Shown in pieces: positions 1 through 64,000 of a stretch of 64,000 nucleotides of DNA. The position numbers and the translations under genes are program-made. The DNA is from an uncultured Gemmatimonadaceae bacterium. GTDB taxonomy: Bacteria; Gemmatimonadota; Gemmatimonadetes; Gemmatimonadales; Gemmatimonadaceae. The stretch's first letter is position 1; every line of letters starts with the position of its first letter. The notes under the pieces were generated by a model, which ran no database searches, was not told the origin of the DNA, and saw only the letters and a list, made by a program, of their open reading frames with translations. The DNA is taken from the NCBI GenBank assembly GCA_963790305.1, contig CAWBOC010000013.1, forward strand, positions 32,001-96,000. Direction: 5' to 3'.

Positions 1-558
1 GATGAATCGGGCGCCGTGCTGATCTTCGACGAGATCAAGACCGGATTCCGACTCAAGCCGGGCGGGTATCAGGAGCTGGTGGATGTCATGCCCGACCTCG
101 CCGTCTTCGGAAAAGCGCTGGCCAACGGATACCCGCTGTCCGCGGTGGTGGGCCGCGAGTCCATCATGCGCGCCGCCAGCGATACCTGGATCTCCTCGAC
201 GCTGGCGAGCGAGACGGTGGCCCTGGCCGCAGCGCGAGCCGTCATCGAGTGGCATGCCCGGGCCGAGGTGTGCGAATCGCTGGGCGAGGTCGGTGCGGAA
301 ATGCGAGCGGCAGTCGATCGAGCGATTATCGCCAGTCGCATCAATGGCGTCCGAGTCGATGGCCTCGATCACATGTGGCTCATACGCTTTGATTCCCCTG
401 CACGCGAGAGCCGGTTCCTCGAGCTCGCCGTCGAGGCCGGCGTGCTGTTCAAGCGGGGCGCCTACGATTTCCCGTCGCTGGCGCACGATGAGGAAGCGAT
501 CGCGGAGATCGAGAGCGCCGCCAGCTCGGCGCTCGTGCGGCTTCGCGACGAGGAGTGA
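1..558 (+). CDS. Class III PLP-dependent aminotransferase (GSA-aminomutase-like), C-terminal part; 5' end outside the window
   Basis: Frame open from base 1; LIFDEIKTGFR and PDLAVFGKALANG (PLP lysine) motifs. Confidence 0.85.
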   Translation, partial: DESGAVLIFDEIKTGFRLKPGGYQELVDVMPDLAVFGKALANGYPLSAVVGRESIMRAASDTWISSTLASETVALAAARAVIEWHARAEVCESLGEVGAEMRAAVDRAIIASRINGVRVDGLDHMWLIRFDSPARESRFLELAVEAGVLFKRGAYDFPSLAHDEEAIAEIESAASSALVRLRDEE

Positions 559-565
559 TCGCTGC

Positions 566-1444
566 GTGACGGACCAGCCGTTGGCGGGGCGTGACCCGCT
601 CATCGAGGTCCACGCCCACTTTCTGCACTCGCGGTGTGGTCGCAGGGATTGGCGGGAGCGCAACGCCTCGCGGCTGCGCGCGGGTGAGCGCATCGGCATC
701 ACCGTCCACGTTGCCTCCATTCTCGGCTCGTGGGGACACACCTCGCCCATCTACTTCCCATCGCCGCCCGATGTGTCGCTCGGCAACGACGAGATGCTGG
801 CACTGCAACAGCGGGAGGGCGACCGCGTTCGGAGTTACGTGACGGTGAATCCCAACGACACCGAGCACGCGCTGGCTGAAATCGGACGGTGTCTCACCCA
901 GGGCGCCATCGGCATCAAGCTCGCGGCGAGTCGCCGGGCAGATGATCCTCTGCTGGATCCGATCGCCGAGGAAGCTGCACGTCGCGGCGTGCCGGTGCTT
1001 CAGCACGTTTGGCAGCACCGCCGCCGGGACTGGCCGGGGCAGGAGGCGTCAGACGGGATGGAGCTGGCGCGACTCGCCATCCGGCACCCCGGCGTGTCGT
1101 TCATTCTCGCCCACATCGGCGGGGGAGGGGACTGGCAGCACACGCTTCCGGCGCTCGCCAATGTGCCTAACGTGTACGTCGACCTGTCCGGGAGCGGGGT
1201 GGATCGTGGGATGCTGGACCGGACCGTCGCCGCCGTCGGCGCGTCACGAATGCTCTGGGGCTCCGATCTCACGATGGAGACCGGGCTCGCGAAGCTGTGG
1301 GCGCTCGAGGTGATCGGTCTCTCCTCGCAGGACCTCGCCGCGATCCGATGGCGCAACGCCGCGAGAATTTTCCCGGTGGGCAGCTTTCCGGCGATCGAGA
1401 GCGCCGACGCGGCGGCGCGCCGCACACCGGCGAGGGCGTCGTGA
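566..1444 (+). CDS. Amidohydrolase_2-family metal-dependent hydrolase
   Basis: GTG at 566 within ORF 83..1444; EVHAH, LQH, ILAHIGG, VYVDLSG and LWGSD motifs. Confidence 0.8.
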   Translation: MTDQPLAGRDPLIEVHAHFLHSRCGRRDWRERNASRLRAGERIGITVHVASILGSWGHTSPIYFPSPPDVSLGNDEMLALQQREGDRVRSYVTVNPNDTEHALAEIGRCLTQGAIGIKLAASRRADDPLLDPIAEEAARRGVPVLQHVWQHRRRDWPGQEASDGMELARLAIRHPGVSFILAHIGGGGDWQHTLPALANVPNVYVDLSGSGVDRGMLDRTVAAVGASRMLWGSDLTMETGLAKLWALEVIGLSSQDLAAIRWRNAARIFPVGSFPAIESADAAARRTPARAS

Positions 1445-2230
1445 CGATCGACGTGCACACATGGATCGGGCCGTATCCGTTCCGGGACGTGCCCCATCCC
1501 GATCCGGAGGTCCTCGTCCGCGTGCTGGAGCGCGAGGGTGTGAACGGGGCATGGGTCGGCCATCTGCCGTCCGCGTTCTGGCGCGATCCGTCGACTGGCA
1601 ACGATGCGCTCGTTCGCGCGCTGGAGCGCTGGCCCGACGTCCTTCGTCCTGTTCCGTGCGTACGTCCCGATTGGCCGCAATGGGAGCGCTCATTGCGAGA
1701 CATTGCCGGCCGTGGCGTTCAGGCGGTGCGCGCCTATCCGCCGCAATGGGGTCTGTCCCCCCAGGACCGGTCGATGCTCGATCTCGCCGTTGCCTGCGGT
1801 GACCTGGGTGTGGTGCTCGTGCTCACGGCACGCTTCGAGGATCTACGACAGCGGCATTGGATGGACACCGCCGGCGACCTGAGCGGTGCGGCGATCCGAT
1901 CGATTGTGCGTGCCAGCGAGCGGGTGCACGTGATTGTGTGCGCGGCGGGGAGGGCCCTGATCGAGGAAGTTCATTGGGGGCTCACGCCGGGCGAGCGCGC
2001 GCGTATCTGGTGGGACATCTCGTGGCTGTGGGGACCGCCGGAGGATGACCTCGCGCATTCTGCTACGAACCTGCGGAGCCGAGCGGTTCGTATACGGCAG
2101 CGCGTGGCCGTTGCGTCTCACACAGACGCCGCGCGCAAACCTCGCGTTGCTTCCCGACGACCTCAGCGGGGCGACGCTGACGACCGCGAACGAGATCGCG
2201 AAGTCCGCGCAGTCGGCAGTGCGGACGTAG
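1441..2230 (+). CDS. Amidohydrolase-fold protein with degenerate metal ligands; +1 frameshift near 2058
   Basis: GTG overlaps the previous stop; IDVHTWIG start; C-terminus GAERFVYGSAWP lies in the next frame (ORF 2045..2230). Confidence 0.7.
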
Positions 2231-2276
2231 GTCGGTGCGCTCTGAAATCCGACTTCTTCACGGTTCTCATAGACCC

Positions 2277-2306
2277 TTGCGAAGCGCCCGGAGATCAGAG
2301 CATTAT
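2277..2306 (+). promoter_or_regulatory. Candidate sigma70 promoter of the act operon
   Basis: TTGCGA-N18-CATTAT upstream of the Rex box and actA. Confidence 0.4.
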
Positions 2307-2323
2307 ACCCGCCGTTGAGTGGG

Positions 2324-2343
2324 CTTGTGAACAATTTCACAAG
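2324..2343. promoter_or_regulatory. Rex operator
   Basis: cTTGTGAA-caat-TTCACAAg matches the Rex consensus TTGTGAA-N4-TTCACAA exactly, about 33 bp upstream of actA. Confidence 0.8.
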
Positions 2344-2375
2344 ACGTCGGCCTCCATCCACGCACCCTGCGCGCG

Positions 2376-2912
2376 ATGACGAATAGGAAGAAGTGGGCGG
2401 TGTACCCCGGGCTCCTCGCCCTGGCCGCCGCTGCCATCCTCCTTTCCGCCGTCAGCGGCGGGTCCACTCCGCAAGGCCGCGCCCCCGAACAGCCAATTCG
2501 CTTCCCGCACAATCCACACGTCGTGGCGCTGCAGATGAACTGTCTGTATTGCCACAACTCGGCGAACAAATCCCCGGATCCGGGGCTCCCCGCGGTCGGC
2601 ACGTGCATGGGGTGCCACACGATCGTCGGCGCGCGACGCCCGGACGGCACCGAGCGACCGGAAATCGCGAAGCTCCAGCAGTTCGCGACGAAGAATCAGC
2701 CGATTCCGTGGGTGCGCATTCACAAGGTCCCGGACTACGTGCAATTCCCGCACATGCGTCACGTGAACGCCGGCGTCACCTGTCAAACCTGTCACGGACA
2801 AGTGCAGGAGATGCTCCCCGTATACCAGCAGGAGTCGCTCAACATGGGGTGGTGCGTGAACTGTCACGTGCAGCGTCAGGTCCGCTACGACTGCAGCGTG
2901 TGTCACTACTGA
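2376..2912 (+). CDS. actA: Alternative complex III pentaheme cytochrome c ActA
   Basis: Five CxxCH motifs (CLYCH, CMGCH, CQTCH, CVNCH, CSVCH), N-terminal TM helix, QPIRFPH and FPHMRH motifs. Confidence 0.9.
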   Translation: MTNRKKWAVYPGLLALAAAAILLSAVSGGSTPQGRAPEQPIRFPHNPHVVALQMNCLYCHNSANKSPDPGLPAVGTCMGCHTIVGARRPDGTERPEIAKLQQFATKNQPIPWVRIHKVPDYVQFPHMRHVNAGVTCQTCHGQVQEMLPVYQQESLNMGWCVNCHVQRQVRYDCSVCHY

Positions 2913-2916
2913 CCCG

Positions 2917-5900
2917 ATGAGCGACACGACACAGCCCACGGGCGTTCGACGCCGCGAGTTCCTGAAGATCCTCGGTGTCACCGGCGCCGGGGCGGCTGCT
3001 GCGGGCTGCGGTCCGAGCGAAGCCGGACGCCTCATTCCCTACCTGGTCAGTCCGGACCAGACCGTTCCCGGCGTCTCGACATATTTCGCCACGACCTGTC
3101 GCGAGTGCGCCGCCGCATGCGGTGTCATCGCCGAGACACGCGACGGCCGCGCTATCAAGCTCGAGGGAAATCCAGAGCATCCGCTGAACCGGGGCGCTCT
3201 CTGCGCGCGGGGGCAGGCGGCGCTACAGGGACTGTACAACCCCGACCGCTACAATGGCCCACGCGTCCGTCGTGAGGGACGCCTCGTGGATATCACGTGG
3301 CCGGAGGCGGTGCAGCTGTTTCGCCAGCGGCTCGACGAGGCTCGGTCGAGCGGACGTGGAGGGGATGCCGTATTCCTCAACCGCCATGAGACGGGAAGCT
3401 TTCCATTCTTCCTCGATCAGTGGCTGAGCGCGATGGGGTTGGCGCCGCATCTCGCGGTCGATCCCCTGATGGATCACGCAGTCATCGCCGCCAATCGTGA
3501 GGCATACGGCGTTGCGTGGCCGTCCCTCTCGTTCGCCGATGCGCGGCTCATCGTCTCCATCGGCGCCGATTTCCTCGATGCGTGGGGCGCGAGCGTTCCA
3601 CAGCAGCTCGATTTCGCCGAGGCGCGGGCGAAAATGGCGGGCGCGCCTCGCTTCGTGTACATCGGCGCGCGCCGCTCTCTCACCGGCCTCAATGCCGATG
3701 AGTGGATCCCCGCGCGAAGCGGGAGCGAGCTCGTCGTCGCCAACGCGCTGCTCGCTGCGGTCCGTGGCGGCGGGCGAGCCGACATGGCGGGAGCCGCGAG
3801 CGCGGCGGATGTCCCGGTCGAGACGCTTCAGCGGTTAGGCGCCGAGCTGGCCGCCGCGCGCCCGAATCTCGTGATGTCCGGCGTGAGCACGGTCAACGCG
3901 CGCGAGGTCGCACGCGCCGTGAACGCGATCAATCAGGCGTCCGGAAACGTGGGAGTCACGATTCGGCCGGCGACGCCGATCAGCGCGTTCGAGGGCGCCG
4001 CCACGATCGCGGACATGAGTGCCGCACTCGAACGGATGCGAGGCGGACTCGTTCCACTGGTCATGCTTCGCGGGGTGAACCCGATGTTCACCATGCCGAA
4101 GTCGGCGCAGGTAGCCGAAGCGCTCGAGCGTGTGCCGTTCAAGGTGGCCTTTACCAGCTATCCCGACGAGACCGCCGAGCTGTGCGATCTCGTCCTCCCC
4201 GATCACCACCCACTCGAGTCGTGGGGAGACGCCCAGGCCACGCCTAACGTGGTGTCGCTGCAGCAGCCGGCGATGGATCCGGTGTTCCGCACGCGTGCAA
4301 CCGCGGACGTCCTGCTCGAGGTCGCTGCGGCGACGCCTCAGGCCGCTGGCCGGGTCACTGGCACGGATTATCGCTCCTGGCTGATCAGTCGGTTTCCCGG
4401 CGGCGGGACGGCATTCGCCACCGCGCTCGCGCGCGGCATAACGAGTGGAGCCACGGCGCGCCGCGCGCCGCGGGCGCCAACCCCCGCCGACGCGACGACG
4501 GTTCCCGCTCCCGTCGAAGGCGACGGCGACTTCATTCTCGTGGTCTATCCGTCGGCCGTGCTCGGGGCCGATGGTGCGAACAAGCCCTGGTTGCAGGAGC
4601 TGCCCGATCCCGTCAGCAAGATCTGCTGGCAGTCGTGGATCGAGATGCATCCCGAGACCGGCGCGCGGCTGGACATTCAGCCTGGTGACGTGATCGAGGT
4701 GCAGGGCGCCGGTGGCACCGTACGCGCGCCGGCGTACCTCTATCCGGGCATTCGCCGCGACACGGTCGCCATGGCATTCGGGCAGGGACACACAGCCTAC
4801 GGCCGATTCGCGAAAGATGTCGGCGCCAATCCGCTCGATGCGCTCAGCCTCGGCTTCGATCGCGGAGGGATGGCGGCATGGAGCGGCTCGCGGGTGCGCG
4901 TGAGAAAGGTCGGAGAGTACATGCAGCTGGTGACCACGGAGGGCTCGGCGCGCCAGCACGGGCGCGGTATCGGGCGTGCCCTGGCGGTCACCGAGCTGGG
5001 TGGCGCTGGCGCGGCAACCGGAGAAGAGCACGCTGCCGACGTTGCACCGCAGGGCACTGGCGAAGGGGGCGCGGGCGCGGCTGTGGGCCAACCAGCCGGT
5101 GCGCATGGTGGAGGGCACGCCATCCCCGGTGACGCCTCACACGAGCCGCTGCCCGGTCTTCGCGCGCCCATCGCCGCTGATGCCGAAGGTGCGCTGCGGA
5201 ATCCCAGGAAAAACGAGGTGGGTCTCTACGATCCGGAGCATCCGACGGGAATGGCGAAGCGCCGCTGGGCGATGACGGTCGACCTCGCCCGGTGTACGGG
5301 ATGTTCGGCGTGCGTCACCGCGTGCTACGCCGAGAACAACATTCCCACCGTCGGTGCGGCGTATCAGAGCGGACACACACAGGGACTGCCGCGAAGCGCC
5401 GGTGCGAACATCCTGCGCTCGCCGCGAGATGGCGTGGATACGGCTCGAGCGCTACTGGGAGGGCGACGAGAATACCGCCGACTTCGAGACGCGATTCGTC
5501 CCGATGCTCTGCCAGCACTGCGGCAACGCGCCATGTGAGCCGGTGTGCCCGGTGTTCGCGACGTACCACTCGCCCGACGGCTTGAACGTCCAGGTCTACA
5601 ATCGCTGCGTCGGCACGCGGTACTGCTCCAACAACTGTCCATACAAGGTCCGCTACTTCAACTGGTTCGGGTACGGCGAAACCAACCGCCCGCAATACGC
5701 GTGGCCGGAGCCGCTCAACTGGCAGCTCAATCCCGACGTCACCGTCCGCGGAAAGGGCGTGATGGAGAAGTGCACCTTCTGCGTGCAGCGCATCCGCGAA
5801 GCGGAGAATCGTGCACGCTCCGAAGGACGCGAGCTCGAGCCTGACGAGTTCACGGTCGCGTGCGCGCAGGCCTGCCCTTCGCGAGCAATCATGTTCGGCG

Positions 5901-6070
5901 ATGCCGCGGACGAGCGCTGGACCGTTGCGCGGCAGGTGCACGATGAGCGGGCGTACCATGTCTTCGAGGAGCTGAACACCTTCACCGCTGTGGTCTATTT
6001 GAAGAAGGTCACTCACCCGGCACCTGCTGCGCCGGGGGCGCCCGCGGCAGCCGCGCCGGCGGGCGGGTAG
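2917..6070 (+). CDS. actB: ACIII ActB (molybdopterin-oxidoreductase-like domain fused to Fe-S domain), Tat signal; +1 frameshift near 5422
   Basis: RRREFLK Tat motif; [57 protein letters not shown]; split over ORFs 2917..5538 and 5354..6070. Confidence 0.9.
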
Positions 6071-6080
6071 GAGGCGACAC

Positions 6081-7535
6081 ATGGCTAGCGTCGCCCGCCC
6101 AGTCGAGGAGATGCCGCGTCCGAACATCCCGTCGGCGAACATTCAGCTTCCCGCCGTTCGGAGCTACCAGCAGGTCAACGACGAGATCATCGCGACGCTC
6201 ACGCCGACCGTCGCCTGGTTCATCGGCCTCGGGATCGCGATCACCGCGCTGCTGATCGGGATCGGCACCTGGATTTATCAGATCTACATGGGCCTCGGCG
6301 TCGCCGGCTACAACCCGCCGGTGATGTGGGGCGTGTACATCATCACCTTCGTGTTCTGGGTCGGTATCGGGCACGCGGGCACGCTGATCTCCGCCATTCT
6401 CTATCTGTTCCGCGCCGGGTTCCGCACGACGATCTATCGATGCGCGGAAGCGATGACCGTCTTCGCCGTCATGACGGCGGGACTCTTCCCGATTCTGCAC
6501 CTCGGGCGGCCGTGGAAGTTCTTCTGGCTGATTCCATACCCGCACTGGCGCTTCATCTGGCCAAACTTCAAGAGTCCGCTGGTGTGGGACGTGTTCGCGA
6601 TCCTCACGTACCTCACCGTCTCGACGACGTTTTTGTACGTGGGACTTGTTCCGGACATAGCGGCGCTGCGCGATCGCGAGCTCAACCCCATTCGCAAGCG
6701 GATCTATTCGATCCTCTCGCTCGGGTGGCGAAACAGCGATCGCGAATGGCGCCACTTCACGCGCGCGTATCTGTTCCTCGCCGCGTTCTCGACACCGCTC
6801 GTGCTCTCCGTGCACTCGGTGGTGTCGTTCGACTTCGCGATGGCGCTCGTTCCCGGGTGGCACGCGACGATCTTCCCGCCGTACTTCGTCGCCGGGGCCA
6901 TCTTCTCCGGCATCGGGATGGTGTTCACGATCATCATCCCGCTGCGTCGGTGGTTTGGCCTGCGCCACTACGTGACGATCAATCATCTCGACGCCGCGGC
7001 CAAGCTGTGCCTCTTCACGTCGCTCGTGGTTGGCCTCGCGTATCTCACCGAGTTCTGGGTGGCGTGGTTCAGCGGCAACAAGGTCGAGCAGGAGTACTTC
7101 ATGAACCGCGTCTTCGGCCAGTGGTGGTGGGCCGCGTGGATCATGCTCACCTGCAACATGATCTTGCCGCTGACGCTGTTCTCGCAGCGGATGCGTCGCA
7201 ACACCACGTGGCTCTTCATCCTGAGCCTGTTCATCAATCTCGGGATGTGGTTCGAGCGCTTCGTGATCGTCGTGCCGTCACTCTCCCACGAGTTCGAGCC
7301 CTGGCAGTGGACGACGTATGCGCCCACATGGGTCGACTGGTCGATCCTGATGGGCAGCTTTGGCTGGTTCTCGATGTGGTTCCTGCTCTTCATCAAGCAG
7401 TTCCCGGTCATCGCGATCTCCGAGGTGAAGGAGATCGTCCCGCCGCGCCTGCGGACGCACGCGGCGACCACGGAGATCAACGTCTCGGGGCAGCACGTCG
7501 ACTACTCGCCTGAGACTCCCGGAGAACACGAGTAA
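6081..7535 (+). CDS. actC: ACIII ActC (NrfD/PsrC-family quinol-binding membrane subunit)
   Basis: FVFWVGIGHAGTLISAIL, HLGRPW, NFKSPLVWD and LSVHSVVSFDFA motifs. Confidence 0.92.
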   Translation: MASVARPVEEMPRPNIPSANIQLPAVRSYQQVNDEIIATLTPTVAWFIGLGIAITALLIGIGTWIYQIYMGLGVAGYNPPVMWGVYIITFVFWVGIGHAGTLISAILYLFRAGFRTTIYRCAEAMTVFAVMTAGLFPILHLGRPWKFFWLIPYPHWRFIWPNFKSPLVWDVFAILTYLTVSTTFLYVGLVPDIAALRDRELNPIRKRIYSILSLGWRNSDREWRHFTRAYLFLAAFSTPLVLSVHSVVSFDFAMALVPGWHATIFPPYFVAGAIFSGIGMVFTIIIPLRRWFGLRHYVTINHLDAAAKLCLFTSLVVGLAYLTEFWVAWFSGNKVEQEYFMNRVFGQWWWAAWIMLTCNMILPLTLFSQRMRRNTTWLFILSLFINLGMWFERFVIVVPSLSHEFEPWQWTTYAPTWVDWSILMGSFGWFSMWFLLFIKQFPVIAISEVKEIVPPRLRTHAATTEINVSGQHVDYSPETPGEHE

Positions 7536-8035
7536 TGGCTGGCGTCCTTGGCGTGTTCCGCGAGCTCGATGCTGCTGTCGATGCCATCGCCGCCCTTCGT
7601 CAGGCGAAGGCGGGGTCGATCACCGTGTACAGTCCGACGCCGCGACACGAGTTCGAGCACGCGCTCGCGCACGGGCCAAGCGTCGTCAGGCGCTTCACGC
7701 TCATCGGCGGACTGCTCGGCGTCACCTTCGGCTTCTGGATCGCGATCTGGGTCTCCGAGTACTGGCCGATGGTGGTCGGCGGCAAACCCATTCCATCATG
7801 GGTCCCGTACACGATCATCGGGTTCGAGGTCATGGTGCTCGTCGGCGCGCTGTCGACCGTTTTCGGCATGTTCGCCGTGGCGCGGGTTCCGCGCCTGATG
7901 ATGACCGTTGGCTACGATGCGCGCTTCAGCGACGGCGATTACGGGATTTGGGTCGAGTGCCCGCCCGATCGCGAGGCGAAGGTGACGCAGGTGCTGCAGG
8001 AGAACGGAGCGGCGGAGGTGCGGCGTGAGCGCTGA
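7535..8035 (+). CDS. actD: ACIII ActD (DUF3341)
   Basis: VYSPTP, WPMVVGGKP and IGFE motifs; two TM helices; operon position. Confidence 0.85.
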   Translation: MAGVLGVFRELDAAVDAIAALRQAKAGSITVYSPTPRHEFEHALAHGPSVVRRFTLIGGLLGVTFGFWIAIWVSEYWPMVVGGKPIPSWVPYTIIGFEVMVLVGALSTVFGMFAVARVPRLMMTVGYDARFSDGDYGIWVECPPDREAKVTQVLQENGAAEVRRER

Positions 8036-8834
8036 GCATCGAATGCGGAAGGCGGAAGACGGAATGCGGGACGCCGGGAGACTCCGCGTCGCGCTCGACG
8101 CATCTCGTCGTCCGTCATTCCGCATTCCGGTTTCCGCATTCGCGTTCGTTCTCGCCGGGTGTCCTTGGTTCACCACCTTCTCCGACCAGCCTCGACAGGA
8201 GCCGTGGGAGCAGCAGTGGAGCGACACGGTGACGTGGCTTGGCGTGCGGCCCGAGAGCCTGCCTCCGCGCGGGAATCCACAGTTTTCCGTTCCTATCTAT
8301 GGCACCACCGTCGCCGCGTTCGTGATCTCGAGTCAGCCCACACCCGCGGCGCTCGACTCCCTCGCGCTGCTGCCGAACCCGACGCCGGTGTCGGACAGCT
8401 CTCTCGCCAACGGGCGCCGCCACTATCAGATCAATTGCGCGGTGTGCCACGGAGCGGCGGGGGCAGGAGACGGTCCGGTGACGCGCTACGGTTTGCCGGC
8501 GCCATCGCTGGTCGCCGACATCACGAAGAATCGCAGCGATGGCTACATCTACGGTGTCATTCGCAACGGCCGCGGTCTCATGCCTCCATACAACCGGGTG
8601 GAGGACATGGATCGGTGGGACGTCGTCAACTATCTACGCGGCCTGCAGGGGCGTCTCGGGGCCCCGGTGTCGACTGAGCCCGCCGGGCAGCCGGGCGAGA
8701 ACGGTCCCGCGGTGCCCACGCATTCGCTGACAGCCCCCACGCGACCGGTGCCCTTTGCGCGCCCGACGGCGGCGCCGAGAGAAGCGCCATCGGACACGAC
8801 GGCGGCTGCCGCGCCGCCCGGAGCGCATCGATGA
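8025..8834 (+). CDS. actE: ACIII ActE monoheme cytochrome c lipoprotein
   Basis: Lipobox VLAGC, CAVCH, GRGLMPPY distal Met, DRWDVVNY. Confidence 0.85.
   Translation: MSAEHRMRKAEDGMRDAGRLRVALDASRRPSFRIPVSAFAFVLAGCPWFTTFSDQPRQEPWEQQWSDTVTWLGVRPESLPPRGNPQFSVPIYGTTVAAFVISSQPTPAALDSLALLPNPTPVSDSSLANGRRHYQINCAVCHGAAGAGDGPVTRYGLPAPSLVADITKNRSDGYIYGVIRNGRGLMPPYNRVEDMDRWDVVNYLRGLQGRLGAPVSTEPAGQPGENGPAVPTHSLTAPTRPVPFARPTAAPREAPSDTTAAAAPPGAHR
8040..8142. repeat. Heptamer-built imperfect palindrome inside the 5' end of actE
   Basis: Left arm gaatgcg/gaaggcg/gaagacg/gaatgcg; right arm ttccgca/ttccggt/ttccgca; ends CGAATGCGGAA...TTCCGCATTCG. Confidence 0.8.
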
Positions 8835-10156
8835 GCGCGCATCACGACGCGCACGTGCTCACGCGCGAGGAGATCCTCAGCGCGACCGATCGCCCGATCG
8901 GGCGCGGAGTGAAGCTCCTCAGCGTCATCCTCGCGATTCTCGGCGCGGTCGTCTTTCTGTTCGGGGCGATTCAGGGCGAGAACCGCGCGTGGCAAGCGCT
9001 GCATGTGAACTGGCTGTTCTTCGTCTCGGTGTCACAGGCCGCCATCGTCTTCGTTGCCGTTCAGCGCATCACCACCGCGCGCTGGTCGCGCCCCGTGGTG
9101 CGCTTTCTCGAAGGGTACGTCGCCTTTCTTCCCGTGGCGTTCCTTCTTCTGGTGCTGATCTTCCTCGGCCGGCACCACATCTTCCCGTGGACGCACGAGG
9201 CTCCACCGGTGCCGGAGAAGGTCCTGTGGTTCGATCCCGCCTTCCTCATCGGCCGGGATCTGGTGGCCTTCGGCATTCTCGTGCTGCTGAGCGTGTGGTA
9301 CATCTACACCTCCGTTCGCCTCAATGTCGGCCGTTCGCAGGAGGCGGGTGCGCGGTGGGCTCGCGGCCTTCGCGACCGCATGCGCCGAGGGTTCGGCGAC
9401 GAGCGTCGGGAGATTCACACGACGCATTCGCGACAGGGACGGCTGGCCGTGTTCCTGTGCCTCGCATTCGGCTTCTTCATGTCGCTGCTGTCGTGGGATC
9501 TCTCCATGACGCTCGACATGCATTTCCAGAGCACGCTCTACTCGTGGTGGTTCTTCATGGGTGGGTGGCTCGGCGCCCTCATGAGCTGGGCACTCCTGAC
9601 AATGTGGTGGCGGCGGCACCTGAACGCGTACGACCTCATTACCGAACATCACTTCCACGATCTCGGAAAGCTGTGCTTCGCGTTCACCGCCTTCTGGGGC
9701 TACCTCACCTTCGGCCAGTACCTCGTGATCTGGTACGGCAACATGGGGGAAGAGACGCACTGGGCGCGGCTGCGCCTCATCGCGCCGTGGCTGAAGTTCA
9801 CGCTGCCCGTGGTCTTCCTGGTGTTCGTACTCCCGTTCTTCGGACTCCTCTCGCGCGCCGCGAAGGTGTACCTGCCCACGCTCGTGATCTTCGCGCTCTG
9901 CAGTCTGGTCGGGCTCTGGCTCCTGCGGTACGTCGAGGTGTACCCGTCTCTGCATTACGAGTCGGCGCACGCGCCGTTCGGGCTCTACGAGATCGGAGTG
10001 ACGCTCGGCTACCTCGGATTGTGGGGCCTCTGCTATTCGGCATTCATGGATGCCTTCCCGCGGATGCGGGTCACGCTGCTCACGTCCCCCTACCGCGATC
10101 AGGTGCAGGTGCCGTTCGATCCGGAGACCATGGAGACGATGCCGGCGCACGAATAG
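8831..10156 (+). CDS. actF: ACIII ActF (NrfD-like membrane subunit)
   Basis: About 10 TM helices; HFHDLGKLCFAFTAFWGYLTFGQYLVIWYGNMGEE. Confidence 0.88.
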   Translation: MSAHHDAHVLTREEILSATDRPIGRGVKLLSVILAILGAVVFLFGAIQGENRAWQALHVNWLFFVSVSQAAIVFVAVQRITTARWSRPVVRFLEGYVAFLPVAFLLLVLIFLGRHHIFPWTHEAPPVPEKVLWFDPAFLIGRDLVAFGILVLLSVWYIYTSVRLNVGRSQEAGARWARGLRDRMRRGFGDERREIHTTHSRQGRLAVFLCLAFGFFMSLLSWDLSMTLDMHFQSTLYSWWFFMGGWLGALMSWALLTMWWRRHLNAYDLITEHHFHDLGKLCFAFTAFWGYLTFGQYLVIWYGNMGEETHWARLRLIAPWLKFTLPVVFLVFVLPFFGLLSRAAKVYLPTLVIFALCSLVGLWLLRYVEVYPSLHYESAHAPFGLYEIGVTLGYLGLWGLCYSAFMDAFPRMRVTLLTSPYRDQVQVPFDPETMETMPAHE

Positions 10157-10170
10157 GAACGGCCAAAGAC

Positions 10171-10289
10171 GTCAGGGGTCAGGAGTCAGGGTTCAGGGGG
10201 GCCAGCGATGAGGTGGCAGGGGACGCGCATTCTCTCCTGAAACCTATGCCCTGACACCCCATGATCCCTGACTCTTGACCCCCGTTGAC
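10171..10289. repeat. GTCAGGR heptamer palindrome between convergent actF and trxC
   Basis: gtcaggg gtcagga gtcaggg ttcaggg ... cctgaaa, cctgaca, ccctgac tcttgac. Confidence 0.75.
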
Positions 10290-10315
10290 TCAGCCGTTGA
10301 CCTAACGAGCTACCG

Positions 10316-10771
10316 TCAACTTCCGCCGAGCATCTTCTCCAACGCGGCTAACGGCACCGCCCCCGCCTGCTGGGCAACGGCTTTCCCCTCTCGGAAGACC
10401 ATTACCGTGGGAATACTGCGGATGTCGAACTTCTGCGCCGTCCGCGGCGAGGCGTCGGTGTCGAGCTTCGCGATCAAGGCGCGCCCGGTCATCTTCGACG
10501 CGAGCTGGTCGACGAACGGCGCCATCATCTTGCACGGGCCGCACCAGTCCGCGTAGAAGTCGACGAGGACGGGGAGCTCCGCGCTCTCGACCGTGCGGTC
10601 GAACGTGTCATCGGTGAGCTTGAGCGGTCGGTCGAGAAGAATTGGACGGGCGCACTTGCCGCACTTGGGGCGGTCGGCTGCCCGAGCGGCGTCGATGCGA
10701 TTCCACGTCTGGCAGAATTGGCACTGGATGGTGAGCGTGGGGCTTTGTTTTTCAGTCGTCGTCGCGGTCAT
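10316..10771 (-). CDS. trxC: Thioredoxin 2 with N-terminal zinc finger
   Basis: CQFC..CGKC zinc finger; DFYADWCGPCK active site. Confidence 0.9.
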   Translation of the reverse strand: MTATTTEKQSPTLTIQCQFCQTWNRIDAARAADRPKCGKCARPILLDRPLKLTDDTFDRTVESAELPVLVDFYADWCGPCKMMAPFVDQLASKMTGRALIAKLDTDASPRTAQKFDIRSIPTVMVFREGKAVAQQAGAVPLAALEKMLGGS

Positions 10772-10875
10772 GGATCTCTCCGGGATACCGTGGCTACCAG
10801 ACGAACGCGCTCACCGCCAGTCGTGTGCCGAGGCTGCTGGAACGCCCCGACGGCACCGTTTATCTTTCTTCGCAG

Positions 10876-10948
10876 GGGGCGTTAGCTCAGCTGGGAGAGC
10901 ATTCGGTTTGCAACCGAAAGGTCGCGAGTTCGAGCCTCGCACGCTCCA
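10876..10948 (+). tRNA. tRNA-Ala(UGC); CCA not encoded
   Basis: Full cloverleaf: acceptor GGGGCGT/ACGCTCC with G3:U70 Ala identity pair; anticodon arm TTCGG-ttTGCaa-CCGAA; T-loop TTCGAGC. Confidence 0.95.
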
Positions 10949-12019
10949 TTACGCGCCGGCCTGCGATGAGCGGGCCGTTTGCGTCGGCAGGTCCTTCGGT
11001 ACCGGGATGACCATCCGCACCGCTGTCCCCGTTGATGCGGGGATGACGTCGAGCGTACCGCGCAGCTCGTTGCGAACCACGGTGCGCGCGATGATGAGAC
11101 CGCCCCCGGTCGAGTCCGGAGACGCGATCCCCCGTCCGTCATCGATCACCTGCACGACCACTTCGCCATTGGTGCCCTCAATGGCGACGCGGACGTTCCG
11201 CGCCTCCGCATGGCGCACGGCATTCATCACGAGCTCGTTGAGCGCCACGGCGAGAGAGCTTCCCACATTGGGCGGAACCTCGGCGTCCCCGTGAACCTCA
11301 CAGGTGGGAACCCGCAATGGTCCGAACACATCAACCATGTTCCGCGTGATGGCGCGGGCAAGCGCCGCCAAGGTGACGGCGCCGGCGTCCGTCGAGACCG
11401 CGTCTTGAAGCGCAGCCATCCCCCGGATGCGTGCGATGGCAACGTCGATGGCTTCATCGAGCGACCGACGCGGCGAGCAATGACGCTCGAGCACGAGCAG
11501 CGCCTGAATCGCCGCAAGGTTGTTGCGGACGCGGTGCTGAAGCTCGCGCAGCAACGCGAGCGTGCGCGACGCATCGAGGCGCGCACGTTCGTACAGCTGC
11601 CCATTCTCTGCCGCGAGCGTGACGAGGGTATCATTGAGGCGCGACAGCTGGCGCTCCGCCCGCCGAATGCGGACCAGCTCGTCAACGCGAGCGACGACTT
11701 CTCGCCCGCGCGTCGTCTGGCGTAGCCATGCATCGGGGGCAATCGTGCCAAGGGCGCGATGCGGGCGCGGGCGCAAGATGATCACCGGGAGTAGCGGAAC
11801 CTGAAACCGCGTCTTCAGACGTTGGCACAGCGCAAGAGCATCGGGTCCCCGCGCGGTGATGATGACTGCCTCGACTCGATCGTCGACGCGCTCCAGCGCG
11901 TCCTCGAGGCGTGTAGTCGCCACCTCGTGGCCGCCGCGGGTCAGCACCCGAGCCAACCGCGGAGCGGCGCCTACGATGAGGACGTGTGCAGGGTCCTGGG
12001 ACGAGCGCCCAGCGTCCAT
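10949..12019 (-). CDS. Soluble sensor histidine kinase, HisKA_2 type (PdtaS/EutW-like), with a degenerate receiver-like N-terminal domain
   Basis: RELQHRVRNNL H-box, NELVMNAVRH N-box, DDGRG, GGGLII; start chosen at ATG 12019. Confidence 0.82.
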   Translation of the reverse strand: MDAGRSSQDPAHVLIVGAAPRLARVLTRGGHEVATTRLEDALERVDDRVEAVIITARGPDALALCQRLKTRFQVPLLPVIILRPRPHRALGTIAPDAWLRQTTRGREVVARVDELVRIRRAERQLSRLNDTLVTLAAENGQLYERARLDASRTLALLRELQHRVRNNLAAIQALLVLERHCSPRRSLDEAIDVAIARIRGMAALQDAVSTDAGAVTLAALARAITRNMVDVFGPLRVPTCEVHGDAEVPPNVGSSLAVALNELVMNAVRHAEARNVRVAIEGTNGEVVVQVIDDGRGIASPDSTGGGLIIARTVVRNELRGTLDVIPASTGTAVRMVIPVPKDLPTQTARSSQAGA

Positions 12020-12134
12020 TGCGCTCTCGGGAGAGATCATCCTGACGAAAGAGGGCACGTTCCGTTCCCGGCCTCGGACCCCCGGTCCATCTCTTGCAGC
12101 CGCGAGATGACTTCTGCTTCTCCTGGAGTTTCTG

Positions 12135-12794
12135 GTGCCCGGATCCTCCCTGCGCATCCTCATCGGGGAAGATGAGAGCGTCACCGCCCTTGGCCTCGAG
12201 CAGGATCTTCGCTCACTCGGCCATACCGTCGTAGGCATCGCTGGCGATGGGGCCAGCGCCGTGGCGATGGCACGGACCATGGGTCCCGATCTCGTGCTCC
12301 TCGACGTGCGCATGCCGCACCTCGACGGGCTGACGGCCGCTCAGCAGATCCATGAGGAGCGCCCGGTGCCGATCATCGCCGTTACCGCGTACAGCGACGC
12401 CGAGACGGTCACGCAGGCGACGCGCGCGCCTATTTTCCACTATCTCGTCAAGCCGGTCTCGGCCGCGCAGCTGGATGCCGCGATCCAGGTCGCGTTTGCA
12501 CGTCACGAGGATTGGCTCTCATCGCAGCGTGAAGGTGACGACCTGCGCCGGAAGCTGGACGATCGCAAGGTGATCGAACGCGCCAAAGGAATCTTGATGG
12601 AGCGGGAGAGCATCACCGAGAGTGCCGCGTATCGCATCCTCCAGCGGACGAGTCAGAGTCGCAACATGTCGATGGCCGACCTCGCGCGCAGCCTGCTCGC
12701 TGCCGAGGATCTCATCCGCCCTCCGCAGCCACGCGTTGAACGCACGGGACGTAACGCGCGGACCGGAGACCGGGCCCAGCGCCCGGAAGGCTAG
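12135..12794 (+). CDS. REC-ANTAR response regulator (PdtaR/EutV/NasT-like RNA-binding antiterminator)
   Basis: ILIGEDE, LLDVRMP, YLVKP; ANTAR segment [21 protein letters not shown]. Confidence 0.9.
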
Positions 12795-12807
12795 CTCGCC
12801 CGTCGCC

Positions 12808-12836
12808 TTGCCGCCTGTCACCGCCGCCGGTACGTT
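12808..12836 (+). promoter_or_regulatory. Candidate sigma70 promoter for the peroxiredoxin gene
   Basis: TTGCCG-N17-TACGTT. Confidence 0.4.
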
Positions 12837-12874
12837 GCCGGCGGCGTTCGCACACCGACCACCGCATCGCCACC

Positions 12875-13354
12875 ATGGCTACCAGCGTGTCATTGACATC
12901 CCCGCGCGTCGGGGATCTTGCGCCCGACTTCTCGCTCGACTCCACGGCGGGCGCGCCCGCGCGACTCTCCGATTTCCGCGGTGAGCGCAACGTCCTGCTG
13001 GCGTTTTTTCCGCTCGCGTTCACGAGCACGTGTACGGCCGAGGTGTGCGAGTTCAGCAACGACTTCGATCGTTATGCCGGCGCGCGCGTCGCGGTGCTGC
13101 CGATCTCGGTCGATTCCGTTCCCACGCTGCGCGAGTTCAAGGCGAAGCACGCCATTCGTGTCGACATGCTCAGTGACTTCCGCCGCGACGTCTCACGTCT
13201 CTACGGCGTGCTCGATGAGGAACGGTTTTTCGCTCGACGCGCGTACGTGCTGATCGATCGACGCGGGGTCGTGCGATGGTCGCACGTCGAGGATCAGCTC
13301 GGCCATCGGCGACAGACGGACGAGCTTCTCGCCAGGATCGAGGAGCTGGACTAG
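12875..13354 (+). CDS. Peroxiredoxin (AhpE/BCP-like, Cys-type)
   Basis: [16 protein letters not shown] (PxxxTxxC), RRAYVLID. Confidence 0.88.
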
Positions 13355-13363
13355 GCGCCGCCG

Positions 13364-15491
13364 GTGGACCCGATCGAGCTGCTCGCCCGCGAGGACAGGT
13401 GGCAATTGTCGGCGGGAGAGGGGCTCATCTTCGCGCCGCCCCACCCGTTGTGGCTCGCCGCGCCCGGATTCTGGGATCCCGCCAGTCACTTCGGAGACCA
13501 GATCGGCCCGCTCTTTACCGTCGCCTTCCTCGATGACGATGGCGTGGAGGTGGCGTCGCACCTAACGACGCGCCGATGGAGCCCCGCCGAACTGGCCGTG
13601 GAGTATCGCCTGGCCAACGGCGCGACGGCCGCCGAGGTGCGCACGGTGCAGCCAGGCGGTGTGTTCGCGTCGGAGTGGCGTCTGGAGGCGCCGCGCCCGA
13701 CGCGCATACACCTCGTCGCCTGGACGGCTCAGCCCAGGCGCGCGCTCGACGGGGCCATGCGGTACGACGGCACCGTCGTGTTCCGGCGGCGCGCGGCCGG
13801 AGCCGAGCCGTACGAGATGGCGCTCGCGTGCGTTGGCGGCACGACGAGCTGGGCGCTCGCCGGCAGCGAGGATGCCCCGCTGTACCCGCGCTGGGGATAT
13901 ACGCCGTTCGCAGGCCAGTGGACGAGCGATGGGCTTCCCCTCGGCGACGCGCAGATCGAGCCTGCCGACGTGACGTATGCCGCCGTGCACCGTTCGCTCT
14001 TCGTGGCCGCCGAGGGCACCTCGACCGTCTTCGCGATGCGCGTGGCCCCGAAGGAGCCGGTGCCCGCTGCGCCCGCTGGCCCGGCCGTGCACGGGGGCGG
14101 GCATTCCGCCACGTTAGGCGGTGCCAGCCGGCGGCGGTGGCGTGACTACTTCACCCGCGTTCCGGCGTTCCGTTGCTCGGACCCATACGTGGAGCACTGC
14201 TACTGGTACCGCTGGAGCTGCCTCGAAATGCTCGCTGCCGGCCGGCTTGGCGTGTGTGAGGGTGCGGGCCGGCTTCACCGCCTCACGAGCGACGCAGCGG
14301 CCTGCCACGTGCGCGAGCTTCGATGGATGCGAGAGCCGGACATGGCACGAGAGGCGGTGCGTGCGGTGCTGTCCCGTGTGCGCGATGACGGCAGCATGCC
14401 CGCGCAACTTCGCGGCGCGGGGACGGCGCCAGCTCCCAACGCGTTCACCGACTGGGGAGGCGCGGTCCTCGCGCTGGAGGCCGCGCACCCTGATGACGCG
14501 TTCGTCGCGGAAGCGTACGGCTCGCTCGCTCGGCACGCGCGATGGATCCTCAAGGAACGCGCGAGTGGAACCGGCCTCATCGAGGTCATGCGCGGCGAGG
14601 TCGCGTTCGACGACCCGGACCGATGGCGGAAGAACACTCGTCTGTGCGCCGTGGATGCTGCGGTATCGACCTACGCCCTCCTCGTCGCCCTCGGGCGCCT
14701 GGCGCTCCGTGCTCAGTCACCGCGGGATGCCCAGGAGTGGGACCAGGCGGCCAGTCGCCTGGCCGCCGCGGTGCGCGAGCACATGTGGGACGCCGAGTGG
14801 AAGCTGTTCCGCGACGTTCATCCAAAGACAGGCAGGCGTGTGGGGCCGCGCTCCGCTGTCTGCTTCTATCCATACCGCACGGATCTGGCCGACGCGCGCC
14901 ATCTCCGCGGGCCTCGAGACGTCACTGCTCGATCCTGAGGCCTTCTGGACCGCGTTTCCCGTCGCGACGGCACCCGCGAACGATGTGCGGTTCTCACGCA
15001 TTGGCGCACGAGCCGGCGTTCGTGGTGACGCGACGTTCAGTGGTCCGGTCGTGCCGCTCGTGAACTCGCATCTGATCGATGCCCTGGCGCGTGTCGCCCG
15101 CGCATACGCGCCGCATCTCCGGTCGCACGTAGCCCACCTCGTGAGTCGGACCATCCGAATGTTCTTCGACGGTGCGGATCCGGTCCGAATCGGGTCGCAC
15201 GAGTACTACGATCCGCTCGAGGGTCGCGCGTCTGCGCACCGGTGGGCGAGCGACAGTACGCATTCCTGGGTCGTCGATGCGATCGTCCAATACGTTGCCG
15301 GCATTCGGCCGCATGACGGCGGCTTGACCATCGACCCGATGCCCTTCCACCTGGAGCTCGTCGATGTCAGCGGAGTGCGCGTCCGCGGGCATACGGTGGA
15401 CGTGCGCATCGAGGGGGACCGCGTGACGGCGACGATCGACGGGACCCGGCGCGAGGGGCGCCTCGGGGCGCCGATGGAGATCGCGATGTAG
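13364..15491 (+). CDS. Six-hairpin glycoside hydrolase (MGH1/GH63-like); +1 frameshift near 14905
   Basis: YWYRW, MWDAEWKLFRD, LLDPEAFWTAFPVAT, EYYDPLEG; split over ORFs 13364..14938 and 14121..15491. Confidence 0.65.
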
Positions 15492-15588
15492 CGGAGGCGG
15501 CGTCGAAACGGACGGGTGCGTAACCCATTGAAAAATTTTGGCCTTGGTGAGCTAAAACCGTGACGTTGGAGGGGGGCTATCGGTCATA

Positions 15589-17217
15589 TTGTCCGGGGGG
15601 CGGGACGACCTGTCCCCCCGGGCTTTTCCCCCACGTCGAGGTCGATTGGCTCCCGTCGCACGTCTCACCCCGACCAGTCTCCAGCCGGTGTCGCCGGCGC
15701 TGGCGCTTCTGTCCGACGTCGCCGCCCACCTCGCGGCCGGCGGACCGATCGAGGACGCCCTGCACAAGGTCCTCGAGCTCCTGCGCCGGGCCCTGACGGC
15801 AGGCGACTGTGCGATCTGGGCGCTCGCGCCCGCCGGCCTAACGCGGGCCTGGGGTGTCGGGGATGGGGCAACGACCGACACCGAGATCGCCGCGCTGCTC
15901 GAAGCAGGCGAGCTCTCCAACGACCGAACCGTGCTCGCGCGCCTCATCGCCGGCGAACGGCTCCTGGGCGTCCTCGTACTGCGGGTGGATCGCTCGCTGG
16001 ACTCGGAGGAGCGCATCGTCCTGGCGACGATCGCGGATCTGCTCGCGCCGGCCATCGCCAACGCCGAGCATGCGCAGCAAATGGCGGTCGAGGTGCGCTG
16101 GCGGACGCAGCAGATCGAGGAACAGCGGCGGTTCACCGAGAAGATCATCGACTCGCTGCCCGTTGGCCTCTATGTAATCGATCGCGAGTACCGCATTCAC
16201 GCCTGGAATCGGAAGCGTGAGACGGGCATCCAGGGCGTGTCGCGCGAGGAGGCGATCGGGCGCACCATCTTCGAGATCCTGCATCGCCAGCCGGCGGAGC
16301 TGCTGCGCGGCGAGTTCGACGACGTGTTCGCCACCGGCAAGATCTCGACGTTCCAGATGGAGTCGAGCGCCACCGGCGATCTCCGCACCTTCCGCATCTC
16401 GAAGATTCCGATGCGCGTCGATGACATGAACGTCACTCACGTCATCACGATCGGCGAGGACATGACCGATTGGCGAACGGCGCAGGACCGGATCGCGCAG
16501 GCCGAGAAGCTGGCTGCGATCGGCCAGCTCGCGGCGGGGGTCATGCACGAGGTGAACAACCCGCTCGCGACCATCGGAGCCTGTGCCGAGAGCATGTCGC
16601 TTCGCCTCGACGAGCAGCATGCGGATCCGAACCTCCGGCAGGGATTCAGCGACTATCTGCGCATCATCGACACCGAAGTGCATCGCTGCAAGCGCATCAT
16701 CGATGGACTGCTGGATTTCAGTCGTCCGAAGGCGGCCACGAAAGTCGCCGTCAATGTCAATGCGGTGCTCGAAGAGACCTTGTTTCTCCTCAAGCATCAC
16801 GAGCGGTTCAAGCGAATGAGCGTGGTCCGCGAGCTGGACCGGGAAACGCCGCCGCTCGCGCACGGCAACGCGGAGCAGCTGATCCAGGTCTTCATGGCCC
16901 TCCTGCTCAACGCCATGGACGCGATGAACGCGCGAGGGGCGATCCTCGTGCGCTCGCGACGTGGGCGCCCCGGCGAGGAGCCGGTCGTCGTCGAGATCGC
17001 CGACGAAGGTCACGGGATCCCACGTGGGGAGATGACGAAGATCTTCGAGCCATTCTACACGTCAAAGCCGCCCGGCCGCGGCACTGGTCTGGGGTTGTCG
17101 ATCTGCTACTCGATCGTCGCCGATCACGAAGGGCGCATCGAAGTAGACAGCCATTTGGGGAAGGGAACCACGTTTCGTGTGTTGCTCCCCGCGGCGCACA
17201 CTGAGGGGGAGGCATGA
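15589..17217 (+). CDS. GAF/PAS sensor histidine kinase (NtrB-like); start uncertain
   Basis: PAS IIDSLPVGLYVID; GVMHEVNNPL; NAMDAM; FEPFYTSKPPGRGTGLGL. Confidence 0.88.
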   Translation: MSGGRDDLSPRAFPPRRGRLAPVARLTPTSLQPVSPALALLSDVAAHLAAGGPIEDALHKVLELLRRALTAGDCAIWALAPAGLTRAWGVGDGATTDTEIAALLEAGELSNDRTVLARLIAGERLLGVLVLRVDRSLDSEERIVLATIADLLAPAIANAEHAQQMAVEVRWRTQQIEEQRRFTEKIIDSLPVGLYVIDREYRIHAWNRKRETGIQGVSREEAIGRTIFEILHRQPAELLRGEFDDVFATGKISTFQMESSATGDLRTFRISKIPMRVDDMNVTHVITIGEDMTDWRTAQDRIAQAEKLAAIGQLAAGVMHEVNNPLATIGACAESMSLRLDEQHADPNLRQGFSDYLRIIDTEVHRCKRIIDGLLDFSRPKAATKVAVNVNAVLEETLFLLKHHERFKRMSVVRELDRETPPLAHGNAEQLIQVFMALLLNAMDAMNARGAILVRSRRGRPGEEPVVVEIADEGHGIPRGEMTKIFEPFYTSKPPGRGTGLGLSICYSIVADHEGRIEVDSHLGKGTTFRVLLPAAHTEGEA

Positions 17218-18578
17218 GAGACGAGTCCCGGATCCGCGTCCTGATCGCCGAGGACGAGGCGCACCTCGGAACGCTGCTCGAGAACTACCTCACCGGGCGG
17301 GGGTTCCAGGTGACCTCACGGCGCGACGGACGCGCGGCGCTCGACGCCATGAAAGCGGAAGCGTACGACGTCGCGCTCCTCGACATCGTCATGCCGGAGC
17401 TGGACGGCCTCGAGGTCCTGCGGCAGGTGCGCGAGGAGCCCTCACCCCCGGAAGTCATCATCATCACCGGCAACGGCACCATCGAGACGGCGATCAGCGC
17501 GATGAAGCTCGGCGCGTACGACTACCTCTCGAAGCCGTATCGCATGGCGGAGATCGACGTGCTCGTGAGACGTGCGTGGGAAAAGCGTCAGCTCGCGCGC
17601 GAGAACGTCCTGCTCCAGAAGCGCCTGTCCAAGTTCGACGGTTTGCCGGAGATCGTGACGCACTATGCGCCGATGCAGGCGGTGCTGTCCCTCGTCGAGC
17701 GCGTCGCGAAGAGCGACTCGACGGTGCTCATCTCAGGCGAATCGGGGACGGGCAAGGAGCTCATCGCGCGCGCATTGCATCGGCTGTCGTTCCGGGCGAA
17801 TGGCGCCCTCGTCGACATCAACTGCGCCGCGATCGCCGAGAACCTTCTCGAGAGCGAGCTCTTCGGTCACGAGAAGGGCGCATTCACCGGCGCGCTCTCG
17901 CGGAAGCTCGGTCTCTTCGAGCTTGCGGCCGGTGGAACGATGTTCATGGACGAGATCGGCGAGCTCGATCCGCGCCTCCAGGGAAAGTTGCTGCGGGCGC
18001 TCGAGCTCGGCAGCTTCTTCCGCGTCGGCGGCACGCAGAAGGTGCAGGCCGACCTGCGGATCATCGCGGCGACCAATCAGGATCTGCAGGCGAAGGTGCA
18101 GGACGGCAACTTCCGCGGCGATCTCTACTACCGCATCAATACCATCAGCATCACGCTGCCACCGCTGCGGGAGCGCGCCGTCGACATTCCGCTGCTCGCC
18201 GAGCATTTCCTTCAGACGTATGGCGGATCGACGCCGCCGCGACTCACCGAGGAAGCCCTCGCCGCGCTCCAGGCGTATTCCTGGCCGGGCAACATTCGCG
18301 AGCTGCGCAACGTGATCGAGCGCGCGGTGCTGCTCGCCACCGGCGGAACGATTCGCGTGTCGGATCTGCCGGTGCTGAATGGGCCGTCGAACTCGGGCGA
18401 TACGAAGCGCGTGGCGCCTGATGGACGTCCGCTCTCCCTCGCCGACCTCGAGCGGGACCACATCGCGACAGTGCTGCGGCAGACGAGCTGGCACCAGGGT
18501 CGTGCCGCGGAGATGCTCGGCATCTCGCCGAAGACGCTCTATAGAAAAATTCGGGAGTACGGGTTCAAGAGAGCCTAG
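17214..18578 (+). CDS. Sigma54-dependent response regulator (NtrC family)
   Basis: REC domain; GESGTGKE; GAFTGA; WPGNIREL; Fis-type HTH. Confidence 0.93.
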   Translation: MRDESRIRVLIAEDEAHLGTLLENYLTGRGFQVTSRRDGRAALDAMKAEAYDVALLDIVMPELDGLEVLRQVREEPSPPEVIIITGNGTIETAISAMKLGAYDYLSKPYRMAEIDVLVRRAWEKRQLARENVLLQKRLSKFDGLPEIVTHYAPMQAVLSLVERVAKSDSTVLISGESGTGKELIARALHRLSFRANGALVDINCAAIAENLLESELFGHEKGAFTGALSRKLGLFELAAGGTMFMDEIGELDPRLQGKLLRALELGSFFRVGGTQKVQADLRIIAATNQDLQAKVQDGNFRGDLYYRINTISITLPPLRERAVDIPLLAEHFLQTYGGSTPPRLTEEALAALQAYSWPGNIRELRNVIERAVLLATGGTIRVSDLPVLNGPSNSGDTKRVAPDGRPLSLADLERDHIATVLRQTSWHQGRAAEMLGISPKTLYRKIREYGFKRA

Positions 18579-18678
18579 GTCGTCGAGGTCGTCCAGGTCG
18601 TCCAGGTCGTCGAGGTGATCGAGGTGAAGTCGCCTTGATCACCTCGACATCCTCGATGACCTCGATCACCTTGATTTC
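18577..18678. repeat. Nonamer tandem-repeat palindrome filling the whole intergenic gap
   Basis: Six aggtcgtcS-like units, then five reverse-complement-type units (cttgatcac, ctcgacatc, ctcgatgac, ctcgatcac, cttgatttc). Confidence 0.8.
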
Positions 18679-19347
18679 ATGAAAATTCTCGTCATCGAGG
18701 ACGACCCCACCGTCGGCCAGTACGTCAAGCGCGGGCTGGAAGAGCAGCGGTGGGGGGTCGACCTCGTCACGAATGGGGAAGATGGCGAGCAACGCGCGTC
18801 ATCCGAGGCGTACGATCTCGTCGTGCTCGACATGCGCCTTCCCGGCCGGTCGGGAATGGAAGTGCTCGAGCGGCTTCGCGCACGCGGCTTCGAGCGTCCC
18901 GTACTCGTACTCACCGCACAAGACGCGATCGATGCCAAGGTCTCGGCGCTTCGGGCCGGGGCGGACGACTACGTCACCAAGCCGTTCGCATTCGAGGAGC
19001 TGCTCGCCCGCGTCGAAGCGCTCTCACGACGGCCGCGCGCGCTCGCCGCGCCCGTGCTCCACGTCGCCGACCTCGAGCTCGACAAGGGGACCCGTCGGGT
19101 CACGCGTGCCGGCCAGGAGATTGAGCTCACCCCCAAGGAGTACGCCGTGCTCGAGTACCTCATGCGCCACGCCGGGCGTGTCATGAGCCGCACGTTGATC
19201 ACCGAGTACGCCTGGGGGTATCACTTCGATCCGGGGACGAACATCGTGGACGTCGTGATCAACCATCTCCGCAAGAAGATCGACTCGAATAGCGACGTGA
19301 AGCTCATCCACACCGTGCGCGGCGTGGGATACGTGGTGCGTCCGTGA
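18679..19347 (+). CDS. OmpR/PhoB-family response regulator
   Basis: MKILVIEDD, GADDYVTKPF, LTPKEY, IHTVRGVGY. Confidence 0.93.
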   Translation: MKILVIEDDPTVGQYVKRGLEEQRWGVDLVTNGEDGEQRASSEAYDLVVLDMRLPGRSGMEVLERLRARGFERPVLVLTAQDAIDAKVSALRAGADDYVTKPFAFEELLARVEALSRRPRALAAPVLHVADLELDKGTRRVTRAGQEIELTPKEYAVLEYLMRHAGRVMSRTLITEYAWGYHFDPGTNIVDVVINHLRKKIDSNSDVKLIHTVRGVGYVVRP

Positions 19348-19369
19348 GCGCCCTCGTGAGGCATAGCGG

Positions 19370-20905
19370 GTGAGCACCCTTCGATCGCGCCTGACGGCGA
19401 TCTATGCGACGGCGCTGGTCGCCACGCTCTTCGTCTTCGCGATCGCGCTGTGGGGAGCCCGGCGCGCCGCCTCGCTTCAGGAGCTGCAGCGCTACGTCTT
19501 CACCGAGGCGAACCTTGCCCTGAGCCTGGTCCGCAACGCGGAGCTGGCCGGGCAGCCGGTGACGGAGGTGCGCGATACCCTCCTCGGTCCGGCGATCACG
19601 CCGCAGCTGCGCACGCTGCTGGAGGGCATTCCCGATTACGTGCTCGTTCTCGACTCCAACGGTCGCAGCCTGTACGTGTCGTTCGCGGCGCGGCAGCTGA
19701 GCCCCGACGAGCTCGCATTGCTCCAGCAGCACGCGATCAGCGCCCCGACGAGTGGGCTCGCCGTGATCGTGCCCTTTGGGGGCGAGCGCCTCCTCATGGC
19801 CGCGCGGGCGCCCTCGTCCACGGAATCGCAGATCTCACGGGTCGTGGTTGCGTCATCCACGCGCTCGGCGGAGCTTGCGGTCGGCGAGCTCGTCGGCACC
19901 ATGCTGGTCATCGCGCCGCTGCTTCTGATCATTTCCATTGGAGGCGCGTACGTGATCGCGGGACGAGCGCTGCGTCCCATCGACGGCATCATCAACGAGG
20001 TGCAGGCGATCACCGACGGACGCAGCCTGCATCGTCGGCTGCCGTCGGTGGGCGTGGGCGATGAGCTCGAGCGCCTGACAACGACGCTGAACGAAATGAT
20101 GGAGCGACTCGAACGCTCCTTCGCCGCGTTGCGACGCTTCACCGCCGATGCGAGCCACGAGCTCAAGACGCCGCTGGCAGTCCTTCGTGCCGACGTCGAG
20201 CGCGCCATGACGCCCACCGTTCCCCCCGGCGAGCGGCTCGTGGCCCTCGAGGAGGCACTGCACGAGACGACGCGCATGGCCGATCTCGTCGAATCGCTGC
20301 TCACCCTGGCGCGCGCCGATGAGCGGCGTTTCGATCTGCACCTCGAGCCCGTTCCTCTCGAGGCGCTGGTGCGCGAGGTCTTCGAAACGGCCGTCATCCT
20401 CGGCGAGGCGAGCGGGCTGGCGGTGACGATGCCCGTCGTCGAGCCAGCGACCGTCGCGGGCGATCCCACACGGCTTCGACAGCTCTTCCTCAACCTGATT
20501 ACCAACGCCATCAAGTACACGCCGCACGGGGGGAGCGTCGAGCTCACGCTCGAATCCTTTGGCAAGACCGTCGCGTTCTCGGTGCGGGATACGGGCGTCG
20601 GAATTTCCGCGGCCGACCTCACCCACATCTTCGAGCGATTCTGGCGCGCCGACCGCGCCCGATCGCGTCCCTTGCTCACGGGCGACCGGCCATGGATAGC
20701 CGAGCGCGGCGGGTTCGGCCTGGGGCTGGCCATCGGGCAATGGATCGCCGAGGCACACGGCGGGTCGATCTCTGTGCGCTCGCGGCTCGGTCGCGGCAGC
20801 ACCTTCACGGTCACCCTGCCCGTACCCGAGGCGGGCAAGCGTGACACGGGCGCCGAGGAACTGATGGAGGAGCCCAAGGTCCCGCAGCCGGCGCGGAGCG
20901 CATAA
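19370..20905 (+). CDS. Membrane HAMP sensor histidine kinase
   Basis: Two TM helices, HAMP, DASHELKTPL, NAIKYT, GFGLGL. Confidence 0.9.
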   Translation: MSTLRSRLTAIYATALVATLFVFAIALWGARRAASLQELQRYVFTEANLALSLVRNAELAGQPVTEVRDTLLGPAITPQLRTLLEGIPDYVLVLDSNGRSLYVSFAARQLSPDELALLQQHAISAPTSGLAVIVPFGGERLLMAARAPSSTESQISRVVVASSTRSAELAVGELVGTMLVIAPLLLIISIGGAYVIAGRALRPIDGIINEVQAITDGRSLHRRLPSVGVGDELERLTTTLNEMMERLERSFAALRRFTADASHELKTPLAVLRADVERAMTPTVPPGERLVALEEALHETTRMADLVESLLTLARADERRFDLHLEPVPLEALVREVFETAVILGEASGLAVTMPVVEPATVAGDPTRLRQLFLNLITNAIKYTPHGGSVELTLESFGKTVAFSVRDTGVGISAADLTHIFERFWRADRARSRPLLTGDRPWIAERGGFGLGLAIGQWIAEAHGGSISVRSRLGRGSTFTVTLPVPEAGKRDTGAEELMEEPKVPQPARSA

Positions 20906-21067
20906 GTATGCGAGGGCTATGCGGGCGCTGGCGTTACCTCAAAGTAACCACGCCTTCATGAATTCTTAATGTTCGCAATGTTCCTGTTGTAATCTTCGGC
21001 CCGTAGCATTACAACCGCACGGCAATTGCGTTGAGCCACGCTCACCCACAGACCGGGCCAGGTTGGC

Positions 21068-21775
21068 ATGTTCAACGAGCTGATCGAGTCGAAGCCCAAG
21101 AAGCAAAAGAGTACCGGCGGCACCGTCTTCAGCGTCGTCCTGCACGCGGTCCTTGGCGGCCTTCTGATTTACGCCACGGCGAATGCTGGGCAGCAGCTGA
21201 CGAAGGAAAAGACGGAAGAGGTGAAGTTCGTCGAAGTGCCCAAGGACGAACCGCCTCCGCCCGAGAAAGCGCCTCCGCCACCGGACATCGTCGCCGCTCC
21301 GCCTCCACCCAAGGGATTCCAGGTGCTCACCGCACCCATCGAGATCCCTGACAAGATCCCCGACGTCGACCTCACGAAGGCCGTGACCAACGAGGACGAC
21401 TTTACGGGCAAGGGTGTCGCTGGCGGTACGGGCAAGGGTGTCGAGGGCGGCACGGGTCCGGTCAATCCGGATCAGGCGTACTTCGAGTTCCAGGTCGAGA
21501 AGCCGGCGCTGGCGGTTCCTGGCAATCCCAGTCCGCGCTATCCCGACGTGCTTCGCGAGAGCAACGTCGAGGGCGAAGTACTCGCGCAGTTCGTCGTCGA
21601 CCAGGAAGGGCGCGCCGACATGAAGACCTTCAAAGTGCTCAAGTCGTCGCACGACCTCTTTACGGCGTCGGTGAGAGCAGTCCTTCCATTGATGAAGTTC
21701 TACGCCGCCGAAGTCGGTGGTCGAAAGGTGAAACAGCTCGTGCAGCTGCCGTTCGCGTTCAAGCTGAACAAGTAG
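21068..21775 (+). CDS. tonB: Energy transducer TonB
   Basis: TM helix SVVLH, Pro-rich linker, PRYP..VEGEVLAQFVVD C-terminal domain. Confidence 0.88.
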   Translation: MFNELIESKPKKQKSTGGTVFSVVLHAVLGGLLIYATANAGQQLTKEKTEEVKFVEVPKDEPPPPEKAPPPPDIVAAPPPPKGFQVLTAPIEIPDKIPDVDLTKAVTNEDDFTGKGVAGGTGKGVEGGTGPVNPDQAYFEFQVEKPALAVPGNPSPRYPDVLRESNVEGEVLAQFVVDQEGRADMKTFKVLKSSHDLFTASVRAVLPLMKFYAAEVGGRKVKQLVQLPFAFKLNK

Positions 21776-21803
21776 CTCCCCCCACCCTACTGGAGTTCTG
21801 CAT

Positions 21804-22547
21804 ATGAATGTCGATCTGATCGAGCTATATGGGCACATGGGCTGGTTCGCCAAGGGCATCGTGTTCGTGATGCTTGGCATGTCCATTTGGTCGCTCACCG
21901 TCATGATCCAGAAGTGGTGGGCCTTGCGGAAGGCGCAAGCCGAGACCCGCAAGTTCGCTCCTGAGTTCTCGCAGTTCCTCGAGGAGGACAACCTCACCGA
22001 GGCGATCAAGCTGGCCGAGAGCTACAAGAAGTCGCACGTCGCCCGTGTGCTCGGTGGCGCGTTAGGCGAGGTTCGGCCCCTCATCCAGGATGGCTCGGTC
22101 ACCGTGGCCGACATCAACTCGGCGGAGCGCGCGGTCGAGCGGAACATGATGATCATCCTCGCCGAGCTGAAGCGCGGGCTCGGTATTCTCGCCACGGTGG
22201 GCGCGACGGCGCCGTTCGTCGGCCTCCTCGGTACGACGATGGGTATCGTCAACTCCTTCCAGGGTATGGCGACCGCGGGGACGGCGGGTCTCGGCGCGAT
22301 CTCGGCCGGTATCGCCGAGGCGCTCATCACGACCGCGCTTGGACTCCTGGTCGCCATTCCCGCGGTGTGGGCGTACAACTACTTCACGACGAAGATCGAG
22401 AATCTCACGGTCGAGATGACGTACACCTCGAAGGAGATGATCGATTACCTGATCAAGGGCGTCGCCGGCGAGTTCGGCCGCTCCCGCTTCACGCGCGAGT
22501 TCAACACGTCGACGGCCACGGGCGGCAACCAGCCGATCACGGGCTGA
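21804..22547 (+). CDS. exbB: MotA/TolQ/ExbB proton channel
   Basis: APFVGLLGTTMGI, GIAEALITTALGL. Confidence 0.9.
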   Translation: MNVDLIELYGHMGWFAKGIVFVMLGMSIWSLTVMIQKWWALRKAQAETRKFAPEFSQFLEEDNLTEAIKLAESYKKSHVARVLGGALGEVRPLIQDGSVTVADINSAERAVERNMMIILAELKRGLGILATVGATAPFVGLLGTTMGIVNSFQGMATAGTAGLGAISAGIAEALITTALGLLVAIPAVWAYNYFTTKIENLTVEMTYTSKEMIDYLIKGVAGEFGRSRFTREFNTSTATGGNQPITG

Positions 22548-22573
22548 CCTAACGACGAGCCAGGAGAGCCGTC

Positions 22574-23053
<480 letters not shown>

Positions 23054-23073
23054 CCCGCGTCGAGGAGCTTCCT

Positions 23074-23493
23074 ATGGGAATGGCAGTGGGGAACGAAGCG
23101 GGCGGCCTAACGAACGAGCCGAATGTCGTTCCAATGATCGACATTCTGCTGGTGCTGCTGATCATCTTCATGATCATCCAGCCGATGATGCGGAAGGCGA
23201 TCGACTTGCAGCTTCCGGATCCGACGCCTCAGGCGACCCCCTCGGTGGCGAATCCTGACCAGATCGTGCTCGAGATTGGTCCGAACATGGCGATGTTGAT
23301 CAACAAGGAGCCCGTGTCGAAGGACCGCCTCGGACCGCGGATGAAGGAGATTTACGATCCGCGTCCGTCGAAGGTGCTTTTCGTGAAGGCCGACGGCACC
23401 AACAAGTACCAGGACGTGATCTGGGCGATGGACGTCGCCCGCGGGGCGGGAGTGAAAGTGATCGGTGTGCCGCCCAAGGACGCGGGTACCTAG
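23074..23493 (+). CDS. exbD: ExbD/TolR biopolymer transporter, second copy
   Basis: PNVVPMIDILLVLLIIFMI. Confidence 0.9.
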   Translation: MGMAVGNEAGGLTNEPNVVPMIDILLVLLIIFMIIQPMMRKAIDLQLPDPTPQATPSVANPDQIVLEIGPNMAMLINKEPVSKDRLGPRMKEIYDPRPSKVLFVKADGTNKYQDVIWAMDVARGAGVKVIGVPPKDAGT

Positions 23494-23524
23494 CTCCACC
23501 AGGCACCCAATTCCGGGTCGGCAG

Positions 23525-23564
23525 CGGCGGACGAACCTATTCGGCTCGTCCGCCGTATTATTTT
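23525..23564 (+). terminator. Rho-independent terminator after the second exbD
   Basis: cggcggacga...tcgtccgccg stem followed by tattatttt. Confidence 0.7.
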
Positions 23565-23594
23565 CCGGGAGCGCAGCATCGAGTCGGAGTTGAG

Positions 23595-24440
23595 ATGACA
23601 GAGCATTACGACCACCTAAACGACAAGAGCAAAGGCAACGACGAGGCAGACCGCCCGCCGTACCGGCCGCCCGTCGGCATGCCGCTCCGAGGAGAAGGGC
23701 GGTGGGGCGCGCCCTTCTCGGTGGCTGTCCACGTGCTGCTGATTCTTCTGCTGGTCACTCCGTTTTTCGCGAGCACGCTGGTGCCTCAGCTCTTTCCTGG
23801 CGGAGGTGCCGGCCCAGCGGGTGGCGGCGGTGGGGGACGCGGAGGCGTAGGCGGATTCCGACCCGAGCCGATCACTCCCGAGCGCCTGCGCTACATGCGC
23901 ATCGCTCCCGAGCCGCCTCCCCCGGAGCCGGCGGCCGAGGAGACGACCGAGCCTCTCACCGTTCCGAAGGAAGAGACGCCGCCGCCGCAGCCCACGCCTT
24001 CCGCGGAGCAAGCGGCGGTCGAAGAAACCGCTCCTGCCGCGGCTCCGATTCCCGGCACCGGTGGCGGGACCGGAAATGACGGGACGAATGGCACCGGGCC
24101 CGGGACCGGTGGCGGCACTGGCTCGGGAGTCGGAACAGGCACCGGCTCTGCGAATGGCCCAGGTACCGGCGGCGGTGACGGCCGCGACTATCTGCCGACG
24201 CCCGATTTTCTGCCGCTGCCTCCTGAGCCACGTCCTGGCAAAGTGCGCGGGCGATCGATCGCCGTGATTTTCACCGTCAATGCACGTGGCGACATCGTCA
24301 GCCTCGACTTCGCCAGCACCGGTGATCGCGGCTACGACCGCAAATTCCGCGAGCGGCTGCGCGAAGCGAAATTCCGTCCTGCAGTTGGCCCCGACGGACA
24401 GCCGATGCCCGCGACCTTCCCAATAACGTTCCAGCTCTGA
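23595..24440 (+). CDS. TonB-like protein with Pro-rich and Gly-rich linkers
   Basis: SVAVH TM helix; GTG repeats; TonB_C-like end (FTVNARG..KFRPA). Confidence 0.7.
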   Translation: MTEHYDHLNDKSKGNDEADRPPYRPPVGMPLRGEGRWGAPFSVAVHVLLILLLVTPFFASTLVPQLFPGGGAGPAGGGGGGRGGVGGFRPEPITPERLRYMRIAPEPPPPEPAAEETTEPLTVPKEETPPPQPTPSAEQAAVEETAPAAAPIPGTGGGTGNDGTNGTGPGTGGGTGSGVGTGTGSANGPGTGGGDGRDYLPTPDFLPLPPEPRPGKVRGRSIAVIFTVNARGDIVSLDFASTGDRGYDRKFRERLREAKFRPAVGPDGQPMPATFPITFQL

Positions 24441-24588
24441 CGCACGGCGAGCCGTTTTCTCCTCGGTCCTCGTTCCTCGTTCGTCACTAGCCTTCCCATC
24501 CCGCCGACATTACCTTCTGTCGGCTTTGCCCGACCGCACGGCCTAACCCTCCGCGCCGCATTGTTTTGCCTACAGGATCGAGGAGCTC

Positions 24589-26101
24589 ATGACCAGCGTG
24601 GCCACCGACGACCGCGTGACCGAGTCGCAGTCAGGGTTCGTCAAGGCGATGAGCCTGACCGACGCGACGATGCTCGTCGCCGGGTCGATGATCGGCTCCG
24701 GCATTTTCATCGTCTCGGCCGACATCGCTCGCAGTGTCAACTCGCCGTTCTGGCTCATCATGGCGTGGGTGGTGACGGGCGTAATCACACTCCTCGGCGC
24801 GCTCGCCTACGGAGAGCTCGCGGCGATGTATCCCCGAGCCGGCGGGCAGTACGTGTTCCTGCGCGAGTCAATGGGTCCACTCATGGGATTTCTCTATGGG
24901 TGGACTCTTTTCATCGTCATCCAGACCGGTACCATTGCCGCTGTAGCCGTGGCGTTCGGACGGTTTCTCGGCGTGCTCTGGCCGGCGATCACACCTGATC
25001 GGTTCGGATGGTTCCCTCAAGGGGACATTCTGCGTCTCGTGGCTCGGGTGTCGTGACGCATCGACGCAAGCGATTCAGCTTGGCCTAACGCCGCAGCGGT
25101 TCATCGCGCTGCTCTCGGTGTGGGTGCTGACCTGGATCAACCTGCGCGGCGTGCGCGAGGGCAAGATCATACAGACGACCCTCACCCTCGTGAAAACCGG
25201 GGCGCTCGCGCTTCTCATCCTGCTCGGCCTCACGATTGGCCGGAACGCGTCGGCGATCGCGGCCAACTTTGGCGCCGGCCGCTTCATGGGCGACGTCGAC
25301 ATCACGGGCCTGTTCATCATCGCGTTCGGCACGGCGCTGGTCGGCTCGCTCTTCTCGAGCGATGCCTGGAACAACGTGACCTTCGCCGCCGCCGAGGTGA
25401 AGGACGCGAAGCGCAATTTGCCGAAGGCGCTCGCGATGGGAACGGGGCTCGTCACGCTGCTCTACATCATGGCGAACTTCGCGTACCTGAGCGTGCTCCC
25501 GCTGCAGGGCGATCCCAATGGTGCGGGCGTGCTCGAGCGCGGCATCCAGCACGCCACGCAGGACCGCGTAGGCACCGCCGCCGCCGAAGTGATCTTCGGA
25601 CCCGCCGGCGTCGTCATCATGGCGATCGCCATTCTGATCTCCACGTTCGGCTGCAACAACGGCTTGATCCTCGCCGGTGCGCGTGTGTATTGGGCCATGG
25701 CGCGCGACGGTGTGTTCTTCCGCCGTGCCGGGACGCTGAGCAAGCACCACGTGCCGTCTACCGCGCTCATCGTGCAGGCGATATGGACGACGCTCCTGTG
25801 CCTCACGGGCACGTATGGACAGCTGCTCAACTACGTTATCTTTGCCGCGCTCGTGTTCTACGTGCTGACGACCATCGGCTTGTTCGTTCTTCGGCGAACG
25901 AGACCGGACGCGGAGCGTCCGTATCGCGCGATCGGCTATCCGGTGCTGCCGGCGCTCTACATCGTGCTGGCCGCCTCCGTGGCGGTCATCCTGCTCATCG
26001 CCGAGCGAACGCGCACCGAGGCTGTCGGCGGCCTCGTTCTCGTGCTCATCGGTGTGCCCGTGTATTTCCTCTGGCGCAAGCTCGAGCGCGCGCCAGCGTA
26101 G
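24589..26101 (+). CDS. APC-family amino acid permease; +1 frameshift near 25028
   Basis: GSMIGSGIF, YGELAAMYPRAGGQY, SSDAWNNVTF, RPYRAIGYP; ORFs 24589..25056 and 25118..26101. Confidence 0.85.
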
Positions 26102-26130
26102 TCTCGCCATTCCCCAGGAGATTTTCCCCG

Positions 26131-28668
<2,538 letters not shown>

Positions 28669-28672
<4 letters not shown>

Positions 28673-30194
28673 GCGTGCGCTCGCTCTTCTGGCGGAAACC
28701 GATCGCCGAGCTGGTTCCGGAGGGCGAGGGCGCAAACACGCTCAAGCGTGCGCTTGGCGCGGGCGATCTCGTCATGCTGGCGATCGGCGCCGTCATCGGC
28801 GCGGGCATCTTCTCGTCGATCGGTACCGCGGCGGCGGGCGAGGTGCTTCCGACCGGAGAGGTCGTGCGGTACGGGGCGGGGCCGGCACTCGTCGTCTCGT
28901 TCATTCTGCTCGGCGCGGTCTGCGCGCCTCGCCGGCCTCTGTTACGCCGAGCTGGCATCCATGATTCCGCAGGCGGGCAGCGCGTACGCCTATTCGTACG
29001 CGACGCTCGGCGAGCTGATCGCGTGGATCATCGGGTGGGACCTCATCCTCGAGTACGCAGTTGGCAACATTGCCGTCGCGATCGCGTGGAGCGGGTACTT
29101 CAGCTCGTTCATCAGCGCCTTCGGGATCAACTTTCCTGACTGGCTGACCCACGGGTATCGGACGGCGCTGCTGAGCTCGGATCCGGCCGTCCACGGCCTG
29201 CTCGAGACCGCACCGCGCATCTTCGGGATTCCCGTGCTGTTGAACGTGCCGGCGTTCATGATCGTGATGTTGATCACCTGGCTCCTCTATATCGGGGTCA
29301 AGGAGAGCGTCCGCGCGAACAACATCATGGTGGTCATCAAGCTCCTGGTGCTGGGGGTGTTCATCGTCGTCGGGGCGATGAACATCGACACGGCGAACTA
29401 CACGCCTTTCGCGCCGAACGGGTGGCGAGGGATTCACCAGGGCGCGGCGATCGTCTTCTTCGCCTACATCGGGTTCGACGCGATCTCGACGGCGGCCGAG
29501 GAGACGAAGAATCCGCAGCGCAACATGCCGATCGGGATTCTCGCCGGCCTGGCGATTTGCACCTTGATCTACGTCATCGTTGGCATCGTCGCGACGGGAC
29601 TCGTGCCGTATCAGGAGCTGAAAGCGGCCGATCCGTTGGCCCGTGCCCTCGAGGTGGCAGGGCTCCCGATCGCGAGCTGGTTCGTGGCGTTCGGCGCTGT
29701 CGTCTCGTTGACGGCGGTGCTGCTCGTGTTTCAGTACGGCCAGCCTCGCATTCTTCTTCGCCATGGCGCGCGACGGCCTGTTGCCGAGGTTCGCATCGAA
29801 GATCCATCCAAAATACCGGACGCCGCACATCACCACGGTGATCACCGGCCTCGTGGTTGCGATCGGGAGTCTCGTCCTCGACGAGAACGAGATCTACGAC
29901 CTGACGAACATCGGGACGCTCTTCGCCTTCGCGATCGTGTGCGTGGGCGTGCTCGTGTTGCGCATCAAGGAGCCGGAGCGGCCGCGTCCGTTCCGCGTGC
30001 CCGGTCTGTGGGTGGTGTCCATCGTCGGCGCCGCCGCGTGCGTGTTCGTCATGAAGGGCCTTCCCGTGCGCGCGTGGGAGCGGTTCGGCCTCTGGATGAC
30101 GGCTGGCATCATCCTGTATTTCGCCTACGGGTATCGTCACTCGCTGCTCCGGCGTCGCGGAGCCTCACCCTCTGCAGACCGCACCGATGGCTGA
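28669..30194 (+). CDS. APC-family (cationic amino acid-like) permease; two +1 frameshifts near 28927 and 29751
   Basis: IGAVIGAGIF, CYAELASMIPQAGSAY, FFAYIGFDAISTAAEETKNP, MARDGLLP. Confidence 0.85.
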
Positions 30195-31572
30195 GCCGAT
30201 CGCGCATTCCGGAACTGGAATGAAGCTGCACACCAAGATCCTGTTGGGTCTGGTGGTCGGTGCCGTCGTCGGCATCGCGGCGAATCAGACGTTAGGTGGG
30301 AATCACGACGTCGTCATGTTCGTGAACAAGTACATCGCGACGCCCGTAGGGCAGATCTTTCTGCGGCTGCTGTTCATGATCGTGATTCCGCTCGTCTTCG
30401 CGTCCATCTCGCTGGGCGTGGCCGGGCTTGGCGATTTGCGCCGTGTCGGGCGGGTCGGCGGGAAGGCGATCGGGTACTTCCTGGTGTCAACCGCCCTCGC
30501 GGCGACGCTGGGATTGATCGCGGTGTCGATCGTTCGACCGGGTGAGCAGATGGACCGCGCGACGGCCGAGCAGTTGCGGGCCGAGTTCTCCTCCGATGCA
30601 TCGTCGCGAGTGGAGGCCGCTGCGTCCTCGGACTTCGGCGTGAACACGATCATTAACATGATCCCGCGGAACCCGGTGCGCGCTGCGGTCGACCTCGACA
30701 TGCTCGCGATCATCACCTTTGGGCTCATTTTCGGCGCAGCGCTAACGCTGATCACCGCCGAGCGCGCCAAGCCAATGCTGTCCTGGCTGGAGGCGTTGCA
30801 AGACGTCGTCATCAAGATCGTCGAAATGGCGATGCGCTTCGCGCCGTATGGGGTGGCGGCCCTCATCTTCGGCGTGACCTCGCGGTTTGGCTTCCATCTG
30901 TTGAAGCCGCTTGGTGCCTACGTGCTCGTCGTGCTCGGTGCACTGCTCGTGCACGTGCTGGTAAACATCTCGCTGATTTTACGCCTGATCGTGGGCGTCA
31001 ATCCGATCCTGTTCTTCCGTCGGATACGCGCCGCTCTCGTCACCGCGTTCAGCACGAGCTCCAGCAACGCCACCCTGCCGACAGCGCTTCACGTCGCCGA
31101 GCAGAATCTCGGCATTCCTCCGTCCATCGCCGGGTTTGTGTTGCCGCTCGGCAGCACGATGTGCATGAACGGGACGGCGCTGTTCGAGGGAATCACCGTC
31201 ATCTTCCTGGCGCAGGTGTTTGGAATCAATCTGGACCTTGGCCAGATGATCGTCGTGATGATCATGGCGGTGCTCACCGCGGTTGGGGCGGCCGGAGTAC
31301 CCGGCGGCTCGATCCCGCTCCTGGTGACCATCCTCGTGATGTTCGGAATACCCGCCGAGGGGATCGCGATCATCCTGGGCGTGGATCGCATCCTGGACAT
31401 GTCGCGGACGACGGTGAACGTGTGCGGAGACCTCAGCGCGACGGCGTTCGTCGCAAAGACCGAAGGCGTGTGGAACGCGTCGATGATTCCGTCGAATGAG
31501 GAGATGGCCATCCCTCACGTGCTCGACGACAGCCCGGGGTGGCCGCGGCCGGCGGACGCGCCGAAGCGGTAG
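30187..31572 (+). CDS. Dicarboxylate/amino acid:cation symporter (DAACS, GltP-like)
   Basis: TAFSTSSSNATLP, NGTALFE, GVDRILDMSRTTVNVCGD. Confidence 0.9.
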   Translation: MAEPIAHSGTGMKLHTKILLGLVVGAVVGIAANQTLGGNHDVVMFVNKYIATPVGQIFLRLLFMIVIPLVFASISLGVAGLGDLRRVGRVGGKAIGYFLVSTALAATLGLIAVSIVRPGEQMDRATAEQLRAEFSSDASSRVEAAASSDFGVNTIINMIPRNPVRAAVDLDMLAIITFGLIFGAALTLITAERAKPMLSWLEALQDVVIKIVEMAMRFAPYGVAALIFGVTSRFGFHLLKPLGAYVLVVLGALLVHVLVNISLILRLIVGVNPILFFRRIRAALVTAFSTSSSNATLPTALHVAEQNLGIPPSIAGFVLPLGSTMCMNGTALFEGITVIFLAQVFGINLDLGQMIVVMIMAVLTAVGAAGVPGGSIPLLVTILVMFGIPAEGIAIILGVDRILDMSRTTVNVCGDLSATAFVAKTEGVWNASMIPSNEEMAIPHVLDDSPGWPRPADAPKR

Positions 31573-31579
31573 CAACCTA

Positions 31580-31702
31580 GGGGTCAGGAGTCAGGAGTCG
31601 GGGATCAGGGGGTGTCAGGCAATAGGTGTGAGAGGAACGGCCCGCGCGCGACCCCGATCTCTCAACCCCTGAGCCCCCTGATCCCTGACCCACTCGACCC
31701 CC
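31580..31702. repeat. GTCAGGR heptamer palindrome upstream of the pnt genes
   Basis: gtcagga gtcagga gtcgggg atcaggg ... ccctgag ccccctgatc cctgacc; same unit as 10171..10289. Confidence 0.75.
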
Positions 31703-31719
31703 AGTTCCAGGGAGGCGAC

Positions 31720-32013
31720 ATGACCGCCACCGAGTACATCCAGCTGTACGTGTTCATGCTCGCCGGCGTCGTGGGATATCAGGTGATTTCCCGCGTCCCG
31801 CCGCTGCTCCACACGCCGCTCATGTCGGCGACGAACGCGATTTCCGGCATTTCCCTCGTCGGCTCGCTGGTGGCCGCAGGGTCTGACCACGGCACCATCA
31901 GCACTGTCCTCGGTGGAATCGCCGTCATGGCCGCGACGATCAACGTCGTCGGCGGCTTCATGATCACCGATCGCATGCTCAAGATGTTCAAGCGCGAGAC
32001 GCGGAAAGGCTGA
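31720..32013 (+). CDS. pntA: NAD(P) transhydrogenase subunit alpha part 2 (membrane part)
   Basis: GGAGG RBS then ATG 31720; VPPLLHTPLMSATNAISG, NVVGGFMITDRMLKMFK. Confidence 0.9.
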   Translation: MTATEYIQLYVFMLAGVVGYQVISRVPPLLHTPLMSATNAISGISLVGSLVAAGSDHGTISTVLGGIAVMAATINVVGGFMITDRMLKMFKRETRKG

Positions 32014-33395
32014 TGCGCGAGCATGTGACGCAGGCGGCGTATCTGGCCGCCTCGCTGCTCTTCATCCTCGGCCTCCGGAGCCTCAGCTCGCCGGCGAAAG
32101 CACGCCGTGGCATGCAGCAGGCGGCGCTCGGGATGCTGCTGGCCGTCATCGGGACGCTGGTCCAGCAGGAGATCGTGCGGTACGAGTGGATCGCGGGCGG
32201 ATTGATCGTGGGCTCGATCATCGGCGCCGCGATGGCGATCTACATGCCGATGACGGCGATGCCGCAGCGGATCGCGGTGTCGCACTCGTTAGGAGCCGTC
32301 GCGGCGACGCTCGTCGGCGTCATCGAGTACTATCGTCACAGCGCGGACGTCGGGCGCGGCAAGATGATCGCGCTCGGATTCGAGGTCCTGTTCGGCGCGT
32401 TGACGGTGACGGGGAGCCTCATGGCGTTCGGGAAGCTGCAAGAGGTACTCCCGACGCGACCGATCACGTACCGCTTTCAAAACTTCTTCAACCTTGCGCT
32501 GTTCGCGATCGCCATCGGGTTGTTCGGTTGGCTCATCTACGACGCGTCGAATCCCATCGTGTTCTACACGATGCTGACACTCGGCGCAGTGCTCGGCGTG
32601 CTCATGGTGCTCCCGATCGGCGGTGCGGACATGCCGGTCGTTCTGTCTCTGCTCAACTCATATGCGGGCCTCGCCTCCGCCGCGACGGGATTCGCACTCA
32701 ACAACAACGTGCTGATCATTGCCGGAGCGCTCGACGGGACCTCCGGATTCCTGCTCTCGATGCTCATGAGCAAGGCGATGAACCGGTCGTTCGCGAACGT
32801 GCTGTTCGGCGCGTTCGGCGCCGCGCCGGCGGGCGGCCCGACGGCCACCAGTGTCGCAGGCCTTACCGTGCGATCGCTGAGCCCCGAGGACGCAGCCGCG
32901 CAGATCGCGTATGCGCGCACGCTGATCGTCGTGCCGGGGTATGGGATGGCCGTCGCTCAGGCACAGCGGGAGGTGCGAGAGCTTGCCGACATCGTCACGA
33001 AGAAGGGCGGGGACGTGAAGTACGCCATTCATCCGGTCGCCGGCCGCATGCCCGGCCACATGAACGTACTGCTGGCGGAGGCGGACGTGCCGTACGAGCA
33101 GCTCTACGACATGGAGGCGATCAACGATCATTTCGAGCGCACCGACGTCGCGCTCGTCGTCGGGGCCAACGACGTCGTCAATCCCGCGGCACGCAGTGAC
33201 CGCGGAAGCCCGATCTATGGAATGCCGATCCTCAACGTGGATCGCGCGAAGAGTGTCATCGTTCTCAAGCGCAGCATGAACCCCGGCTTCGCCGGTATCG
33301 AGAACGAGCTCTTCTACAAACCCCAGACGGCCATGGTGTTCGGCGATGCGAGGACGACGCTCAAGCAGCTCGTCCAGGCGGCGAAGGATCTGTAG
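32013..33395 (+). CDS. pntB: NAD(P) transhydrogenase subunit beta
   Basis: PIGGADMPVV, PGYGMAVAQAQ, HPVAGRMPGHMNVLLAEA, GANDVVNPAA. Confidence 0.95.
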   Translation: MREHVTQAAYLAASLLFILGLRSLSSPAKARRGMQQAALGMLLAVIGTLVQQEIVRYEWIAGGLIVGSIIGAAMAIYMPMTAMPQRIAVSHSLGAVAATLVGVIEYYRHSADVGRGKMIALGFEVLFGALTVTGSLMAFGKLQEVLPTRPITYRFQNFFNLALFAIAIGLFGWLIYDASNPIVFYTMLTLGAVLGVLMVLPIGGADMPVVLSLLNSYAGLASAATGFALNNNVLIIAGALDGTSGFLLSMLMSKAMNRSFANVLFGAFGAAPAGGPTATSVAGLTVRSLSPEDAAAQIAYARTLIVVPGYGMAVAQAQREVRELADIVTKKGGDVKYAIHPVAGRMPGHMNVLLAEADVPYEQLYDMEAINDHFERTDVALVVGANDVVNPAARSDRGSPIYGMPILNVDRAKSVIVLKRSMNPGFAGIENELFYKPQTAMVFGDARTTLKQLVQAAKDL

Positions 33396-33401
33396 GCCTC
33401 C

Positions 33402-34331
33402 TCAGGCACCGACGCCGAGGTAGCGCAGGGCGCCGCGGACGGCGCCGCGCACCGGAACCACCTCCTCGGGGCGGAGCTGGGCACCGGGGACCGCGCTCTT
33501 CATGCGGTGCTCCACCCGCTTGCGAAGTGGCGCCCCCGGAGCGAGCAGGCCACCGGCGAAAGCGACCGGGACGCTGGCCCGCTCATCACCGAAAAGCTGG
33601 CGCGCCAACGTCCGGACGTGCAGCACGAGCTCTTCCGACGCCATGCTCAGGAGCGAGTTGGCGCGCAGGTCGCCCGCATCGGCAACGCTTGCGACTACAG
33701 GCGCGAGCGTCGCGAGATCCGCCGGCGTCGCCATCCCCGCCCAGGCTACGAGTCCGTGAACATCGTTCACCTGCGCCGCGGTGAGGATTGCGCCGACGAG
33801 CGCCGTGGTAGGCTCCCGCTCGTCCGACGATGCAGTGGCGATCGAGAGTGCCCGCCGGCCGATCCACGCGCCGCTCCCCTCGTCGCCGCACACCGGACCC
33901 CACCCGCCGCACCGTGACGTCGCGCCGGTTGGGCTCCGCCCAAAAGCGACGGAGCCCGTGCCTGCAATGAGCAGGATGCCGGCGCCGTCCCCGAATGCAT
34001 CGTCGAGCGCGATGGCCGCGTCAGCGTGCACCACGACCTCATCGGCCACGTCGCGCGACACGAGCGCCTGCCACAACGCCTGTCGCTCGGGCTCGCGGCC
34101 CACTCCCGCAACCCCAACGCAGAGCACCTTCGGTGTCACGTGCGTCATGTCGCACGACGCGAGAGCGTCGCGTGTCGTCGCGACGATCACCTCTGCCGAG
34201 CGATCGACATCGCCAGGTCGAACCGCGCTCCCCGGGCCTTCGGCGCTCCCCAGCTGGTGACCACGCTCGTCAGCGACCCAGATGCGCGTTCGGGTTCCCC
34301 CTCCGTCGACACCGACGACGACGGCGCTCAT
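33402..34331 (-). CDS. BadF/BadG/BcrA/BcrD-family GlcNAc/MurNAc kinase
   Basis: GVDGGGTRT, IAGTGSVAFG, GGWGPVCGDEGSG; start at ATG 34331. Confidence 0.85.
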   Translation of the reverse strand: MSAVVVGVDGGGTRTRIWVADERGHQLGSAEGPGSAVRPGDVDRSAEVIVATTRDALASCDMTHVTPKVLCVGVAGVGREPERQALWQALVSRDVADEVVVHADAAIALDDAFGDGAGILLIAGTGSVAFGRSPTGATSRCGGWGPVCGDEGSGAWIGRRALSIATASSDEREPTTALVGAILTAAQVNDVHGLVAWAGMATPADLATLAPVVASVADAGDLRANSLLSMASEELVLHVRTLARQLFGDERASVPVAFAGGLLAPGAPLRKRVEHRMKSAVPGAQLRPEEVVPVRGAVRGALRYLGVGA

Positions 34332-35854
34332 CCGCGCGCCTCCACGGTCTCGCGGGACGGCGCTGGATGCGTGTACGAGGAGAGAATGCCCACGATCATG
34401 GTGATGGTCGTTCCGATGAGCACGTACCAGGGCCAGGCAATGCGGCCGAGCGGAGCAAGCGTGTCCGCGAATCCAGGATACGCCGATGAGAGCGGCTTCG
34501 CGAAGACGACCAACGTCATTGCCGCAATTCCGACGGCCATGCCGAGAACCGCATCGCGCTGAATCGCGCGACGCCAGAGCATGCCGAGAAAGAAGCCCCC
34601 AAGCAACCCGCCGTAGGTGAACGAGGCGACGGAGAGCGCGACGACCACGACCGGCGTACCCTGCGCGCGGTAGAGCAGCGCGCCGCCGACGAGGATCACG
34701 GCCCACACCAGCGTGAAGAGCTTCCCAATGCGGAGCACGCCGGGATCATCGGCGCGGCGCCCCGTGAGGGGCAGGTAAATGTCGTGTGTGGTCGCCGCCG
34801 ACAGTGAATTCAGCGCCCCGGATACCGTGCTCATGGCGGCCGCGAGAATGGCGGCGATCACGAGACCGGTGAGCCCGGGAGGCATCGCCTCGACGATGAA
34901 GCGTGGGAAGATCTCGTCGGGACGCTGGAACGTCTGGCCGCGGTAGTACGCGAACAGCCCAATGCCGATGAATAGAAAGAGAATGAACTGGGCAATGACG
35001 GCGATGCCGCTGCCGATGAGCGCTCGCCGAGCGTCGCGGAGCGACGAGGACGCCAGGAGACGTTGCACGATCAGCTGATCGGCGCCGTGAGAAGCCATGG
35101 AGAGGAACGCACCGCCGATGAGTCCCGCCCATAACGTGTGTGCGCGGTCGACTCCGGTGTACGTGTCGATCACCCTCAGCTTCCCTTGCGCGGCGGCGCT
35201 GTCGAGAATCGCGCTCCAGCCGCCTTCCACACCCTTGCCAAGAAGCCAGAGTGCCGCAATACCCCCGAACAAATAGACGAACGTCTGCAGCACGTCCGTC
35301 CACACCACGGCGCGCATTCCGCCATGATAGGTGTAAATGATCGTGAAGACGCCGAGGATGAGAATGGAAACTGGCGTGAGGTACTTCGGGTCGATCACCG
35401 GTCCGATGATGAGCGCGATCGGAATGGCGGTCGCGAAAACTCGGACCGAATCCCCAAAGGCGCGCGTCACCATGAAGATGATCGAGGCGAAGCGCCGCGT
35501 CGCGACTCCGAACCGTCGCTGGAGCAGTGCATACGCCGTGACGAGCTCGCCCTGGTAGTACCGAGGAAGCAGCGTATACGCGATGATGATGCGCCCGATC
35601 AGGTAGCCCAACGCCACCTGGAGGAAGCTCAGATCAGCGAGGTATGCCAGTCCCGGAATGCTGATGAAGGTCAGCGCGCTCGTCTCGGTCGCGACGACGG
35701 AGAAGAGGATCGCCCACCAGGGGATGGCGCGGTCGGCGACGAAGTAGTCGCGCGCGTCCTTCTGATCGCGCCCCAGCCACATGCCGAGCGCGGTGGTGCC
35801 GACGAGGTACGCGACCAGCACCGCCGCGTCGAGCAGCGTGAACGTGGATGTCAT
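34328..35854 (-). CDS. Sodium:solute symporter (amino-sugar importer candidate)
   Basis: SVVATETSALTFISIPG, GGMRAVVWTD, QLIVQRLL, AAMSTVSG. Confidence 0.88.
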   Translation of the reverse strand: MTSTFTLLDAAVLVAYLVGTTALGMWLGRDQKDARDYFVADRAIPWWAILFSVVATETSALTFISIPGLAYLADLSFLQVALGYLIGRIIIAYTLLPRYYQGELVTAYALLQRRFGVATRRFASIIFMVTRAFGDSVRVFATAIPIALIIGPVIDPKYLTPVSILILGVFTIIYTYHGGMRAVVWTDVLQTFVYLFGGIAALWLLGKGVEGGWSAILDSAAAQGKLRVIDTYTGVDRAHTLWAGLIGGAFLSMASHGADQLIVQRLLASSSLRDARRALIGSGIAVIAQFILFLFIGIGLFAYYRGQTFQRPDEIFPRFIVEAMPPGLTGLVIAAILAAAMSTVSGALNSLSAATTHDIYLPLTGRRADDPGVLRIGKLFTLVWAVILVGGALLYRAQGTPVVVVALSVASFTYGGLLGGFFLGMLWRRAIQRDAVLGMAVGIAAMTLVVFAKPLSSAYPGFADTLAPLGRIAWPWYVLIGTTITMIVGILSSYTHPAPSRETVEARG

Positions 35855-35866
35855 GTGGCGAGGGGC

Positions 35867-37804
35867 TCAGTCGATGACGTACGCTTCCATCGCGAAGTAC
35901 TCGGCGAGGCCGAGCCGGTCGAGCGTCGCCGCTGTTTCCTTGTTGCGGGATTCGACCCGCTGCCAGAATTCCCGCTCGTCATGCGCGCCGGGGAAGGGAG
36001 CGGAATCCTTCTGCGATTGGTGCTTGAAGATCGCCTGAATCTTGAGCTTGAGCTCTTCCTGTGAAAGCGGGACGAGCCAGGTTGCGTCGGTGACGGGCCA
36101 TTCCTGCCAGGCGCCTCTGTAGAGCCAGATTTCTGGACGGGCGAATGCGGAATTCGGAATGCGGGAGGTCTTTTCCTCATTCACAGACTTCCGTGTTCCG
36201 GATTCCGCATTCGGACTCATTTCCTCCACCGCGCGATAAATCGCCTCCTTGCACATCCAATGCGTTCCGTGCGGATCGGAAAGATCCCCCGCCACGAAGA
36301 TCAGCTCGGGGCGGAGCTCCTCCAGGAGATCACGCACGATGGCGACGTCGGCCGGCCCAATCGGATCCTTGCGGACTTTCCCGGTCTGATAGAACGGGAG
36401 ATTGAGAAACCGCGCCGCCGCCGCCGTCATGCCGAGCGTCTCAATGCCGCTCACCGCCTCCGTCTCGCGGATGATGCGCTTGATGTCCTGTACCTCGGGG
36501 ATGTCGACATCGCCGGGGCGCTTCGAGGCGAGGAAGTCGTAGACGCGCTTCGCCAAGCCCGAAACCTCGGACTTCCCGATCTCCCGGTCGTGGTCCAGAC
36601 GGACGAGAAAGTCAACGTACCGCCGCACGTCATGGTCGAATACGGCGATGTTGCCACTCGTCATGTACGCGACGACGATCTCGTTCTTGTTCTCGACCAG
36701 CTTGCGCAGGATGCCGCCCATCGAGATGACGTCGTCGTCCGGGTGCGGCGAGAACACGATGATGCGCGTGTCGCGAGGCAGCTTCGACTTTCCGCGAATC
36801 TTGGCGCCGAGCATGTTGAACACCTCGCCATTGGCGGTGCCCGGCGACCCAAAGCGCGCCACCAGCGACGACAGCTTGTGCTCCGCGTAGTCGCGCTGCG
36901 TCAGCTTCAGGATCGCCTTGCCGGTCTGCTGCGAAAGCCAGACGACGGCGCGAACGGCGAGCTGCGGGGTCCACTGCACCTCGTCGTGCAGCCACGGCGT
37001 GGCGAATCGCGTGAGATCGGCGGCCGCGGCGCGATCGATGTAGAACGTGGTGTTCGGATGCTGCTGCAGGAACGTCGCGGCCACTTCGACATCGACCTCG
37101 CCTTCCACGGCACGCCGGACGATCCCCGCCTTGTGCTCGCCCGTTGCGAGAATGATGATCTCGCGCGCGTCGAGGATGGTTGCGACGCCCATCGTCAGTG
37201 CCTCACGAGGGACGTATTCCTCGCCAAAAAAGTCAGCCGCCGCGTCCTGGCGTGTAACGTTGTCGAGGTGCACGGGTCGCGTGCGACTCTCCACGCCCGA
37301 GCCCGGCTCATTGAAGCCGATATGCCCGGTTTTTCCGATTCCGAGGAGCTGGAGGTCAATGCCCCCCGCTTGACGAATCGCCTCCTCGTACCGAAGGCAC
37401 TCCAGCTCGATGTCTTCGAGTGGTGTATCGCCGCGCGGGATGTGGACGTGCTCGCGCCTGATGTCGACGTGTGCGAAAAAGTTCTCCCACATGAACCGGT
37501 GGTAGCTGTGAATGCTGTCCGACCGCATGGGATAGTACTCATCGAGATTGAACGTCACGACGTCGGCGAACGAGAGCCCTTCATCCCGGTGCATGCGAAT
37601 GAGCTCGCGGTACACTCCGATCGGAGTGGAGCCGGTTGCCAGGCCGAGGACCGCCTGCTCGCCGCCCGCCTCCTTCTCTCGAATCAGCGTCGCGATGCGA
37701 GACGCCACCAGCCGCGCGATGTCATCGTGCTCTTCGACGACAACGGTGCGAATGCGCTCGAGGGCGGCTGCCGCCTGCGAGATGCGAGAAGGCCCGCGAG
37801 TCAT
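35867..37804 (-). CDS. nagB: Glucosamine-6-phosphate deaminase fused to a PIG-L/LmbE-like domain
   Basis: LGLATGSTP, TFNLDEY, GIGKTGHIGFNEPG; C-terminal SPHPDDD, DPHGTH, FKHQSQ. Confidence 0.9.
   Translation of the reverse strand: MTRGPSRISQAAAALERIRTVVVEEHDDIARLVASRIATLIREKEAGGEQAVLGLATGSTPIGVYRELIRMHRDEGLSFADVVTFNLDEYYPMRSDSIHSYHRFMWENFFAHVDIRREHVHIPRGDTPLEDIELECLRYEEAIRQAGGIDLQLLGIGKTGHIGFNEPGSGVESRTRPVHLDNVTRQDAAADFFGEEYVPREALTMGVATILDAREIIILATGEHKAGIVRRAVEGEVDVEVAATFLQQHPNTTFYIDRAAAADLTRFATPWLHDEVQWTPQLAVRAVVWLSQQTGKAILKLTQRDYAEHKLSSLVARFGSPGTANGEVFNMLGAKIRGKSKLPRDTRIIVFSPHPDDDVISMGGILRKLVENKNEIVVAYMTSGNIAVFDHDVRRYVDFLVRLDHDREIGKSEVSGLAKRVYDFLASKRPGDVDIPEVQDIKRIIRETEAVSGIETLGMTAAAARFLNLPFYQTGKVRKDPIGPADVAIVRDLLEELRPELIFVAGDLSDPHGTHWMCKEAIYRAVEEMSPNAESGTRKSVNEEKTSRIPNSAFARPEIWLYRGAWQEWPVTDATWLVPLSQEELKLKIQAIFKHQSQKDSAPFPGAHDEREFWQRVESRNKETAATLDRLGLAEYFAMEAYVID
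36142..36213. repeat. 72-bp heptamer palindrome read in frame inside nagB
   Basis: CGAATGCGGAATTCGGAATGCGGGA ... TTCCGTGTTCCGGATTCCGCATTCG; same 11-bp ends as the actE element. Confidence 0.8.
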
Positions 37805-37889
37805 GCGATGATCGCGGGCCTCCTGTGCGGTGCCGGCGTCGAGTCGCACGCCAGTATCCGTCCTCATTTGATCGGGGTGTGTGCCTGTC

Positions 37890-38246
37890 TCAGGCGTTGA
37901 ACGAGCTGCCGCACCCGCACCCGCCCGTGGCATTCGGATTCTTGAACGTGAACCCGGAGCCCTGCATCGACGAGACGTAGTCGATGGTGACGCCGTTGAG
38001 ATATTGAGCGGAGAAGGGATCCACGAACACCCGGATACCCTCCTGATCGATCACCAGATCGTCCTCGGCGGCCTTCTCCTCGATCAGCAGGCCGTACCGG
38101 AAGCCGCTGCACCCGCCTGGCTGTACGCTGACCCGGAGCCCGCCCTGCTCAAAGGGCACCCCTTCCTGCTCCATGAATCGCTTGACCTCGGTGGTCGCGA
38201 CCGTCGTTACGGTCACTGCGAGCATTGGTTGCTGCGTCGCGCTCAT
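37890..38246 (-). CDS. A-type Fe-S carrier (IscA/ErpA/HesB family)
   Basis: GGCSGFRY and NPNATGGCGCGSSF. Confidence 0.92.
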   Translation of the reverse strand: MSATQQPMLAVTVTTVATTEVKRFMEQEGVPFEQGGLRVSVQPGGCSGFRYGLLIEEKAAEDDLVIDQEGIRVFVDPFSAQYLNGVTIDYVSSMQGSGFTFKNPNATGGCGCGSSFNA

Positions 38247-38349
38247 GAGTCCCCTCTGTGGTAACGGCCGGGAACCGCCCCGGCACGGCTGACGAATAAT
38301 AGTCCCGGCGACAGCTAACTACAAGAATGACTCACGCATGGGGCGCGGG

Positions 38350-40155
38350 TCACGTCCTCCTCTCTTCTACTGCGACGGGCGTGCCGGGTTCCCGTTCGCC
38401 GCGAAATGACCGGGCGATCCACGCGAATGCGGCCGTGGCGATCCCAAGGAGCACGAATCCCGAAACGATCTCCCCGAACACCAGCTTGCCGATGCCGAAC
38501 AGCGTGCCGTAGACCGCCACGATCCCCGCCACCCAGTTGGACCACGCGCGCCCTCCGCCCGGGATGGACTCCCGCCCAAAACCAAGCCGCGTCGAGACGG
38601 CGCGCCATCCCGGACCGCCCGGTCGCACGCGCCGGTAGAACGAGTCCAGCACCGCGTCGGGTTCCGGCTTCGTCAGGAAGGTGACCGCCACCCAGACGAC
38701 AGTACTCACCGCCACGGTCACGAGCATGACCCAGGCGTCAGCGTTGGCCGTCCCGGCGAACCGCGTGGGCACCATTTGCATCGCGGCGACCGAGACCACG
38801 AAGGAGGTGATCATCGCGCTGATCTCCGACCACGCGTTGATGCGCCACCAGTACCAGCGGAGAATCAAAACCAGTCCTGTGCCGGCACCAATCGCCAGCA
38901 GAAAGGTCCACGCCCGTCCGATCGTTTGAATCTGCCAGGTTACCAGAATCGAGGCGAGGAACAGGAGGATCGTGGCGACCCGCGACACGTTCACGTAGTG
39001 CTTGTCGCTCGCGTCCTTTCGCATGAACCGCTTGTAGAAGTCGTTGACGAGGTACGACGCACCCCAGTTCAGCTGGGTCGCGATCGTCGACATGTACGCC
39101 GCGGCGAACCCGACCACCATGAGCCCTCGCCACCCCGAGGGCAGCAGATCGACGAACGCTCTGACGTAGCCATTCTCCTTCTCGGCCGGGCCGAGCTCCG
39201 GGTACAGGATGACCGTCGCGAGTGCGGTGACGATCCACGGCCACGGACGTAGCGCGTAATGCGCGACCTGGAAGAACAGCGTCGCGAGCACGCCGTCGCG
39301 CTCCGACCGCGCTGAGAAAATGCGTTGCGCGACGTAGCCACCGCCGCCGGGTTCCGCTCCCGGATACCACGCCGCCCACCACTGCACGAAAAAGAACACC
39401 GCGAGCGCCATAATCGGCATCCACGCGTAGTCGAGTATGGCGCCGTTCTCAATGCGAACGGGCAGTACCGAGAGCGCGGCCTGTTCACTTCCGAAATACG
39501 CGGAGGCCTTCGTCTTGAGCGCATCCATGCCGCCGACCGCGTCCACCGAATACACTGCCAGCACGATCACCGCGGTCATGGCGAGTCCGAACTGGATGAA
39601 GTCCGTCCAGAGGACAGCCCACAGCCCTGCCGCTACCGAGTATGCGACGGTGATCACGAAGCAGATCCCGACCGCGACGTAGGGCGACACGCCGAGCGAG
39701 ATCGACAGGATCTTGATCATCGCGGCGTTCACCCAGCCGAGGATGATCAGGTTGATCGGGAGCGCGAGGTACAGGGCGCGAAAGCCACGAAGAATCGCCG
39801 CGGGACTGCCGCTATACCGCACTTCCGCCAACTCGACGTCCGTGAGCACCTTCGCGCGGTGCCAGAGGCGTGCGAAAAAGAAGACGGTGAGCATCCCGCT
39901 CATGACGAAGCTCCACCACACCCAATTGCCCGCCACGCCGCGTGTCGCCACGAAGCCTGTGACCACGAGAGGAGTGTCGGCGGCGAAGGTCGTCGCCACC
40001 ATCGACACGCCAGCGAGCCACCAGGGCACAGACCGCCCCGATACGAAGTACTCACTGAGACTCGAGCCCCCTCGGCGCGTGAAGTACAGGCCGATGCCCG
40101 CGGACAACACGAAGTAGCCGACGATGATGGCCCAGTCGAGCAAGGTGAGTGTCAT
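38350..40155 (-). CDS. Sodium:solute symporter, second subfamily
   Basis: SMVATTFAADTPL, GLWAVLWTD, EPGGGGYVAQR, AAYMST; start at ATG 40155. Confidence 0.88.
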   Translation of the reverse strand: MTLTLLDWAIIVGYFVLSAGIGLYFTRRGGSSLSEYFVSGRSVPWWLAGVSMVATTFAADTPLVVTGFVATRGVAGNWVWWSFVMSGMLTVFFFARLWHRAKVLTDVELAEVRYSGSPAAILRGFRALYLALPINLIILGWVNAAMIKILSISLGVSPYVAVGICFVITVAYSVAAGLWAVLWTDFIQFGLAMTAVIVLAVYSVDAVGGMDALKTKASAYFGSEQAALSVLPVRIENGAILDYAWMPIMALAVFFFVQWWAAWYPGAEPGGGGYVAQRIFSARSERDGVLATLFFQVAHYALRPWPWIVTALATVILYPELGPAEKENGYVRAFVDLLPSGWRGLMVVGFAAAYMSTIATQLNWGASYLVNDFYKRFMRKDASDKHYVNVSRVATILLFLASILVTWQIQTIGRAWTFLLAIGAGTGLVLILRWYWWRINAWSEISAMITSFVVSVAAMQMVPTRFAGTANADAWVMLVTVAVSTVVWVAVTFLTKPEPDAVLDSFYRRVRPGGPGWRAVSTRLGFGRESIPGGGRAWSNWVAGIVAVYGTLFGIGKLVFGEIVSGFVLLGIATAAFAWIARSFRGEREPGTPVAVEERRT

Positions 40156-41346
40156 GGCGAGCCAGGGCTGAGGGGAGCGGCCGAGCCAAGCGCCGCCATC
40201 ACGGCATCGGCGAGTGCGACACGAACCTGGCCGATCCGCGTGTTCTGACGGGAAGGATTTACACGGTTGGTCAGCAGGACGACGAACACCCCCGCCTCCG
40301 GGTCCATCCACAGCGAAGTCCCGGTGAATCCGGTGTGGCCAAAAGCGCGCGCCGACATACGCCGGCCGGCTGAGTTCTGGCCCGACGGGGTTTCCCAGCC
40401 AAGTGCGCGGTGCGAGAGCCCGGGATCTTGGACCGCAGTGAATTGCGCGATCGTCGATGCGCGAAGCACGCGAACCCCATCGAGCGTCCCCCCCGCCAGC
40501 ATCATCCGGGCGAAGCGCGAGAGATCGGCGGCGGTCGAGAACAGCCCTGCATGCCCGGAGACTCCGCCCAGCATGAACGCGTTCTCATCGTGCACCTCGC
40601 CCCGGATGTGCCGCTGGCGCCACGGATCGTACTCCGTTGGCGCGATGCGATCGCGCAGCGACGCGTCCGGCCGGTAGAGCGTCGAGGTCATGCCTAACGG
40701 CCCGAACACGTGACGGGCGAGATAGGCATCGAGCGCCTCGCCACTGACGCGCTCGACCACTTTGCCGAGGAGAATGGCGCCCAGGTCGCTATAGACCATG
40801 CGCGCGCCCGGAGCCGTATCGAGCGGCGTGGCGAAGACGATTGCCACCGCGGTGTCGGCCGCCGTCGCTTCCTTGTACAACGGCCGCCATGACGGCAATC
40901 CGGACGAGTGGGTGAGCAGGTGCCGGATGGTCACCCGCTCCTTTCCCTCGCCCGCGAACTCGGGAAGGTATCGTACGACCGGCGCATCGAGCTCCACGCG
41001 GTCCTGCTCGACGAGCTGCATCATGGCGGTCGTCATGCCGACGACCTTCGTGAGCGACGCCAGATCCCACAGGGTGCGCTCGTCAGGCGCCGGTGCATTT
41101 GCCGGCCAGTCGATCCTCCCCACCGCGTAGGAGGTCTGCCCGCCGTCGCGCGTACCGACGACGCCGATCGCGCCGGGAAACGCGCTGTCGGCGATCGCGC
41201 GATCGAGCACGCGGACGATGGCGTCGTGCACGACTCGCATGGGCGCTCTCTCCGGCTCGGGCGCGACGATCGGTCGCGTGGCGGGTGCGCAGGCGGAGAT
41301 GACGGCGAGGACGACCGAACATGGCGACCCAGCGCGGCAGGGTCAC
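40152..41346 (-). CDS. Beta-lactamase-family serine hydrolase (AmiE-like), probable lipoprotein; +1 frameshift near 41318
   Basis: ASLTK (SxxK), LLTHSSG, YSD, HTGFTG; GTG 41346 MTLPRWVAM joins SVVLAVISAC lipobox after removing one base. Confidence 0.8.
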
Positions 41347-43166
41347 GGAGCGGCCTCACGACGCAGCCCATCGCCCGCGGCGAAGAACCCGGGGAGCGAG
41401 ATCGGCGCCCTCCCGACGATCGGTGCGGCTCCGACGAGCGCGCGCGCGGCCGCCCGCTCCAGAGACGCATCGATTCCGTATGTCACCATGTAGCTCCCGA
41501 CTCGAGGAAACTGCGCGATCACATAGGGGTTGCCATTCGCGATGACGACCACACGCTCACGCGTGGCCAATGTGTCGATCCAGGCAGCGACCCGCGGCGC
41601 GATGGCGAAGCGACCCGCGCCTTCGATCGTGCGGACATGCGTCGTGACAATGATGCGATCGGCGCCGCGCACGCGCGCGCTCACCGAGTCGAGCTCCTCC
41701 GCCGATGTCGACGGATCGATCCGCGCTATCATCGTCTGAGGAGCGAGCGCGCGCAATTCGCCCGCAAACGCGCGTCCGGCATTCACGTCGAGCTCGGGCG
41801 CGTACGTGACGACCGCGAACCGTCCCTCTGGCGACGCTGGAACCAGGGCTGCGCTGTCGCGTAACAACGTGATCGCGCGTGCCGCAATGTCACGCGCTGC
41901 GGTCCAGTGTGCGGGGGCGCCCACCGTGCGACGCAGCGAATCGAGCGAGACGACTGGGTGTCGTGCGGCGCGCGTGCGCACCTTCAACTCGAGAATGCGG
42001 CGCACCGACTGATCGATGCGCTCGGCGGTGATGACCCCCTGCACGACGGCCGCGGTGACGGCATCGATCGCTTTCTTCACATCGGTCGGTGACAGGAGGA
42101 TGTCCGCACCCGCTTGCACGGCCAGCACGGCGGCGCGCTCGGGCGTGTAGCCTCGTCCCACCGCCTGCATGCGGAGCGCATCGGTGACGGCGAGACCCCG
42201 GAAGCCGAGCGAGTCGCGCAGCAGAGTCGTGACGATGCGCGGCTCGAGCGTGGCCGGGCTGCTATCGATTCCCACCGCGGGCAGCGCGATGTGCGCCGTC
42301 ATCACGCCAATGACGCCAGCGTCGATCGACGCGCGAAAGGGAACGAGCTCCACCGACGCGAGACGGGCGGCGTCCGATCGCACCACGGGAAGCGCCAGGT
42401 GCGAGTCGGTGTCGGTATCCCCGTGCCCGGGAAAATGCTTTGCCGTCGCCGCGACGCCTTCGGACTGCATCCCTCGCACGAACGCGGCAGCGAGCTCGGC
42501 CACGCGCTGTGGATCCTCGCCAAATGAGCGCGTGTTGATGACGGGATTCGCCGGGTTGTTGTTGACATCGACGGTCGGCGCAAACGCCAGGTGGATGCCC
42601 ACGGCGCGCGCCTCGCGACCAATGATCCTGCCAACCTCGCGCGCGTCGTCAATGTCGCCGGTGGCGGCAATGGCCATGTTGCTGGGGAACACCGTTGCGC
42701 TGCCCGCGCTCATGAGCGTCGGCACGAACGTACCGCCCACGAGTCGCCCCAATCCCGGCTCCAGATCGGACGCGACGAGCAACGGAACGTTCGCCAGCCC
42801 CTGGAGGGAATTCACCTTGGCTGCGACTTCGATCGGGGAGCCGAGCGACATGATCACGCCGCCGATTCGATCCTCCGCGACTGCGCGACGAACTTCCGCG
42901 AACGTGCTGTCTTCGACGTGCGCGTAGTCGCCGAGCACCCAGAGCATGACCATCTGCGCAACCCGCTCGCGCGGCGAGAGGCTCGCGAGCGTGCGCTCGA
43001 CCCATGCCCGGTCCCGCGCGGGAAGCGGCGTCGTCCACGACAATGAGTGGGCGCCGACGCCGGTTGCCGGCGCCGGTGTCGCTGGCGCCGGGGGGCCGCC
43101 GCACGCTCCGAACAGAATGGTCGTCGTGGCCACGAACCACAGCCGATCTGCTGAAACCAGGTGCAT
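41343..43166 (-). CDS. nagZ: GH3 beta-N-acetylglucosaminidase, probable lipoprotein
   Basis: KHFPGHGDTDTDSH, RSFGEDP, VMTAH, TDALRM; lipobox ILFGAC. Confidence 0.88.
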   Translation of the reverse strand: MHLVSADRLWFVATTTILFGACGGPPAPATPAPATGVGAHSLSWTTPLPARDRAWVERTLASLSPRERVAQMVMLWVLGDYAHVEDSTFAEVRRAVAEDRIGGVIMSLGSPIEVAAKVNSLQGLANVPLLVASDLEPGLGRLVGGTFVPTLMSAGSATVFPSNMAIAATGDIDDAREVGRIIGREARAVGIHLAFAPTVDVNNNPANPVINTRSFGEDPQRVAELAAAFVRGMQSEGVAATAKHFPGHGDTDTDSHLALPVVRSDAARLASVELVPFRASIDAGVIGVMTAHIALPAVGIDSSPATLEPRIVTTLLRDSLGFRGLAVTDALRMQAVGRGYTPERAAVLAVQAGADILLSPTDVKKAIDAVTAAVVQGVITAERIDQSVRRILELKVRTRAARHPVVSLDSLRRTVGAPAHWTAARDIAARAITLLRDSAALVPASPEGRFAVVTYAPELDVNAGRAFAGELRALAPQTMIARIDPSTSAEELDSVSARVRGADRIIVTTHVRTIEGAGRFAIAPRVAAWIDTLATRERVVVIANGNPYVIAQFPRVGSYMVTYGIDASLERAAARALVGAAPIVGRAPISLPGFFAAGDGLRREAAP

Positions 43167-43377
43167 TGCCCTTTCACCCCGCGCGCGAAACGTGTGACGG
43201 GTGCCGATGCAGGTGGGTGCGGCGGTCAATCTATGGATGCGCGGCGGATCGCGGAATGTGGCGCGAGCCTTCCAGGGGTGGGCGAGCACGGTATTTGTAT
43301 AGGGATGTACGGCTGCACCCAACGTCTGGCGTGACGGACTCCGTCGTGCGGACCCGCGAACCATCAAGGAGGCACTC

Positions 43378-43719
43378 ATGAAGGCGCTCTTCGCCGCGTT
43401 GCTTTTCGCTTCGACGCTGTCGATCACTGCCTGTGGCCAGCGACAGGTGGAGGTCTCCACCGGTGCGCAGCCGCAGAGTGATGTTGCCATTCACCTCACG
43501 AACAACACGAGCACCCAGCTCAACGTGTATGTGGTGCATGGCGGCCAGCGGATCTTCGTTGGTCAGGTCAGTGGAAACAGCACGCAGCATCTCCCCGTGG
43601 CGAACGTTCCCTCGGGCTCCGTCGTGACGCTGGAAGCATCGACGGTGAGCAGCACGCCGCGCACGTATTCGCGCGGCGACGTCTCACTGAGCGGGACGTA
43701 CGAGTGGCGGGTGCCCTGA
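43378..43719 (+). CDS. Small hypothetical lipoprotein
   Basis: AAGGAGG RBS; signal peptide ending ITAC; beta-rich mature region. Confidence 0.75.
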   Translation: MKALFAALLFASTLSITACGQRQVEVSTGAQPQSDVAIHLTNNTSTQLNVYVVHGGQRIFVGQVSGNSTQHLPVANVPSGSVVTLEASTVSSTPRTYSRGDVSLSGTYEWRVP

Positions 43720-43755
43720 TCGCGGGTTGCTCGCCTGAGAGTGGGAAGCTAGGTT

Positions 43756-43788
43756 AACGGGCTGGAGAGCGAACCTCTCCAGCCCGTT
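43756..43788. terminator. Perfect 14-bp stem-loop, probable terminator
   Basis: aacgggctggagag-cgaac-ctctccagcccgtt. Confidence 0.65.
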
Positions 43789-43903
43789 GTCCTATCGTCA
43801 CTTGTGAGGTGACGAACTCACGTCGTCGCCCTCCGCGGCGGCGAATTCTCGACCCTCCCGCGCGCCGTGCTTCCGGCGCGCCGCACCTAAGGAGATCGCG
43901 TTC

Positions 43904-45238
43904 GTGCAGGCTTCCTCTACCGCCGGCAATCGTCCCGCTCCGCGGCCCGCGACCGGCCGCCTCGGCGTGCTCACGCCCGGTCTCGGTGCGGTGGCTACAA
44001 CGTTCATCGCTGGCGTCGAGAGCATACGTCGGGGCCTCTCGAAGCCGATCGGCTCGCTCACCCAGATGGCGACGATCAGGCTTGGCAAACGGACCGACAA
44101 ACGGTCTCCGTACATCAAGGAATTCGTCCCGCTCGCGAACCTCGAGGATCTCGTGTTCGGCGCGTGGGATCCCATTCCCGATGACGCGCTCACGGCCGCG
44201 CGCAAAGCCGGTGTGCTCCAGGACAAGCATCTCGAGCCCATCGCAGATTTTCTTGCCGCCATCAAGCCAATGCCGGCGGTGTTCGATCAGAAATATGTCT
44301 CGCGTCTCTCCGGGACGAACGTCAAGAAAGGAAAATCGAAACGCGACCTTGCGGAGCAGCTGCGCCAGGACATTCGGGAGTTCAAGGCCAAGCACAAGCT
44401 GGATCGTCTCGTGATGGTGTGGTGTGCCTCGACCGAGGTGTACATCAAGGCCGGTCCGCAGCACGCCACCATTGAGCAGTTCGAGAAGGCGATGGATCGG
44501 AACGATGAAGCGATCGCTCCGTCGATGCTGTACGCGTGGGCCGCGATCATGGAGGGCGTGCCGTTCGCGAACGGCGCCCCGAACCTCACGGTCGACACGC
44601 CCGCGCTTCTTCAGCTCGCTCTGTCGCGCGGCGTCCCGGTGTCCGGAAAGGATTTCAAGACCGGTCAGACGTGGATGAAGACCGTCATCGCCCCTGGACT
44701 CAAGGCGCGCATGCTGGGGCTGGAGGGATGGTATTCGACCAACATCCTTGGCAATCGCGACGGCGAGGTGCTGGACGATCCGGCGTCGTTCAAGACGAAG
44801 GAGGAGTCGAAGCTCAGCGTGCTGCATACGATTCTGCAGCCGGAGCTCTATCCAGACCTCTACAACGGCTTCTCGCACGTCGTGCGCATCAACTACTACC
44901 CGCCGCGCGGCGACAACAAGGAAGGCTGGGACAACATCGACATCATTGGGTGGATGGGGTACCCAATGCAGATCAAGGTGAATTTCCTCTGTCGCGACTC
45001 GATTCTCGCCGCGCCAATTGTTCTCGATCTCGCCTTGTTCATGGACTTCGCCCAGCGCGCAGGGATGAAGGGAATTCAGGAATGGCTGTCGTTCTACTTC
45101 AAGAGTCCCATGGCGGCGCAGGGGCTACAGCCGGAGCATGACCTGTTCATTCAGCAGACGAAGCTCAAAAACACGCTCCGGCATCTCATGGGCGAGGACC
45201 AAATCACGCACCTCGGACTGGAGTACTACCCCTCGTGA
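43904..45238 (+). CDS. ino1: myo-Inositol-1-phosphate synthase
   Basis: GLGAVATT, GKDFKTGQT, NILGNRDG, GDNKEGWD, RDSILAAPIVLDL. Confidence 0.92.
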   Translation: MQASSTAGNRPAPRPATGRLGVLTPGLGAVATTFIAGVESIRRGLSKPIGSLTQMATIRLGKRTDKRSPYIKEFVPLANLEDLVFGAWDPIPDDALTAARKAGVLQDKHLEPIADFLAAIKPMPAVFDQKYVSRLSGTNVKKGKSKRDLAEQLRQDIREFKAKHKLDRLVMVWCASTEVYIKAGPQHATIEQFEKAMDRNDEAIAPSMLYAWAAIMEGVPFANGAPNLTVDTPALLQLALSRGVPVSGKDFKTGQTWMKTVIAPGLKARMLGLEGWYSTNILGNRDGEVLDDPASFKTKEESKLSVLHTILQPELYPDLYNGFSHVVRINYYPPRGDNKEGWDNIDIIGWMGYPMQIKVNFLCRDSILAAPIVLDLALFMDFAQRAGMKGIQEWLSFYFKSPMAAQGLQPEHDLFIQQTKLKNTLRHLMGEDQITHLGLEYYPS

Positions 45239-45687
45239 GGCATCCCGTGCGGGCGATACTGGCGGCCCTCGCGCTATTCGCGACGGCATGCCGGCCGGAG
45301 CCGCAGCAATTCGCGCTGCGGCTCGATTCGGACAGCTATTCCTTCCGCGTGACGGCGGACCCGCTGCCGCCGCGCGCGCGTGAGATCACGCGATACATGG
45401 TCGTGGTCAGCGACAGAAAGACCAAGCAGCCGATCGAAGGTGGGGAAGGGCGGATCTTTGCGAGCAATGCCGGTCCCGACGATCCGGACCGCCGCACGGT
45501 CTGGGATGGTCTCGCGGCCGCCGAGCAGGTAGGGACGTATACCGCGAACATGAACTTCGTGACGGCGGGGAATTGGGCGATGGCGCTCGAGTTCCGTCGG
45601 GATTCGACGAGCCGCCTGGAGCGGATCGACTGGCGTCAGGACATTCGCCGCGAAGGGCCCGCCTTCCCCGGAGACACCGGCTCATGA
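45235..45687 (+). CDS. Hypothetical lipoprotein (YtkA/FixH-like Ig fold, tentative)
   Basis: Lipobox FATAC; GTYTANMNFVTAGNW. Confidence 0.6.
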   Translation: MRHPVRAILAALALFATACRPEPQQFALRLDSDSYSFRVTADPLPPRAREITRYMVVVSDRKTKQPIEGGEGRIFASNAGPDDPDRRTVWDGLAAAEQVGTYTANMNFVTAGNWAMALEFRRDSTSRLERIDWRQDIRREGPAFPGDTGS

Positions 45688-45978
45688 GGCATTACCATCG
45701 CACGCACGTCACCCCCGAGCTCGGTGATGACCGCCGCGGATGAGTATTTCCCGACGCTCAATCTCGCTCGTCAGGCACCATCGCTGCGCTCGCGCGTCTA
45801 TGCTGGCGAGCTCGGCACCGTGAAGGTGTCGGTCCGGCCGGAGGGAGGTCACTACACCTTCATCGAGGCCGAGACCGATCAGGTCGGCGAGAGCCGGCTG
45901 GATCGTAACGTCAAGCGATTCTTCGTTCGCGTTCATCGTCAGGCGGAGCCATCGCACAAGCTGGCGGCCGCATACTGA
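45684..45978 (+). CDS. Small hypothetical protein; probable +1 frameshift near 45723
   Basis: ATG 45684 overlaps the upstream stop (MRHYHRTHVTPEL) and continues into ORF 45724..45978, whose stop overlaps the next start. Confidence 0.55.
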
Positions 45979-47138
45979 TGGCTCGTCGAAGCGGCTCCAG
46001 GGCGGAGGGACGTGGATCGCGGAGCCGCGCCACGACGGATCGCTCATCGCGACGCGGCGCGTCCGGGTCGCGCCCCTCCTCGCAGCTCGACCGCGCCCAG
46101 CAGCTCGAGCTCTACTATTGGATGCGGCTGACCCGGTCGCTCGAGGAGCGTCTCGTCAACCTGTACCGGCAGACGAAGGTCGTCGGCGGTCTGTTTCGCT
46201 CGTTAGGGCAGGAGGCCGACGCAGTCGGCAGCGCGTTCGCCCTCGAGCGCCGTGACGTGCTCTCGCCCCTCATCCGCAACCTGGGATCGATGCTCGTCAA
46301 GAGGGCCGAGCCGGTCGAGATCATCCGGCAATACATGGCGAAGGGAGACTCGCCGACCCGCGGACGCGAGCTGAACATCCACTACGGCGATCTCGAGAGG
46401 GGCTTCATTGGCCAGATCTCCCATCTGGGCGACATGGTTCCGGTGATGACGGGGGTGACGCTGTCGTTCAAGCTCCGCAACGAGCCGCGCGTCGGGCTCG
46501 TCTACGTGGGCGACGGCGCGACGTCCACGGGTGCCTTTCATGAGGGGATCAACTTCGCCGCGGTGCAGCGGTGCCCGCTCGTGGTGATCGTGGAGAACAA
46601 CGGGTACGCGTACTCGACGCCGATTTCGCGACAGACAGCCGTTACCGAATTGAAGGACAAGGCGCTTGCGTACGGGATTCCCGGTGTTCGCGCCGACGGC
46701 AACGATGTCCTCGCCGTCTACGACGTCACCAAAGAGGCCGTCGATCGCGCGCGTCGGGGCGAAGGCGTTACGCTCATCGAGCTCATGACGTATCGCCGCA
46801 AAGGGCACGCGGAGCACGACAACCAGTCGTATGTCCCGGGTGGCGAGATCGAGCGGTGGGAACGCGAGAATGATCCGGTGGATCGATATCTCCGCGTGTT
46901 GACCGAGGAGCTCGACTTCGACCATGCGGAGATTGCCGCGGTCGACGGGCGAGTGACCGAGGAGATCGATGTCGCGACCGACGCCGCGGAGTCGTCACCG
47001 ATGCCGGAGCCGACCAATGCGCTGGTCGGCATCTATGCTGATCCGGCCCGCGTCGAGCCGCTCTGGTACCGCGCGGGCATACGCAGCGCGGTCGATTCCC
47101 ACGAGCGCGCCGCCGGGTGGGGGGCGTTCAATGCCTGA
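45978..47138 (+). CDS. 2-oxoacid dehydrogenase E1 alpha (pyruvate or branched-chain)
   Basis: TPP motif GDGATSTG..ENNGYAYS; YRRKGHAEHD. Confidence 0.9.
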   Translation: MARRSGSRAEGRGSRSRATTDRSSRRGASGSRPSSQLDRAQQLELYYWMRLTRSLEERLVNLYRQTKVVGGLFRSLGQEADAVGSAFALERRDVLSPLIRNLGSMLVKRAEPVEIIRQYMAKGDSPTRGRELNIHYGDLERGFIGQISHLGDMVPVMTGVTLSFKLRNEPRVGLVYVGDGATSTGAFHEGINFAAVQRCPLVVIVENNGYAYSTPISRQTAVTELKDKALAYGIPGVRADGNDVLAVYDVTKEAVDRARRGEGVTLIELMTYRRKGHAEHDNQSYVPGGEIERWERENDPVDRYLRVLTEELDFDHAEIAAVDGRVTEEIDVATDAAESSPMPEPTNALVGIYADPARVEPLWYRAGIRSAVDSHERAAGWGAFNA

Positions 47139-48108
47139 AGCGACATATCTGGAGGCGATCCGTCAGGCGCTCTTCGAGGAGATGGAGCGCGACGAGAACG
47201 TGTTTCTTCTCGGGGAGGACATCGGCGCATACGGTGGCGCGTTCAAGGTCACGGATGGCTTGCTCGATCGGTTCGGCGAGCACCGGGTGATCGACACGCC
47301 CATTTCCGAGGCCGGCTTCGTCGGCGCCGCTGCCGGCGCCGCGCACATGGGCATGCGGCCGGTGGTCGAGATGCAGTTCATCGACTTCATCTCGTGTGCG
47401 TACGACATGCTGACGAACTACATCGCGACCTCTCGCTACCGCGCGATGCTGCCCTGTCCGCTGGTCGTCCGCGGACCGAGTGGTGGCTACGTGCGTGGAG
47501 GCCCGTTCCACTCGCAGAATCCGGAAGCGGCCTTCCTGCATACGCCCGGTCTCAAGATCGTGTACCCGGCGACGGCGAGTGACGCCAAGGGGTTGTTGAA
47601 GGCCGCAATTCGAGACGATGATCCAGTGCTGTTCTTCGAGCACAAGTATCTCTATCGGCGAATCAAGGAGGAGTTGCCCGACGGCGATCACGTGGTGCCG
47701 ATCGGAAAAGCACGCCGGGCGCGGGAAGGCAAGGATCTGTCGATCATCACGTACGCTGCCACGGTGTGGAAAGCCCTCGAGGCCGCCGAGCAGCTCGAGA
47801 AGGAGGATGGGCTCTCGGTGGAGATCGTCGATCTTCGCTCGTTGCTCCCGATGGATGATGTGGCGATCGTGGAGACGGTGAAGAGGACGAACCGCGTGAT
47901 GATCGTGCACGAGGACACGCGCACCGGCGGTGTGGCGGGAGAAGTGGCCGCCCGCATCAATGAGCAGGCGTTCGAGTGGCTCGATGCGCCCATCCTGCGC
48001 GTCACGGCGGCGGATGTTCCGCTTCCGTACTCACCGCCGCTCGAGGATTACGTGCTGCCGCAGACCACCGATATCGTCTCGGTGGCGCGCAAGCTCGCGG
48101 CGTACTGA
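47131..48108 (+). CDS. 2-oxoacid dehydrogenase E1 beta
   Basis: GEDIGAYGG, DTPISE, EMQFIDF, GPFHSQ, FFEHK. Confidence 0.92.
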   Translation: MPEATYLEAIRQALFEEMERDENVFLLGEDIGAYGGAFKVTDGLLDRFGEHRVIDTPISEAGFVGAAAGAAHMGMRPVVEMQFIDFISCAYDMLTNYIATSRYRAMLPCPLVVRGPSGGYVRGGPFHSQNPEAAFLHTPGLKIVYPATASDAKGLLKAAIRDDDPVLFFEHKYLYRRIKEELPDGDHVVPIGKARRAREGKDLSIITYAATVWKALEAAEQLEKEDGLSVEIVDLRSLLPMDDVAIVETVKRTNRVMIVHEDTRTGGVAGEVAARINEQAFEWLDAPILRVTAADVPLPYSPPLEDYVLPQTTDIVSVARKLAAY

Positions 48109-48109
48109 G

Positions 48110-48373
48110 GTGGCGAGGGGCGGAACGCCGCGATACGCCATCGGTTGCCTGTTCGCGATTCCCGGTTTCTTTGCGGGGGGGATGATCGGTGCGGCGGTAG
48201 CGAAGATCGTGGGTGCAGTGCGCGGATGCACGCCTCCGCAGGGGTTTCCGGCGTGCGACATTTGGTCGTTCGTCTTCCCGCTCGGCGTGGTGGGAGGCCT
48301 GGCACTGGCAGCGGCGATCGTGCTGCGGCTCGGGCCTGATCGCGGAGCGAAGGATCCAACGGAGAGGAGCTAG
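48110..48373 (+). CDS. Small two-TM hypothetical membrane protein
   Basis: GTG 48110; two hydrophobic helices with a C-x7-C loop; fills the gap between E1 beta and E2. Confidence 0.6.
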   Translation: MARGGTPRYAIGCLFAIPGFFAGGMIGAAVAKIVGAVRGCTPPQGFPACDIWSFVFPLGVVGGLALAAAIVLRLGPDRGAKDPTERS

Positions 48374-48375
48374 TC

Positions 48376-49744
48376 GTGGCACGAGTCGACGTGATCATGC
48401 CGCAGATGGGCGAGTCCATTGCCGAGGGCACGCTCTCCCGCTGGCTGAAGAAGGTCGGAGACGAGGTCAAGCGGGATGAGCCGATCTTCGAGATTTCCAC
48501 CGACAAGGTCGACGCCGAGATCCCGGCGCCATCGGCCGGGGTCCTGGCGGAAATCCTGGTGACGGAGGGGCAGACCGTTCCGGTGCAGACAGTGGTGGCG
48601 CGTCTCGAGACGGAGAAAGGCGCGGCCGTTGGAGCGCCGGGCGCGGCGGCACCGGCCGCGGGCGCCGGCGACGGAAACTCTCGTGCGAAAGCGCCGTCCG
48701 CCGTTGGGGGGCCCCCCCCGAAAACAGAATCTACCGCGCCGGCGGCCGCGAGCTCGCATCCTCCCGCTCGCCGCCCCAACCGCCAGAGCGGCAGCACCGA
48801 ACTCCCTCGAGGAACGACTTCGCGCGCGCAGCTCACCGCTCGTGCGGAAGATGGCGGCCGAGCACGGCATCGAGATCGCCACGCTTCAGGGCAGCGGGAT
48901 CGCTGGTCGGGTGACGAAACGTGATCTCCTCGGCTACCTCGAGACCGGGGGGCGAGGCGGGGCTGGGCAGCGCGTTGCACCCTCGATGCATGCCCCCGGT
49001 GGCGGCGATCAGCATGGGCCCGTTCCGGAACCATGGCCAGGCGATGTCGTCGAGCCCATGTCGGTCATGCGCCAGCGCATCAGCGAGCACATGGTGGTGT
49101 CGCGTCGCACGTCGGCTCACGTCACCTCGTTCATGGAGATCGACTTCACGCGCGTCGCGCGAATGCGCGCGAAGCACCGTGCGCGCTTCGAGGCCGAGAA
49201 CGGGCAGAAGCTCACCTACATGCCCTTCATCATCAAATCGGTGGTCGAGGGGCTCAAGGCGTTTCCGGTCATGAACTCGTCGGTCGCGCGCAACAGCGTG
49301 ATCTATCGCAAGCAGTTCAACATCGGCGTGGCCGTCGCGCTCGACTGGGGCTTGATCGTCCCGGTCATCAAGCAGGCCGACGAGCTGTCGCTCGTGGGAC
49401 TGACGAAAGCGCTCAACGATCTCGCGGCGCGGGCGCGGGCGAAGAAGCTCGATCCGCGCGAGGTTCAGGATGGGACGTTCACCATTACGAATCCCGGCGT
49501 TTTCGGCTCGCTGATGGGGACGCCGATCATCAGTCAGCCGCAGGTCGCGATCCTGGGCATTGGCACGATCGAGAAGCGTCCGAAGGTCGTTACAGGCGCG
49601 GATGGAGAAGACACCATCGCCATCCGGACCTGCTCGTTTTTCTCGATTTCATTCGACCACCGCATCATCGATGGTGCGGTGGCCGACCAATTCCTCGCGC
49701 ACGTGAAGCGCGGGATCGAATCATTTCCCGAACAGGGGTTCTGA
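48376..49744 (+). CDS. Dihydrolipoamide acyltransferase E2; +1 frameshift near 48765
   Basis: Lipoyl motif EISTDKV; subunit-binding SSPLVRKMA..GSGIAGRVTKRD; catalytic SFDHRIIDG. Confidence 0.9.
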
Positions 49745-49746
49745 GC

Positions 49747-50007
49747 ATGTCGCGCGCGCTCGCCATGCAGCGTACGATCGTGCCCGCACCGGAACGCAAG
49801 AGGCATCTCGAGCGTGCGCGCATGCGCCGCACGTACTACCAGCACGCCAATTGCCGATATTGGGTGTTCGAGGAGGCTGCGCTGCCGGGGGCGTTCATTG
49901 AATTCGTCGAAGCGTCGGATCGCGACATCCTGGATGCGGCGCTCGAGAACGCTCCGGATCGCCTCCTCGATCCGGCCCGCGTCTACGAGGAAGTGGAGCT
50001 GAGCTGA
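49747..50007 (+). CDS. Hypothetical protein
   Basis: ATG 49747 MSRALAMQR; tight operon spacing on both sides. Confidence 0.6.
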   Translation: MSRALAMQRTIVPAPERKRHLERARMRRTYYQHANCRYWVFEEAALPGAFIEFVEASDRDILDAALENAPDRLLDPARVYEEVELS

Positions 50008-50008
50008 A

Positions 50009-50275
50009 ATGCCATCCCGAACGATCACGGTCGACGGGGCGTCGTGGGACGTATATCCGTCCGGCCGCATCACCCAGTACGATCGCGACGAGTTCGGTCT
50101 CGTCTTCGTGCGCGGCACGGGACCTGACCGCGAAGTGCGCGTCACGCGCTATTCGCCGCAGGGCGCCCGCTCCCGGGAGCAGTCGCTCGCGGAGATGTCG
50201 GAGAGCGAGCTGAGACGTCTGTTCGACTTCTCGCAGCCGAGCTTCACGTCACCCGAGGCAGGCTACGCGCCGTGA
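50009..50275 (+). CDS. Hypothetical protein
   Basis: 88-aa ORF tightly packed between neighbours; stop overlaps the next start. Confidence 0.65.
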   Translation: MPSRTITVDGASWDVYPSGRITQYDRDEFGLVFVRGTGPDREVRVTRYSPQGARSREQSLAEMSESELRRLFDFSQPSFTSPEAGYAP

Positions 50276-51144
50276 CGGCTCCGGCGGCTCCGAACGGTAG
50301 CGCGGAGCGCTTCGTCGATCTGCACATGCACTCCACGGCGTCCGACGGTATCCTCTCTCCGGCCGCCGTCGTCGCTGCCGCGCGCGCGGCCGGCTTGGCG
50401 GCCATTGCGCTCACCGACCACGATACGCTCGAGGGCGTCCCCGAGGCACGCGCTGCAGGGGAAGCGCTCGGTGTGCGAGTCGTTGCGGGTGTGGAGCTCA
50501 GCGCGCATGAGGGCGACCGCGAGCTGCACGTCCTCGGACTGCACTTGACGCGACTCGCTGCGCTGGAGGATCGGCTGATTGCGCTGCGCGCCACGCGTCG
50601 CACCCGCGCCGCACAGATCGTCGAGAAGCTCCGCGCGTTAGGCTTTCCCATCGAGCTCGACGCGGTCTGGCGCGAGGCGGGGGAGGGAGCGGTCGGGCGG
50701 CCGCACGTCGCCCGCGTGCTGATCGCGAACGGCTGGGCAAAGGACCATCGCGATGCGTTCGATCGGCTCATTGGGAGCGGGCGGCCGGCGTACGTTCCGA
50801 AGCAGCGGCTCCCGCTCCCCGAGGCGGTCCACATGCTCCGCGAGGCGGGTGGCCTCGCCATCATCGCGCATCCAGGATCGGACGGCTCGCGGTCGCGGCT
50901 CGAGATGTTCAAGCGTATGGGATTCGATGGTGTCGAGGTCCGGCACCCGAGTCACAGCGTGGAGGACATCGCGCGGTTAGGCACGCTCGCCGATTACCTC
51001 GGTCTGGTACCGAGCGGAGGCTCGGACTGGCACGGCGCGGGCGAGGGCCCGCGAACTATTGGCAACATGCGCGTTCCGCACGCCTGGCTCGAGCGGCAGG
51101 ACACGCTGGTTCGCGAACGGACTACGTCGGAGCGAGTCGCATGA
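50272..51144 (+). CDS. PHP-domain phosphoesterase (TrpH/YciV-like)
   Basis: DLHMHSTASDG, LTDHD, GVELS, AHP, SGGSDWHG. Confidence 0.9.
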   Translation: MTAPAAPNGSAERFVDLHMHSTASDGILSPAAVVAAARAAGLAAIALTDHDTLEGVPEARAAGEALGVRVVAGVELSAHEGDRELHVLGLHLTRLAALEDRLIALRATRRTRAAQIVEKLRALGFPIELDAVWREAGEGAVGRPHVARVLIANGWAKDHRDAFDRLIGSGRPAYVPKQRLPLPEAVHMLREAGGLAIIAHPGSDGSRSRLEMFKRMGFDGVEVRHPSHSVEDIARLGTLADYLGLVPSGGSDWHGAGEGPRTIGNMRVPHAWLERQDTLVRERTTSERVA

Positions 51145-51590
51145 GCGAATTGTCCCCGCTGGGTGTGGGTTCCAGGGCGCCCGACTTCACCGCGAAGGGG
51201 AGCGATGGAGCGACCTACCGCTTGAGCGAGCTGCTCGCTCGCGGTCATGTCGCACTGTTCTTCTATCCCGGCAACAACACACCTGGCTGAAACCGTCAAC
51301 TCTCCGCCGTGCGCGATGAGATCGAGACGTTCCGAGCGAGCAACATACAGGCGCTGGGTGTGAACCCGGCCGGCGTCGACAGCCACGCGAGCTACGCGGC
51401 CAAGCTGAGCCTTCCGTTTCCGTTGCTCAGCGATCCGGACCGCGCGCTCGCGGGCGCGTATCACACGCTCAAGCCAGACGGACGCGGCATCCATCGCACC
51501 GTGTATGGCATTCGTGCCGACGGAACGATCGCGTTCGCTGCGCGCGGTGCACCGCTTCCCAATGACATTGTCGCGGCCTTTGAGGGCTAG
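51141..51590 (+). CDS. BCP/PrxQ-type peroxiredoxin with probable selenocysteine (TGA 51288-51290)
   Basis: MSELSPLGVGSRAPDFT...FFYPGNNTPG-TGA-NRQLSAVRD...FPLLSD...RTVY in one frame; TGA sits at the C of PxxxTxxC. Confidence 0.85.
51291..51331 (+). promoter_or_regulatory. Candidate bacterial SECIS element
   Basis: By-eye fold: cgtc/gacg, ctc/gag, tc/ga, cgc/gcg; apical loop containing GU about 17 nt after UGA. Confidence 0.55.
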
Positions 51591-52315
51591 CGAGAAATCC
51601 GGGCAGACGGCTCTGGTCACCGGCGCCGGCCGACGCATTGGCCGCGCGATCGCGGTAGCGCTCGGCGCCCGCGGCATGCAAGTGGCCGTCCATTATCATG
51701 GCGCCGAAGCGGGCGCTCGAGAGACGGTACGCGCGATCGAGAAGGCCGGTGGAGAAGGGTTCACCGTGCGCGCCGATCTGCGCGAAGCCGGAGCACCGGC
51801 GCGACTCGTCAGCGAGGCGGTCGAACGCCTCGGGTCGCTGCACGTGCTCGTGAACTCGGCCGCCGGTGATGATTCGAACGCCATTCGAGGACGTTAGCGA
51901 AGAGGTCTGGGATGAGATCTTCGCCCTCAATCTTCGCGCGCCATTCTTCTGTGCCCAGGCCGCGGCCGGTCGTATGCAGGACGGAGGGGTCATCATTAAC
52001 ATCGCCGACCTGGCCGCCTTCGAGGCGTGGACGGGCTACATCCCACATGGCGCGTCGAAGGCTGGCGTCGTGCACATCACCCGAGCACTCGCGAAGCGTC
52101 TCGCGCCACGGCTGCGGGTGAACGCGATCGCACCGGGAGCAGTGCTACTCCCGGACGAGTGGAGCGCCGCTGAGGCGGAACGCCTCATCGGCACTACGCC
52201 GCTCGGGCGTCTCGGATCGCCTGACGATGTGACCCAGGCGGTGTTGTACTTGATCGACGCCGACTACGTGACGGGCCAGACGATCATCGTCGACGGCGGA
52301 CGTCATGTCCGCTAG
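51580..52315 (+). CDS. SDR oxidoreductase (pteridine reductase/FolM-like); +1 frameshift near 51865
   Basis: ALVTGAGRRIG, LVNSAA, HGASK in place of YxxxK, RVNAIAPG, VTGQTIIVDGG. Confidence 0.82.
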
Positions 52316-53069
52316 TCGCGCGTCGCTGGCCTATCGGAGCATCATCATCGTGGGTGGGGGATGCTACGGGTCGTATTACGTCCGTCAGCTGCTGCGAGCT
52401 CGCAACGCCGGCGCGCTGGGGTTCGACCGTCTTGTCGTCGTTGATCGCAACGACGCGTGTGCCGTGGCGACGACCTGGCCGCAGGAACCCACGGTCAGCG
52501 TGGTCTGCAGCGATTGGGCGGCGTTCTTCGATGACTACCTTCGCGTCGCGTCGGCGACCGGCCTCCCGAGCTGCGACGCGATCGTTCCGTCGCCTCTCAT
52601 GCCGCACCTCATGTTCGATTGGCTCCTGCGCCGCGCGCGAGAACGCTGGCCGCAGCGGCCGGTGGAGCGGCGCCCGTTGCAGCGCCCGCCGAACGTTCCA
52701 TGGCAGCGCGCCCTTCCGTCAGGCACGCACGTGGTCAGCTTCGCCGAGTGGATGTGCCCGGTGAATTGCATCGAGCCGGCGACGTGTCCTGCGATCAAGG
52801 CGCCTCGCACGTGGAGCATGCCAACGGCCGTGCGGGCGTATGTCGACGCCCAGCCAACGGAGGCCTCGCCCCTTGCGGGGCCGATCATTTTCCATTGTGA
52901 GCATCGCGCGTACGGAGTGGGTATGTTCGATACCCAGGACGTGCTGAACGGCGACGCGCTCGTCGCACGTGCCGCGGCGAACACACCTGCGGATGTACTT
53001 GTGGGTACCGTGTCGCACTGCCATGGGGCTCTCGACGTGCTCCACGTAGGTCACGGGCACGTCGCCTGA
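52305..53069 (+). CDS. Hypothetical protein with a Rossmann-like N-terminus and Cys/His clusters
   Basis: IIIVGGGCYG; WMCPVNCIEPATCP; FHCEH; SHCHG. Confidence 0.7.
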   Translation: MSASRASLAYRSIIIVGGGCYGSYYVRQLLRARNAGALGFDRLVVVDRNDACAVATTWPQEPTVSVVCSDWAAFFDDYLRVASATGLPSCDAIVPSPLMPHLMFDWLLRRARERWPQRPVERRPLQRPPNVPWQRALPSGTHVVSFAEWMCPVNCIEPATCPAIKAPRTWSMPTAVRAYVDAQPTEASPLAGPIIFHCEHRAYGVGMFDTQDVLNGDALVARAAANTPADVLVGTVSHCHGALDVLHVGHGHVA

Positions 53070-53111
53070 CGTCCCGGCGTTCATCGAGAGGGGAGACCGA
53101 CGAGAGAGGCG

Positions 53112-54098
53112 ATGGCGAACACGCACGAATACGAGGTCGTGATCATCGGTGCCGGTCCTGCCGGCATGACCGCCGGCATGTATGCCGGCCGGGCAATGTT
53201 GCGCGCCGTAGTGCTCGAACGCGGGGCGCCTGGCGGGGAGCTGCTCAACACGGAGATCATCGAGGACTATCCGGGCTTCGAGCACATCGAGGGCTGGGAC
53301 CTCGCGCAGAGGTTCGACTCGCACGCGCGGAAATTCGGGTCGGAACTGCACACCGCCACCGTCGAGCGAGTCCGAAAGGCCGACGATGGCTGGTTCGAGA
53401 CGGTTACCGACTCGGGCGACGTCTATCGCTCGCCAACGGTCATCCTGACTGCGGGGGGAACGCCCGTGAAGCTCGGCGTCCCTGGCGAGCTCGAGTACGC
53501 CGGGAAGGGGGTGTCGTACTGCGCGATTTGCGACGGCGCCTTTTTCAAGGGACATCGGATCGCGGTCGTTGGTGGAGGTGATGCGGCCGTCGAAGAAGCG
53601 GATTTCCTGACGCGTTATGCGGAGAAGGTCTACCTCATCCATCGCCGTGACCAGCTGCGTGCGTCGAAGATTCTGCAGAAGCGCGTGTTCGACAATCCGA
53701 AGATCGAGCTCATCTGGAACACCGTGGTCGATCGCATCGAGGGCGATGCCAAGGGTCTGGTGCGGGCGCTCCATCTTCACAATGTCGTCACCGATGCGAG
53801 CTCGGTCCTGGACGCGACGGGCCTGTTCGTGTTCATCGGCTTCCGCCCGAATACCGGCATCGTCGACGGGCACGCGCGTCATGACGAGGGCGGGTATCTC
53901 GTCACCGACGCCAATATGGAGACGACCATTCGCGGGCTATTCGCCGCGGGGGACGTGCGAGCACAGCTGGCACGGCAGGTGACGACCGCGGTGGGCGACG
54001 CGACGACGGCGGCGATCGCGGCGGAGAAATACCTCACCGCGCTCAAGAACGGCCAACTCGACCCGCAGCTGCTGTCGAGCGGTGGTTACGCCGTGTGA
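53112..54098 (+). CDS. trxB: Thioredoxin reductase
   Basis: GAGPAG, GVSYCAICDG, GGGDAAVEE, HRRD, FAAGD. Confidence 0.95.
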   Translation: MANTHEYEVVIIGAGPAGMTAGMYAGRAMLRAVVLERGAPGGELLNTEIIEDYPGFEHIEGWDLAQRFDSHARKFGSELHTATVERVRKADDGWFETVTDSGDVYRSPTVILTAGGTPVKLGVPGELEYAGKGVSYCAICDGAFFKGHRIAVVGGGDAAVEEADFLTRYAEKVYLIHRRDQLRASKILQKRVFDNPKIELIWNTVVDRIEGDAKGLVRALHLHNVVTDASSVLDATGLFVFIGFRPNTGIVDGHARHDEGGYLVTDANMETTIRGLFAAGDVRAQLARQVTTAVGDATTAAIAAEKYLTALKNGQLDPQLLSSGGYAV

Positions 54099-54742
54099 TC
54101 GTCCGCACGCTGACGGTGGGACCGCTGGAGGAGAATGCGTACCTGGTCGTCGACGACACGACGCGTCGCGCCGTGCTCATCGATCCCGGCGACGAGCCGG
54201 ATCGCCTGCTCGAGGCGGTGCGGGATGACCGGGCCGACCTCGACGCCATCTGGCTCACGCACGCCCACATGGATCACGTCGGGGCCATCGCGGGGATCGT
54301 CCGACACACCCCGGTGCCGATCTACGTGCATCCGAGCGAGCGCCCCATTTATGACAGCGCTGCACAGCACGGACTGGTGTTCGGGCTGCGGGTAGAGCAA
54401 CCCCCGCCGCCCGATCGCGATCTGGCGGACGGTGACACACTGCACGTCGGGACGCTGTCGTTCTCGGTCATTCATGTTCCGGGGCACGCACCCGGGCACG
54501 TCGCGATTCATGGGAATGGCGTCGCTTTCGTGGGCGACTGCCTGTTCGCCGGATCGGTGGGGCGCACGGACCTGCCTCTCGCCAACGGGGCGCAGCTCGC
54601 GCGCTCCCTCGAGCGCATCTGCGCACTGCCTGACGACACAATTGCGTACCCCGGTCACGGTCCCGCGACCAGTATCGGGCGCGAGAAGCGAACGAATCCG
54701 TTCTTGACCGGCGCCGTTCGCCTCACAGGGTTCGACCGGTAG
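54095..54742 (+). CDS. MBL-fold metallohydrolase (glyoxalase II-like)
   Basis: THAHMDH, PGHAPG, GDCLF, PGHG. Confidence 0.9.
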   Translation: MIVRTLTVGPLEENAYLVVDDTTRRAVLIDPGDEPDRLLEAVRDDRADLDAIWLTHAHMDHVGAIAGIVRHTPVPIYVHPSERPIYDSAAQHGLVFGLRVEQPPPPDRDLADGDTLHVGTLSFSVIHVPGHAPGHVAIHGNGVAFVGDCLFAGSVGRTDLPLANGAQLARSLERICALPDDTIAYPGHGPATSIGREKRTNPFLTGAVRLTGFDR

Positions 54743-54862
54743 AGCGGACGAGCTGAACGCCTGAAAACTGTGCTCCCGGCCGTTGTCTGTACGCTGTCCA
54801 TCAGTACACATTGCATTGAGCGCCACGCGACGTGGTGCGCGACGTCTCTCTCTGGAGCCACC

Positions 54863-55650
54863 ATGCGCCGCCACCTTTGCCTGTCCGCCCTCCTGCCCCT
54901 CGGGTTGGCGGCCTGCCTGGATCCCGACCCCGTTCCGGAGTCCAACTACGGCATCATCGGCCTGACGACCGTCGTCACGCCGGTCGATACCCTGCTTTCG
55001 CCTGAAGCGCAGTTTTACCGCACAGGGCTGCTGGGCCTGCCGACGAGCCGCGTCAGCTCCGACCAGTGTCAGATCGCGGCATACCCGACACCCTCGCAAG
55101 GCACCCAGCTTCCGCGGTTCCTGGACGCGGGAGACAGCGTTGCCGTATCGACCGCCACGACTACGAAATTCCTGTTCCCGAGCACCGGCGCCAATGGCGA
55201 ATCCTACGTGCTGGGACAGACGGACGAATTTGCATTCCAGCCCGGTGAACGGGTCACCATTACCGTGCCCGGCGCGCCCGGTGGATTCACGAACGGAACG
55301 ATCGACGTCGTCACGGCGCACGCATTCACCTTGGGGCCGATCGCCGCGTCCCCGCCGCCCGACTCTTCCCTCAAGCTGACGTGGGCGCCGCGTGGCGACG
55401 ACAGCACCAAGATGCTCATCTCCATCCAGTACGCCGTGCCCCCCAGCTTCAGGCGAACCAGCAGATCTTCTGCTCCCTCCTCGACGATGGGGCCGCCGAG
55501 ATTCCGTCGATCCTCCTCACCCAGTACCGGACGGCGTCGGTCGGCTCGAGGTCGTTCGAGGCAGCCCGCTGGCGCGTATCGGCCAGGGAGGTCACTGGCG
55601 GCGTGCTTCTGGTGATTTCGGCGTTCGAAGTCGAGGACACCATCGACTGA
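54863..55650 (+). CDS. Hypothetical lipoprotein; -1 frameshift near 55445
   Basis: GGAG then ATG 54863; lipobox GLAAC; C-terminus (QIFCSLLDDG..EDTID) in ORF 55381..55650. Confidence 0.6.
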
Positions 55651-55684
55651 GCCCCGCTCCACGACTGTTCTTTCTTCGCGACCC

Positions 55685-57112
55685 ATGACATCCGCGACGC
55701 GCACCGAGAAGGATCCGTTAGGCACGAAGGAGGTTCCCGCCGGCGCGCTCTACGGCGTGCAGACGTTGCGCGCCGCCGAGAATTTTCCGATCAGCGGGCT
55801 GCGCTCGCTGCCCGCGTTCGTGCTGGCGACGGTGTGGATCAAGAAGGCGGCGGCGCTGACGCACAAGGAGACGGGGCGGCTCGAGGGTCGCCTCGCCGAC
55901 GCGATCGTCCGGGCGGCTGACGAGGTCGTCGCGGGCGAGCATCGCGATCAGTTCGTCGTCGACGTGTTCCAGGCCGGTGCGGGCACGTCGCACAACATGA
56001 ACGTCAACGAGGTGCTGGCGAATCGCGCGAACGAGCTCCTGGGCGCCAAGCGCGGGGCGTACGCGCCGGTGCATCCGAACGATCACGTCAACATGGCGCA
56101 GTCGACGAACGACGTCATTCCGACCGCCATCCGTCTTGCGTGCCTCGCGCAGCTGCAGCCACTCGCCGACGCGTTCACGGCGATGAGTGGCGCGCTGCGA
56201 AAAAAGGGTGAGGAGTTCGACGACGTGGTGAAGTCGGGGCGCACCCACCTGCAGGATGCGATGCCCATCCGCCTGGGGCAGGAGTTTCATGCGTACGCCG
56301 GCTCGATCGAGCGCGGGCTGCGCCGGGTGACGGAGGCTGCCGACTATCTCCGCGATCTGGGGATTGGCGGCAGCGCCGTGGGCACTGGCGTGAACGTCGA
56401 GCCCGAGTACCCGGAGAAGATGGTGAAGCACCTGCGCGCGATGACACGGCTCGATCTCCGGGTCGGAAAGGACCGCGTGCAGCTCATGCAGAGCATGGGC
56501 GACGCCGCCGGCTTCAGCGCGCAGCTCCGCGTGCTCGCGCTCGATGTGAGCAAGATCGCCAGCGATCTGCGGCTGATGGCGAGTGGGCCGCGGACCGGCC
56601 TCGACGAGATTCGGCTGCCGGCCGTGCAGCCCGGCTCCTCGATCATGCCCGGGAAGATCAATCCGTCGATCCCGGAGATGGTGAACCAGGTTTGCTTCCA
56701 GGTCGTCGGCAACGACGCGTGCGTCGCGGTGTCGGCGGAGCATGGACAGCTCGAGCTCAACGTGATGATGCCGGTGATCGCGTACAACGTGCTGCTGTCG
56801 ATGCAGATCCTTACCACGTCGTGCACCGTCTTCACCGATCGATGCATCGTCGGGATCGAAGCGAACGAAGCAATGGCCGCGTACTGGCTCGAGCGCTCCG
56901 CGGCACTGGCGACGGCGCTCGCGCCCCAGATCGGGTATGCCGCGGCCGCTGAGCTGAGCAAGCGGTCGGTCAAGGAGAACGTGCTGATTCGGGAGCTGGT
57001 GACGCGCGAGCGGGTTCTTCCCGCCGATCAGATCGACGAAGTGCTCGACCTGCGAAAAATGACCGAAATCGGCGTTCCAGGCGGCAAGCACGGCGCTGTC
57101 GCGGCCGGCTAG
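55685..57112 (+). CDS. aspA: Aspartate ammonia-lyase (fumarase/aspartase family)
   Basis: QAGAGTSHNMNVNE, HPNDHVN, GRTHLQDA, GSSIMPGKINP. Confidence 0.85.
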   Translation: MTSATRTEKDPLGTKEVPAGALYGVQTLRAAENFPISGLRSLPAFVLATVWIKKAAALTHKETGRLEGRLADAIVRAADEVVAGEHRDQFVVDVFQAGAGTSHNMNVNEVLANRANELLGAKRGAYAPVHPNDHVNMAQSTNDVIPTAIRLACLAQLQPLADAFTAMSGALRKKGEEFDDVVKSGRTHLQDAMPIRLGQEFHAYAGSIERGLRRVTEAADYLRDLGIGGSAVGTGVNVEPEYPEKMVKHLRAMTRLDLRVGKDRVQLMQSMGDAAGFSAQLRVLALDVSKIASDLRLMASGPRTGLDEIRLPAVQPGSSIMPGKINPSIPEMVNQVCFQVVGNDACVAVSAEHGQLELNVMMPVIAYNVLLSMQILTTSCTVFTDRCIVGIEANEAMAAYWLERSAALATALAPQIGYAAAAELSKRSVKENVLIRELVTRERVLPADQIDEVLDLRKMTEIGVPGGKHGAVAAG

Positions 57113-57150
57113 CCTTGTTCCTCTCGCCAAGCGCTACCTATCGTGAAGAC

Positions 57151-57607
57151 GTGCGGATAACGACCTGGGCCGAGTACGGCGTGATCTGCGCTTTGCATCT
57201 CGCGAAGCGGGCGGAGCAGGGGCCGGTCACGGGTCGCGACATCGCCGAGCGCGAGCGCCTGCCCACCGATTACGTCGAGCAGATCCTGCTCCGTCTCCGA
57301 CGAGCCGACCTCGTGTCCAGCGTGCGAGGCGCGCGCGGCGGATATCGGTTGGCACGCCATCCCGTCGGAGATCTCCATCCGCGATGTCATTCACGCATCG
57401 GAGCTCACCACCTTCGACCTCCACTGCGTGTCGCATCCGGTCGACGAGGAGCGCTGCGCCGCGTCGCACGAGTGTAGCATTCGGCCGGTGTGGCTCATGC
57501 TCCAGCGGCGCATCGATGATGTGCTCGAGAGCGTGAGCCTCGCGGATTTGCTTCACGACGAGCCGACGGTGCGGCAGCGCGTCGGCCTTCCGGTGCTGCA
57601 GGCCTGA
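57151..57607 (+). CDS. Rrf2-family regulator, IscR-like with three Cys; +1 frameshift near 57362
   Basis: MRITTWAEYG, YVEQIL, SVRGARGGY; after the shift LHCVSHPVDEERCAASHECSIRPVW to TGA 57607. Confidence 0.85.
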
Positions 57608-57700
57608 GGAGTGCGCATGCGGCATTCGGCCACCGATCGCGTCGCGTGCTGAGGGAATGGCGGGCGAATAGAGCGCTTCGGCGCGCGCGCGGCGGCATAC

Positions 57701-58192
57701 GTGGCGAAGCTCTTTGCCGAGCCCCCCGAATCCGATGTGCAGTGGCTGACTGCCAATGGCACCCACGGCGACGTCGATCACGCGCGATGGGAGCTTCGCT
57801 ACGCGCGGCGCGCGCTCGGCCTCCTCACCGCGCAGCGAGATGCGCTCGATGATCGCACGGGTTCGGCGGTCGCTGCGGCCCTCGGTCGAGCGCTCGCCGG
57901 CGACGCGGCAATCGCGCCCGGGCGACTGCGCATCGCTGAGCGCCAGTTGAACGCCCGGCTGCGCGCGTACGGGGATGCACTCGTCAGGCGGGAAGGAGCC
58001 GGAACGGGCTGGCATCTTGGACGCGCCCTGCTGGATTTCGCCGGACGAAAGGAGGGAAGTCCGCCCGAGGTTGTCGCCAAGGCCGGCGACCTCCTCGCGC
58101 ACTATCTTGCGGAATCGAACGAGGCGCTGCGTGAGCACTTCGGCGCGCCCCGGCTCGCGGAGGGCGTCCCCGCAAACGCGACTGGCTACTGA
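57701..58192 (+). CDS. Hypothetical protein
   Basis: 163-aa helical-looking ORF filling the gap; no recognised motif. Confidence 0.55.
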   Translation: MAKLFAEPPESDVQWLTANGTHGDVDHARWELRYARRALGLLTAQRDALDDRTGSAVAAALGRALAGDAAIAPGRLRIAERQLNARLRAYGDALVRREGAGTGWHLGRALLDFAGRKEGSPPEVVAKAGDLLAHYLAESNEALREHFGAPRLAEGVPANATGY

Positions 58193-58225
58193 CGCCGCAC
58201 GCGGCGAACAGTAGCCAGAAATCGC

Positions 58226-58310
<85 letters not shown>

Positions 58311-58320
58311 GCGAGTGAGA

Positions 58321-58349
58321 AAGCTAGCCCGCGACGGGAGGCGAGTCAA
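58321..58349 (-). promoter_or_regulatory. Sigma70 promoter of tRNA-Leu
   Basis: TTGACT-N17-TAGCTT on the minus strand, 10 nt upstream of the tRNA. Confidence 0.65.
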
Positions 58350-58441
58350 CGCGAATGCCGCCGTTGCCCGAGTGGATGGAGCGCGTCTAAGTTCTTGTGC
58401 GCGTTGCTCGTTGACGATTGCGTCCCGCCGTTAGCATTGGC

Positions 58442-58915
58442 ATGCCCAAGCCCGCCGACAAACCTCCGACCACGAGCGTCGCCAGGAACAAACGAGCGCG
58501 ACACGACTACCACATCCTCGAGACGTGGGAGGCCGGCGTCGTGCTGAGCGGTACGGAAGTGAAGTCGCTCCGGCAGGGCAAGGCCAACCTCACCGATGCG
58601 TACGCGACCGTCAGGGATGGCGAGGTGTTCTTGCTGAATTTGCACATTTCCCCGTACGAGCAGGGCAATCAGTTCAATCATGAGCCCACGCGTACGCGCA
58701 AGCTGCTCCTCCATCGGAAGGAGATTCGGCGGCTGATTGGCGGTGTCGAGCGCCAGGGCCTGACCCTGGTGCCACTCGAGCTGTTCTTCAATCCGCGCGG
58801 AAAGGCCAAGGTGACCATCGCCCTCGCCAAAGGAAAAAAGCAGCACGACAAGCGCGCCGATGAACGGCGGCGCGAGGACGAGCGGGACATGGCCCGCGCG
58901 GCGAGGGTCCGATGA
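58442..58915 (+). CDS. smpB: SsrA-binding protein
   Basis: [36 protein letters not shown]. Confidence 0.95.
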
Positions 58916-60075
58916 TCATCGAAGTCCTGCTCGGCCTTCAGATCGGCGCGGTGCCACCGTCGGTTGTGTCGGCGCGGTCGGGAACGGTGGAATCCGTCGT
59001 GCCGCTGGTGGAGACATCCACCGGACGCGTGCTGCGACTCGATCGGCTCGCGCCTGCGCTGCCCGTCACCATCAAGGACGACGGACCAGGCCGCTTCATC
59101 GTGTCCGTGTTCGATGTGGCGATCTCGCTGTCCGACCAGGTGCCGTACGCGCGCGTGGGTACTTCCCTGATCCCGCTTGGCGGCGCGCCGCTGATGGATC
59201 GCGGGGCTTTGCTCGTTCCGCTTCAGCTCGTCGCCGAGATTCTTCCCCGTCTCGCGCCGAACCGTCTCAGCTACGATCCTGTACGCAGCGAGCTTCGCGT
59301 CTCGCGTGGCGCGAACGTCGCCGCAGCAACGCCCACGACGCGGCCGCGGACCAAACGCCGCGTGGTCGTCGATGCCGGACATGGTGGGCCGGACAACGGA
59401 ATGACGGGTCCGATCGGGAGCCGTCAAAAAATTCGCGAGAAGGACATCACCCTCGCCGTCTCGCACGAGCTTGCGAAGGTACTCCGCCGTCAGGGCGTGG
59501 AGGTCGTCATGACGCGTACGACCGACACGCTCATCGGGTTGTACGATCGCGGGCCCATCGCCAACGAGCGCGGCGGCGATCTCTTTCTCTCGATTCACGT
59601 CAACGCCGCGAACCTTCGCTGGCGTCGGCCGGGTGATGCGCGTGGCTACGAGACCTATTTCCTCGCCGAGGCGAAGACGGAAGACGAGCGCCGCGTCGAG
59701 CGGATGGAGAACGAAGCGATTCGGTTCGAGACCGCGGCGCAGGCACCGAAGAATGATCCGTTGAGCTTCATCATTCACGACATGGCGCAGAACGAGCACC
59801 TCCGGGAATCACAGGAGCTCGCCGCCGCGGTTCAGGCCGGGCTTGGACGCGTCCATCCCGGCCCGTCACGCGGAGTGAAGCAAGCGGGCTTCGTCGTCCT
59901 GACGACCGCGTTCATGCCGGCGGTGCTGGTGGAGATCGGGTTCGGGACCAATGTGGCCGAGGCGCGATACCTCGCGACCCCGGAGCGCCAGCGTGAGATC
60001 GCCGATGCCATTGCCACCGCGACCATGGCGTACCTGGAAGGATACGAACGGCGGCTCGGCTCCGCCGGTCGATGA
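58912..60075 (+). CDS. N-acetylmuramoyl-L-alanine amidase (Amidase_3)
   Basis: [27 protein letters not shown]. Confidence 0.9.
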
Positions 60076-61419
60076 GGCGTCCGCTCGGGCTGCTCCTCGT
60101 TCTCGGCGCGAGTGCCTGCGCGTACTACAACGGCTTGTACAACGCTCGTGGACTCGTGAGGCGCGCCGAATCTGCGTCACGCGAGGGAAGGGATTCGGCG
60201 GCGATTGCGGCCTGGCGCGATGCAGCGGCGAAGGCGGACACCGTCATTGCGCGCTACCCGCGAAGCCGGTGGACGGACGATGCCCTGCTCGTGAGCGGCA
60301 CGTCCGCCGCGTTCTCCGGCGCCTGCGAGCATGGCCTCGAGCGAATCGGCCAATGGGAACGCCATCCTGCCGCGGATCCCAAGCAGCGGGCGCGCGCGAG
60401 CATTGCTCGCGGCGCGTGCCTCGTCAGGTTTGGCGATGTATGCCGACGCTCTCGACACGTTGGCCCCCTTCACGACGTCCCGCGAGGAGACACTTGCACG
60501 CATCGCCTCCGCGTGGGCTGCCCGTGCCGCGCTTGCGCAGAGCCAATTCGACAGCGTCGTCGCCTTCGCCGGCAAGGCAGGCTCGGACGCGCTCGACGCC
60601 GAGCTCGCCATGTCTGCGCTGCAATCCGGTCGCCCGGCTGTGGCCGCTCGCGTCCTGCGACAACGTGCATCCGCGTGGCGATCGCTATCGCTGCTCCACG
60701 CCCCACTCCAACTCCTGGCCCAGTCCAATCGCACGCTGGCCGACAGCATCGTACGCCTCACGCAGGATGGTCGTGCCTCTCGCCTCGAGCGCGCGCGCCT
60801 TCTGGTCGCTGCCGGCTCATGGTCTGAGATGAGTGGTGACGTAAGTGCTGCCCGTGCTCATTACGATCGCGCGCTCCGCATGAGCTCGGACACGGCCCTG
60901 GTAACCGAGGTGGTGACGCGTGCCGGCCTCCTCGAGATTCGAAGCGCGGCAACGCTCGAGGAAGCCGAGGCGCGGATCGATCACGCGAAGGCGAAGGCCA
61001 TCGACGCCAACCGACTGGCTGGTGTCGATTCCGCGCTGCGCCTCGCCGCCCGACTCGCGAAGACTCCCGACAGCAGCGGGGCGTCCGCCTTTCTTGCTGC
61101 GGAAGTGGCGCGCAATGGTGTCGGCGCGGTTCGCCTGGCACGCGCACTGTTTCTGAGGGCAGCGCGCGAGCATCCCCGATCATCATTAGCGCCCAGGGCA
61201 TGGCTTGCGGCGGCCAACGTGACTCCCGATTCCGCACGAGCGTGGCAAGCGACGGTGCTGAAGACATACGGCACCTCCCCGTACGCCCATGCGCTCACTG
61301 GAACGCCGGTATCATCGACCGCGCTCGACGCCGATGAGCGACTCCTTCAGCAAACCTGGACACGTGCGACGGCGGCCAGAGACTCGGCGAGCCTCGCGGC
61401 GGAGCGGCGCCTTCCATGA
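60072..61419 (+). CDS. TPR-like hypothetical lipoprotein; +1 frameshift near 60430
   Basis: Lipobox GASAC-AYYN; YPRSRWTDDAL; HPRSSLAPRA; ORFs 60072..60827 and 60331..61419. Confidence 0.65.
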
Positions 61420-62357
61420 GGAACGCGCCCGCAGAGGGTCCGCTCGCGATCGATGCCGCCGGGCTCAGGTTTCAGAACCCCGTGCTGCTCGCGGCCGGAA
61501 CCGCCGCCTACGGTCGCGAGCTGCACGACGTCGTGGAGCTCGACCGCCTCGGCGGGCTGGTCACGAAGGCGGTTAGTCCACGTCCGCGCGAAGGCGCACC
61601 TCCTCCACGCGTTGCCGAATTCTCCGGCGGGATGATCAACGCAATCGGTCTCGCCAATCCGGGGATGACAGTGGTGCGAGACAGCGAGCTCCCGTGGCTC
61701 GCCTCACACATCGATCGCGCTCGCGTTCTCGTCAACGTCGTGGGCGACGTGCCGGAAGACTTCGCGACCGTTGTCGCTCACCTGGACGATTCGGTCGGCC
61801 TGGACGGCTTCGAGCTCAACGTGAGCTGTCCGAACGTCAAAGCCGGCGGAATGGAGTTCGGGGCGGACCCCGACACGCTGCGGGACGTTGTCGCGCGTGC
61901 TCGTGAGGCAACGCGGCGCCCGGTGTTCGTGAAGCTCTCACCCACGTTGATCGACATTGCGCGCACCGCGTCTGTTGCGGTCGACGCCGGTGCCGACGGA
62001 ATCACCGTCGTGAATACGATTCCGGGGCTCATGGTTGACCTCGAGAGGCGGCGTCCGGCTTTGGGCTTTGGGACCGGAGGCGTGAGTGGCGTGTCATTGT
62101 TGCCGGTCGGCGTCCTCGCCACATGGCGTGTCGCTCGGGCAGTGAAGGTTCCCATTATTGGCGTCGGCGGCATAACGAGCGCCGACGACGCCCTCCAGTA
62201 CCTCGTCGCCGGCGCATCGCTGATCGCGCTGGGAACGGCGTCGATGCGCGATCCGCGGACCGCTGAGCGCGTAGTTACCGGACTCGGGCAGTGGTGCGCG
62301 CAGCAGGGCGTGCGCTCCATTCGAGACGTGATCGGGACTCTGGAATGGAAGCAATGA
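61416..62357 (+). CDS. pyrD: Dihydroorotate dehydrogenase, class 1 catalytic subunit
   Basis: NPVLLAAG, NAIGLANPG, ELNVSCPN, VKLSP, GGVSG. Confidence 0.92.
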   Translation: MRNAPAEGPLAIDAAGLRFQNPVLLAAGTAAYGRELHDVVELDRLGGLVTKAVSPRPREGAPPPRVAEFSGGMINAIGLANPGMTVVRDSELPWLASHIDRARVLVNVVGDVPEDFATVVAHLDDSVGLDGFELNVSCPNVKAGGMEFGADPDTLRDVVARAREATRRPVFVKLSPTLIDIARTASVAVDAGADGITVVNTIPGLMVDLERRRPALGFGTGGVSGVSLLPVGVLATWRVARAVKVPIIGVGGITSADDALQYLVAGASLIALGTASMRDPRTAERVVTGLGQWCAQQGVRSIRDVIGTLEWKQ

Positions 62358-63052
62358 CGCGGGCGCGCCGCGCCCGCGCCATTGTCGCGCTCGACACGCC
62401 CGGGTTCGCAGAGGCGGCCGCCATCGTCGACGTCCTTGGAGACAGCTGCGATTTCTTCAAGGTCGGGAGCGAGCTTTTTACGGCCGCAGGACCGGAGGCC
62501 GTCAGGGCGCTTCGAGAGCGCGAGCTCGAGGTCTTTCTCGACCTCAAGTTCCACGATATTCCGAACACGACGCGCGGAGCGGTGCGGAGCGCGGCGGGAC
62601 ATGGCGCCACGCTCGTCACCGTCCACGCGTCCGGCGGTCGTGACATGCTATCGGCGGCAGTGGAGGGGGCGGGGGACCGATGCCGCGTTCTCGCGGTAAC
62701 CGTTCTGACGTCGCTCGATGCCAAAGGTCTTGGTCACGCGTGGGGACGAAACGTCAGCTCGGTCCTCGACGAGGTCCTCCGCCTCGCGGATCTGGCACGC
62801 TCAGCTGGCGCGCACGGTGTGGTCTGCTCGGCGATGGAGGCCTCGGCGGTGCGCGCGGCGCATGGTGATGCACTCGACGTGCTCGTCCCCGGGATCCGCC
62901 TCGAAGGTGGGTCTGCACATGACCAGGCCCGTGTGGCTACCCCCGCCGAGGCCGTTGCTGCCGGGGCCAACTATCTCGTGTTGGGTCGGGCAGTCACCGG
63001 CGCCGTAGATCCCCGCGCCGCAATGCGCCAGGTCAGGGAATCTCTTCGGTGA
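62354..63052 (+). CDS. pyrF: Orotidine-5'-phosphate decarboxylase
   Basis: IVALD, FLDLKFHDIPNT, VTVLTS, PGIR. Confidence 0.95.
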   Translation: MTRARRARAIVALDTPGFAEAAAIVDVLGDSCDFFKVGSELFTAAGPEAVRALRERELEVFLDLKFHDIPNTTRGAVRSAAGHGATLVTVHASGGRDMLSAAVEGAGDRCRVLAVTVLTSLDAKGLGHAWGRNVSSVLDEVLRLADLARSAGAHGVVCSAMEASAVRAAHGDALDVLVPGIRLEGGSAHDQARVATPAEAVAAGANYLVLGRAVTGAVDPRAAMRQVRESLR

Positions 63053-63453
63053 GAATGCTCGTGATAGCTGGATTCGCCCTCGCGCTGTCGGCGGACCCGC
63101 AGGCCGCGATCGCTCGCCTGCGGGAGTCGTGGTCGCGTCAGGACGCCGCCGGCGTCGTGGCTGGCGTCACCCGTCTTGTGGTTCAGCTTCCGGGACAAGC
63201 GGCTACGGCGCCCCTCTCCGCGGAGCAGGCGGCGCGCGCACTCGACCGCCTGTTCCGTGACGCCACGGAGGTCGGCCTCGACGTCGATGCCGTCAGGACG
63301 ATCGGAGGCGAGGCGGTCTACGCGGAAATGCGGCGGCGGTTCCGCGTTCGCGGATCCGAGGACACGGCGGTGCAGCGCGTGTTCGCTGCGTTCCGGCTCG
63401 AAGGGGGCGAATGGCGCCTCGCGGAGCTTCGGATCGGTGTCGCGGGACAGTGA
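63049..63453 (+). CDS. Hypothetical secreted protein (NTF2-like fold, tentative)
   Basis: Signal-like N-terminus; WRLAELR end; start overlaps the pyrF stop. Confidence 0.6.
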   Translation: MRMLVIAGFALALSADPQAAIARLRESWSRQDAAGVVAGVTRLVVQLPGQAATAPLSAEQAARALDRLFRDATEVGLDVDAVRTIGGEAVYAEMRRRFRVRGSEDTAVQRVFAAFRLEGGEWRLAELRIGVAGQ

Positions 63454-63471
63454 GCGAACGGGCGCTCTCAC

Positions 63472-63500
63472 TTGCGTCAAGCTGCTGCGCTGGCTATGCT
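63472..63500 (+). promoter_or_regulatory. Sigma70 promoter upstream of rpmJ-rpsM
   Basis: TTGCGT-N17-TATGCT. Confidence 0.55.
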
Positions 63501-63542
63501 TAGAGTCTTGACCGCAATTTTTCCGTTACGAGTGGAGTGTCC

Positions 63543-63659
63543 GTGAAAGTCCGCAGCAGCGTCAAGCCGATCTGCGAGCACTGCAAGGTGATCAAGCGGA
63601 ACGGCGTCATTCGCATCATCTGCAAGCGCAACCCCAAGCACAAGCAGCGGCAGGGCTAA
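63543..63659 (+). CDS. rpmJ: 50S ribosomal protein L36 (zinc-ribbon form); not in the ORF track
   Basis: [45 protein letters not shown]. Confidence 0.97.
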
Positions 63660-63663
63660 TCAT

Positions 63664-64000
63664 ATGGCACGAATCGCTGGTGTCGACCTGCCGCGCGAGA
63701 AGCGCGTGGAAGTTGGGCTGCAGTACATCTACGGGATTGGGAAGACCGTCTCGCGTCGCATCCTGACGGAAACGGGCGTCAGCCCCGATACGCGCGTGAA
63801 GGACCTGTCCGACGCCGACGTCAATCGGCTGCGTCAGGTCATCGAGCGTGACTATCGCGTCGAGGGCGCGCTCCGGACGGAAGTCGCCATGAACATCAAG
63901 CGCTTGATGGATATCGGTTCGTATCGTGGCGCGAGACATCGCCGCGGGCTGCCGGTTCGCGGACAGCGCACTCATACGAACGCGCGCACCAAGAAGGGAC
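63664..64000 (+). CDS. rpsM: 30S ribosomal protein S13, truncated by the window end
   Basis: [42 protein letters not shown]. Confidence 0.97.

Follow-up and report, generated by a model that had tools for sequence, protein, structure and literature searches.

The segment from 51141 to 51590 on the forward strand of the window, by which we mean the whole 64,000-nucleotide stretch analysed, very probably encodes, as one intact gene, a BCP/PrxQ-like peroxiredoxin of the cytoplasm with selenocysteine (Sec) as its peroxidatic residue, a reading built on sequence comparison. Positions are those of the window unless a contig (C number) of the genome under study (G000) is named; related genomes and loci carry G and L numbers. 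The coding sequence holds 149 codons and opens with the ATG at 51141, which overlaps the stop codon of a PHP-family phosphoesterase gene in the tetranucleotide ATGA (51141-51144). The frame runs through ...FFYPGNNTPG to a TGA at codon 50 (51288..51290, forward strand) and continues for exactly 99 codons up to the TAG at 51588-51590. This architecture had been described in the initial annotation, with about 99 codons estimated after the TGA, together with the claim that the protein has no other Cys; both were borne out, the read-through product being free of Cys and of any visible signal peptide.

The read-through protein matches the Pfam family AhpC-TSA over model positions 1-123 of 124 (E 4e-31). 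An AlphaFold model, obtained with Cys substituted for Sec, has a pLDDT of 96, and Foldseek with this model gave a best E of 7e-17, the top matches being BCP/PrxQ proteins with AhpE close behind. Family match, model and structural search together place a peroxiredoxin fold over the whole chain. The active-site motif of peroxiredoxins, Pxxx(T/S)xxC (PMC4749874), is present with U in place of C: Pro43 (51267-51269) and Thr47 (51279-51281), which bound the motif segment 51267..51281, and Sec50 are all kept in 30/30 close orthologues, and codon 50 aligns to the Cys of the solved BCP structure 5enu. The conserved catalytic arginine, Arg119 (51495..51497), is invariant in the 41-row alignment A1, and its counterpart in 5enu is the R of ERSTF. 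Ser55 (TCC, 51303..51305; like the other residues, on the forward strand) occupies the position of the α2 resolving Cys (CxxxxC) in outgroup PrxQ proteins, and its codon falls within the stem of the SECIS hairpin described below. A sequence search of the PDB at E<=1e-12 returned 2 matches only, the BCP proteins 5enu and 3drn. PrxQ models were also the best NCBIfam matches, yet scored below their cut-offs (67/260 and 65/140), and for this reason the assignment to BCP/PrxQ is likely rather than proven. It draws on the top NCBIfam, PDB and Foldseek matches and on the CxxxxC PrxQ outgroup in the tree described below, with AhpE TM-scores being equally high.

The in-frame TGA is a conserved feature of the gene. 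Across 61 genomes (G000 and 60 relatives), 30/30 close orthologues (E<1e-40, 52-99% identity) carry TGA at exactly codon 50, followed by 97-101 open codons; one of these comes from an unpublished genome (G015, locus L030), and the conclusions are the same without it. Among the GTDB matches listed, at least 58 loci comprise at least 53 with TGA, all labelled Gemmatimonadota, at least 4 with Cys from other phyla, and 1 spurious match. This set overlaps the 61-genome set, and the two, merged with loci found later, give 74 distinct TGA loci spanning three families plus another class. A sample of 301 genomes from the phylum contained 79 with a match at E<=1e-26, with one TGA inside the match in 70 (its position verified where DNA was fetched) and none in 9, all of which carry TGC. 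In metagenomes (best 80 of 586 loci), TGA was found in 28/28 loci at ≥50% identity and Cys in 52/52 of the more distant ones. Many of these genomes are kin, and kin do not count as independent observations. The alignment of TGA with the catalytic Cys of homologues, a comparison proposed in the initial annotation, thus came out in favour of the predicted 1-Sec peroxiredoxin, as did the Sec machinery in the genome. In two database homologues (P0031 and P0076) the peroxidatic residue is Arg or Ser, which may reflect single-base changes or read errors at the TGA. The 18 sequencing runs listed all had small shares (≤0.18), with no RNA run among them, and speak neither for nor against the reading.

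We searched G000 for the genes of Sec synthesis and insertion, as had been suggested, and all four components (selA, selB, selD and tRNA-Sec, the selC product) were found. The tRNA-Sec scores 73 bits and has the anticodon TCA; it lies at C6:123309-123401, just downstream of selD, and selA and selB are at separate loci. selD holds its own Sec codon at C6:122325, and another TGA first seen in this gene was discarded as an out-of-frame artefact beside a frameshift. The three protein genes are each frameshifted in the assembly: selA (C9:116362-117713) by two +1 indels, selB (C6:48867-50742) by one +1 and selD (C6:122397) by one -1. The TGA gene is present in 29 relatives, all of which carry two or more of selA/B/C/D; selA was matched in 26 of them and tRNA-Sec in 27. 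Gaps in the machinery occur in G003, G007, G040 and G054, each of which has two or more components; in G040 (95% complete) the TGA gene is present with selB and a Sec-type selD, and neither selA nor tRNA-Sec was matched. In 8/60 relatives there was neither a selA nor a tRNA-Sec match, and these have no close orthologue of the gene. Overall, tRNA-Sec was found in 49/61 genomes sampled.

The frameshifts raise the possibility that the gene is a true selenoprotein gene of the lineage and that this strain has lost Sec synthesis through indels in selA, selB and selD, so that it would not produce the protein. Single-base indels affect each of selA, selB and selD, with 4 events counted over 4.3 kb where 1.6 were expected (P ~0.07), and a coarser first estimate of the background was lower (0.19 per kb), which would make the excess larger. 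However, frameshifts are found in 50/202 orthologous genes compared with the same-genus genome G004 (84 events, 0.37 per kb), and 60 of the events are +1 insertions, a pattern of long-read error; since so many other genes are affected, the sel-gene indels are themselves likely assembly errors. None of the sel genes contains an in-frame stop, and dN/dS for them is 0.14, 0.12 and 0.07, inside the genome range (median 0.06, 90th percentile 0.16). Furthermore, the tRNA-Sec scores as in relatives, the Sec-dependent genes are open through their domains, and selA gives single unbroken matches in five same-genus relatives besides G004. Loss of the pathway in this strain therefore appears improbable, although it is the strongest of the alternatives to a functional Sec-peroxiredoxin. 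Elsewhere in the window, the gene for a dihydrolipoamide acyltransferase (48376-49744) is split by a frameshift and an Rrf2-like ORF (57115-57477) is apparently shortened, both of which fit the assembly-wide indel rate. At C13:39756-39843 (window ~7756-7843), ARAGORN calls a tRNA-like element whose 4-base anticodon is unassigned, which may be an indel error.

Bacterial Sec insertion depends on a SECIS hairpin next to the UGA, and the initial annotation had placed one at 51291-51331. We find a predicted hairpin at 51294..51329 on the forward strand (-9.9 kcal/mol for +1..+45), with G in the apical loop. Its outer stem (51294-51297/51326-51329) is not kept by relatives. The conserved part is a core at +10..+30 after the UGA (51300..51320, forward strand), with the apical loop starting at 51308, 17 nt after the UGA, and with G as the second loop base and U as the next. 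The criteria applied were a loop of 3-9 nt, G in the first two loop positions, a distance of 16-37 nt from the UGA and an MFE <= -7.5; the values found were a loop of 3 or 5 nt, G second, 17 nt and -9.9 kcal/mol. Folding energy was dropped as evidence, being no better than that of shuffled sequences (-10.4 against a mean of -13.5 kcal/mol, z +1.26; 183/200 shuffles fold as well), and the hairpin is taken as a signal because it is conserved, not because it is stable. The core alone is weak (approximately -5 kcal/mol), with two registers of similar probability (0.46 and 0.35); the best fold of the upper stem has 7 pairs with a 2-nt bulge, and the metagenome variants L190 and L191 favour the register with a 3-nt loop and bulged bases. 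Compared with the consensus bacterial SECIS as given in the Fig. 2 legend of PMC13188914 (a small loop with G second and then U, on an upper stem of 4-16 bp), the hairpin is alike in its 3-5 nt loop, its G and U, its 17 nt distance from the UGA and its overall MFE of -9.9 kcal/mol. It differs in an uninterrupted upper stem of only 3 bp and in the weak, bulged nature of the conserved core.

Conservation of this element is pronounced. The 21-nt core is exact in 72/74 distinct TGA loci, with only +27 varying freely (C/T), and the two remaining loci still keep a stem with G-U at the top. By contrast, 13/13 Cys forms deviate from the core, by 2-11 bases; 7 of the 13 sit at the same syntenic locus. 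Among the 30 orthologues, pairwise codon identity is 1.0 for codons 54-58, compared with 0.23-0.69 for 40 other conserved 4/6-fold columns. There is almost no covariation in the core, which is too invariant for covariation to show. The few informative variants (L031, L121, L190 and L191) each keep a stem with G-U at the top; L121, a Sec form from another class, does so with a different sequence that forms a perfect 6-bp stem and puts G-U in the loop equally far from the UGA. A genome without Sec machinery, relatives with Cys throughout and an unconserved hairpin, the outcome named in the initial annotation as telling against its reading, is thus not what we observe: machinery, TGA and 21-nt core are all present.

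The same region bears on whether the UGA is a real stop that splits the gene, with a 93-residue tail translated from the conserved GTG at 51309. The GTG is invariant and tail proteins are present in databases, but the GTG sits within the hairpin and is preceded by nothing resembling a Shine-Dalgarno sequence, and the adjacent CTC, TCC, GCC and CGC codons are equally frozen. As such a tail would have no catalytic residue and each Cys orthologue at this locus forms one unbroken ORF, we consider a split gene very unlikely.

Eight further genes of G000 have UGA at a redox Cys position, making, with the peroxiredoxin, nine candidates. This is a large set, though it may be incomplete; the eight others were assessed in G000 only. 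They encode an exported-looking TxxU peroxiredoxin with a signal-peptide-like N-terminus (C7:84022-84696, L153), a UxxC Prx-like protein (C6:402561-403241, L154), two CxxU AhpD-like proteins (C10:280202-280771, L155, and C10:438047-438745, L156), a SelW-like protein (C8:72498-72986, L157), an OsmC-like protein (C5:819036-819638, L158), FdhA (fdhA, C5:293355, L163) and SelD itself. In most of them a hairpin is present, with G close to the start of a loop at +17 to +20, the second Prx and the OsmC-like gene being less clear. A family spans the UGA in 7 of the 11 candidates scanned; 3 proved to be junctions of two neighbouring genes, and 1 has no family. The redox-motif filter outperformed a genome-wide SECIS screen on the loop pattern CGNNC, which was abandoned as its 43 matches were mostly spurious and most true candidates were missed.

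Some bacteria reassign UGA or place Cys at it, and the codon could in principle be read as Trp, Gly or Cys through a changed code or a suppressor tRNA. Here, ordinary genes end in TGA (for example the PHP gene at 51142-51144), the TCA anticodon occurs only in tRNA-Sec among the 50 tRNAs found, and the other conserved-looking in-frame TGAs correspond to redox Cys positions of known selenoprotein families. Such recoding, in favour of which the analysis turned up nothing, is very unlikely. That the TGA is instead a nonsense mutation or a sequencing error in a pseudogene, as an error-prone assembly and a hairpin that is not significant on its own might suggest, is effectively refuted by conservation and has a negligible probability, as the 74 loci share the TGA with an open and conserved frame downstream and the synonymous freeze tracks the TGA forms.

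The Sec and Cys forms of the peroxiredoxin are intermixed. An unrooted tree of 65 rows, 24 of which are database proteins known as protein only, places Sec and single-Cys forms on one side (support 98/92) and CxxxxC PrxQ proteins on the other. The Cys forms are nested among the Sec forms, well-supported branches force at least 5 label changes, and Cys forms verified at the DNA level occur in three places; monophyly of the Sec forms is rejected (AU p 1e-61). Five Cys forms occur in genomes that have both selA and tRNA-Sec, and four in genomes with a match to neither, so the use of Sec does not simply follow the machinery. The Cys form nearest to the conserved core is that of G151, a genome with no selA or tRNA-Sec match: it differs by 2 bases, and its hairpin region looks like a SECIS remnant. 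Because the same 21-nt core is found in Sec forms on all sides, repeated reversion from Sec to Cys is the more economical reading. The subfamily would then have arisen from a CxxxxC PrxQ and subsequently lost the resolving Cys, with Sec present in the ancestor of the Gemmatimonadales forms and several later returns to Cys. We also considered whether Sec had enabled the loss of the resolving Cys. This was rejected, as the α2 Cys is also absent in 34/37 full-length Cys homologues among the matches listed; this absence characterises the subfamily throughout, Cys forms included, and is not a consequence of Sec.

The gene lies in a compact and conserved neighbourhood on the forward strand. The upstream PHP-family phosphoesterase gene (50272..51144), whose stop overlaps the peroxiredoxin start, is found in 44/51 TGA loci with enough flank. 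Downstream, a short-chain dehydrogenase (SDR) gene (51580..52315; broken ORFs 51505-52315), split by a frameshift and probably overlapping the peroxiredoxin end with its start, is present in 40/45. The thioredoxin reductase gene trxB (53112..54098; TIGR01292 above cut-off), which encodes a candidate electron source, is present in 42/42. In 68/77 loci the distance from the peroxiredoxin stop to the start of the following gene is -20..+15 nt, and both the tight packing and the trxB neighbourhood are also found in Cys forms. Between SDR and trxB in many loci is a gene for an uncharacterised 254-residue protein (52305-53069) that begins with a Rossmann-like GxGxxG and contains several Cys/His motifs; it has no Pfam or NCBIfam match, and Atlas groups it with AF_1314 C-terminal domain proteins (score 0.98). 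An 88-residue protein with no family match is encoded just upstream (50009-50275) in almost all syntenic loci, those without the PHP gene included, and a second SDR gene is inserted directly after the peroxiredoxin in many Gemmatimonadales loci (L069:3332-4159). A promoter and terminator scan of 45000-56000 found nothing above chance. The Cys-type paralogue noted earlier at 12875 does exist (12875-13354, motif FPLAFTSTC), although it is distant, with 26% identity to the Sec-peroxiredoxin; its motif may resemble that of AhpE.

In the mechanism we propose, which follows the known bacterial pathway, SelD would supply selenophosphate and SelA would convert Ser-tRNA(Sec) to Sec-tRNA(Sec), which SelB bound to the hairpin would bring to UGA50; without selenium, translation would end at codon 50. 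By analogy with the chemistry of peroxiredoxins, Pro43, Thr47 and Arg119 would hold the selenolate of Sec50, which would attack H2O2 or an organic hydroperoxide and become a selenenic acid. With no resolving Cys in the protein, an outside thiol must resolve this intermediate, as is described for 1-Cys peroxiredoxins (PMC4749874). The likeliest candidate is thioredoxin, whose own reduction would fall to the TrxB encoded 1.5 kb downstream; a small-molecule thiol is the other candidate. Thioredoxin/TrxB is favoured from the gene neighbourhood alone, with much less confidence than the identity of the residue at codon 50. More speculatively, a single-selenol, thiol-less peroxiredoxin spread across a widespread order might be recycled by a route new for peroxiredoxins, either direct reduction by TrxB or storage of the oxidised Sec as a selenenylamide. 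We regard this as rather unlikely, but if true the Cys revertants at the same locus would provide matched Sec/Cys pairs for asking what benefit selenium brings. A weaker idea is that, with the next gene so close, translation that ends at UGA50 when selenium is scarce might exert a polar effect on the SDR-trxB genes; the Cys forms, however, are packed equally tightly.

The gene is misrepresented in current annotation. Truncation by gene callers had been foreseen, and is indeed the rule: the false tail ORF of 93 residues (51309..51590, forward strand) starts at a GTG that is Val57, at the SECIS apex, and 81 of the 120 database homologues among the matches listed cover the tail but lack the catalytic site, and many of these 81 carry the name 'peroxiredoxin Q/BCP'. 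The 39 that span the site have Cys in 37 cases and U in none. Reading through the UGA corrects this systematic mis-annotation, in which most database entries for the gene are 'peroxiredoxin' tails without an active site, and adds evidence for the use of Sec in many Gemmatimonadota. Our search of the open literature, bioRxiv supplements excepted, turned up no publication on selenoproteins of Gemmatimonadota; 'Gemmat' is absent from the accessible main text of the selenoprotein papers compared, and the deep-Sep supplements do not name the phylum. Rows in the supplement of BSepDB include Gemmatimonadota genomes in its input list, and the Gemmatimonadales peroxiredoxin genes may for that reason already be among its web records. 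PMC5029168, in its supplement, classes Gemmatimonas aurantiaca T-27, the type strain, as Sec-negative. A small predicted Sec enzyme (149 residues) that is free of Cys and has natural Cys counterparts would be a convenient pair for studying the catalytic value of Sec and 1-Sec recycling.

PrxU of Eubacterium acidaminophilum is an AhpC/Prx1-type enzyme from a strict anaerobe. It shares with the present protein a Sec at the peroxidatic position of a peroxiredoxin, but the PrxU model NF040737 gives 35 bits against a cut-off of 270 and has 233 positions, compared with 149 residues here. PrxU is the experimental reference given for the Sec-Prx family in PMC9312934. Similarity to BCP/PrxQ proteins (PDB 5enu, 5epf BcpB, 3drn Bcp1 and Xanthomonas PrxQ) is closer, with E 6e-22 for 5enu, TM-scores of 0.82-0.89, conserved P, T and R and the same size; the differences are Sec in place of Cys and the lack of a resolving Cys in either α2 or α3. 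According to PMC4749874, about a third of PrxQ proteins also have no resolving Cys, so its absence alone is not new. AhpE, the Mycobacterium 1-Cys peroxiredoxin (PDB 1xvw and 4xih), is alike in having a single catalytic chalcogen and in its TM-scores (0.87-0.90), but ranks lower in Foldseek, has 26-28% identity and is not among the 2 sequence matches at E<=1e-12.

The nearest catalogued relative is the Prx TxxU family (PF00578/COG1225, Bcp), listed as an experimentally verified prokaryotic selenoprotein family in PMC9312934 and PMC13188914, and put at 91 proteins in 78 genomes in 2016 in PMC5029168. The Gemmatimonadales protein resembles it in the AhpC-TSA domain, in PxxxTxxU with UGA at the peroxidatic Cys and in a SECIS directly downstream. 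It differs in belonging to a Gemmatimonadales subfamily, with NRQLSAVRDE after the Sec, and in having no resolving Cys. The repeated Sec-to-Cys changes of this subfamily also contrast with the table in PMC1794560, which gives 0 Sec-to-Cys and 5 Cys-to-Sec events for Prx, remnant SECIS elements being described there for other families. The predicted protein is thus a known kind of selenoprotein, and what is particular to it is its cytoplasmic nature, the missing resolving Cys, the conserved place upstream of trxB and the repeated changes from Sec to Cys.
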